A DNA stretch of 64,000 nucleotides. Origin: Octopus vulgaris (Eukaryota). The notes under the pieces are model-generated. The model saw only the letters and a list, made by a program, of their open reading frames with translations. It did no database searches and was not told the origin of the DNA. A program made the translations under genes and the position numbers. Shown in pieces: positions 1 to 64,000 of the stretch. The DNA is taken from contig OX597815.1 of NCBI GenBank assembly GCA_951406725.2, forward strand, positions 135,780,001 through 135,844,000. The letters run 5' to 3'. Every line of letters starts with the position of its first letter. Within the stretch, counting starts at the first letter, position 1.

Positions 1-190
1 CATCAATCCATCCATCCAACCAGCCATAAATACATTTCGAAATCCATCCACCTATCCATCCATCCATCCATCCATCTATCCATCCATCCATCCATCCATC
101 CATCCATCCATCCATCCATCCATCTATCCATCCATCCATCCATCCATCCATCCATCCATCCATCCATCCATCCATCCATCCATCCATCCA
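1..190. repeat. (ATCC)n tetranucleotide microsatellite
   Basis: Continuous catc/atcc repeats with few interruptions. Confidence 0.97.
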
Positions 191-657
191 GCCATACATA
201 CTTGTATGCATATTTTACTTTTGGTCGTGTCAGTCTCTTAAATAAAATATATGATTAAACATAGATATTAAATTTAATTAAATTAACCATTAATGATTTG
301 TAGGTACCTGGTACTTCGTTATGAAAACGTAATATACTGTGAAGCATATTAAATGCTTTTATAAGTCAATACCACGTCCTACAGCACCAGCAGTGCTTTT
401 TACATTATTTTGTTAAGGTTATTTCTACAGATATACTATAGAAATTAAAGCCGACACTGGTTTTTGCTATGATAGTTCGTATTCGAAATGTTAGATGTTT
501 GTTTGTATGTTTGTCTTTTTACATCTGACGTCTTTAGGAATGGTCTTCGCGTGGTTGAATCAGTATTTCCCATACTTTGGTGTACTGAATATGATAAAAG
601 ATCAATTTTGAAAAGATTATTCATTACATGGCACAATGCTAAAATAAGTAAATATAC

Positions 658-1557
<900 letters not shown>

Positions 1558-1562
1558 ACACT

Positions 1563-2490
1563 ATGCACCTGCAATGTGAGCTGGATGAAATATACAAGTG
1601 GGCTGAAAAGAATAGCAATGCTGAAAAGTTTCAAGCTTTGTGCTATCAGCATGCAAAACTAAATGCAATACCCAATAAATACACTGGACCTGGAGGGATT
1701 ACAATCCCAGAGGCACAGCCAGTGCGAGACCTGGGCATTTACATGAGTAATGATGCATCCTTTCATGTGCAGGTTGCTAAATTGGCAATGAAATGCAGGT
1801 GGTTGACCGGATAGATTCTTATATCTTTTAGATCAAGAGACCAGGAAACCATGATGGTCCTGTGGAGGACACTTGTCCTAAGCCACTTTGACTATTGCTC
1901 TCAGCTATGGTTACCAACCAGTGTCAAATTAATCTCAGAACTTGAGGTAATCCAACGAAGCTACACGAAGAAGATAGCCTCTATGCAGCATATAATCTAT
2001 TGGGAAAGACTCAAGAGATTAAGACTCTATGCCTTAGAGCGTAGGTGAGAAAAATATTCCATAATATACATCTGGAAGATCTTGGAAGTACTTCTCTCAA
2101 ACTTTGGCATCTAGAGTTACACAAATACTAGAACTGGGCGCCACTGCATAGTGTCAAGGACTCCAAATTTGCCATCAAGATGTAGGACAAGATACTGCAA
2201 TAGCCTGGGCTCCAGAGGTCCATAGCTCTTCAATACCTTCCCGAAGAACCTAAGAGACCTGCATAGAGTGGATGTAGGTATCTTCAAAATAATGCTCTTT
2301 CTGTCAATTGTCCCAGATGAACCAACCTCGCGGCAGGAGGTGCAGATCAGGGCAGCTGCATGAAACTCTCTCATGCCCCAAATGTCAATTCCTAAAAGGC
2401 ATTCGTGAAGTAAAATTATGTAGCAACACCGAATGGCGGTGCCTCAGCATGGTCACAACCCATGAGAGAAACTAGATAAAATAAAAAATA
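1563..2490 (+). mobile_element. 5'-truncated CR1/L2-group LINE: RT C-terminus plus 3' UTR, decayed
   Basis: Translations [55 protein letters not shown] with in-frame stops; 3' tail ggcggtgcctcagcatgg...gaaactagataaaa. Confidence 0.88.
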
Positions 2491-2662
2491 TATACCAAAT
2501 GCCGTAGCTAAAGGCATCGGGGCATTTTCATCAGTTATTTTTGAGGATAGATGCTATGAAGAAAAAACAAAAACAAAAAGTCGATGAAAATGCTCCGAAG
2601 CTTTTAGATTCGGCGTTTGAGATTCTGAGTTCTATTATGACAACATACCGATTGTTCCATAC

Positions 2663-2710
<48 letters not shown>

Positions 2711-2791
2711 GGGAATAAATTATTATTCCAAGCTTACAGATAAAATTCAGTATAATAATATTAGACCGAATTTCGTAATATATAATATATG

Positions 2792-3116
2792 TATATAACT
2801 AATTTAGAGACGAACCACCATTTCACAATTCAGTCAATGAAGAACCCGTCCAAAACCATGCTGTGAGACCATACAGAATACTAATCTAAAGTTTTAATAA
2901 TATATAATATTGAACAGTATGATTATTACAATCATATAATATATAAGAGCATATTTGCTCTTATATTATATGATTGTAATAATCTTACTGGTCAATATTA
3001 TATATTAGTAAATTTTTAGATTAGTATTTTGTATGGTATATGTCACACAGCATGGTTTTGGACGGTTCGTTCTTCATTGATTGATTTGTGAAATGGTGGT
3101 TCGTCTCTAAATTTGT

Positions 3117-3122
<6 letters not shown>
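2792..3122. repeat. Long fold-back palindrome (arms about 160 bp, 4-nt loop 2952-2955)
   Basis: aatttagagacgaaccaccatttcacaa...aagagca-tatt-tgctctt...ttgtgaaatggtggttcgtctctaaatt; the arms differ by scattered substitutions and one small indel. Confidence 0.95.
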
Positions 3123-3169
<47 letters not shown>

Positions 3170-3170
3170 T

Positions 3171-3698
3171 ACAAATTAGAGATAAAACCACTATTATGCA
3201 ATTCAAACAATAATAGACAAGAACCAAAATATAAATAACAAATAAAAAATATTTTTATAAAACATTTAACTAGATCACAAAAAGTATAAAAATGAATAAT
3301 CTATATATAATAAGTAAAAACCTACGTACGTTTCATGGCTATAATTTAATTCGAATTACAATTAAATTTAAATTTAATTGAAATGAATTCAATTTTATAG
3401 TCAATCTTCAGGTTAACAATAATAGTTAAATAAATAAGCAAATAGAGTTAAACAATATTTATTTAAAAAACAAATAAAATAATCTTTTTTCTTATAGAAG
3501 AAACTCCATTAACTAAATTTGAAACTTACAACATTAGGATCAGTTTCCTATAATTCATTTATTATGTCAAATATTTAAGGCAAAAAATAGAGTAAATAGA
3601 TAGAAAAATGTCTTTATCTGTGAAGATATAATTTAGCTTAAAAAAACATTAATAAACTAATATCTTTAACCTAGTTATACTCTAATATTTAATTACCA

Positions 3699-3701
<3 letters not shown>
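3171..3701 (-). mobile_element. Microsatellite-flanked non-coding element with hammerhead motif (probable PLE-derived, family H1)
   Basis: Terminus aaattagagataaaaccactatt is shared with 43888 and with the palindrome arms at 2801/3113; contains the HHR motif at 3317-3416. Confidence 0.65.
3317..3416 (-). ncRNA. Type I hammerhead ribozyme-like motif with long stem II
   Basis: Minus strand: aac-CTGAAGA-ttgactataa...ttatagccat-GAAAC-GTAC-GTA-ggttt; intact core, palindromic loop III, weak stem I. Confidence 0.7.
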
Positions 3702-3749
<48 letters not shown>

Positions 3750-3873
3750 TTATAAAATAAGGGCAAAAGAAAAATTCTAATTCCAAATATGCCGTAAAAA
3801 GACATAATTGTCAAAAACCATTATAATTTATGCGCCTCGAAACATGCCGATAGAAATTTCTAAAAAATTCCGT

Positions 3874-3939
3874 TATTACCGTATTGGTCCCAATTTCGGG
3901 GTTAATTCATAAGAAATTTCCACTCGTCAGCGATCAATA
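3874..3939 (-). ncRNA. Type I hammerhead ribozyme-like motif, canonical core
   Basis: Minus strand: tattgatcg-CTGACGA-gtgg...cccc-GAAA-TTG-ggac-CAA-TA-cggtaata; stems I and III pair, stem II imperfect. Lies in the 3746-3990 insert between two (TA)n tracts. Confidence 0.75.
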
Positions 3940-3989
3940 CGTAAGACACAAATGAAATACTTACTCATACCCATTTTATCCCACATTAG

Positions 3990-4060
<71 letters not shown>

Positions 4061-4063
<3 letters not shown>

Positions 4064-4351
4064 GCGCAATGGCCCAGTGGTTAGGGCAGCGGACTCGCGG
4101 TTCCGATTCCCAGACCGGGCGTTGTGTGTGTTTATTGAGCGAAAACACCTAAAAGCTCCACGAGGCTCCGGCAGGGGGTGGTGATCCCTACTGTACTCTT
4201 TCACCACAACTTTCTCTCACTCTTTCTTCTGTTGGCCTGCTCGCTTAGCCAGCGGGGTGGCGTCGTTCGAAGGCTAAAACAATGCGAACGCATTGTGACC
4301 AGCAATGTGTAGCAACATCTGATGGTCTGGTCGGTCACGTGATCACGTGAT
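4061..4351 (+). mobile_element. tRNA-derived SINE, family C
   Basis: A-box-like tggcccagtgg and B-box-like gttccgattcc; a homologous copy lies on the minus strand at 51880-52180; tail (cacgtgat)2. Confidence 0.85.
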
Positions 4352-4507
4352 ATATATATATATATATATATTGAGTAATCCTTCATATATATATATATAC
4401 ATACTTACATATATATATACACATAAATATATATAAATATATACATATATATATATTTATATATATATATATACATATATATGTACGTACATGCATATAT
4501 ACATATA

Positions 4508-5639
4508 CAGGGTGGGAAAGCTAAATTTACAATATTTTGAGGCAGGGATTGAAAGGCAGTGTATGACCAATTAGTTTATTGAAAGTCATGAAAATTTATT
4601 TGTCGCAAGTAAATTTACATAATAGCAAATGTTTTTATTCTATGTGTCCTTCTTTCTCAATAACTGCCTTCACACGCCTCCTGAAACTTGCACAAGTGTT
4701 CCTCAAATATTCGGGAGAAACTTCTCCCAATCTTCTTTAATAGTATCTTTAAGAGAGTCGACATAGCTGTGTGATGTTCTATTGGCAGCATGTTCTAAAA
4801 CGCCCCAAATAACATAATCCAGAGGGTTTAGATCTGGGCTAGAAGGCGGCCATAAACATGATTCAAAAAAATTGCTAAAGTTGCATTTGAAGAAATTTTG
4901 TATTTTTCTAGCTGTGTGGGCTGGAGCATCATCCTGTGTTCATACATAATTACCATCTGGGTAGTTTGCTTTAAGCCATGGCAATACCTGGTATCTCAGA
5001 GTCTTGTATTAAGTATTAATACTGATCTTTTCCTCAGCTTTGTAGAATTTTATAGGCATTTTCTTTCCATCGGAAGCCACAACACCAGAAACCATAACTT
5101 GAGTAGGATGTTTTGTTTTGAATGTCCCCTTAAATTCAGCTGTCGATTTTGCGATAAATCTGTCATTTCTGCGGTTCAGAACAGCATCGACAGTGAAAAT
5201 CTTTTCATCTAAAAAGATCGTTACAATGGAGAACTTTTTCTTGAAACATGTAATAATTTTCTTGCATCTTTCCAATCTCTTTTCCTTCATAGTTGTTGTC
5301 AACAAGTGTTTTGGTGTTCTTACGTAAGATTTTAACCTCAAATCATAGTTTACTGCATTTCTAATGGTCTTGCTGTCTACCTCAAGTTCAATTGCCAGTT
5401 TTCTCATGGATTTGGTTGGATCCTTTTGGATTTGGGATTTGAGAGCTTTAAGAAAAGCTTTGTTACGTTTTTTGTTGATTCCTCCACCTCCAGACTTCCT
5501 CGTATTAGTTTTGCTCATAGTCATTCTACCCTTTACATTATAAACAGTCTTTATGGACACTCCGACTTTTCTTGAAATCTCCTTTGGTGTGACGAGTGCA
5601 TTCAACAAAAACATACTGATTGTTCCATACTATATAATG

Positions 5640-5693
<54 letters not shown>

Positions 5694-5777
5694 TATGCTA
5701 GGTTTCAAAACAATTGACTTAGTGCTTGCTGAGAAAAAACAACTTAACGTTCATTGTAAATTTTGTTTCATCACCCC

Positions 5778-5778
<1 letters not shown>
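4508..5778 (-). mobile_element. Near full-length Tc1/mariner DD37D (maT) transposon, transposase disrupted
   Basis: TA-flanked imperfect TIRs cagggtgggaaagctaaatttacaat / cggggtgatgaaacaaaatttacaat. ORF 5614-5009 has an HTH region and FLDEKIFTVD. A downstream frame gives QD(37 aa)D ending WPPSSPDLNPLDY. Contains stops/frameshift and a (TAA)n insertion at 5632-5692. Confidence 0.92.
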
Positions 5779-5823
<45 letters not shown>

Positions 5824-5841
5824 GCACAGAGGCACACACAC

Positions 5842-5930
5842 ACACGTATGCACACACACACACACGTATGCACACACACACACGTATGCACACACACACA
5901 CGTATGCACACACACACACGTATGCATACA
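5842..5930. repeat. About 18-bp minisatellite (cacgtatgcacacacaca)n
   Basis: Four visible units of cacgtatg-(ca)n. Confidence 0.85.
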
Positions 5931-7012
5931 CACATATTATCAGTAAATCACAAGTCGACAAAAAAGATAGAAAGAAAATATCTATTAGAAGAAATTTATT
6001 GAATTGGTGCCATAAAGCTATTTAACGGTCCTTGTAATTTGTGAATAACCATTTACAAAGGTGTAGGAGAACTAGTCAAAATAAATAAATAAAAAATAAT
6101 GTCGTTAAGGTCCAGCATATTTATGTTCTTACTTCATGAAGGTGACTTATACCTTTGTAAAGTGGGCTTTATACTCGAAGTAATATGATCATTAAATAAT
6201 TTTCAACGTAACTCTTGAATATTTTCGTTCCTTTTTATTGTTATACAAACTTCTATCTGCATTATTGTTGCCTTCAAGCACACAGTTATACATACACACA
6301 CATACACATACATGCATAAATGCACTCGCACATTCCCTAGATCACACACACGCTGCTCTCTCTGTGTCTGTCTCTCTATCTCGCTCTCTCATACACATTA
6401 CAGTTGTCACCTGAAGGCAAGATTATATCGCTAAACCTTTCAACCTCAATTTGGTGAGGAAAGAAACAAGTTCTCCTAATCTAACTTTCGATGATAAATA
6501 TTTTGACTTCAATTTTATTCAGTTGTCTGTGGAATATTAGGTAATTTCCAATTGCCTTTCGTTGGATTTAGTTGTTACCCCACAACCCTTCAGGTCATCT
6601 ACAAAGTTAGCATGAGAAATGTTTTTGGATTCAAGCTATCCTTTTCCTGTAAGAGCTGTGTTTCTGTGAGCTGGTATGATGATATTTTTAATGAGAGAAT
6701 AAAAGCAGTACCTCTTACATCAGTCTTCAGAGTAATGTTTTGGTAATGCATGCTGTCAGATTTGATTAGTTTGCAATAAACTTTGATTAGGTGTTGAATC
6801 GTAGCTGGCATTAACTACCTAATTTAAGCTAATATGCTTTGATAATCCTCTCGTGGTGTGCTAACAAAGGTATTCTGGTATTCCACCTGCACTTCTGCCA
6901 TCTTCTTGCAGGTTTTTACTAATTTTTTGTGATATCCTTTTCTCGATTAGTAGCTGCTCGAAACAGCTTTATACTCACTTCTTCTTCACAGTTTGTTCAG
7001 TTGTAATAATAA

Positions 7013-7430
7013 AGCAGCGAACTGGCAGAAACGTTAGCACGCCGGGCGAAATGCTTAGCGGTATTTCGTCTGCCGTTACGTTGTGAGTTCAAATTCCGCG
7101 AGGTCGACTTTGCCTTTCATCCTTTCGGGGTCGATAAATTAAGTACCAGTTAAACACTGGGGTCGATGTAATCGACTTAATACCTATGTCTGTCTTTGTT
7201 TGTCCCCTCTGTGTTTAGCCCCTTTGTGGGTAATAAAGAAATAGGTATTTCATCTGCCGTTACGTTCTGAGTTCAAATTCCGCCGAGGTCGACTTTGCCT
7301 TTCATCCTTTCGGGGTCGATAAATTAAGTACCAGTTACGCACTGAGGTCGATGTAATCGACTTAATACCTATGTCTATCCCTGTTTGTCCCCTCTGTGTG
7401 TAGCCCCTTGTGGGCGAGTAAAGAAATAGG
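7013..7430 (+). mobile_element. SINE family A: full unit plus tandem head-less second unit
   Basis: gcgaactggcagaaacgttagc...gagttcaaattcc...gcctttcatcctttcggggtcgataaattaagtacc...aaagaaatagg; the body repeats from 7244. Confidence 0.9.
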
Positions 7431-7551
7431 CACAATGATGCTATGTGTATGTATAGATATACGTATGGCTATGTATGTATGTATGAATGTACATACATAT
7501 GTTTGTGTGTGTTTGTTGTGTGTGCGTCGTGTAGTCGTATGTATATATGTA

Positions 7552-7626
<75 letters not shown>

Positions 7627-7666
7627 TTACATATATATATATACACATAACTATATATATATATAT

Positions 7667-7823
7667 ACAAGAACGCGAGGAGGTGGAACAAATATAGTAT
7701 TATTGGACGCTCAGGAAGAAAGGGAAGAAGGAGGGTTTAACGTCTCGAGCGGAGATCTTCGTCAGAAACATAGGAAAAGGAAAGATCCAGAGAAGGGAAT
7801 AGGGAAAAAAAAAATCGCGGTCA
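7667..7823 (-). mobile_element. (TA)n-flanked short element with minimal hammerhead motif (family H2)
   Basis: Homologous to 33257-33447 (+). HHR at 7735-7769: gttt-CTGACGA-a-gatc-tcc-gctc-GAGA-cg-TT-aaac. Confidence 0.75.
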
Positions 7824-8032
7824 CATATATATATATATATACATGCAGATCGGTGTATTGGTGTTTTGATGCTGTTTGACTTGATGCCAAAATATTGTAG
7901 CTGTGATGATTTAGTCCTTTAAGGGTATGAAATTACATACATTAGATATATTAAATTCTGTACACAATAGAAAATGTTGTTATTCAATGTGTCCGCCTAT
8001 CTTTGGGGCTCAATAAAATCTCTTTCCTGTTT

Positions 8033-8195
8033 CCTGAAACTGTGCACAAGTGTTCCTCAAATATTCGGGAGAAACTTCTCCCATTCTTCTTTAATATTAT
8101 ATCTTTAAGAGAGTCGACTTAGCTGTGTGATGTTCTATTGGCAGCATGTTCTAAAACGCCCCAAATAGCATAATCCAGAGGGTTTAAATCTGGGC
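8033..8195 (-). mobile_element. Internal fragment of the maT transposase (matches about 4680-4840)
   Basis: Near-identical gcacaagtgttcctcaaatattcgggagaaacttctccc...cataatccagagggttt; no TIRs. Confidence 0.88.
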
Positions 8196-8633
8196 GAGTA
8201 AAGCAGAATATCGAAACTGATCATGAAAATACGGGATGCCAATATCCTCAGTTCATGGAATTTCCATGCAGAGTATCCTACACTACATTCCGTCTTTTAC
8301 TATAGATGTCTCCGATGTTTTACCTCAGACCAGTGTTTCTCAAATGCCTTTGTCGTCCTTCTGGTTCTCATTCTGATAAGGACTGGAGTGGAAATGACGC
8401 TATACTACCTCTGCTACCACCACCACCACCACCACCACCACAAAAACCACCACCACCACCACCAAACCAAACTACTACAACAACATATAATAATAATAAT
8501 GATGATGATGATGATGATAATCCCTTGGAAGAAAGCTGAAAACTTGTGGATACTTAAGGTTACAGGTAGTAACTCGCTACCCACATAAATACTACCAGGA
8601 TTAAGACCGAACCTGAGCTAAACTAAACTAATC

Positions 8634-8683
<50 letters not shown>

Positions 8684-8684
8684 T

Positions 8685-9058
8685 TTTTTACTATAGGCAC
8701 ACGGCTGAAATTTTGCGGGAGGGAGCTAGCTCGGCACCCTTAATTGTTTCAAATTTTTGGCAGAAATCCAGCAAGTTTGGAGGGGTAAGAATATTACAGT
8801 ACTCCCAGTGCTTAGGTGATAACTTATTTTATCGGTCCCGAAAGGATAAAAAGCAAAGCCGATGAAATTTGTACTCCTACGAAATGCTTAGCAGCATTTC
8901 GTCCCTCTTTAAGTTCTCTGTTCAAATGCCGTCGAGGTCGACTTTGCCTTTCATTCTTTCGGGGTCGATAAAATAATTACCAGATGAACACTGGGATCGA
9001 TGTAATCAACTTGCTCCCTCCTCCGAACTTGCTGGCCATTTTCAAAATTTGAAACCAA
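8685..9058. mobile_element. Decayed SINE family A fragments in both orientations
   Basis: Contains gaggtcgactttgcctttcattctttcggggtcgataaaa and the reverse-oriented cccgaaaggataaaaagcaaagcc. Confidence 0.7.
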
Positions 9059-9099
9059 TAGTACACCAAGTACTTCTATAGTATTTCCTCAGTTGATGG

Positions 9100-9780
9100 A
9101 GGATGTTTTATTCAACATACCGACAAAGACTACTAGCAATTGCTCTTTCGTGAGCGTAAGAAACGATTCTGTCTTTCAAGCCACAAAGATAAGTTATTCT
9201 TTTTGTCTCACTTTCCGATAACGGACGTAGGTATAGATCACTTTCCTTTGTTACACAGCTTTGCCAAGCAAACTCTTTCTCTGCCAAACAATTCATTACT
9301 AGGACTCACATGTTTAAAGCATTTCGGATGAAACGTTGGAACAACTTTCTCTGTTTGGCAATTCAGACAATCTATTCTTTTCTTCACGTGAAAGAACGTG
9401 TGTATGTTACTGTTGTTGCTGCTTCTGTTATCCTTAGACACTTAATCTTGTGACAAAAATTTCTTATTTTTCCGGTATGCGAAATATATGTGTTATATTG
9501 AAGATTCAAATACCATTTTGTTACTATCTATTAGAAGTAAAACATATCTGTTATAGTTAAAGACACTCCACAATTACCATTTTTTGAGTTCTTCTACGCT
9601 AACAAGTATGTATCTTTCAGACATGCAGTGGTCACTCAGTCGCAGCCATTCGGACTGTTTCACCTTCAGGAAAGTTTCCCTCCTCCGTGCTTCCGTTTAC
9701 GGAAGCTCTGCAAGAAAACTCAACGATACTATCCTTTCATCCTTGATAAAAATATCCTTTTAACCATTTTGTTTACGAAA
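9100..9780 (-). mobile_element. Possible highly decayed mariner remnant
   Basis: A minus-strand frame ends ...CGLKDRIVSYAHERAIASSLCRYVE*, resembling the mariner C-terminus (GDYVE*); no catalytic motif recognisable. Confidence 0.3.
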
Positions 9781-9938
9781 GGTAAAAAAAAAATTGCTTT
9801 TTAAAAATTTCCCCTCTAATGGATAAGAATTAATAGAAGTTCCCACCTCTCTTTATAGAAGTTCGGCATTAATAAATGTTTACCAATTATTTCACTGGGC
9901 AATAATCACAATATATATATATATATATAATACATACA

Positions 9939-9972
<34 letters not shown>

Positions 9973-9989
9973 CATACATACATACATAC

Positions 9990-10068
<79 letters not shown>

Positions 10069-11143
10069 GTGTGTGTGTGTGTATTTGTGTGTATATACCT
10101 CAACAGTTTTTTCATTTATAGTTGTGCCGTGTGCTGCAAGGCATAATTTAAATCTCAGGCAAGCTGAGATTGCAGCATTTTTCTCATCTCTCTGTTTTGC
10201 AAGCTTTGTGAAAACGTAGGCATTTGAAAGAAAAATAAGCATGCACATAACAATACCTCAGATCCTTCTCCTAGAATATTAATCTGAAATAGTGGTGAAT
10301 TAGAAAAAAGAAAATTGGATATTATGCATCAAGTGGCTCACGATGCAACTAGGTATCGCTGAATGATTAACAATTTCTTTTCGCAATCACATAAATTTTC
10401 GTTCGATTCCACTGTTTGTCATCTCGGCAACTATGCGGAAGATCGTCGTATGCACACAAAGAGAAAACGCAAGAACGCGAGGAGGTGGAACAAATATGTA
10501 AATGTCGGTGAGAAAAATAGAAATTCTTTTCAAACAAAGTCACTGGACGTATTTATTGTATAACATTTGACCGTCACTTCCTTGTCTCTCTCACCGCCAG
10601 AAATGCAGTGAGCCGGTGTTCGGCTATTTGAAAAACTTTACCCAACGATGTTCTTGATCACCACAAGCAATGTAAAATACGATAACAGTGTTATATTAGC
10701 GATTTCTATTAGGCAGGGCACCAATGGTCAATATTTCACGGAAAGATGGATACTATGATGTTTTAGAGTTGGTCTAACACATCACCCGAATTAACACTAC
10801 GGCCATCAGGAGCTGTGGAGCATTTAATGGAATCTGTTATATTTATATCATGTTAAGGGGCCAAGTAAAATCTCTTTCCTGGGTACGTTGTGTGCATATG
10901 TCAACATATTTCTGTCTGTTCGTACATACGTTTAAAATTCAAGGTTAATGAACATTGCTTCCATTTTCTTTAAACAATTTATTTTAAAAAAGAAATATGA
11001 GCGCGATGTAAGTGATGTTAACTTGTCGCTGTGGTCCACTTGCGCAAGTTAACATCGACCTCGTACTATATGATGCTGGCGCGAATAATGAACAGTATTG
11101 ATTACTAAAATCACAATATATATATATATAATAAATACATACA

Positions 11144-11262
<119 letters not shown>

Positions 11263-11436
11263 TTCTGTCTTGCGAGGACTCACCCTCCAAAGGTTTCAAC
11301 TGACCATACTGACCCTACCATCAACAAGTCTCGTAATTATTTCAGTGAATTCTGTATATTGAACAGCTGGCTACTGATTTTGATATAAAGAGACACTAAT
11401 ATACACAGCTTTACATGGCTATATAATTAACTGGCA

Positions 11437-11753
11437 ATCTGTTGGTTACGACGACAAGGATTCTAGTTGCTCCGATCAACGGAACAACTTGCACGTGGAA
11501 TTAACGCGTTTAATGGCTGAGTACTCCGCAGATTCGTGTACTCTTAATGTAGTGTCAGGAGGATTTAGCGTGATACAAAATGTGATAAGGCTGGCCCTTT
11601 GAAATACAGGTACTAATTATTTTTGGCAGCTAAGTGAACTGGAGTAACGTGAAATAAGTGTCTTGCTCAAAGACACAGCGCGCTACCAGTATTCGAACTC
11701 ACGACCTTACGACCGTGAGCCGAATACGCCTAACTACTAAACCACGCGCCTTC
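11437..11753 (-). mobile_element. tRNA-derived SINE, family D
   Basis: Reverse complement of gaaggcgcgtggtttagtagttagg...gagttcgaat; homologous to 26524-26853 and 52364-52677. Confidence 0.8.
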
Positions 11754-12475
11754 ACGAATACATTCACGGACATGGACGCAATCACTTACAAAACACATAC
11801 ACGCACTCGCGCACACACACACACACACACACTCACATTCACACACTGAAGCACATATGGACATATACTCTGCCCCGTTTCCCATCTTTCAATCTCGTTT
11901 ACAGCATTGGTCAACCCTAAGCTACATAATGAAAATACTGGATCAAGGGGCTGCGCAGTGGAGTTGAACCTAAAATCATATGGTTGAAAAAGCGAATTTC
12001 TATATCTGCGTACATCGTTGGGTGATTTTCAGTTGGCAATCACTACTGCATGGAGAGTTATAGGTCTTTCTCTCTCTCACACACACACGCACAGAGCATA
12101 TAATACTGATTTTTAATAAACCACGAGGTCACAAATATTGGTCGATTTAATGGATTTCCAATATTTGTCTCGTGCCTACTTTATCGACATCAGATCGAGT
12201 CAACGAAGAAACATCTATGTGGTCATTCGACCAGATAAATATCGCCGTCATTTGCTAACGAAGCCCTAGATATATCAAGTCTGAAAATAATATCTGGAGG
12301 TGACAGATGAGTCGGTTTTGATCATATGTCTACTTTGTCTGAGTTACCTGGAATTAAGCATTACTATCAGCAATAGCAAGAAAATCAATAACAACTCTAA
12401 CTTCGAATTAATGATAACGGAGCGTAATGGCATTCTATCCTGCGCATAACTAATTAAGCCATCGTCTAACCTGGC

Positions 12476-14251
12476 CAGAGCCCGATTAACTATTAAACAA
12501 AATAAGCACATGCTTAGGGCATCAAAGGAGAGAGAGAGAGACCACCACAGAGCTTTTTACTATTGCCAGTAGCCGTAAGCTTTGAGCTATAACTAAATTT
12601 AGTATTTGATTCCCATGGGAATAATATAGACTTTGGTTCCACCTCAATTTTGTCATAGATCTCCAGCAACTGTTCAGTCACTAGGGCTTGTGCAAATAGA
12701 TGTTTCTTTTCAGACAGAACACCTTTTAAACTACCTTTGATGTTAACAACTCCTTTCTTTAGAGTGGTCACATGAAAGTAGGAACCATTTTTTGTTTGGT
12801 GATTGACTCGGAAATATTCAGCAGGAAATAAAGCTTCAATTATGAGATTATCTGATGGATAAATCTTGTGATTTGAAGAATCAAAAATTTCAAACAGATT
12901 TCATAATTTCTACCGGTTTCCAACACCCATTTTGTGTGTGATAAAACAACAAAACTTATGTAAGCTGGTTCAACAACATATATTAAAGCAGAAGGTTGGT
13001 ACGACTGTTCACTGTCTTGGATATTTCGGTCTCGTAAAACAATTTCAGTGGAACCAAAACTAATTGCTTCAGCTTCTGAGGTTTCCGGATTAAATGAACA
13101 GATGTCTGGTTTGACAACTTCCATGTAATATTGTGGAGAAGGCAAATAAATTCGAGTAATGACATTCTGCCTGATTTGTTCCAGTTTATAAAAGACTTTG
13201 CCATGAACCAACACGTGTACACTAGGAGGGTTAATCATCAAGTTGGCAATCACCGTCAAACTCACCGTGGCCGGGGGAACATTTTTATATATTGGGTCAA
13301 AGAGGGTTGCTTCAACTGTAGAACTGCCAGTTTTAACAGACTCCACTAAGACAATGTCACCAGTTTTTCCAGCTCGTTCTAATGGTGATATGTGAGGTGG
13401 GGTCTGGTATTTAGAATCTTCAAACTTTAAGAATTTAAGATTTTGTTCTTCAAAAAATTTTTTGTCTCCATTTGGCAAAAATTTCCAGTGGAATTCCATA
13501 CCACTCAGAGTAGTGAAGACATTTTCTTCATTATCATAAGCATGAACTGCAAGTATTTCAGGAGTGTCATCAAGAGATATTAGTCGAGTTGTAGTGGAGA
13601 TTGAGAAACGTGATATCAGGTCAACAATAACATAACAGTGAAACACCTCATTTGATATCTTATCTTCAGCAAATATGATTGAAGTCATTTTGTGGTCAGT
13701 TCTTGATACAGTTGAAACCACAGCATGCAACGAACAATCTTCCTCCAGCAAATTCATAGGGGTCACAGCAACCACTTCAGGGTGGGTAGATCTCCATGTG
13801 TAGCAGTGGTTATGTTCGGCTTGCTCTTCTTTCGTTAAGTTTACCTTTAAAGTAAAGTTCGAGATTGTTGTAGGACTGTACGGTAATAACACTTTAGGTG
13901 CATTTAATTTTCCACCACTGACACATGCTAAATTATAACAAAAAGAAAAAGAAAAATTTTTAAAAGGTGTTGAAAATTTATATATTTCCTGTTTCTCTAA
14001 ATACTCATAAATAATTGTTATATTGCTTGCTGCCATTTAGTGTTAAATAAATTGTTTAGAAAAGCAATTCATATCTAATATAGCTATTGAGTCTGGCTTA
14101 GTGGAATGGCTACGATAAAAAACTTAGTTTATACATGTTTTTTTTCACATTATGCGTTTATGTCGAAATGGTTTGCTAAACAATGGAAGAGTTGAGAGTG
14201 CACCATTTCTGGGTGATGTTGAGGGCGTAGGTCAGCATTAATCCAGCTTTG
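12476..14251. mobile_element. hAT-like non-autonomous TIR element enclosing the Nup210 copy (candidate Pack-TIR)
   Basis: Left end cagagcccgattaa (12476) versus right end reverse complement caaagctggattaa (14251), 11/14 match, resembling CAGGGCCGGATTAA-type hAT ends. Subterminal tgcttagggc / tgttgagggc. 8-bp flanks aacctggc / aacgtaga match 5/8. Confidence 0.6.
12560..14036 (-). pseudogene. NUP210: Intronless, 3'-truncated copy of nuclear pore membrane glycoprotein 210 (N-terminal about 450 aa, one frameshift)
   Basis: LNAPKVLLP, CYTWRSTHPEV, TSIIFAED, AYDNEENVFTTLSGMEFHW, IYVVEPAYI, WVLETGR match recalled Nup210 motifs. After a 1-nt frameshift near 12893 the homology continues (EIFDSSNHKIYPSDNLIIEALFPAEYF, NGSYFHV, ILFPW) and ends near 12560. 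No introns and no poly(A). Confidence 0.92.
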
Positions 14252-14292
14252 AACGTAGAAGATAAGGCCTCAATTTTTTTAGGAAGTGAGTG

Positions 14293-14356
14293 TTTCCCGC
14301 TCAAATCATTTCCTGCTCAAAGCATTTCCCGCTCAAAATATTTCCCGCTTAAAGCA
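14293..14356. repeat. 4 x 16-bp tandem repeat (tttcccgctcaaagca)
   Basis: Units start at 14293, 14309, 14325 and 14341. Confidence 0.92.
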
Positions 14357-14469
14357 TTTGCAGAAAATGTAAGGTGAAAAGGCTTTAGTGTAGGACTGAA
14401 ACGTTATCCTTGCTTTCCTTCACTGCTCACAAGTCGCATGCATGTATGGAGGAAATAATTTATAGAATC

Positions 14470-14702
14470 TATTTCTTTACTACCCACAAGGGGCTAAACA
14501 CAGAGAGGACAAACAAAGACAGACAAAGGGATTAAGTCGATTATATCGACCCCAGTGCGTAACTGGTACTTATTTAATTGACCCCGAAAGGATGAAAGGC
14601 AAAGTCGACCTCGGCGGAATTTGAACTCAGAACGTAACAGCAGACGAAATACCGCTAAGCATTTCGTCCAGCGCGCTAACGACTCTGCCAGTTCGCCGCC
14701 TT
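14470..14702 (-). mobile_element. SINE family A, full copy
   Basis: Reverse complement of the 7013 unit, head ggcggcgaactggcagagtcgttagc. Confidence 0.9.
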
Positions 14703-15589
14703 CTAATAATTTATAGAATCGTCAGAGCATTGAAAAAAAAATGTCTCTGGTATGCATTACGGTCCTATAAGTTCTCACGTCAAATCCTACCACTGTCAAC
14801 TTTGTCTTCCGTACTTCCGGGGTCGATAAAATAAAGTGCCAATCAAGTATTTGTTCGATTTAATATTTCTACAGATTCATCTAGCCGTGAATGATATCAT
14901 AACAGAAATGAAATAAAACCACAATTTTAACCCATTAATGCATAGCGTTTCAAAAATAAGAGTTATAAAATTATTCAATACAAACCATTTATCGATTGTA
15001 ATTAATAGTATAATATAAATTAAACTTTATGCATTAATGGATTAATGTCTTTTGGACGAACCATGAACATATATGATTATATCCTATTTAACTTCTAGCT
15101 TTACATTTCTCTTCCTGGGTTAAAGTTAGAAAATTATTGACAGTATCAATTGGGCGAACCTTTGCGTTTGAGTCGACATCACCTTTTATAATTATTGGTT
15201 CAATAAAATACATACGGGTCAAGTACAGGGCTTGATTGAATCGACGATACACCTGACCCGATAAAATGTTGCAGCTTCGCACCTGAATCAGTAATTGAAG
15301 GCATGTATTCTACTGGTGACGCAACTTAGTTCTCAAACATATGATGTTGTCTTCGTTTTCCTTGCAGAAAGTACGTTGTCTCATTAAACAACCTACTTAA
15401 CTTCATGATGCTCCGGGCTACCCGACTAGGAAAAATCAGTATTACGTCCTACGGAGCACTCGGCCAAAATCAAGTTAGTACGACAACATAAACAGTCAAA
15501 AACATTCAGGCCCAAGAAGTGATATGTTTAGCAGTGTAGCACTGAATCCTATCTTTCCCGCCAAGAAATCATTACGTCAGAGCAGAAAG

Positions 15590-15810
15590 ACGCCGAGCTG
15601 GTAGAATCGTTAGCGAGTCGGGCAAGACGTTTAACAGCATTTCTTCAAAGCTCTTTATATTTCTCGGTTCAAATTCTACCATGGCCGACTTTGCATTTCA
15701 TAATTTCGGGCTCGATAATACAAGTGCAAGCTAAACACTGATATCGATGTAATCGACTTACTCAACCCACTTCGTTAGAATTGCCGGCCTTTTGTCAGAA
15801 TTTGAAACCA
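15590..15810 (+). mobile_element. Decayed SINE family A
   Basis: gagctggtagaatcgttagc...gttcaaattc...cgactttgcatttcat...cgatgtaatcgactt. Confidence 0.75.
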
Positions 15811-16242
15811 TTATATCATAGCAGTAGAAGCAGAAGAGGGAAATTCCAACTACACTTTGTAGCTGTATTATTAAAAAGTCGCTCGGCAGCGATTCTGTTG
15901 GATTTGATCCTGTAGCGGAGAACTTTCGGGATGTGTCATTCTCGGGTGATGCATAGACATATATATATACATGTATATCTACACACAGATAAATATATGT
16001 ATAGATTTATAGATATTGACATATATATATATATTTAAATTCATATATATATATATATATGAATTTATATGTATATATATATAAACATATATATGTATAT
16101 ATGTATGTGTTTAAAATAAACATTCTCGTACCTTCTATCTTCCGTTTCTTTCATTAATCAAATACCCAACGAACACTGAGAAAGTGAACGTGCTTTACCG
16201 GTTAACTACTAGGTGTATATCATAGATTTACGAACTAATGTT

Positions 16243-16439
16243 CTTTTATTCTTTTATTTTTTATTTGTTTGAATCATTTGACTGCGGCCATGCTAGAGCA
16301 CTGCCTTTAGTCGAAAAAATCGACCCCAGGTCTTAGTCTTTGCAAACCTAGTATTTATTCTATCGGTCACTTTTGCCGAACCGCTAAGTTACAGAGACGT
16401 AAACACACTAACATCGGTTGTCAAGCGATGGTGAAGGGA

Positions 16440-16477
<38 letters not shown>

Positions 16478-16636
16478 TATTTACGGCGAGCTACTTTCAG
16501 TTTCCGTCTACCAAATCCACTGACAAAGCTTTGGTCAGCCTGAGGCTATAGTAGCTCAAGTTGTCATGCAGTGGGAGTGAATCCGGAACAATGTGGTTGG
16601 TAAGCAAGCTACTTGCCACACACCCACTCCTACGCC
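16243..16636 (-). mobile_element. tRNA-derived SINE, family B
   Basis: Reverse complement of the 22912 element, including the internal (CA)n. Confidence 0.88.
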
Positions 16637-17109
16637 TTTCTCTCCCTCTCCCCCCCCCCCCTCTCTCTCTCTATATATATATATTTATATATCTATGCGT
16701 GTGCATGTGTGATACCACTTGACAGCTTATGTCGGTTTGTTTACGTCCTCTTAGCTTAGAAGAGGACAGCATAAGCATCAGGTTCAGGGAAAAAAAAGAA
16801 AAAAAAAAAGGAATGTGTTCGACTGAAAAGTCTTGAAGGAGAGGCCTCAACACGTCTGCACTTTAATGACTGAAACAGCTAAAACAAAAACAAAAGGTAT
16901 ATATAAGGCGAGAGAGGGAGAGAGAGAAAGAGGGAGAGAGAGAGAAAGGGAGGGAAATTAATGTGTGTAGAGTTGCGCGCGAGTGGATACCACACTTCGC
17001 AACTGTTGCAGCATTCTGGCGATGCTTTTCTATGGAATTACGTAAGCAAATGCTAACACGCAGACAGACTCGCAGAAACTTATGTCAGAGTATCCCTTTC
17101 ACTCTGTCT

Positions 17110-18665
<1,556 letters not shown>

Positions 18666-18714
18666 ATACAAATGCAAATACTAATGTACATAAATACATA
18701 AATACAAACACAGC

Positions 18715-18811
18715 GTGATTCCGGTTTCCGTTCCACTGCATGATACCTTGAGCAAGAGTCCCACTATAGCCTAACGACAACCAAACCCAACTGAGTGGAT
18801 TTCAGAAAGGG

Positions 18812-18859
<48 letters not shown>

Positions 18860-19128
18860 GTGTGTGTGTGTTTGTGTTTGTGTGTATGTGTGTGTGCATG
18901 TATATATTTGTGTGTGTGTCTGTTTACCACCAACCATCATAGTCAACCGATGTTAGTGTGTTTGCGTCTCCGTAACGTAGCGGTTCGGCATAAGTGTGCT
19001 TACAAGACTTACAAAGAATAAGTCCCACAGTCAATTTGCTTCGATTAAAAAGGCTTTAAGGCGGTGCTCCAGCATGCCCGGCTTCCAAAAATGACTAAAA
19101 CAAGGAAAAGTATAGAAGAATAAAAGAA
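18715..19128 (+). mobile_element. SINE family B, decayed, with expanded internal (TA)n
   Basis: ccactgcatgataccttgagcaag...agcggttcggc...ggcggtgctccagcatg. Confidence 0.78.
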
Positions 19129-19130
19129 GA

Positions 19131-19181
<51 letters not shown>

Positions 19182-19369
19182 ACGTTATAATGTAATGTTT
19201 TAAATATACCGTAAATGGTCTTTTTACATACTGAACACTACTTGGCAAAATTAATTAATAATTAATTAATTTTACCCTTTTATTATTGACAAAATATGTG
19301 TATATATCTATGAATATATAAGTACACAGAAATATGTATATGCATATACACATATACACATATTCATAT

Positions 19370-19433
<64 letters not shown>

Positions 19434-19671
19434 TATATCTTATATATATATATATATATATACAATATATATATATATATTACGAACACACACACACACT
19501 TATATATATGATGAAAATGCATACCATATATTATGCATGTATAGATATATGCATATAGGTTAGAGAAATCAAACAAGATACCTACAAACCAAAACATTTG
19601 TTTATGTTATAATGATAATTATTTTACATTATGTATACACATATAATGTGGAATATGTAATGTAATTAATG

Positions 19672-19723
<52 letters not shown>

Positions 19724-20068
19724 TGTATATGCATATATATATACATATACATAGATATACATATATGTATATACACATATACATATGTGTGTGCATTTCT
19801 TTCTCTCCTCTACGCACACGTGCACACACACACGCGCGCGCGCACACACACACACACATATCTGGAATCTTTTGGGAAGGGGCAAGTCAATTAGATCGAC
19901 TCCAGTATGCTATTGGTACTTAATTTATCGTCTCTGAAGAGATGAGAGGTCGACTCTGCCTTTCGTCCTTTCGGGGTCGATAAATTAAGTACCAATTGCA
20001 TACTGGGTTCGATCTAATCGACTGGCCCCATCCCCTACAACTTAAGCCTTTTGCCTGAAGTAGAAAAG

Positions 20069-20105
<37 letters not shown>

Positions 20106-20111
<6 letters not shown>

Positions 20112-20245
20112 TAATGTAAAATTGATAGTGTAATATATATATATATATATATATAGTGTAATGTAAAATTGATAGTGTAATATATATATATGTATATATG
20201 TATATATATATATATATAGTGTAATGTAAAATTGATAGTGTAATA
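20106..20245. repeat. Three copies of tagtgtaatgtaaaattgatagtgtaa separated by (TA)n
   Basis: Identical 27-bp units near 20106, 20154 and 20217. Confidence 0.9.
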
Positions 20246-20498
20246 TATATATATGTATATATGTATATATATATATATGTATGTATATATATGTATATGA
20301 ATATATATATATGTATATATACAGTCAAACATACATACACACATACACATATGTATGTATTCACACATATATATATATATATACATATATGTGTACATTT
20401 CTCTATTACATATGTATCTATATATATGTTTATATATATATATACATATATGCATATTATGTAATATATGTTATCTCTATATGTATAAATACTTACAT

Positions 20499-20556
<58 letters not shown>

Positions 20557-20647
20557 CTTACATATATATATATATATATACACACTCACATATAACATAT
20601 ATTCTTTTATATGTTTTGTCCATAGGCTGTGTATGCTGGCTTACCTG

Positions 20648-20688
<41 letters not shown>

Positions 20689-20742
20689 ATATAATATAGA
20701 TATCATATCATATATATATATCATGTGTATATAAAAATCCTG

Positions 20743-20781
<39 letters not shown>

Positions 20782-21338
20782 CGAGAGGGACAGGGAAAGA
20801 GAGATAGATAGATAGATATACATTTACATACATACATATATTCGTATATATGTATACACACACGCACACACAGGCAATTTACACTTATATACACACACAC
20901 ACACACATATATTTATCTATAAATATATATTAATAGATAGATCGATAGGCAGACAGACAGCCAGAGAAAAAGATAAAGTGATTAATAAGCAAATATTTAC
21001 ACATTTATATGCATACATAGACACGCTCACAGAAATGCGCAAGCACATATTTTTATGTTATTTCTTTACTTGTATCCAACGAATCAAACCTAATCCTCAT
21101 TTTTTTGTAAAGCGTGGTACTTCTTTTATCAATATATTTTATCAAACCGCTAGGTAACATATACCCGCCATCGCCGCTTGTCAAGCAGTTGTGGGGGAAA
21201 AACACAAAGACACACACACATACATACATATATATATAAATACATACATACATACATTCATATACATATATATAAAATCAATTTATATATATAAATATAA
21301 CATATATATAAAATATATATATATATATATATATACAT

Positions 21339-21370
<32 letters not shown>

Positions 21371-21380
21371 GTATATATAA

Positions 21381-21431
<51 letters not shown>

Positions 21432-21443
21432 AAATATACATCC

Positions 21444-21660
21444 TTAAATCCTTAAAAATGTTTCCGCCCGAATGCTTCGGCCATGGTGGGGCACCACCGT
21501 TGAATGTCCTACAGTAGTATCTGAAACCACCTCTGATACGTGACACTTGGTCAAGAAAGGTGTTCGTCGCCGCTGCCCGCATCTGTGTTTCCTGCCGACA
21601 GGTAGGTTCATCTGGAACCCCTGACATAAGATCCAGTTTAGTTTTTTGTAAAACCTGGTA
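21444..21660 (-). mobile_element. 3' end of CR1/L2-group LINE
   Basis: GVPDEPTCRQETQMRAAATN, homologous to the 2310 and 42110 regions; tail ...aaacatttttaaggatttaaggat. Confidence 0.85.
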
Positions 21661-21727
21661 CTTGTTTTATCATTTATATATATATATATATATATATTTA
21701 GTGAGGGAAGAAATTTCCGCACTAAGG

Positions 21728-21765
21728 CACGGTTTTGAGACCCCATGGTCGTAACCTCAACCGTG
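21728..21765 (+). ncRNA. Degenerate minimal hammerhead-like motif in (TA)n-flanked insert 21698-21853
   Basis: cacggtt-TTGA-gacc-ccat-ggtc-GTAA-cc-TC-aaccgtg; perfect 7-bp stem I and 4-bp stem II, mutated core. Confidence 0.5.
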
Positions 21766-21848
21766 ATTTTTCTGTTGTGATTTTTGCTACCCAGGTATCG
21801 GTTATAATTTGAATAATCCGTAACAAGATAATTCATTTATCCATTTCA

Positions 21849-21922
<74 letters not shown>

Positions 21923-22157
21923 ATATACACACACGCATATATATATGTATACACTCACATCGGGCTTCTTTCGGTTTCCCTCTACCAAATCCTTTCACAA
22001 GGCTATGGTCAGGACGAAACTACAGTAGGAAGCACGCGCCCAACGTGCCACACAGTGGAACTGAACCCGAAACTCTGTAGATGGGAAATAAACTCCTAAC
22101 AGCATGTACACACACACACACATATATATATAAATACATATATGTATACATATATAT

Positions 22158-22216
<59 letters not shown>

Positions 22217-22333
22217 CATATATGTATTCATATATATACATATCCATGTGTGTGTATACATATGTGTATTCATATATTTATATATATGTATGTGTATAGA
22301 TATATATATATATATAAATGTATATGTATATGA

Positions 22334-22374
<41 letters not shown>

Positions 22375-22388
22375 TGCATATATATCTA

Positions 22389-22459
<71 letters not shown>

Positions 22460-22468
22460 GTATATGTA

Positions 22469-22516
<48 letters not shown>

Positions 22517-22911
22517 GACATATATGTATATTTTGCGTGCAGTGTTGGAGAAGGTCACAGTATGCACATGGCGAAAGGGAGAGGGGAAATAATGCAGGAG
22601 AGATACGTCATTTTTCGTTTCAAGCGTTTAAATGCTGGAATTGTACCGCTTCTCTAGCAACATATAAATAAACACAAGCAGACACACATACTCGCGTAGT
22701 GACACGAACACACGCACACACGAACATAGACGTGCATTACTTGTTGCGTGTTGCTTTCTGTGATATAATAGATAACTTAAAGTTGTGGGAATGCTGATTT
22801 GCCGAATTTAAGTCACCGCTGGCTATGGATTTTCTTATTGCCTCGTTTGAATTAGTTAAATTCCGAATGATCACTTAAGAATGGTATTAGACTAAATAAA
22901 TAAATAGATAT

Positions 22912-23083
22912 AGGCGCAGGAGTGGCTGTGTGGTAAGTAGCTTGCTAACCAACCACATGGTTCCGGATTCAGTCCCACTGCGTGGCATCTTGGGCAAGTG
23001 TCTTCTGCTATAGCCCCGGGTCGACCAATGCCTTGTGAGTGGATTTGGTAGACGGAAACTTAAAGAAGCCCATCGTATATGTG

Positions 23084-23114
<31 letters not shown>

Positions 23115-23312
23115 TTGTCCCCCCCCGAACATCGCTTGACAACCGATGCTGGTGTGTTTACGTCCCCGTCACTTAGCGGTTCGGCAAAAGAGACCGATAG
23201 AATAAGTACTGGGCTTACAAAGAATAAGTCCCGGGGTCGATTTGCTCGACTAAAGGCGGTGCTCCAGCATGACCGCAGTCAAATGACTAAAACAAGTAAA
23301 AAGAGTAAAAGA
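22912..23312 (+). mobile_element. tRNA-derived SINE, family B, full copy
   Basis: A-box tggctgtgtgg and B-box-like gattcagtccc, central domain cttgggcaagtgtctt, internal microsatellite, LINE-like tail. Further copies at 21960-22100, 41184-41590 and 42765-43025. Confidence 0.92.
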
Positions 23313-23491
23313 GTATATAAGCAGAGTAAGTAAAGAATTACAGGGAAGAAGTGCTATTATGTCTTGTAGCAGAAATTGTAAAGCGTAACTTGAAGTTTAA
23401 ATTCTTCTTTGCTCTAAGTTCAAATGCAATTTAGTGTTTCATAATTTCGGTGAAAATTCGTTAGAAGTATACTTGTGTATCGATACAGTTA

Positions 23492-23692
23492 CGACGGGGT
23501 GCTGAAAAGTTCCTGGCTTTAAGGGTATGAAGAAAGGCATGGTTAGAGGGCCAAACTTTCGGGTTCTTTTACAGGGCTTAGAAAATCTGCAGTGTGTGTA
23601 TCTGAGAGGAAATATTTTGAATAAAATCATAATTAACCGATCCTCCTGTATTTTATTTTACCCAAAGCCAGGAACTTCTCAAGCACACCTCG
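23492..23692. mobile_element. Mariner-type MITE (about 200 bp)
   Basis: TIRs cgacggggtgctgaaaagttcctggcttt / aaagccaggaacttctcaagcacacctcg, TA on both sides. Confidence 0.85.
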
Positions 23693-23755
23693 TAGCTAAT
23701 TAGCTAATAAGAGGCCATCTGTTAGCTATCTATGTACAAGTATATATATATATAT

Positions 23756-24508
23756 TGTATCAGACTGCCAAAAGGGAAGCTAGGAGACAGGTCTATCTAG
23801 CCAGAGGGGAAGCAGATAAGAAAAAAATTGCCAATGTTCTGCGCCGTGAGGACCAAAGACTGGAGGTGTTTTATCGCGTTGCAAGACAGTGTGTGAGAGA
23901 GAATTGTGATGTGGTAGGAGAGAAGTGTGTTCGCATGGAAGATGGTTCACTTGCGCTAAATGAGGATGCAAAGAGAGAGGTTTGGAGACGCCACTATGAA
24001 AGGTTGCTGAATAAAGAAAATGAATGGGATAAAGAGAGTCTGCCGAATGTTGACCCAACAGAGGGACCAGCTATCCGAGTTGACAGTTCCTTGGTAGTTA
24101 AGACAATTAGAAGCATGAAGACAGAGAAAGCCCCAGGCCCATCAGGAATCACTGCAGAGATGCTCAAAATATCTGGTAGTGTCGGCTATAGCCTAGTCAC
24201 CCGTATAGTTAATCAGGTGATACACGAAGGAGTCATACCCAATGACTGGTGTAGCAGCATAATAGTCAACTGCTACAAAGGTAAAGGTGACGCCCTAGAT
24301 ACAAATAATTACAGAGGTATCAAGCTGTTGGATCAGGTAATGAAGGTTACGGAGAGGGTCATAGCCCAACTAATTAGAGAGAGTAAGTTTAGATGAGATG
24401 CAGTTTTGGTTCGTGCCAGGGAAAAGTACCACTGATGCTATATTCCTGGTAAGGCAGCTGCAGGAGAAATACCTAGCCAAAGATAAGCCCCTGTACCTGG
24501 CTTTGCTG
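23756..24508 (+). mobile_element. RTE-clade LINE reverse transcriptase fragment running into the gap
   Basis: KAPGPSGITAEMLK, IPNDW, YKGKGDALDTNNYRGIKLL, then (frameshift) FVPGKSTTDAIFLVRQLQEKY. Confidence 0.92.
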
Positions 24509-24608
24509 NNNNNNNNNNNNNNNNNNNNNNNNNNNNNNNNNNNNNNNNNNNNNNNNNNNNNNNNNNNNNNNNNNNNNNNNNNNNNNNNNNNNNNNNNNNN
24601 NNNNNNNN
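24509..24608. other. Assembly gap (100 N)
   Basis: Run of N; true size and adjacency across it are unknown. Confidence 1.
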
Positions 24609-26523
24609 CAGAAGTGGTTTCTGGAAAGATCTTTTTATAGATGTTGTGGTTAAATACACAATATATTTCAGAGCTAGACGAAACGGGATCATCCCGGAAG
24701 CGACCATGTGAATGACAGAAGCGTATTTTGCCATTTGTGCGGCGTATCAATGCGACGCCTTGATAAATATTTTGTTACAGTACTACTTTTTTGCATATTT
24801 TGAATTTTATTCAGCCAAGCGGCCTCATTAGAGGGTTGATTGTTCTTTGATCTATATATTTCAGACTGTCTAAGTTGGCCTAGTTGATTTATTCAGAAAT
24901 GATTCGATTGTGTGTCATTAACAAGCAGCAAAAACCACTCTTGTGGTTGCTTCCGAAACCATTTCGTTACGTCTTGCTTCGAAGTATATTGTCTTTTTAC
25001 GCACTATTTCTATAAAGGGATCACTCTCCAGACTACTGCAGCTTCTAACTTTTCAACGATACTCATACATTAAGTAGGCCAAATAAACAAAGATGCATAC
25101 ATTACATATATATTATATACAAGCACAATATACAAGCATGTGTATTATGTATTTGCGTGGTAAAAATATAACAATATATATATATGCTAATTCATTCAAC
25201 CAGTTTATTTTAAAGCCTTAGTAACAGACATGCATTGTCTATTTAAACATTTATAGTGGATATGAAGTTTCCACGAAGGATTGAAAGAATTCATATTCTC
25301 CAATGTATTCGTTAGTTCTGCCTCTAATATGCTTTTCTCTATCATTAGTTTCTTATCGACTCAACTCGTTAGGCTGTCATCAACCCGTTGATCTAGGCTT
25401 TCGTACCAGGAGCGACTCATTTAGTTTTAAAAAACATGATTCCTGTCTGTGTATTCTATTTAGGTCGACTCTATAGATCACAAACTGTTGGTGTGTATAA
25501 CTGAACGGTTAACATTGTGAATACCCTCCACAACTTCTATCTTCGGTGCTAATCATATGTAGATACAATTTAGATGACCCGACGTGTTTACGCCATTACC
25601 AGACTAGTACACTTAGCAAATCCACTTCTCAGATGAAATTATCTGAGCAGATTTGCACTCAATAGCGGGATGTTCATAAGAGCTTTTCCAACGCTGAGAG
25701 AATACAACGTTAAGTTACATACTTTGTTACTACCCCTGCCTACCCCTACAGTTTTGCTGTCCGGCTTCAGGAAGTTTGGTACTACTTCTGATCAAAGCCT
25801 TTCAATATAACTCTGCGACCGTGCCGCCAATCTTGTTCAGCACACCTCCATAAACTGTTAACAACACTTACCAGAACCGAAAGTGAGCTAATGAACGTTG
25901 TTATTCGGCCTGATAGAAATAACCTACAAATCATCCTTAAATCATATCGCACTATCCTATAAAAGGACCGATTGGACGCGATCGATTCTAGGGCGCCCTA
26001 CACGTTGGAAAAGGATAAGATATTCACAGCTAGAATGTCTTTGATCATGGATCTGCTCCACTAAAGCAAGCCCGGCTCTAAGCAGCTACATCAACAAAAA
26101 TAACAACACTAACACCAACGCCCATTATCAATAACAAAGAAACTTTACGCGTTCGTTCGATAAACTAAAAAACGACATTTAAAAACACACTCTCCGTTTA
26201 ATCAAAAGATCACTTCAAACTGTATCCGTAATGTGCCTCAGGAACACTTTCCCTTACGGGTCTACTTCAATCAGGGGTGACACTAATTGAAGCTAAACAA
26301 CAACATACTATTAGCCACTACATCCCTCACCAGAAACACTTCAGACAGTTTGATACTGTCACTAACTGACATGAGCACCAACTTGCATAAAATAACCAGA
26401 ACGAAAAGTTCTTTGACCAAGTGATAAATATTTCTGTTGTTATTTCTAATAATTACTCACGAACACACGCACACATACGCACTCTCAAGCGGCACTCTGA
26501 TACGCGTGTGTATGTGTGTGTGT

Positions 26524-26853
26524 GAAGGTGCGTCACTTAGTGGTTAGGGTATTCTGGTTCTGCTCAGGATCGTAAAGTTGTGAGTTCCATTCATGGCACG
26601 GTGTTGTGTCCTTGAGTAAGACACTTTATTTCACGTTTCTCCAGTCCACTCACCTGACAAAAATGAGTAGTACACGTATTTCAAGGAGTCAACGTTTCCG
26701 CATTCTGTATCATACTGAATCTCCCTGAGAAATACATTAAGGGTAGACGTGTCTGTTGTGTGCTCATCCACCTGCACGTTAATTTCACGAGCAGACTGCT
26801 CCCTTGATCGGATCATCACCTGGAACCCACATCGTCTTAACCGACGGAGTGCC
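26524..26853 (+). mobile_element. SINE family D
   Basis: cttagtggttagggtatt...gtgagttcc...aagacactttatttcacgtt...aaccgacggagtgc. Confidence 0.85.
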
Positions 26854-26855
26854 AG

Positions 26856-27368
<513 letters not shown>

Positions 27369-27596
27369 AATGGAGATAAAACTGATAACTGAAAAATATC
27401 AATTATTAAAAGTCAATGTTATCAATTTTTTCTCCATTTTCTTATTTTCCTTAAATATAGGTAAACTTTGGTTTATTCTTTTTCTTACCAATCATTCATG
27501 AGCATTAATACTAATACTCATAGTCACATATAAGTATTACACCAGTTAATTCATTGGATACAACCTCGAATTTACCTCACCTCTCTGTCTCTTCTC

Positions 27597-27675
<79 letters not shown>

Positions 27676-27814
27676 TAATGGTGTGTGTTCTGCCGCTGTT
27701 ACTGCTTTCGCCGTTACTCTTGTTTTCTTTATATATTTTTTTTTTGCAGTTGTTGCTGCTATTGTTACTTTCATCGTCGTTGCTACCGTCATTCCTTATA
27801 AAAGCGGTGTTGGT

Positions 27815-28290
27815 GTTAGTTAGTTAGTTAGTTAATTTGGCTCAAAAGCAAATAGCAAGGCCATGTAGGGGGACATGGAGTTAAGTACAGGGTGGTGTTC
27901 ATGTAAAGAGTTCAGGCCACTTGAGGTCCAGGGAGGCTTTGAACAAAGCGGTCGTCGGCATCTTCACCATCTCGTCTGGCAGTTTGTTCCACGGATCCGC
28001 AACCCGGACGGAGAAAGCTCCTCTCCTTCGATTGAGATGAAATCGTCGCAGGTAGAGCTTTTCGGAATGACCCCGCAGCCGACGCTCTGGAGCAGGAGTG
28101 AAGAACAGCTCTTTCTAGAGGTTACACTTTCCGCTTATGATGTTGTGGGCGAGAATGAGATCACCACGGCGGCGGCGTTTTTCAAGAGAATAAAGGTCGA
28201 GCGTCCTCAGCCTTTCTTCGTAGGACAAATTTTTGAGACCATGAACCATGCGGGTAGCCAGCTTCTGGACTCTTTCGAGATGCTGTTCCT
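27815..28290 (-). mobile_element. CR1-type LINE 3' end with (TAAC)n tail (second family)
   Basis: Minus strand [15 protein letters not shown]...RGHSEKLY...FSVRVADPWNKLPDE...FKASLD; tail aactaactaacta. Confidence 0.88.
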
Positions 28291-29324
28291 GCTAAAACAG
28301 TTAGTTGTTATTTTGGTGGCGATTGGCAGTAGCCCCCTCTCTTCATGGTAATTCTGCTCGTTTCTTTCTTTGACCTGTTATTGTTCTACCCTCTACAGTT
28401 TTTGTTGTTGTTGTTGTATTGGTAGGCACGTATTTCTTTCAGACGGCGGTAATACAGTGCTGGAGCCCGGTTATTCAATACCGCCGATTTGATCAGGAAT
28501 TATCTATTGAGAAAGCACTCTTCAAACATTGAAATTCTTTTACTAAACATTGCAAGTTAAATCCACCTTATGTTGCTTTTGGAGTTAAACAAGATGATTC
28601 CCATTCGCTCTTGTATCGTGTAGTTCACCATTAGAGAGGTCTGAAAACATTACGATTAAGATTAAATAAAGAATAAATAAATAAATATACGTCAAAATGT
28701 TAATATTAGAGAGGAAGACCATTGCTGAAAGTAAAGAAAAATATTCGGCTATTAGTGAAACTAGTAGTCGCTATATGGGCGGATAAGTTGCCGTTTTGTC
28801 CGATCTGAAGTGGTTACTGCATGAACAAGATAATCATAACCACAAGGGAAATGTGCGATGCAGTATGGATCGAAAACTCCATACGATTATTGAAATACTA
28901 TAAGCAATATTTTACATGTTTCACACGCATATGTATATGTGCTTGTAAATATAAATGTCTGTGTGTGTATAAACGTTGATGTTTATCTTCAAAAAACATC
29001 GTAATTTCTCAACAGCATTTTATCAAAGTTCGCAGAGAGACCTAGAAACCATTCGGAATAATGTGCAAACAAAACTATCGGGTGACCCGGTAGATTTTGT
29101 TTGAGGGTCCGAGGTTTCTTTGGGATAAGAGAAGATGGATAAAGAGATGTTGAGAAGTATTCAACTGAAACAGACAATTAAATATGTAGTAACGTTAGGT
29201 AAAGAATTTTGATGCACCAAACAGGTTTTCAGCTCTCTCTCTATCAGTGTTTCTTCAATCTCCCTCACATGCTTTCTTACTCATTTCCCATTATATATAT
29301 ATATATGGATAGATGGAATAAACA

Positions 29325-29922
29325 TTCTTTTCTACTCTAGGTACAAGGCCCGAAATTTTTGGAGAGAGGGTCAGTCGATTAGATCGACTCCAGTACGCAA
29401 CTGGTACTTAATTTATCCACACCGAAAGGATGAAAGGCAAAGTCGACATCGGCAGAATTTGAACTCAGAATGAAAAGACAGATGAAATACAGCTAAGCAT
29501 TTCGCGCGGCGTGCTAACGCTTCTTATTTCTTAATTGCCCACAAGGGGCTAAACACAGAGGAGTCAAACAGGGACAGATAAAGGGATTAAGTCGATTACA
29601 TGGTACTTAATTTATCGACCCCGAAAGGATGAAAGGCAAAGTCGACCTCGGCGGAATTTGAACTCAGAACGTTACGGCAGAGGAAATACCTATTTCTTTA
29701 CTACCCACAAGGGGCTAAATACAGAGGAGACAAACAAGGACAGGCAAACGGATTAAGTCGATTATATCGACCCCAGTGCGTAACTGGTACTTATTTAATC
29801 GACTCCGAAAGGATGAAAGGCAAAGTCGACCTCAGCGGAATTTGAACTCAGAACGTAACGGCAGACGAAATACGGCTACGCATTTCCCCCGGCGTGCTAA
29901 CGATTCTGCCATCTCGCCGCCT
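29325..29922 (-). mobile_element. Tandem array of three SINE family A units
   Basis: Three repeats of ccgaaaggatgaaaggcaaagtcgac..cggaatttgaactcagaa; the middle unit lacks the head. Confidence 0.9.
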
Positions 29923-30539
29923 TGACAGAAATAAATATTAGAAATTCTGTCGTTACTAAAATCAAGCATATAAACGTCACATTTTCGAAAAGTTATTACA
30001 CAGTTTCAAATCCTATGGAAGATACAAAATACGTAATTCTTTCATTGCTTCACATTTAAATTTGTTTATATTTCTAAAATATTCAGATTCCAAGCTCTAT
30101 AAGTTGGACTGATAAAGTTTTATAAGTTTCCAATATTTTTCAAATTTTATAAAGAATTAACAGTGAGAACATAAAATCTCAATATTTAATAATACAAACA
30201 AATAATTTAATCGTAAAACAATGCATTTTATTTGAAATCGTGTACTATTTAAAGCAATGAATTATGTACTATTTAAAGACGGAATATGTACTATTTAATG
30301 CCAGATTTCTAATATGGCATTAAGATTTCGTGTGGAATATAATTACCTCCCAGTATTGTTCTTTTTATAACTAAAGAGCATTTTAAGTATAAACTTGTTT
30401 TGAAAACATTATATACAAATTTAAATGTGAAACCATAAAAAAATTAATTATTTCCTACCTTCCAAATAATTATTTCAAAATATGATTTTTAAATGAAGGA
30501 ATTTAGTGACCTATTTCAATCTCAGACAACTCTTGTACC

Positions 30540-32200
30540 ATATTTATGTTCCAAAATCATTCCAGAATCTGCTTGACATCTCACTGCAGGATACCACGCA
30601 ACCTCCCAGAGAAGATTCTTGCTGCAGAATGATGCAAACAGTAACTATATTGGAAGAAGCTCGTATTTCCCAAACCTGATGAGGATCTTGTTTGCAATAA
30701 TTTTCATGGTTATTCACCAACAATTCTCAGTAATATTCACATAATCACAAGGACAGTATTACAGAAAGCTTATTGCATGAAGTACATCAAGAGTCAAAAA
30801 GGAACCTACCTAGATTTTATTTCGGATCTTTTCGGTTTGAACGGCAGCTTTTAACATAATTTTTAGGTAACTAAAAAATTTTAAACTTCGTATACTGGTA
30901 GAATGTGTTTATAAAACATCTTTTTCTCTTGGCTTTATTGAGAAAATTCAATAGTTTGTAAGATATTTATTGTTTTTTTCTTCAATTTCTGCAATTTCAA
31001 CCAATCACTGACGTCCATTGAAGTAAACAACATTCTGTGCCGTATGAATATATCCCTCGTTTAAGAAACAGATTGGGTTTATTTACATTTGTGAAGTAAA
31101 AAGATACCCTTCCCCCACCCCTTATCCTAACCCTAAAAGAGATTGAAATGCAATAGATCGATTCTAGGGTCATAATTATGGGTGACAATTTCATATGACA
31201 CCGCTAGAAAAACTGCCGTTCAAATCAAAAAGATCCTATATTTCTACAACGTACAACTAAACTTGGAGCCTCATTGAAAATATTGTATAGTTTAACAAGA
31301 TTCTTGAATAGCACTCTCCAACAGCAATTACAACTCTCAGTCGGGAGATAATAACCAGTTATGAAATGTAAAAACTGGAACGGAATTGGTTTTAGTTTCA
31401 GATAAAAGAAAATGGTTTTGCATGAATTAAGTAGGGGTAACATTTGATTTGGAAGGAATACTTTTCCTTGATGTTTCTAGTGGAGCAGAGTTTGATAAAA
31501 AGGAGTTTGCTATTCGAGTGGCCTTATCTACGTTTGTTTCAACATGATACATAGACGGCAATATTGCTCATTCTGCTTTTATGTTGTTAGTCAACTTAGC
31601 GTATCATGGCAGTCTTGTGTACAATTTTAGCAAAGTCATTAAGATGTTCTGAAGCAGACAAGGTTGAAAGTATGAGTGTACACTGTCTGAGTGACTTGCA
31701 TTTCGATCTTACCTTAGATCTCAGAGGCAGCATTAGCATCACTGGTGGAGTCGCAGTACTACACTCTGGTGAAACTCTACCAGTCATCCCAATTGGCACA
31801 TGAGTTCAGAACATGCCAAGACACCTGTATTTGGAGAGGAAATAATCTTTCACTAATGTAAAAATTTCACTTCATTGAGAGAGTTCATTTGCGAATGTTT
31901 CATTTCATTTAGAGGAAATGGTCGGCTATACTCTTTTTCATCGACATCATCATTATGAATGTTTGTCAAAAGTTTTCATTCCACGTTTTACCTTCATCCC
32001 AGAAGGCATACTTTTTCAGTTCAGCGCATTTCAAATTTCTATGATCGTCAGCAGGGCTTAGGGAAGTCTCTCAGGTTTGTTGAGATAAACGGACAAGTAT
32101 ATGTTTTTTTCTCGTGGCTGGCAATATTCCATGATCACCTATTAGACCAAGCAGGATCTTTTTATAAAAGCACCAAACTAAGAAATGATGAGTGCCCAAA
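30540..32200 (+). mobile_element. Decayed Helitron RepHel remnant (PIF1-like helicase)
   Basis: Relic motifs LFLDVSSG (about 31460), GNIAHSAF, LDLRGS..TGGVAVLHSG.TLPVIPIGT (compare GDFRQTLPVIPRGT), GKSLRFVEI.NGQVYV; many disablements. Confidence 0.75.
30824..31236. mobile_element. MITE with about 24-bp GG-starting TIRs and probable 8-bp TSD, nested in the Helitron
   Basis: ggatcttttcggtttgaacggcag / ctgccgttcaaatcaaaaagatcc; flanks tttatttc / tatatttc match 7/8. Confidence 0.88.
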
Positions 32201-32534
32201 ACATAGCGTTGAATGATAAAGATTTCTATTAGAATTTCTTCTGTTTTATGTTTCGCACACAAATCTAGTATTACCAGGAATTATATAAAGTATTTTCATA
32301 AGACATAAAATTTTCCTCAGACGACATAAAACTACAATTATCAATGAACATTGCCTCCAAAGCCTCACACGTCACAGAAACCTTCATTTAAAAATCTGCA
32401 TTACGACGGTAAATATTTCCAAATATAATAATATTCAAATGTATTGTATGAAAACTTGCTATAGGCAAGTCGTTAAAGTTTGACAACAAAAATATATATT
32501 TCACTCAAGCAACCACATGTAATCCTGCTGGTAC

Positions 32535-32800
32535 ATACATACATACATATGATGGTTGTCTACTCCTCATACAGGGTCTGACCACCTCTTGTACATACAC
32601 TTTAGATCTATCATGACGTCTGATGTGGCTTTTAAAACCAGACAATGTCTTCAAAAGGCACCCACATAAATTGCATACCTGCATTGGACAACCAAGTGCT
32701 GCATTTAAGTTCTGATCTTCGTGGATATTAAAATGTCTTTTGAGGCCTCCATTAGATTTGCAGAGCTTGTGACATACATGACATCGACATGCATGTACAG
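32535..32800 (-). mobile_element. Probable LINE (RTE-type) 3' end with two C2H2-like zinc fingers
   Basis: CHVCHKLCKSNGGLKRHFNIH and CNLCGCLLKTLSGFKSHIRRH immediately before a microsatellite tail. Confidence 0.6.
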
Positions 32801-32945
32801 ATAGATAAGCAGAGTAGAAGTAGGTAGAAGTTCGGTTTTTCATGGGTCCGCAAATGAGATTTTTGAGCCCAACAAATGAAAGGTATGATCTGTCACAAAT
32901 TGTGCGCACAAAAAAGGTGGTTGAGATTCATTTTCTCGTTGATTG

Positions 32946-33005
<60 letters not shown>

Positions 33006-33219
33006 CATGTGTGTGGTGTATATGTATGTATGCACGTTCGTATGTTTCCATAAATAGATGGATAAACTGATAATTGATAAGTATGAGTGAATAAAATCTG
33101 GGGTTGTTCAGAGAAAAATAGTAAGGGCTTTTCAGTGAAATACTCGTAGTATTAATGATGAGTGCAGTCATGTTATAAAACATATAAGCATTACATATGT
33201 GTACGTATAAGATATCATT

Positions 33220-33256
<37 letters not shown>

Positions 33257-33257
<1 letters not shown>

Positions 33258-33447
33258 TGAAGACCACTTGCATTTTTTTCCCTCTGTCCTCCCACCTCGG
33301 GATCTTTCTTTCTCCTTGTTTCCGACGAAGAGCTCCGCTCGAAACGTCATACCCTCCTTCTTCTCTTCTTTCCCGAGCGCCCAATAATACTTTATTTGTT
33401 CCACATCCTCGCGTTGTTGTCTTTTTGTTTTCTTGTTTGGATTAACT
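33257..33447 (+). mobile_element. (TA)n-flanked short element with minimal hammerhead motif (family H2)
   Basis: HHR at 33318-33352: gttt-CCGACGA-a-GAGC-tcc-GCTC-GAAA-cg-TC-atac; homologous to 7667-7823. End fragments also occur at about 10455-10500 and 42708-42750. Confidence 0.78.
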
Positions 33448-33468
33448 TTATATATATATGTATGTATG

Positions 33469-33582
<114 letters not shown>

Positions 33583-33884
33583 AGAGAGAGAGGGAGAGAT
33601 TTAACATGGATAAAGAGTCAGCAATATTGCTAGTTGCTCTTAACGAGATTGGATATAAGTGCATTGAGTTGGAACGAATACTACAAAGATTATTTTCCAA
33701 CACTGATGATTCTGACAATCAATAGTACTGAAATGCTACAACGCGGGGGATCAGAGTAACTACTGTGGGGAGTCTAAGATTTAATTAATGATTATTGCTA
33801 TTAAGTTTCAAGGCTGCATTACATTGTTCCCATATGTTATATATATATACGCAAAATTCATATACTCACACACTCTGATGAGAT

Positions 33885-33923
<39 letters not shown>

Positions 33924-34068
33924 GATATAGATATATATACTTATAAATTGAGGATGTAATCATTAACATGATTATATTAGGGGCAAATTGTACCGATATA
34001 TATAAGCACATGAATATTCGTATATATACGAATGCATATTTATATATACATGTATGTAGGTGTATGAC

Positions 34069-34132
<64 letters not shown>

Positions 34133-35274
34133 ACATATGAGAGAGAGAGAGAAAGTGAGAAGGAGGGAGAGACGTTTGAGTAAACAAATGGGGTGAATTG
34201 CTTGGTACTTGGAAATACGTTTGAGTCTAATTGTTTACACCGAGTTTGATTGTTTACTCTGGGTTTCTACGAGTAAATCTTCAAACGTCAAAACCTTATT
34301 ACCTTCTTCAAAGTGGAAGAGAACGTCATACTACAATATCACCGTATCTTCCAGTCCAGCTCGAAAAAAATTTCCCTCCTAAAAAAATTTTACCAGGGAG
34401 CAGGAAACGAAAAGCTTTAAAAACAGTAGAAATGAGTGAATAAGAGTCGAAGTAGGAGAGGGGAAAAGAAAAGGATAAAATAAAATAGAGAAGGACCAGT
34501 ATTTATTTCTCTTTATCTTCTTTTTTCGCTTTTTTTTTATATATATATAATTTCCTATCTCCCTATTTATATCTCTATCTATGAAATATATGTATCTATC
34601 TATTTGTCCATCTATCATTCTCTCTCCCTTCTGTGTCTGTTTGTCTGTCTGTATGTCTGTGTATGAAAAAAAAACGCCTCTCTTCCTTTTTCATTCACAA
34701 GTACCCCCAGCAACTTCAGTACAGATCAGTACATTTGCGGGTATGCGGGTATGTATACTGACTTATGTCATTAGCCTTGTTGTTTTGCACTGTACACACA
34801 CATAATATACACGCATACAGTTACACACACATAAATATATATGAAATTTATTTCTACATTCTCTATTATTATGATATTTGTTGCTATTATTGTTGATATT
34901 TAACATTGTTTACTGTCATTGCTATAATTGTTGTTCTCAGAAAATATTATTGTTATTATTGTTGCCGCTATAGCTGTTGTCGTAGTTGTTTTAATGGTAG
35001 AGTCCCATAATCATTACAGTACCGTGCGATAAAATGTTATGCAATATTTAATTACGTTTATTTACATTAAGTTTTTTCAATCCCATTCAACTTTCCCCTT
35101 TTTATATCGTACTCGCAAGGGTATATGAGTGTCGCTAACAGTTCAATAAAAGAAAATTCATTATCGAACTTAGCATGTAACTTCATTCAATTTCCTCAAA
35201 ATCCACAAGCTTATAAATGTGTAATCCTTGCGCCAATGTTTGATATTCTTTGTCGTTCTTGTTATTGGTGGTGA

Positions 35275-35465
35275 TGTTATTTACCCCAGTTCAGCATTGA
35301 GAGAACAGACCTATGACAAAAATTCATCCCAATAATGACCCAAACATCTTTTTCTTAGTTACGTAGGACCTCACGATTTAATGCCTTTGTCTTCATTTAG
35401 TATTCACATAGTGGTTTGAGGGAGATTCGGCTGTTGTTTAAAGTAGGGCGAAGGACTACGTATAG
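35275..35465 (+). mobile_element. Old dispersed repeat family F (SINE-like)
   Basis: Recurring motifs aaccccagg...cagacctatgatcaaa and gagatttggctgctatttctagca. Copies at about 36450, 36675, 46595, 47040, 47520 and 48030 (+) and 12205, 25895 (-). Confidence 0.7.
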
Positions 35466-35686
35466 GTTAGTTTGGGGTCAGTTTAATCGACAAATTTTGC
35501 AGCAGTCTTTCCTATGTTAGAAAAAGTATTGTGGTTATTCTTTCTACTATAGGACTGAAATTTTAAAGGAGAGGATTAGTCGATTACATCGCCCTAGTGC
35601 TCAATTGGTATTTATTTCATCGACCCCGAAAGGTTGAAAGGCATTGTCAACCTCAGCAGAATTTATTACTATTATTATTGAACTGA

Positions 35687-35730
<44 letters not shown>

Positions 35731-37372
35731 CATGGATGGTGGAAAACGACAGTTTAAAAGAATCGCTGGAGCGTCTGTAAAAAATGCTTTACGTTGTTTT
35801 GTTTTTGCTCCTTACGTTCAAATCCTGCAGATGTCAAATTTTTCATTTATATTTCCAGGATAGATAAAATACAGAAATAGTCTCAGTATTAGGGTTAATG
35901 CTATCGATTAATCCCTTCCCCTGTGCCTTAATCAGAAACAACTATTATTAACGATGATCATGGAGAAGGTGGCGTTGTTTTAAACGACATTGGATGGCAG
36001 AATTAGGTTACCTTCCGGAATTTAGTTACGCACTATTAGTTTGCGAGTTCAAACACTACTGCAGTAAAAAAAGACAAAGTGCCTTAATCGATTATATATA
36101 TACATATATATATATATACACTCACATCAAAAATACAATTAAAACAACCTTGGCCTTATCTGAGTTCAGAATTATTATGTTTGTCGTTGTTGACCTCATC
36201 GAACGGAACTTATCAATGATATTTCAGCTTTGACTGTTCTTTATTTTGCCTAAGTGTATCGAACCCAGGAATATATAATCCCAGTCAACTCACACCCTAC
36301 GTACTCAAACAATAGGTTATGATTTCTGGGAACAGGCTAAGAACACCGTAGAGGTTCCCTTCTTTACTGTTTTTCACATGCAACATGTAAACATGGTGAC
36401 ACATATCTATGTATATTTGTATTTTTGTATGCATGTGCTTGTGTATCGCTGTTGTTCTTAACCCCAGCTCATTCATGTTCGAGCAAACCTATAATCTTAG
36501 AGGTTCCAGTCTTGACCTTTCCATCTGGCTGTTTTGATTTCCAAACATTATTTATTAACAAATCATACTACATAATTCAAAGGGTCCTTTCTGTTTTACA
36601 CTGAAAAGCTATTTAGATGCCTTTTCTAATAGCACTTAATGTCGCAGACTGTCCATACTTGGCTGGTAATGTTGTTGTTCTGTAGATCAGATCAGCTCTA
36701 CTTGGGGTAGACATATGATCAAAGATATCTCAAATGTGATGAGCGCGTCATATTTTTTTTTTGTTATCAGCATTTGTATTTCAGACATAGCGTGTCCGGA
36801 CTACATTATGCAAGGCGTTATTTTTGTTGTGAATTGGGGTTCATCATTTCATGGAGATTTGTCTATCACTTCTAGCAGACGGAGCCACGTTGGTGGGAGG
36901 ATCTCTGGGGTACGTAGGATGTCGAACAGTAGAAATTATTATATGCAGTTTCATTACATTTAAGTTCATTCTATTGTGTTCCGCTTCCAAGTTTCTGTGA
37001 GCTGAACTTGCATCTCACCTCATTTCTGCTAGTAGTCAGTGAAGTAAGTGCGGATAAAGTGTTCAGAGTTCTATTAGGATTAACTCTCCATCCTTAGCCC
37101 TTTTGTATTGCCACTCACTCATTGCTGGATTAGCCGAGTCGACAGAGACTCAATGACTTACAGGAATTCTTTCTAATATCTGCTTTCTAAGGATGAATCC
37201 CACCGTCATGACCTTCGACTTTCATCACACGGGGGTCAAAAGATTAGGTACCAGACATGTACAGAAGGCAATGGTAGTAATTAAGCCCCCTACATTCAAA
37301 AGAGCTTCAATTCCGACTTAATTACAAATCAATAAACTTGCAATACGATCCACAATGTATTGAGATCATATA

Positions 37373-37449
<77 letters not shown>

Positions 37450-37679
37450 GCATGTGTGTGTGTATATTTATATATCTATGTGCGTGTGTGTATATATGTT
37501 ATATATGTAGTGTATCTATGTATTTAAGTATGTATGTATATTGGCCATGGTTGCTTGGCACCCGCTTCTTGTTTACTTTATTCTTACATAGCGGTTCGGC
37601 ATGAAAAGGCCAATAGAATAAATAACAGGTTTAGGAAAATATTAATTATTACTAGGATCGATTTATAGGACTACATGCT

Positions 37680-38866
<1,187 letters not shown>

Positions 38867-38867
38867 A

Positions 38868-39190
38868 TCCCAGTAATGCCATCACGCTTCAGGACCAGCT
38901 TCTGCAACAGCCTAGGTTTCAAGGGCCCACAGCTTTTTAATATTCTCCCAAAGAGTCTGAGGAACTTGCACAAAGTAGATGTAGCGGTTTTTAAATCAAA
39001 GCTGGATATCTTCCTATCGAGAGTCCCAGATGTACCTACCTCACGGCAAGAGGTGCAAATGAGAGTAGCTATATCAAACTCCATTCTTCACCAAGTGCCA
39101 CATATTAGAGGAGGTTCTTCGTAATAACAGTATAGCACAAGATGGCTGTGCATCAGCATGGCCGCAGCTCTGAGCTGAAATAAGAAAAAA
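38868..39190 (+). mobile_element. 3' end of CR1/L2-group LINE, near-identical to 41957-42278
   Basis: [52 protein letters not shown]. Confidence 0.9.
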
Positions 39191-39210
39191 TATATATAAA
39201 TGTATACAAA

Positions 39211-39296
<86 letters not shown>

Positions 39297-39309
39297 TATA
39301 TATACATAT

Positions 39310-39374
<65 letters not shown>

Positions 39375-39550
39375 ATGCATATATATATACATATATAGAC
39401 ATATATATATGCATATATATATACATATATAGACATATATATATCACATATATATATACACACATATATATATATATATACATATATAGACATATATATA
39501 TATGCATATATATATACATATATAGACATATATATATCACATATATATAT

Positions 39551-39675
<125 letters not shown>

Positions 39676-39755
39676 AATTGTAATATACACATGTATATAA
39701 TTATATTAAGGGAGCATCATCGAAGTGTCGATACCTTGAAGGTATCAGAAGTGTG

Positions 39756-40770
39756 CTAGAGATAGATCTTTTTCGCCCTTCTCTCCAATAACATAATTAT
39801 AATTATAAATATAAGTATGTTGTGGTCCGAAACTAATGTCGGTATCACTTTCACATTTTGGACAATGTCCACATTGTTTGTGAAGCAGAGATCCAAAATG
39901 TTATTTACCCTAGTTGGTTTGAGCACAACTTGCTCCATGAATGGGGCACTGATGGGGTTGAGCAGGGACTCCACCTTTGCTTGTTTACAATGAGTCATTC
40001 GTGAGAGCATGAGGCCTTCAGGCCATTTGGCATTGGAGAAATTGCTCACATGGTGATCCAGTTTCATGAGGATTTCTTTAATTCTTGTGAAGCAATCTCC
40101 AAACTTGCCTATGTGGTTTGGAGCATCCGATGGGTGAATTTTATATTGTGTATTCTTATATATACTATTAGAGTGTCACATACTGAATTTGAGTATGACA
40201 GTAAGAACTGAGGCGTGAGGTCTTCAGGGATGTATATAACAACTCCACCATGGTTCATTTCCCTTCTGTCTGTTCGCAGTATGGTATATTTTGGTACGTG
40301 TGATTCTGCATCCTCTATACCAGGACTCAGATGAGTTTCCATGAGTGCTATGCATAGGGCTTGATTGCATATAGCAAGGTTTCTCAGGAAAAAAATGTGC
40401 TTTTGTTGTTGTGATGTAACAGGCCCCCGATATTTAGTAAAAATATTGGCGTGACAACTGTGCAGGCATTAGGGGAGGCCATTCCGTGTCTGTTGATTGT
40501 GGTGGCCTTGCGCAGTGGAGGGCAAGGTTCCTTGTTTGGGTTTGAGGTACCCAGATCGGCTGCTGCACAATCTTTACGCCATGCACAAAAAAGACTCTTG
40601 CTCAGCTGCTGCCTTGCACAAAACATCTCAAGACCGAACTGCATTTATATATTTTTTCTTTGGAGACGACTAGTGCCTTTCCTCAGGGAAGTATTTCTCC
40701 TTAAGGCCCCAGTAGTTTTGGTGTGGTCTTCAGTGAGCAAACCGGCAGTGAAAGACGCTTCTGGTTTTTC
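39756..40770 (-). mobile_element. CR1/L2-group LINE 5' portion: APE endonuclease plus upstream region, decayed
   Basis: LLNIGGL, METHL, ILRTDR...GGVVIYI, PTRVNNILDLCFTN, SDHN. Confidence 0.88.
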
Positions 40771-40774
40771 CTTA

Positions 40775-40812
<38 letters not shown>

Positions 40813-40924
40813 GTGTATATATGTATATATAAATATATATATACATATATATATGTATATGTATATATATGTATAAATATAAACATATATATATATGTAT
40901 ATATGAATATACATATGTATATAA

Positions 40925-41001
<77 letters not shown>

Positions 41002-41183
41002 AATATATATATATGTATATATATCAATATGTATATATATATATACACATATGTATATCTACATAAACATTTATATAAATATATATATATCTATATAAAT
41101 ATACATAAATATTTATATGTATTTATATATAAATACATATTTAAATATATGTATATATGAATATATATATGTATGTGTATATA

Positions 41184-41590
41184 CTCTTTTACTCTCTTTT
41201 ACTTGTTTCAGTCATTTGACTGCGGCCATGCTGGATCACCGCCTTTTTTTAGTCGAGCAAATCGACCCCGGGACTTATTCCTTTTGTAAGCCCAGTACTT
41301 ATTCTATCGGTCTCTTTTTGCCGAACCGCTAAGTGACGGGGACGTAAACACACCAGCATCGGTTGTCAAGCAATGCTAGGGGGACAAACGCAGACACACA
41401 AACACACACACACATACATATATATATATACATATATACGACAGGCTTCTTTCAGTTTCCGTCTACCAAATCCACTCACAAGGCATTGGTCGGCCCGGGG
41501 CTATAGCAGAAGACACTTGCCCAAGATGCCACGCAGTGGGACTGAACCCGGAACTATGTGGTTGGTTAGCAAGCTACTTACCACACAGCC
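41184..41590 (-). mobile_element. SINE family B (young copy)
   Basis: High similarity to the reverse complement of 22912-23312. Confidence 0.92.
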
Positions 41591-41674
41591 ATTTATAAAT
41601 ACATATATATATAGATAAAAAACAAATGAAAGATAGAAGATGGAATATACGAGTATTTATTATTATATATATAT

Positions 41675-42280
41675 CAGCCGCCTGGATTACTGCTCATTGC
41701 TATGGTCACCCACCAGTGTAAAATTAACAGCGGACCTTGAAGCAATCCAGGGAAGATTCACAAAGAAGATCGTCTCTTTGCAACAGCTCAGCTACTGGGA
41801 AAGGTTGAAACAGCTAAGACTCTACTCCCTGGAGAGAAGACAGGAGAGGTATGCAGTAATATATGTCTGGAAGATCCTGGAAGGAATTGTGCCAAATGTT
41901 GGCATTGTAAGCTACACCAATGCTAGAACGGGACGACACTGCATAGTGCCAAAGATCCCAGCAATGCCATCACGCTTCAGGACCAGCTTCTGCAACAGCC
42001 TGGGTTTCAAGGGCCCACAGCGTTTTAATATTCTCCCAAAGAGTCTGAGGAACTTGCACAAAGTAGATGTAGCGGTTTTTAAATCAAAGCTGGACATCTT
42101 CCTGTCGAGAGTCCCAGATGAACCTACCTCACGGCAAGAGGTGCAAATGAGAGTAGCTATATCAAACTCCATTCTTCACCAAGTGCCACATATTAGAGAG
42201 GTTCTTCGCAATAACAGTGTAGCACAAAACGGTGGTGCATCAGCATGGCCGCTGCTCTGAGCTGAAACTAGAGAAAAATA
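41675..42280 (+). mobile_element. CR1/L2-group LINE: RT C-terminus and 3' end
   Basis: SRLDYCSLLWSP, LEAIQGRFTK, LSYWERLKQLRLYSLERRQER; same family as 1563-2490. Confidence 0.92.
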
Positions 42281-42295
42281 TATATATATTTTAAC

Positions 42296-42326
<31 letters not shown>

Positions 42327-42546
42327 TAAATAAACTTAGATAAACTTAGATAAACTTTGATATGTTTCGACCATAGATTGGTCCAGGCCATGTCTAACTT
42401 AATAGCACCACCTGATAGGATTATTCGAATCCTGTTTAAGTCAAATTTTGTTTATGGTCCATTCAAGTAGTGAGTTCTTGTTGGGTGAGTTGTATCCAAT
42501 TATGGGTGGCTTATCTCGTATTCTTTGAAGGAATCTATCCAGACTC

Positions 42547-42624
<78 letters not shown>

Positions 42625-43042
42625 TATATATGCATATATTAATATATATATATATATATTAATATATATCTATCTATCTATATATATCTATCTATATATA
42701 TATATATAATCCAAACATGAAAACACAAAGAGAAAGCACAACTTGAGGACAAGCTGTGCGGGTAATTTCGGGCTGACTTTTGTAGTGGATTTGGTTGTCA
42801 GAAACCGAGAGAAACCCGTCGTACATATATGCGTGTGTATGTGCGTGTTGCTTGTCAACTGCATTTCGTGCGTTTATTTCTCCATAATCTAGCGTTTCGG
42901 GAAAGCAGTCTGTTAGATTAAGTACTAGGTTTATAAAATAATATGTCCTGGGGTCAATTAATTTGACTAAAATCGGTCAAGCCTGTGACCCCGCGTGGCC
43001 GCAGTCAAATGACTGAAGCAAGTAGATCTTAAAAATAACTTT

Positions 43043-43097
<55 letters not shown>

Positions 43098-43302
43098 ATA
43101 CACACACGCACACATATATAAATGTTTTCTTTTACTATATAAAACAATATATACATATGTGATATATACAATATATTCTGATATAGACTTATACATGTAA
43201 GTTTGTTCATACACACACTCACATGCATATATACACTCACATATTGACATGCATGTATTGATATATAGTCGCATTCATACATAAATACCTTCTTGTACAT
43301 AT

Positions 43303-43613
43303 ATCATCGTCATGCTCCCTTTTCAAGCCTAGCCAGGCTCATGGGCCTGTTTTCCCTGTTTCGGTAGCGTATGTGTTTACCACTAGCTGGACGGACGCCA
43401 GTCCATCGCAACTTTACTCAAGAAACAGGAAAAAAGAGTGAGAGAAAATTGTGGCGAAAGAATACAACAGGGGTTGCCACCACCCCCTGCTGGACCCTCG
43501 TGGAGCTTTTGATGTTTCCGCACAATAAGCAGACACAACGCCCGCTCTGGGAATCGAAACCGCAATCTCCGACCGCGAGTCTGCTGCCCTAACCACTGGG
43601 CAACTGCGCCTCC
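43303..43613 (-). mobile_element. SINE with family C head but a different 3' tail
   Basis: 43425-43613 matches the family C head/body; 43303-43420 is unrelated to the C tail. Confidence 0.8.
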
Positions 43614-43663
<50 letters not shown>

Positions 43664-43692
43664 GTATATATATATATACGTATATATATATG

Positions 43693-43726
<34 letters not shown>

Positions 43727-43810
43727 CATATATGTATATGTATGTATGTATATATGTATATGTATGTATGTATATATGTATATATATATGTATGTATGTA
43801 TATATGTATG

Positions 43811-43853
<43 letters not shown>

Positions 43854-43879
43854 AGAGAGAGAGAGAGAGAGAGAGAGAT

Positions 43880-44104
43880 ATTATATTAAATTAGAGACAA
43901 AACCACTATTAAACAAATCATGCAATGAAAAACTTAAGCCAATACATAATATTATTTAATTTATATTATTTAAATATATAACAAAATTATTTAAAAAATA
44001 TAATTAATATATCACTACGATCGTTTCATGGCTGTTAATTTCTTTAAATTTTCCAGTTACAGTCATTCATCACGTGGTTTAAATATTTATCTTGGCGAGG
44101 TTTA

Positions 44105-44108
<4 letters not shown>
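43880..44108 (-). mobile_element. Family H1 element with hammerhead motif (44011-44078)
   Basis: Minus strand: accac-GTGATGA-atgactgt...acagccat-GAAAC-GATC-GTA-gtgat; terminus shared with the 3171 element. Confidence 0.7.
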
Positions 44109-44164
<56 letters not shown>

Positions 44165-44281
44165 AGGGTAAATAATTTCTTCGATGGTTTTTCAGACAAC
44201 CAACAATTATTTACCGGTAGATTTCGGTATGTAAATATGACCATTAGCGGCGGGAACTTCTGTGAAGTTCAGTATCTATTG

Positions 44282-44435
44282 TATATAAGTAGAAGGGCAG
44301 GCAACATGTTGCTTTGCCGCATACCGAAAGAATTAGAAATGGCAGTCAGAGACTCTTTATAGAAATAAATAGTCTCTGACTGCTATTTCTAATTCTTTCG
44401 GTATGCGGCAAAGCAACCTGTTGCCTGCCCTTTTA

Positions 44436-44443
<8 letters not shown>
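44282..44443. repeat. Fold-back palindrome, 79-bp arms, 4-nt loop
   Basis: The arms differ at 4 positions by manual comparison; loop agaa at 44361-44364; ends in (TA)n. Confidence 0.96.
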
Positions 44444-44483
<40 letters not shown>

Positions 44484-44527
44484 TCAATAAATGGTGGGGT
44501 TGTGTTGACCGCACGTGGAGAAATGAT

Positions 44528-44712
44528 AAGTAAGGAAAAATTTTTTTTAAATGCAGAATGCTCAAATGAAAGAAAATTTTAATAAAATGAGAAAATGATA
44601 AAATATATAAATATATATTTATTCTATATTTATATATTTTATCATTTTCTCATTTTATTAAAATTTTCTTTCATTTGAGCATTCTGCATTTTTAAAAAAA
44701 TTTTTCCTTTCT

Positions 44713-44713
<1 letters not shown>
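44528..44713. repeat. Fold-back palindrome, arms about 88 bp (inner 67 bp perfect), 9-nt loop
   Basis: aaatgcagaatgctcaaatgaaag...aaatata / tatattt...ctttcatttgagcattctgcattt; ends in (TA)n. Confidence 0.96.
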
Positions 44714-44750
<37 letters not shown>

Positions 44751-44854
44751 AGCGAACGAAATGACGCTAAGCAATTTGCCCTGTGCAGTGACCATTCTGC
44801 GAGCTCACTTATGTATGCATTTACATATATCTTCATATGTACATGCATTATATA

Positions 44855-44903
<49 letters not shown>

Positions 44904-45448
44904 ATTCATATTTCTATATAATTTATATATATTTGAATATATATGTACTCACCTTCGCACACGCATGATATATTTTCAGTATATTTACACAAATCCACAT
45001 ACTAAGTATGTATCTACATACATACTTATATATTTCTAATATATAGCATTAATCAACTAAAATTATACATCGAAATAGTAAACAAACTCTCATTATTCAC
45101 TAATATATTCCATAATCTGAGACCATCACTTTCGCAACTCTCTCTATTTCATATAGACCCTACTGTGTGTTTATTTTATTATTATCATTTTTTTTTTTTT
45201 TGCATAATAATATTTATGAACATATTACTTTCAACAATATCCCCGGTACTGTATTCAGGCATCGCTGATTTAGGAATAACCAATATTTCAAATTCTCAAT
45301 TATCTGTAAATTAGGAGAGCAGTTGTTTATCTTGATGCTTTTACCTCCTGTGTTCGCATCCCTGTGAGGTACGCATTTTTTCTTCTTTCATTTTTTTTTT
45401 CTTTCCGTCCTCAAGAAGCTATTGTAATTGACTTTCTGCCAAAAAAGT

Positions 45449-45617
45449 GGTATTTCGTCTGTCTTTACGTTCTGAGTTCAAATTCCACCGAGGTCGACTT
45501 TGCCTTTCATCCTTTCGGGGTCGATAAATGAAGCACCAGTTGCGTACTGGGTCGATCTAATCGACTGCCATATCTCTCCAAAAATTTCGGTCTTTGTGCC
45601 TAGAGTAGAAAGGATTG

Positions 45618-45660
<43 letters not shown>

Positions 45661-46505
45661 AGGTCAAAGTAATCGACTAACCAAATTCAAAGATGTCTGC
45701 CTATGGTGGAAATAATTATAATCATCAATTATTATATTAGTGAGTTCATATCTTCTCAGACTGATTTTTACCATTCATTTTCTGGTTCAATTAAAGTGTA
45801 GTAACATTCAAGTACAGGAGAGAATGAAACCGATTCCTCCCCTCCCCACAAAATTACTGACCTTGTGCCTTAATCAGGAACCATTCTTACATATTACATT
45901 GGGTGGTGGTTTAGCAGCATCGGTAGACCATTATTTTCTCTTTTTATTCTTTTTTTTCTTTTTGCTGGGGCGCTTTACAGTTTGAGTTCAAAATTCGCTG
46001 AGATCAGTTCCGCCTTTCTTCTTTCTAGGGATCAATAAAATAAAATACCAATTAAGTACTGATGTCGCTGTGATATACTGCTTCCTCGTTCAAATTTTAG
46101 CTTGCCTTGTATCTCTATTATAAATCAATATTATTAAAGTTTATAAGGCGTCGAGCTGGTAATAACGTTAGCACGCCGGGCGAAATGCTTAGAGGTATTT
46201 CGTCTCTCTTTACCTTCTGAGTTCAATTTCCGCCGAGGTCGACTTTACTTTTCATCCTCTCGGGGCCGATGAATTAAGTACTAGTTGTGTATTGGAGTCG
46301 ATCTAATCGACTAGCCTCTCCTCCAAAATTTCGGGCTTTGTGGAATTTCATCAGTCCCTTTGTTCTGAGTTCAAATGCCGTCGGGGTCGATCTTGCCTTT
46401 CATCCTTTTGGGGCCAATAAAATAAATACCAGTTGAGCAGCGGGGTCGATATAATCGACTTAGTCCCTCCCCGGAAATTGCTGACCTTGTGCCAGATAAT
46501 GAAAC
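45449..46505 (+). mobile_element. Cluster of SINE family A copies and fragments
   Basis: Units at about 45449, 45980, 46146 and 46342. Confidence 0.85.
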
Positions 46506-48697
46506 CAATTACCATTTATTGAGTTTGTTATAGTGTAATTGAGGATAACAATTACATTTATGATTGTTGATGTACTTGCTGCTGGTAGTATTATTGTTCA
46601 AACCCAGGTCAGCCTCGAATGAACACATCTATCATCACAGCCGTTTACATATATATATATATATATAGTCCTGTAAAGGGTCTTCTCGCCGGGTATTAAT
46701 CTTTATACACTCTTATATAATTTATATATTCAAAAGATAGGATGTGATTTAAAGGAGATTTACCATTATTCCTAGTCAGCTGGACGACTATGTTGCAAGT
46801 TTGATGCATCTTTTGGCAGACATGGTACATGTTGGGTTAAATAAAGGCTATTTCAAGTGCTTAGCTTCGTATTTCTACGATCCGGATTCAAATCTTGACA
46901 ACGGGGATTTTAGTAATAGTACTAGTTGTAGTAATTGATGTTCGAGGGGGTGATGGTAAGTATCATTTGTTGTTTGTTTGGTGATGGTGGTGGTGGTGGT
47001 GGCGGCGGTATTAGGAGGTCGTGGATAAATTGTCAACGTTTACCGCTAGATCTGTGCCGATGGAGCGAGTAGACCTAGTATCAAAAGGCGTTCCAGTCGT
47101 GACCTTCACATCTCTTTGTTCGACGACTGTGGAATGTATTTGAAGGAATTCGATTGATCTTCCAAATAGATCAAATGACCATATCGAACATTCCTTCGTT
47201 CTGGCAATGGGCCTCTGTCTTTATATATACGTTTGTGTATGTGTATGTGTGTGTGTCTGTGGGACAAGGAGTCATTCTCAATTTTTTATTTTTTTATTTC
47301 AAAATTGTTTAACGAAGCTTGTGGGTTATTTGGCTATTTTTCCATGTTAAATGCCAGAGTAACCTATTCTTTTGTTTGTAGTTGTTGGTGGTGCTGGTAA
47401 CAGCAGTAGCTATAGTTGTTGTAAGCATTGGCCACTAGTGTCTTTGTTTGTTATTACTGGTGTTCATAGCTTACAGTTATATTTACTGTTTATTTATGTG
47501 TAGTATTGAAGTTGTTTGTTGTAGTTAACTCCAGATCAACTCTAATTGAACAGACTTATGATAACAATGTCCTCCAGACTTGACAATGCTGACATTTTTA
47601 GGGGCTGTCTAGAACTATTGTTATTGAATGTGAGATTTTCTTTTTTAAGACGGCACTGCGTAAATATGAAGGAAATTTGACTGCTATTTCCAACAGGTAA
47701 ATTGACCGTGTTGCAGATGTGATTACTCTTCTTTGTGCTATTTGTTATATTGTAATTATTCTTGATTTTATTGTTGTTATTGTTGTTGTGACTTTTGCAA
47801 CTGTTAGTGTTGTTGTAGTTACTATTAAGAATGACGATGATAATGAAAAGGAGGATATTGTTATGACTGTTCTGGAAGTTATTGCGCTTCCTGCTTGTTG
47901 TTAATTGTGATGGCGGTAAAGATTAGAGGTCTTTCATATTTGTTATTGTTCCACTCACATAATCGTGGTGGCTGTCATCGGAGTCGCCGTTGTTTTTATT
48001 GTCAATGATGATGCTGATGATGATGATGTTTGTTGTTCGTGACCCAGCAGATAAACTCTAATCGATCAAATCTATGATTCATAGCATTCCATCTACTGTC
48101 AGCTCCTCTTTGAAGGGTTATAGAACTTAGTCTAGTATAGATATTACTATCTAAGGCTATTCGATATGATTTAAGATTTGGCTGCTATGTCTAGCAGGTT
48201 GACAGAACATAGGAAGGGTCCCTAACTTGATTTGTATTGTCCTTATTTAAAATTTAACAAACATTGAACAAAGAGTCCTGCAACCAAAATCAGAATGACT
48301 TTTATCGATAACATTATAAAATGGAATCTTCCATGCTTAATGATTCGGTATTATCGGAAGATTTGGCTGCTGCTTCTTGAAAGACAGGAGACTGTTTATT
48401 AGCTCCTTGCTTTTGTTTTGTGCTGTTACTGGTAGTGGAGTAAGAGGTAAGAGTGATCATTCTGACCTTCGTAGTTATCATGCCGTTGGCGATACTGACG
48501 CTAAATATTGTAAATGCTTTGTCTGTTAGAGATAAATTTGCTTCTATATTTTCATTGAGCTTTGAGATCGGTTGGCGTTGCATTTATATTGGAGCGATAT
48601 GTTTCTTAACTCTCTTGTATTTTATACGCATATATCCAGAGAACATATATGTGTGTGGTATAAAAAGGAACAGGATAAAAATGAACTCAAAACATGA

Positions 48698-48737
<40 letters not shown>

Positions 48738-48849
48738 CTATGCCTAGCCAGCAGAAGTTACAAAGTAACACAAGGGCTGATAAGTAAGACAAGCATGATA
48801 AGTACGTTAGGTATTAACAAACACACACACACATACATACATACATATG

Positions 48850-49187
48850 TGAAGGGCCCCCCATGACTCAGCGGTTAGAGCTTCGAGCTTACGATCGTGA
48901 GGTTGTGAGCTCGAATCCCGGACCGGGCTGCGTGTTGTGTTCTTGAGCAAGACACTTTATTTCACGTTGCTCCAGTTCACTCAGCTGTAGAAATGAGTTG
49001 CAACGTCACAGGTGCCAAGCTCTATCGGCCTTTCCCTTGGATAACACTGGTGGCGTGCAGAGGGGAGGCCGGCATGCATGGGCAACTGCTGGTCTTCCAT
49101 AAAAAACAACCTTGCCCGCACTTGTGCCTGAGAGGCAAACTTTCTAGGTGCAATCCCATGGTCAGTCACGACCGAAAGGGGTCTCAG
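48850..49187 (+). mobile_element. tRNA-derived SINE sharing the family D head and central domain, with a different tail
   Basis: gactcagcggttagagc...gagctcgaatccc...cttgagcaagacactttatttcacgttgctccag, then a divergent 3' part. Confidence 0.8.
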
Positions 49188-49217
49188 ACATACATATATA
49201 TGCATATATATAAATGT

Positions 49218-49250
49218 ACTAGACTGTTACCCTTGTTATGACGGGTAAAC
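49218..49250 (-). mobile_element. Possible Helitron-type terminus (hairpin plus CTAG)
   Basis: Minus strand ttaccc-gtcataacaa-gggtaa-cagt-CTAG-t; the other end was not found. Confidence 0.45.
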
Positions 49251-49736
49251 TTAGAATTAAACTTTCGCTACGGGTTTTTCACTTCAATGAATTTCGATTT
49301 GGGGGGGGGCGCCACTTTGCTGGCCATTCTTCCTTCCATAAGTAAAGAGATTATAGGTCCCTGGCTAGTAGGTTTGTTTAGCTAGCTATATTGCAAAAAC
49401 CAATAATAAACCTGAAACCAATACCAACTTTTTGACCGGCCACAAATGCACACATGTGGCTATGTAATTCTACTTAATCTTTACCTCTACTAAGAATTGT
49501 TTCTCAAGTTTATCCTTCTAAATATGTGTAGCGATATCTCTAAATGCGTATGTGATTATGTATGTGTCTGTCTGTGCGCATGCGTGTGCGAGCATGTGTC
49601 ATGTATTTGGTATCTAACCATTACATAGATTCCATCTTCTTTTACGCTACCCTAACCAAGGCCTGTCAGTTTCTGTATTTCTTTATCGACTTCGATTACA
49701 TTAACGCTCACTATTTTTCTTTTGCTCTCCCCACCC

Positions 49737-49789
<53 letters not shown>

Positions 49790-49971
49790 CATTGTGACTG
49801 AAGCATGACTGATGAAATCATCTGGCCAACCAACATTTACATCGACTATTATATGGAAAGACAAAATTTCATCAACACTGTCAGCATCATTTAACGTCAA
49901 CTTTCCATGTTTGTTGGGTTGGAGTAAGTACACACATACGTATATACATATATATAGAGAGAGAGATAGAG

Positions 49972-50008
<37 letters not shown>

Positions 50009-50255
50009 TAGAGAGAGAGAGATGAGAGAGGCAATTATGAGTGGAGACTTACAGACGATGAATACTAAAGTATAAATATATAGATATTATATTGATATAC
50101 CCAACTTACACAGAGTACAAACAACAGATCCCTCTTATAGCCATTCTTTACCCTGCGGAACTGATCCCCAGTAAAGACATCAGAGTCTGAGCTTGAATCA
50201 TTTGAGCAGTACTGTCTTCTATACTGAGAATCTCTGGATCTTGTCTATGAATGAC

Positions 50256-50302
<47 letters not shown>

Positions 50303-50335
50303 CATACATACACATTTATGTACATACATACATAC

Positions 50336-50378
<43 letters not shown>

Positions 50379-50403
50379 CATACATACATACATACATACA
50401 TAC

Positions 50404-50454
<51 letters not shown>

Positions 50455-50455
<1 letters not shown>

Positions 50456-50779
50456 TCGGCCCCCGGTGCCGGTGGCACGTAAAAAGCACCATCCGATTGT
50501 GGCCGTTGCCAGCCTCGCCTGGCCCCCGTGCCGGTGGCACGTAAAAGGCACCATCCGTCCGTGGCCGTTTGCCAGCTCCGTCTGGCACCTGTGCCAGTGG
50601 CACGTAAAAAGCACCCACTACACTCACGGAGTGGTTGGCGTTAGGAAAGGCATCCAGCCATAGAAACACTGCCAGATCAGACTGGGTCTGATGCAGCCTT
50701 CTGGCTTCACAGACACTAGTTGAACCGTCCAACCCATGCTAGCATGGAAAGCGGACGCTAAATGATGATGATGATGATG

Positions 50780-50785
<6 letters not shown>
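50455..50785 (+). mobile_element. 5'-truncated SINE-like element (family E) with internal triplication and (ATG)n tail
   Basis: Three copies of gtgcc(g/a)gtggcacgtaaaa(a/g)gcacc, then ggttggcgttaggaaaggcatccagcc and ggacgctaaatgatgatg. Confidence 0.8.
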
Positions 50786-50861
<76 letters not shown>

Positions 50862-50916
50862 CATACATATATATATATATATACATACATATATATATAC
50901 ACATACATACATACAT

Positions 50917-50951
<35 letters not shown>

Positions 50952-50970
50952 CATAATATATACATATACA

Positions 50971-51012
<42 letters not shown>

Positions 51013-51060
51013 ATATAAATTAGGGAGAAAGAGAGGGAGACAAACTGACAGGTGGATAGC

Positions 51061-51132
<72 letters not shown>

Positions 51133-51466
51133 CGTATACTCAAATGCACACATATTTACATGTGCGTATATTGTGCATATATTCCTGTATATGTATGTGT
51201 GTGCAGATATAGTACTCTACGTGCGTGTGTGTGTTATATTTATAAATATGAGAGACAGACTGGCAGGCAGAAAAACAAGCAGTGAATTATTGTACAAGAC
51301 GGTGCACTAGCTTGGCTGCAGTCTACTGACTGAAACAAGTAAAAGACATATATGAACACACACAAACGCTCGCACTCACGCGTGTGTGTGAGTGGGGGGT
51401 AGTGTATGTATAAATATGCACTTATATAAAAAGTAATACAAATACATACTGTACTTACTTATATAG

Positions 51467-51508
<42 letters not shown>

Positions 51509-51540
51509 TTAGATACACACACACACACACACACACGCAT

Positions 51541-51746
51541 ATAGATCGCCATGTTGATTCGCTAGCCTCTGCACGCATTTTTTCTCTCCTTGTTTCTTTC
51601 TGTGTTTCTTTTCTGTGTATCTTTCTGTTGAAGAGCGTAGGCTCGAAACGTAAAAGACTTGTTTTATTTATATTCCTGAGCGCCATACTAATACCATTGT
51701 TTGTTTGTATTCCACCTGCCTTCGTCTTCTGTTTATTTTCATAAAG

Positions 51747-51753
<7 letters not shown>
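51541..51753 (+). mobile_element. Microsatellite-flanked short element with minimal hammerhead motif (H2-related)
   Basis: HHR at 51620-51657: tcttt-CTGTTGA-a-GAGC-gtag-GCTC-GAAA-cg-TA-aaaga; downstream ttcctgagcgcc..taatac..ttccacc resembles H2. Confidence 0.75.
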
Positions 51754-51824
<71 letters not shown>

Positions 51825-51879
51825 ATGTATGTATGTATGTATGTATGTATGTATGAATGTATGTATGTATGTATATATA

Positions 51880-52323
<444 letters not shown>

Positions 52324-52363
52324 CAATATATATATATATATATACATACATACACACATATGT

Positions 52364-52677
52364 GAAGCCGCGTGGCTTAGTAGTTAGGGGAATTCGGCTC
52401 ACGATTGTAAAGTCGCGAGTTCGATTCCCGGCGACGTGTTGTGTCAAGACACTTTATTTCACGTTGCTCCAGTCCACTCAGCTGGCAAAAATGAGTTGTA
52501 CCTGTATTTCAAAGGGCCGACCATGTCACACTCTGTGTCACGCTGAATCTCCTTGAGAACTGCGTTAGGGGTACGCGTGTCTGTGGATTGCTCAGTCACT
52601 TGCACGATAATTTCACGAGCAGTCTGTTCCGATGATTGTATCAGCTGGGACCCTCGTTATCATAACCGACGGAGTGC
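52364..52677 (+). mobile_element. SINE family D, full copy
   Basis: A-box tggcttagtagtt, B-box gagttcgattccc. Confidence 0.88.
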
Positions 52678-52681
52678 GCCT

Positions 52682-52712
<31 letters not shown>

Positions 52713-53419
52713 TAAACTAGAATAAACTACCAGCGTTGGTGCCCCAGCATGGCCGCGGCCTTCGGGCTAAAACATTTTTAAGGATTAGTCACCAATAGTT
52801 CAAGGTACCCGAAAAAAACGCGTATCTCCGTAGCTCGTAGTCCGATTTACGCGAAACTTCTTTTATTCCGTTTTCATAAAAGCATCCGATTCATTATGCC
52901 TCCTGCTTTTATCTATTTCGCTCTGTTTCGCCAGACGCTCAGCCCTTGCTTTGTAAGTCTCGTCGATGCTTCTATTCGCATGTCTGTCCCAATCTTGAGT
53001 AAATATTTCGTAAAGAACCGGTTTGTACAGGTATTTTCGTGTGCATTATCCGTATCTCATCTCGAACCCCGCCGTATGCTACTTTCTTCCGAAAAAGAAA
53101 AGGGGCAGGGTGGTTTTCACCTCAGAGTTTCCCGGGAAAATCAGAATTTTGTTTCGCGGTTTTTTTTTCTTTCCCAGGTTATTTCGCATGCTTTCAAAGA
53201 ATGCAACATCGAAATCACACATAAACTGATCCTTTCCCCAGAGAAGGAAAGATTTGGCTGCTATTTCTAGCACACCCTGCTACCAAGTGACAAATATTTC
53301 ATGTCCCTTATAGCAAATAGCTATATATATATATATATTAATTAATTTATTTATTTGTTTATTTACATTCCCTATCCGAGTCGATTCTTTTCAAGAGTTT
53401 GCAAACCAGACGGCCATAG

Positions 53420-53570
<151 letters not shown>

Positions 53571-53708
53571 AAACCGTCTTTTCCTTGTTTCTCTCTTTCT
53601 ATTTCTTCTCTCTAAACACACATACACACACACACTCTTTCTTATTTTCGTTACTTCTCTCTATCACACCGTCTTTCTTCTCTCAGCCCCTCAATCTCCG
53701 TAGATATA

Positions 53709-53761
<53 letters not shown>

Positions 53762-53916
53762 GATAAGAGGAAAAAATCTATCAGAAAGGAACTCTATCTC
53801 TCTTTAAAAATATCTTTTGATAAGCATAACAAATGCGCAACCGGTAAAAAGAACTTTCACCTAATTAAATTACTTAAATTACTTAAATTATTTTGTCAGC
53901 ATTTTCTTCATATTCC

Positions 53917-53947
<31 letters not shown>

Positions 53948-54347
53948 ATAGAGATATCCGTGTATTCGCTTTCACGCGAAAACGGCTTCACCAATTGCTT
54001 CCATACTTATGATTAATTTGACCTCGGACAAAAGTTGGCTTTTCATTTGATTTTTTTTTATTAAAAATAAATAATATTGCTTTATATTTATGATTCACTT
54101 CTTTAAAAAGGTTTCCCAATACCAACTTCCAGTATTGACGTAGCAACGGCAAAAACCTTCACACTCTATTTTGACATTTTCATTCCAAATTTAAATTCAC
54201 TATTTGAAAACAACTACGATAAATTATTGAAAGAAATATTTACTAAATTCAAAAATTTAAACATTCCGTACAAGAGCTTTTATTTCTACTTTTTCATTTC
54301 ATGCTAATTTCATTCATTTTTCGCAATATTCTCTCTCACCCACTCTC

Positions 54348-54389
<42 letters not shown>

Positions 54390-54674
54390 GTCAGTCACAC
54401 ACGTACACGCGTGTATTTTGTAAGTACGTTTGTGTGTTTGTGTGTGAGAGAGAGTTAGTGAGTCAAGGAGTGTGTTGTGATGTATACGTACATACATAAA
54501 TACATATGCATACATCTTTTCTGTATGTATGTGTGCATGTGTGTGAGCGAGAGACAGAGAGAGAGTGTGATGTCTAAGTGGCATTCACTCTCTCTCTCTC
54601 ACTCTCTTCCATACACACACAAAAGATGTATGCATATTTATGTATGTACGTATACATGACAACACACTCCTTCA

Positions 54675-54710
<36 letters not shown>

Positions 54711-54880
54711 AACACACACACGTCCATTTCATCTGATGTATGATACTGTATATATGTGTGTGCGTTCGTGGGGCATTCCACGATCGCCATTTATTTCAAT
54801 TACTCTTGTGAAGATATTCACGTAACTCATTTTTTCATTTAATCCTCATTTTAATTTTCGAACAAGTTTCTGAAAACAAA

Positions 54881-54949
<69 letters not shown>

Positions 54950-54959
54950 AAGAGGAGTC

Positions 54960-55948
54960 AGGGTAGATGTAGATGATCAGTATTCTACAATGAAGCAAAG
55001 ACGAGTACAGTTAGCCAGAGTCAATGTTGGCTTCTGCAACTCTATTAACTCTATCAAGTGTGTTTGCAGATATATAAACAAAGGTTCAGATACTGTAAAA
55101 TACACTCTAATGCAGAATGGCAGTCAACTGATAAATAAAAATTGAGATGCACAGTATGACAGTAACAATGTGGCTTTTTGGCGCATCTTCAATTTTCCCA
55201 TTCATGAGAGACACCCAGCCATCATTCGTCTGAGTGAACATCTATAGAATGACCAACATCACTGCCTTTTTAAAATTGTGTGAAGTAGATGAAAATGCAA
55301 GAAAACTCATTTGCCCGCAATTGCCCAAGTGTTACACCTGGAGAAACAATAAATGGCACCAGAGGAAATGTGGGACTGATGGTCTTGCAACAGTTTACAG
55401 TGTCCCCTAAGCCATGCAGAATGGTACTACCTACGCCTTATTTTGCGTGAAGTACGTAGTCCCTTATCATTCCAAGATTCGATGAGGGTAGATGGTTATG
55501 TGTATGAAACTTATAGGGAAGCATGCTTTCAAGAAGGTGTTTTTTTTTACTTTTTTAGAAAAATATGAACATTGGGACAATGCATTGACTGAAGCCTACA
55601 AAGATTCTCCGTAATCTTTTTTGCAATTATACTGAACTTGTGTCAACTTGGCTGTCTCCTACAACTTTGGATGAAACATCATGAGAATATGGCTGAATAC
55701 TTAGAATATGTAGTTCAACAGGCAAACCCAGATATCAACATTCAGTTCTCTGAAACAATTTTGAGGATCAAATTTTAGCCATGCTAGGCAAAAATTTGGT
55801 AGAGTCTGGCTCTGGACGGCCAAAAACAAACTGTCAAATTAGCCACATAGCAAGAAAGATAAATTATGACATCACAGACTTGGTTGTATTTGTGAATGAA
55901 CATGAACCTAAACTTCTTCCAGAACAACACTGTGCATATGATATGATT

Positions 55949-55979
<31 letters not shown>

Positions 55980-55987
55980 TTTGCTTG

Positions 55988-56020
<33 letters not shown>

Positions 56021-56152
56021 TCAGAATTGATTTCCCACTTGAAGAATAAATTCAATTTAGAATAACAAATTTCTATAAAGCATATTTTGCTTTTTTCTTC
56101 TAATATATAAGGAACAACTTCATTCCCGGACAACGCCGGGTGCCTCTACTTG
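54960..56152 (+). mobile_element. Decayed, internally deleted Helitron (Rep region) with 3' terminus
   Basis: NVGFCNSINSIKCVCRYINKGSD and AFWRIFNFPIHERHPAIIRLSEHL; terminal hairpin cccgg-acaacg-ccggg followed by CTTG|T (CTRR variant). Confidence 0.85.
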
Positions 56153-56158
56153 TATATA

Positions 56159-56211
<53 letters not shown>

Positions 56212-56329
56212 TATATATGTGTGTATACACTTTTTCTCTCTCCTCTCTATTTTTTCACTTCTCTCCAACACACAGTCTTTCTTCTCTCAACCCCTCAATC
56301 TCCCTAAATATGATATATGATATATATGC

Positions 56330-56363
<34 letters not shown>

Positions 56364-56613
56364 ATGTGTGTGAGCAAGCAAGATATTCGAATGTTTACAT
56401 TCGGAATAAGATGTTACTCTTGTTAAAATCATCTGTGGCGAATAATTTTAATGGATAATATTAACAGCAGTAATAGACACACTCTTTCTCTCTTCTCTCT
56501 TTTTTCACTTCTCTCCATCATGCCTCTTTCGTTGTCGCTTCACTTCTCTTCATCTCAACCTCTTCTTCTTTCTTCTCTCAACCTCTCAACCTTCCTAAAT
56601 ATATACACACATA

Positions 56614-56666
<53 letters not shown>

Positions 56667-56719
56667 TTTCTTTTTCCATTTCTTCACTACCCATTATCAC
56701 ATCGTTAAAAAATCCACAA

Positions 56720-57520
56720 AGAATTCCAGAAACTGGAGGAGTACGGAACTGACATTGTTTTTAAGAGCCTGGTATTGGGCTGAAAGAGATAACCCAAACA
56801 ATATCCTCAGACCTACGCTGAAGAACAACGGCTACTCAAGAACTTTAGCAGAGATAGATCGAAAGAAGCAGGATTCTATTCGTTCCTATGCTTTGATAAT
56901 GAACAGAGCAAAGATGACAAGGATGGAGGCATGGATGTAGGTGAAAGATGTATAAACGAGACACTTGCCAGGGCAGAAGACCCAAGTGCAAGTGCCTCTA
57001 CCGCCATCAAAGTGAAAAACCGAGGAGGTGACAGAACCAAGAAGAAGAAACAACCAAAAGGATCAAAGACAAAAGATGAAACAGCCGAAGAAAGAAGCAA
57101 GTCTGACTGCTCACATAACAAAATATGTAAATTCAAATTGAAAGGTGTCTGCTGGCATGGAGAGGGAAGTGCAAGCTGCCATTTTGCACACCAAAGACCC
57201 TACAAAACCAACATTAATCAGGGTGGAAACCACTTGCTAAAAGGAAAGGATCACGTACCGCCATCCCCAAAATGGCTGTAGTACGCGCTACAAACCAGGA
57301 CAAAAGATTGTACAGCAACTGACGTGGGCACATCAATCTCACAGATGGGACTATCCCCAATAACACCGTACCAAATGGATCCAAGGTGGAAATCACATAT
57401 CAACAATACAGATATCACATTGGTGCTCTCACTAAACATCAGAGGACTGTTAACAGTACAGAGTTGCATCAAAATTATTAAGATAAACTTACATAGGAAT
57501 GAATGCGTGGCGTTCATGTA
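56720..57520 (+). mobile_element. Probable LINE 5' region: ORF1-like relic with CCCH finger and start of endonuclease
   Basis: ICKFKLKGVCWHGEGSASCHFAH followed by LVLSLNIRGLL; stops and frameshifts. Confidence 0.6.
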
Positions 57521-58284
57521 ATAATATAAATAATATAAATAATATATATATATATATATATACAAGTATCAATGCATACATATATGTACTGTTCTCTCTC
57601 CCCCTTCGTTTTCTCTCTCTTCCTTTCTATAATTATTTTCCACTTCCCTTCACCTTTCTCTACCTGTCCCTCTCTCTTTCCCACTCTTCCTCCTTTACCC
57701 TCTCGTTGTTCACATATGACCATCAGCCATCTTTCTTTTCCTAACCTGAACTTCTTTCTTTCCTTTTGATCTGCCACACAGATCACACGCATTCTTACCT
57801 GTCTCCTCTTCTATATTTTTTCCCGTCAAATCTTGTACCTCCAGCATTCGCCACCTCGCCTCGTTATGGCTTAGCAGCCTTTACTGTTTGTTTTCCCTGT
57901 CCTATTTTTGTTACCAACTTTGACCCACAGCAAATCCAAACTTTTATTTTGCTTTGCGGGAGCAGCTGTTTCTCTAAGACACATCTTGTCGTAATTGCTC
58001 GAAATGTGGAGTAGATAAAACAGCCGACAACTGATGAAGAGTCGTTCTTTATGTTGTCTTGTTTTACATTTGTTTTTCTTTTTTTCGCTAAAATAGTTCG
58101 TATTCTATGTTTTCGTATTTCGGATTTCATGTTGTTTAAGTTACATGACATCTTGTACTCATATATGCATATGTACATACATATATATGTATGTAAATAT
58201 ATGTATGCTTATATGCATATATATACATTATGCATATTATTATATGATTGAATGCAACGCATCCATTTTCGAGTAAGTTTGTAT

Positions 58285-58319
<35 letters not shown>

Positions 58320-58999
58320 TTTTGTGTATACGCACAGACATTCTGCATTAATCTTTAATATTTCGAGCCGAAAAATTGCTTCTTAAGAAAATGTTCGTTT
58401 GCAGCTTTGGATATCAGAATAGCTAGAACATTTTACATCCACTGCATGTAAACTTTGAAATTATGCGTAGCAAAGAAGTCGGCACTGCTACGGAATCCAG
58501 AACAAACCTAAGAACCGAAATAACATAGCAGCGATATTAATTCACCGCGACAAACATATTTTATTACATATATCTTTAGTCATTTTTTAGTGAAAAACAC
58601 CTCGATCAATAAATTCCTTTTCCCAAATGTCTTGAAAAATATAAGTGGAGCCGAAATCTATAAAAGTAGTTATTCCATTCTCGACTGTTCTTCCTAACAA
58701 ATTATAGATTGAACTTATTTTTAATTAACTTGGACACAATAGGAAACTTAGAGAAGTTATGGATCCTGATAAATTTTAAATGAAAATTGATCAATTACGA
58801 TTAAAGCTAATTCCAATAAACAAAAGTTTTAATCAATTGATGGGTGGTGGAAATTTTTCTAAACATCTATAGACCAATATATGAAAACGCCATTAATCTT
58901 TCATTAGACATGTGAAAAAATTTAAAAAAAACAACAATATAGCTTCTAGTTTCTTCTTTCAGTCATTATGAGACTGAATTCAGAAGGAATTTATATAGG

Positions 59000-61620
59000 T
59001 AACCCATTCAAGTGCACACAAACGACAGAACAAGTACCGAAATGTTAAGCTTATAATCAACAGAGATATGGAAGTAATAACATTCCTTCGGGAAAATCTC
59101 GTCAAACACACTAGAAGAAGCTAAGCCCCTTTTCATCGAGATGGGATATTTCCATGAATCGAAAAGTTGAAGCGACTTATAAGAGAAAAGAAATTAACAC
59201 GAAACTCTCCTCAGACACAGCCGGTGACTATCTTGAGCGGAGAGCCAACATAATTTCTATAGAAAACCAGATAAAAAGAGAAAATGTCATCAGTCACAAA
59301 AATACCAATATAATAATGAACTTAAATTATTAATTTTTAGACCTAGTCAACAGATGTTGTGACACTCGTTAGTACACAGCATTCGTGGGATAACGAAGAT
59401 AATCAATAACTCGAATATAAATCTTTAAACCTTCATTCTTCTCGAGAAGGCCAAAATTCTCTCCAACGTTACTAAACCATCATTTGAATGAGATACAGGA
59501 CAAATTTTCGAACTTCTGTGAAAGAAATTACACTGGAAATAAATATTTGACTGAGAAAACAATGAAAAAATATGTCGGAGTAATAAAAGTAGGTATAATT
59601 CAACAAAAGACCGAATAAAACAATAGACATTTTATATTCCTTAATCACCTTTCCATTTATGTACTACTTCATCCAAAATTCAAATCAATCACCAGTTGAA
59701 GAGAATAAAGAGAAATTAGCCATGAAATTTCAAGAAAAAATATTTTATTTAAAAAACAGGTAAGAGAAATATAGTAGTTATTGTGAAAATTTAAAAGACC
59801 ACATTGTTCCTTCTACAAGGTAAGTAGTTTGCAGCAGTCAATACAATGAAGAAACTCATCGTTGTAATCTCCTTAATTTGAGAATGTATTACAGATTGGA
59901 AATGTAACGCTTTAATGAACTTTGCTTGCAGAACTAGTAAGGATTGCCCAAGATCCACAAAGCTATAAATGATACCTGTAAAATATCAAGTTCAGCATAC
60001 ATACCACACTGTAGTAGGCTTAAAATAAGAACCATTTTAGCGTGCCTAACCTAAGAAATATAGAAATACTGTAAATTTGTCCACTTATTTTTATTGAAAC
60101 CTATTCAAAACATATCAAGTTTCGTAGGAGGGGATATACTTCAGGAAAACCTCCAAAAATAAAATAAAGTAAGCACTTTTATTTCATCATCCGATGATTT
60201 TATATGTACATAGAATAGAAGCAATAGAATTCTAGCTTGAAAAATTTTTTAATATAATTCCTAAATGCATTGAAATAATATTTCTTAATAAAATTAATCT
60301 TGTTAAATGCTTATTTGGACTTCGATTGCGTTAATTACAAATTTACTGGACCGGTTTTCCCAACTTACGCAAATCTAGTCATAGCATAACTAGAAGACCA
60401 AAATTTGGGGAAAAATTTTGATTAACGTTTGGTATTTATTTCTGCGAATATTTATTAGCCTACTGGAAACGGTGCATGGATTATCGTTTTGTGCTTCTGC
60501 TACTGCAGCACAATCTCGGTCAACTCAAGCAATTCAGAACCGAGATGAATAGCATGAATAATAATATTCGTTTCACAATGGAATACAAAAAAAAAACAAC
60601 TACACTTTCTATATACGTTAATAATTAAAGAGGCACAAACATGACCAATACCCACTTCAAACCAACAGATTCATTGCAATACCCGTTATTTACATTGTGC
60701 GATATGAAACATATATAAAAAAAAACATAAAATTTATTCTGGTTAGATAAGTTTGCGCCAGTGGTTTGTATTTTCGAACTCGGGATGTATGGCTCTCTGG
60801 ATTAAAGAAAACAATACGTGGAATCTGTTGCCAAATCTTTTAATGAACAGCGGAATAGAAAGTGTCAGTGCAATAGAAAAACATAGGGCACTCTAGATAT
60901 TCTTAATATTCTACCCTATAAGATAAATGTGCAACACAAGAAAGGTAGAAACATTTATCATCATTAAGTAGAATATTCTCTCTTTTAGACAAGAGCTTAG
61001 AGTGTAAAAAGCACCAGAAATACAAAATTATCAAAACCAAAAGTGAGCCAGTATCACAAAAAATAATTGTTCGCCAGCTCAATTAGGGTTAGGGTTACAG
61101 AATTACCGAAATTCCAAGTCTAACTGTCAAAAAGAACGACTCTCCCAAAGGGGGAATCCAAATTAACCTATTTCAAGGCGAATCATAAAGGCTTGAATTA
61201 AGAAATAAGACTAACGCTGAGAAATAACAAGAATATTCCGATTACGAAACTAATACTTATGTGAAAATTTGAACCTACATGCAGCAAACAAACTCCTAAA
61301 TAACTTTGAATTACTATATGCATTTCAAACAGCATTAGATTAAAATACCGGTGTGAATAGCAATTGGAATGTTTATACAAACGTAGACTGAGTCTATAAT
61401 ATTTTGTCGTAGAATATCTTTACAAAAAGACTTATATGTTTGATATGGTGTTCTAATCGAAGCTCTGTGTTTTTTAACACATGTGTATAATGAAAATACA
61501 TTTATTGGAAAATACAAACCATTATGTCAACACATCAGAAGGATACATTCGCTATGAATCACAAGACGCTTAGTTCTTATTGAAATTTAAAACTCACCTG
61601 CCTAAAATCGTCATTCAGAA
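59000..61620 (+). mobile_element. Highly decayed Penelope-like element (RT; GIY-YIG region not clearly readable)
   Basis: GLPKIHK (59941), MNSMNNNIRFTMEY (60545), QLHFL, KPTDSLQYPLFTLCDMKH (60659), in the PLE RT order; boundaries approximate. Confidence 0.78.
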
Positions 61621-61838
61621 TAATCCCTCACTAAATTGCCAGACTCCACCCCTCTGTTTTCTTTGTTTCTTCTTCATATATATATGTGTGTGTGTGTGTG
61701 TGTGAATTACAGAAAACAATTATTGATATCACGAATACTTTTAGTGATACATACATCTCAGTTGTTTATGTAATCAGTGGTTACGCATTTAGCCGCATTC
61801 TGCGCTTGTTGAAATTATACATGATATATGCACACATA

Positions 61839-62740
61839 CAGGGTGTCCCAAAATCAAACCAACCAGCGTTTTTTTAATTTTGCCACAGCAATATATTGTT
61901 ATAATTCGGGACCGAGAATTGCGATGTAATGGTAAAGGAAACACAGTTATAGCAATACCACATTTATTCGATATGACCAGCTCTGTTTCGAATCACACCC
62001 TTAAGTCTGGGTGTGAATGCTTCACACGCAGCACTTAGCTGTTCTTGCGGAATCAGATCCACATTCCTGGTGCCGTTTTGCCTTTAGGGCGTCGAGCGAA
62101 GCATGAGAAGTGCTAGAAACATTCGTCTCCAAAATGGACCAAACAAAAAAATTCAACGGATTGAGATTGGGGAATCTTGCGGGCCATACATCCTTGCCTA
62201 CCAATGTCGGAATGTTTTTTTCTGAATCCAGCGTTGTGTCTGTTTGGGGCTTTGTGATAGCGCTCCAAGGTGCGCCTTGAACGTGTTAATCCGCCCATGG
62301 AAGAAGTTGAGGTTGCAGAATGTCAGTAATGTATTGCTGGGTGCTAATTTTAACACCAGAGGGCACAAAAATGAGGGGAAACCTTCCATCCGTTCAAGCC
62401 ACAGCTAACTGTGGATTTTAACGGCGATTTACGAGTCTACTCTCGACGGAGCCAGATACACTCCAAAGTTAATCATTCATTCTGTTGGTTTACTGCCTGT
62501 TCGATGTCAAATATATTTAAACAGTGAACACTAGATTGAGCAGCGTGCCTTCAGCAATCTGATGCAGGATAAGACGATTTCTCTCCAGTTTTACGGCCTT
62601 ATAAACATGTGAGCTCATGACGGTGGATCATTTTATAGGGGTGGGTCCTGGGATCCTCCTTCAGCACTCGATACATCGATATTCGGCCTACTTTTGCTGC
62701 AGCAGCCAATTTTCAGTACGGTGCTTATATAACTGAAGCG
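61839..62740 (-). mobile_element. Decayed Tc1/mariner (maT-like) element
   Basis: TA plus TIR cagggtgtcccaaaatc; WPARFPNLNPLNFFVWSILE resembles WPPSSPDLNPLDY.IW..LE; right boundary uncertain. Confidence 0.75.
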
Positions 62741-63412
62741 CTGAATGCAGTTGCTTTCTGTTACTTATCACGGTTGTCACATTTTATTTCACCATCTCAA
62801 TGGATCATATCTGTCGCTTTGCCGGTTAATAAAATCGCCCTGGATATGCGAAAAAAAGCCTTTACAATCACGCATCATAAATATTCCTGATCAGAGCTGG
62901 CATGCATCAGAAAATGGACAACAACGTTATCAGCTTATTTACATTATTTACATTCGATGGATATTTGTCCTCATCTTGTTTGTTGTTAACACAAGATCAG
63001 GACAAATATCTGACGAATGTAAATAATGAAAATAATGTACATAAATTCTCACCTCTTAAATATAGAACAATGTTATCAGCTAATTTAATTATTAAGCTTT
63101 TGTATTTTCCTTTCATGTTGCATTTAATATTTAATCTATACTTACTCTCCATTTCTCTAGTTGAGTGCAAGCTATTATATCTACCTATCTATCTGTTAAC
63201 CTATCAATCAAACTACATTAATCAATGAAATTCCGACTTAGTCTGATTCTCACCCTTTATTATTTGAAATTACTATGGTTTTACAATTTTACAATTTTGC
63301 AACATTGTCATAAACTAGTACTTTAATGCGTAACGCAATCATCAGGTTTATGTAGTGACAGTCGTACTCCACAATTCCTACACACAAACACACACATATA
63401 CATACATACGTA

Positions 63413-63463
<51 letters not shown>

Positions 63464-63727
63464 GATTAAAACAAAAAAATATGACCTAACACAAATAACT
63501 CATAGAGATCAGTAAGATGAATTGGGTAAACGGTTAAAGATGTGTTAGCTTCCAAGGAGAGTAAAAGAAACGGCTGATACTAATTATGACCAACACCAAA
63601 TGAGGAGAGGATATCATTTCAAAAATCAATTTCTCTCGTAATGATATGTTGTTAAGGAAATGGATCTCAATAGGTGTCATAAGCAGAGTAGTTATCCTTC
63701 CCTCACTCCAGCCGACAAAAGACTTTC

Positions 63728-63775
<48 letters not shown>

Positions 63776-64000
63776 TGTGTGTGTGTTTGTGTGTATGGGG
63801 GGGTGTATACACTTCCTTTCTATATTTGTGTTACAAGATTAATACAGTGCAATCAATCGAAGAAACGAAATTATCTTTCGATGAGTTTATACTTCCTAGA
63901 AAACTCAGTTACTTTGTTTATTTCACTCAAGTTTTGCTATAAAATTGTTAGATAATACGCTAATATAGATATGAATTTAATAATTGGATTGTCAATGTAT

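Follow-up and report, generated by a model that had tools for sequence, protein, structure and literature searches.

How did an intronless piece of the Nup210 gene come to lie between the inverted ends of a transposon-like element: was it captured and carried by a DNA transposon, or was it deposited in an element that was already resident? The question is raised by a locus in a 64,000-nt stretch of the Octopus vulgaris genome (contig OX597815.1, positions 135,780,001 to 135,844,000; hereafter the window), for which a sequence-only reading had allowed both answers. We compared the contigs of four of 24 listed sequencing runs with positions 12100-14465 of the window; three of these runs are of DNA type (X2, X4 and X5, the kind of X4 not being on record) and one, X6, is of RNA type by guess, none of the listed runs being on record as RNA. 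The 31 contig pieces listed form the basis of the statements below, with 878 further pieces standing outside the list.

The cargo, read from 13934 to 12565 on the minus strand, encodes Nup210 residues that are without exception identical to those of the 1,906-aa protein P0001 (named Octopus vulgaris), with 100% identity over residues 13-360 and 361-469, the two reading frames joining at about 12891. Pfam recognizes the NUP210 Ig domains 1-4 (Ig_NUP210 1-4) in this piece, which represents the 5' quarter of Nup210 and is missing the first 12 codons, start codon included, as well as most of the signal peptide and the transmembrane part. No further Nup210 exons are found within the 64-kb window, the parent gene lying outside it. 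The locus had been described as about 1.45 kb of uninterrupted Nup210 N-terminal coding sequence; the piece is indeed intronless and on the minus strand, but it measures 1,370 nt and its frame is broken behind 12890. An RNA-type contig (X6, 2,647 nt) extends at both ends into Nup210 and aligns to 12566-13935 with no other letters and one gap. The cargo is very young, with near-zero divergence from the mRNA. The earlier observation that a poly(A) is missing holds, the 3' edge of the cargo showing neither poly(A) nor an AATAAA or ATTAAA signal and the longest A run being 5.

That the cargo derives from RNA can be seen from its parent, which was found with introns in all three DNA-type runs. In X4 and X5, exon-sized matches to the cargo turn into unlike sequence at 12572/3, 12711, 12849/50, 12955/6, approximately 13019-13024, 13153, 13283 and 13794, and in one X5 contig the two neighbouring exons that meet at 12711 are separated by about 560 letters. 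Contig edges at 13526 and 13658 in X2 hint at two further introns, and since 13285-13758 is uncovered in X4 and X5 and introns there were not counted, the number of eight is a lower bound. A partial Argonauta model (P0017) begins at residue 317, adjoining the exon boundary at about residue 316. As the parent carries at least eight introns where the cargo has none, the cargo is spliced and RNA-derived, in agreement with the sequence-only reading. We rejected the notion of a real gene with one giant exon, given that the parent introns are seen in DNA contigs and that both cargo edges fall inside parent exons.

A second, diverged spliced piece of Nup210 was also observed, matching 12910-13011 with five other letters and four gap letters in 106; it spans the exon junction 12955/6 before turning into unlike sequence, and carries the same differences in X2, X4 and X5. 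Probably it is a processed fragment of greater age that has become fixed elsewhere in the genome and also ends internally.

The inverted ends that enclose the cargo (12476-12489 and 14238-14251) match at 11 of 14 positions, a level reached by chance in 0.4% of random pairs and weak alone; there are 259 inverted pairs in 11800-15000, and the 12476/14251 pair is not among the 25 longest. The 8-bp flanks agree at 5 of 8 positions (p ~0.016), and the subterminal motif TGCTTAGGGC at 12511-12520 recurs as an 8/10 copy at 14217-14226. All three features are as first described, and the ends and flanks gain weight only from family data. The bin 12495-12573 has a summed contig depth of 5,753-24,116 as against about 50 beside it, with many loose contig ends at 12484-12529; being matched by so many contigs, 12484-12529 is part of the terminus of a high-copy family. 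Metagenome contigs scanned with a motif pattern (119 loci from 14 of 64 parts) yielded 20 left ends of a related family, seven of which belong to complete elements. The left 45-50 nt of these elements are mostly 78-88% identical to the left end in the window, a likeness that is partly built into the search pattern, as the right ends are not, and a profile scores the window's left end at 52.0 bits with the next site at -9.1. The flanks of the seven complete elements match at 8/8 positions in three, at 7/8, 6/8 and 1/8 in one each, and are cut by the contig end in the last. Five of the relatives (L009, L010, L048, L052 and L069) share with the window the start of the TIR, the motif at both ends and the 21-nt and 11-nt spacings, the window copy differing from them in its decay, above all at the right end. 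As an observation in its own right, complete MITEs with the same ends, 265-814 bp long and several with perfect 8-bp duplications, are present in L009, L010, L048, L052, L062, L069 and L101; the likeness of left ends across hosts could reflect constraint or horizontal spread.

The right end is less clear. In a profile of six right ends from the relatives, 14198-14251 is the best of 127,894 positions, narrowly (2.4 as against 1.6 bits), and it aligns gap-free with the right ends of the relatives, with the same 11-nt spacer and 22-29 of 54 positions identical. A blastn search of the right arm against the 119 metagenome loci gave no match at E 0.05, nor is the depth at the right end increased by any further octopus contig at 85% likeness. 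We consider it likely from these comparisons that 14198-14251 is the true partner of the left end. The proposal of MITE-type ends stands firmly for the left end, whose relatives carry 8-bp duplications, and only weakly for the right. We class the element as putatively hAT-type from the 8-bp duplications and the type of its TIRs; other superfamilies also make 8-bp duplications. No convincing further family member was found within the window, and neither a named family nor an autonomous partner was found for the MITE in a search of open-access text. Folding of three arm stretches gave z values of -0.38, 0.04 and -1.70, with no clear fragile hairpin.

An empty form of the site is present in each of the three DNA-type runs (X2, X4 and X5), where, between the same flanks, 12570 is joined to 13929 with 18 other letters between. 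In X4 and X5 the depth of this joint equals that of the flanks (35.6/35.6 and 43.8/43.8, respectively), the exon pieces of these runs run on into introns, and their contigs give no sign of the filled form. The joint contig of X4 and X5 extends beyond the right TIR to 14465 and, doing so at flank depth, demonstrates an empty element at this very locus. This element is short (about 436 bp) and non-coding, and only 18 bp of it, or 4.1%, were lost. X4 and X5 have differences from the window in common and look like a sister lineage. The element is older than the split from X4 and X5 and decayed, and very probably received its substitution-free cargo later, as a resident. Of the two answers offered by the sequence-only reading, a processed piece that landed in an old MITE fits these observations, and the empty site that it proposed to look for in relatives was found in all three DNA-type runs, the apparent sister lineage included; capture tied to transposition does not fit an empty element at the locus in three of three runs with only 18 of about 436 bp lost. 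Template switching of an LTR element was also rejected, the arms being of TIR type and the empty site lying at the same locus. Just to the right of the element, a 16-bp minisatellite (14293-14372) has one unit more in each of X4 and X5. The features of the locus are collected in Table 1.

Table 1. Features of the filled element and its flanks (window coordinates)
Feature	Position	Strand	Remarks
Left flank 8-mer, putative decayed target-site duplication	12468..12475	+	5/8 match with 14252-14259
Left end of high-copy MITE family	12476..12540	+	TIR 12476-12489, subterminal motif 12511-12520
Left arm of resident element	12476..12570	+	Present in empty allele
Microhomology CCAGT (5 nt), cargo 3' junction	12566..12570	.	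Joint reaches 12570; alignment of RNA-type contig starts at 12566
Spliced Nup210 cDNA piece	12566..13935	-	Codons 13-469 of 1,906; at least 8 introns gone; no ATG; no poly(A)
One base missing relative to mRNA (frameshift)	12890..12891	-	Base present in RNA-type contig and all 3 DNA-type runs; a real loss or an assembly error
Microhomology TAAATTA (7 nt), cargo 5' junction	13929..13935	.	Joint compared with ends of RNA-type contig
Right arm of resident element	13929..14251	+	In empty allele; single-copy depth from 14075 on
Probable right end, decayed	14198..14251	+	Motif 14217-14226, 11-nt spacer, TIR 14238-14251
Right flank 8-mer, putative decayed target-site duplication	14252..14259	+	5/8 match with 12468-12475

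The site appears to be polymorphic, with the empty form in three of three DNA-type runs and X2 apparently heterozygous by indirect signs, the filled allele being read from the shape of the assembly graph. The joint stands at half depth in X2 (24.2, with flanks at 50-58.7), and exactly 30 letters make up its short side, which suggests a graph branch at 12570, as if a second path leaves there. Two short X2 contigs (139 and 107 nt) terminate at the exon edges on both sides, which is the pattern expected from coexisting spliced and unspliced paths. The word share of X2 (0.81) lies between the 0.74 expected without the copy and the 0.94 expected with the copy fully kept, with a sampling error of about 0.03; the word shares of X1 and X3 (0.81 and 0.80) cannot show the presence of the copy, 0.795 being expected without it. 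Against heterozygosity stand this intermediate word share of X2, one X2 exon contig (record 5) that passes into its intron with no break where one would be expected, and the lack of an X2 junction between flank and cargo among the 31 contig pieces listed. The window itself may also derive from the X2 sample, which would then not be an independent witness. These observations also bear on the suspicion that the filled form is an assembly artefact, in which transcript sequence or chimeric reads were placed in the scaffold. The near identity of the cargo to the mRNA, the intermediate word share of X2 and the finding that none of the 31 contig pieces listed is an X2 junction between flank and cargo would suit such an origin. 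An artefact nonetheless seems very improbable, as it would not account for DNA contigs that break at exon edges in X2 and do not in X4 and X5, for an empty allele of X2 that stands at half depth and branches exactly at 12570, or for microhomology at both junctions.

The contigs show no trace of a further copy of the cargo, and the transposon very probably did not move it. In X2, X4 and X5 alike, the contigs of the right arm cross 14251 unbranched into a single flank at flank-level depth, and several copies with differing flanks and duplications, as multicopy Pack-TIRs have, were not found among the contigs of the three DNA-type runs; contigs drop rare variants, and the single-copy verdict holds as far as they show. 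The earlier suggestion of a DNA transposon amplifying a host gene is contradicted by the unbranched right arm, and a single-copy cargo, which the sequence-only reading had itself named as evidence against mobilisation, is what the contigs reveal. A multicopy Pack-hAT, whereby the MITE captured the cDNA elsewhere and later moved or amplified it, is scarcely credible for the same reason and because of the empty element at the same locus, even though the cargo does lie between MITE ends. In X2, one exon contig reaches a depth of 120.5 against flanks of 50-58.7, which would favour amplification, but the four X2 exon-only contigs listed average about 88, or about 1.5 times the flank, and contig depth is not copy number.

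A subtler role for the transposon would be that a transposase excised the MITE and that the gap, while under repair from the homologue, was filled after a template switch to Nup210 cDNA. The position of the cargo between TIR-bearing arms, the microhomology on both sides and the recent activity of some hAT families in O. vulgaris (available text of PMC13282606) are compatible with this scenario. It is rendered highly unlikely by the state of the element, whose TIRs match at 11/14 and flanks at 5/8 positions and whose right end is badly decayed, by the contrast between an element common to the X4/X5 lineage and a very young cargo, and by the loss of only 18 bp where larger losses near the ends are expected (PMC8277862, as far as its available text goes).

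The junctions carry microhomologies whose chance frequencies, in 400,000 random template-target pairs, are 0.0067 (5 nt) and 0.0006 (7 nt), together with the loss of 18 bp of target, no target-site duplication and no TTTT/A site. On the left, pairing between 12557-12570 and the mRNA could extend over 14 positions in a row (nine Watson-Crick and five G-U/T-G wobble, judged by eye on a loose contig end), a run reached by two of 400,000 random pairs, noticed post hoc and equally compatible with RNA and cDNA as template. The 5' junction of the cargo follows the parent ATG by 36 nt, with the RNA-type contig ending 79 nt away, so that copying may have proceeded nearly to the 5' end of the mRNA, if the contig end is close to the true one.

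We hypothesize that a 1,370-nt spliced Nup210 patch replaced 18 bp of a resident MITE relic where the chromosome had broken, once, recently and without transposition, and consider this the probable origin of the locus. The match of signature, namely a spliced insert, an empty site, an 18-bp loss, microhomology at both junctions and neither poly(A) nor duplication, points to an event of the class 2 TSIP or RMDR type. The relic would have suffered the break in a germ cell or an early embryo, whereupon the left 3' end would anneal within the Nup210 mRNA, or a cDNA of it, at 12566-12570 and perhaps along all 14 wobble-tolerant positions. A reverse transcriptase, most likely that of an active LINE working without its endonuclease, would then copy nearly to the 5' end of the mRNA, and the new strand would anneal to the right end at 13929-13935, the flaps being trimmed and the gap sealed, to leave a heterozygous, single-copy retro-CNV. 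Recently active LINEs are reported from O. vulgaris in the available portions of PMC13282606 and PMC9115989. The LINE as the patching enzyme is weakened by the lack of microhomology at endonuclease-independent L1 insertions, as stated in the accessible part of PMC4516963; in human cells, polymerase zeta has been suggested to serve as the reverse transcriptase of repair in cis (PMC12065846).

Alternatively, a LINE of RTE, CR1, Dong-R4 or Tx1 type may have nicked the relic and carried out internally primed TPRT on the Nup210 mRNA, with annealing of the 5' end and a small target deletion. The plus strand that ends at 12570 pairs with the mRNA as such priming would demand, copying came within 79 nt of the 5' end of the RNA contig, annealing is a known route for LINE 5' ends (PMC4760211, from the part available), and all four clades have recently active copies in O. 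vulgaris (PMC13282606, likewise). The lack of a target-site duplication, of poly(A) and of a TTTT/A junction speaks against a nick, and so do microhomologies of 5 and 7 nt, which are longer than the 1-2 bp of the zebrafish LINE annealing route and lie within or slightly above the 2-6 bp of MMEJ, going by the same portion of PMC4760211. We regard a LINE nick as possible but on the unlikely side, and the junction marks by themselves do not separate a spontaneous break from a LINE-endonuclease nick. What the two explanations have in common, namely a single insertion of a spliced piece into a resident site with no part played by transposition, is very likely correct.

The repair patch that we favour has precedents. 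Class 2 TSIPs are polymorphic templated insertions with spliced cDNAs among their donors (Onozawa and Aplan, PMC5110952, available text), and the octopus insert resembles them in having a distant template, no duplication, no poly(A) and a microdeletion with microhomology, while it differs in host, length and site: class 2 TSIPs are described there from human, with experimental inserts of 73-414 bp, and here 1.37 kb lie within a MITE of an octopus. RMDR with double microhomology (PMC4516963, in part) likewise uses partial spliced mRNA truncated at both ends, with short microhomology and no poly(A), but was seen at CRISPR breaks in mouse zygotes with spliced pieces of 0.3-0.8 kb, unlike the natural, inherited insert with a known empty allele and longer microhomologies observed here. 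Of the marks of class 2 TSIPs and RMDR, this locus shows a distant template with an intact donor, neither duplication nor poly(A), a microdeletion with microhomology, missing introns and, by the indirect signs given above, polymorphism.

The single-copy, transposition-independent type of Pack-TIR (Tan et al., PMC8277862, available text), for which a median gap of 4.6% is given, is similar in its foreign filler within a TIR element, empty orthologous element and breakpoint microhomology, the gap here being 4.1%. The fillers described in that text are genomic DNA, often from nearby, unlike the spliced RNA filler here, whose parent lies outside the 64-kb window. The same source states that intronless copies of multi-exon genes were discarded to control for retroduplicates, and the octopus insert accordingly falls outside Pack-TIR membership. 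LINE-made processed pseudogenes and retroCNVs (PMC5470649, from the accessible part) are also intronless, polymorphic copies of host mRNA, but they retain the 3' end together with a remnant of the poly(A) and duplicated target sites, as opposed to the 5' quarter kept and target bases deleted in the octopus; the 3' end with poly(A), the target-site duplication and the TTTT/A site of a classical (class 1) LINE retrocopy are absent. No such insert in octopus or other cephalopods and no spliced cargo in a MITE were found in open-access text.

On the minus strand of the right arm, an ATG at 14036 shares the frame of the cargo and is followed by 34 open codons (14036-13935) leading up to it. The possible chimeric frame as assembled comprises 398 aa and ends at 12840; were the missing base restored to match the parent, it would extend to 12514. 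Among 2,551 candidate proteins none of 218-697 aa is annotated for the copy, which is not evidence either way, and the RNA-type run X6 has no joint from the cargo into the arms, which is not evidence of silence. The insert is most likely a functionless young retro-CNV. The cargo edges mimic a splice acceptor with pyrimidine tract and AG (13929-13966, minus strand) and a GC donor (12560-12570, minus strand), a coincidence of the microhomologies by which a gene predictor could call the insert an exon.

The type of event is already known, and the junction marks at this locus are unusually clear. The locus offers a natural, inherited patch of spliced RNA in an invertebrate, with both alleles in hand, where repair-type patching by spliced RNA is otherwise described from human polymorphisms (PMC5110952) and edited mouse zygotes (PMC4516963), as far as the available parts of these papers go. 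If wobble-extended pairing were enriched at the priming junctions of many inserts, priming on RNA could be tested against the use of pre-made cDNA from genomes alone. It is doubtful that broken ends in octopus commonly prime reverse transcription inside intact mRNAs via wobble-tolerant hybrids, as a recurring route that would duplicate 5' gene halves without poly(A) and fill TIR relics with spliced cargo, in this case giving a chimeric frame started by an ATG of the MITE arm; the older spliced Nup210 fragment, which also ends internally, lends itself to this idea. Were it true, RNA-filled TIR elements would form a class that the animal Pack-TIR survey filtered out (PMC8277862, by its available text).

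Elsewhere in the window, a remnant of a Tc1/mariner-like transposase lies at 5009-5629 on the minus strand (PF01498, E 5.9e-05, below the curated cut-off). By eye, the frames 23704-24396 (+), 39756-40468 (-) and 41637-42260 (+) resemble remnants of LINE reverse transcriptase or endonuclease; Pfam gave no match to these three frames at E 0.01, and the first of them abuts a gap of 100 N at 24509-24608. A repeat, likely a SINE, starts at 14469-14500, with more copies at about 7212-7244, 7397-7429, 29525-29555 and 29690-29719.
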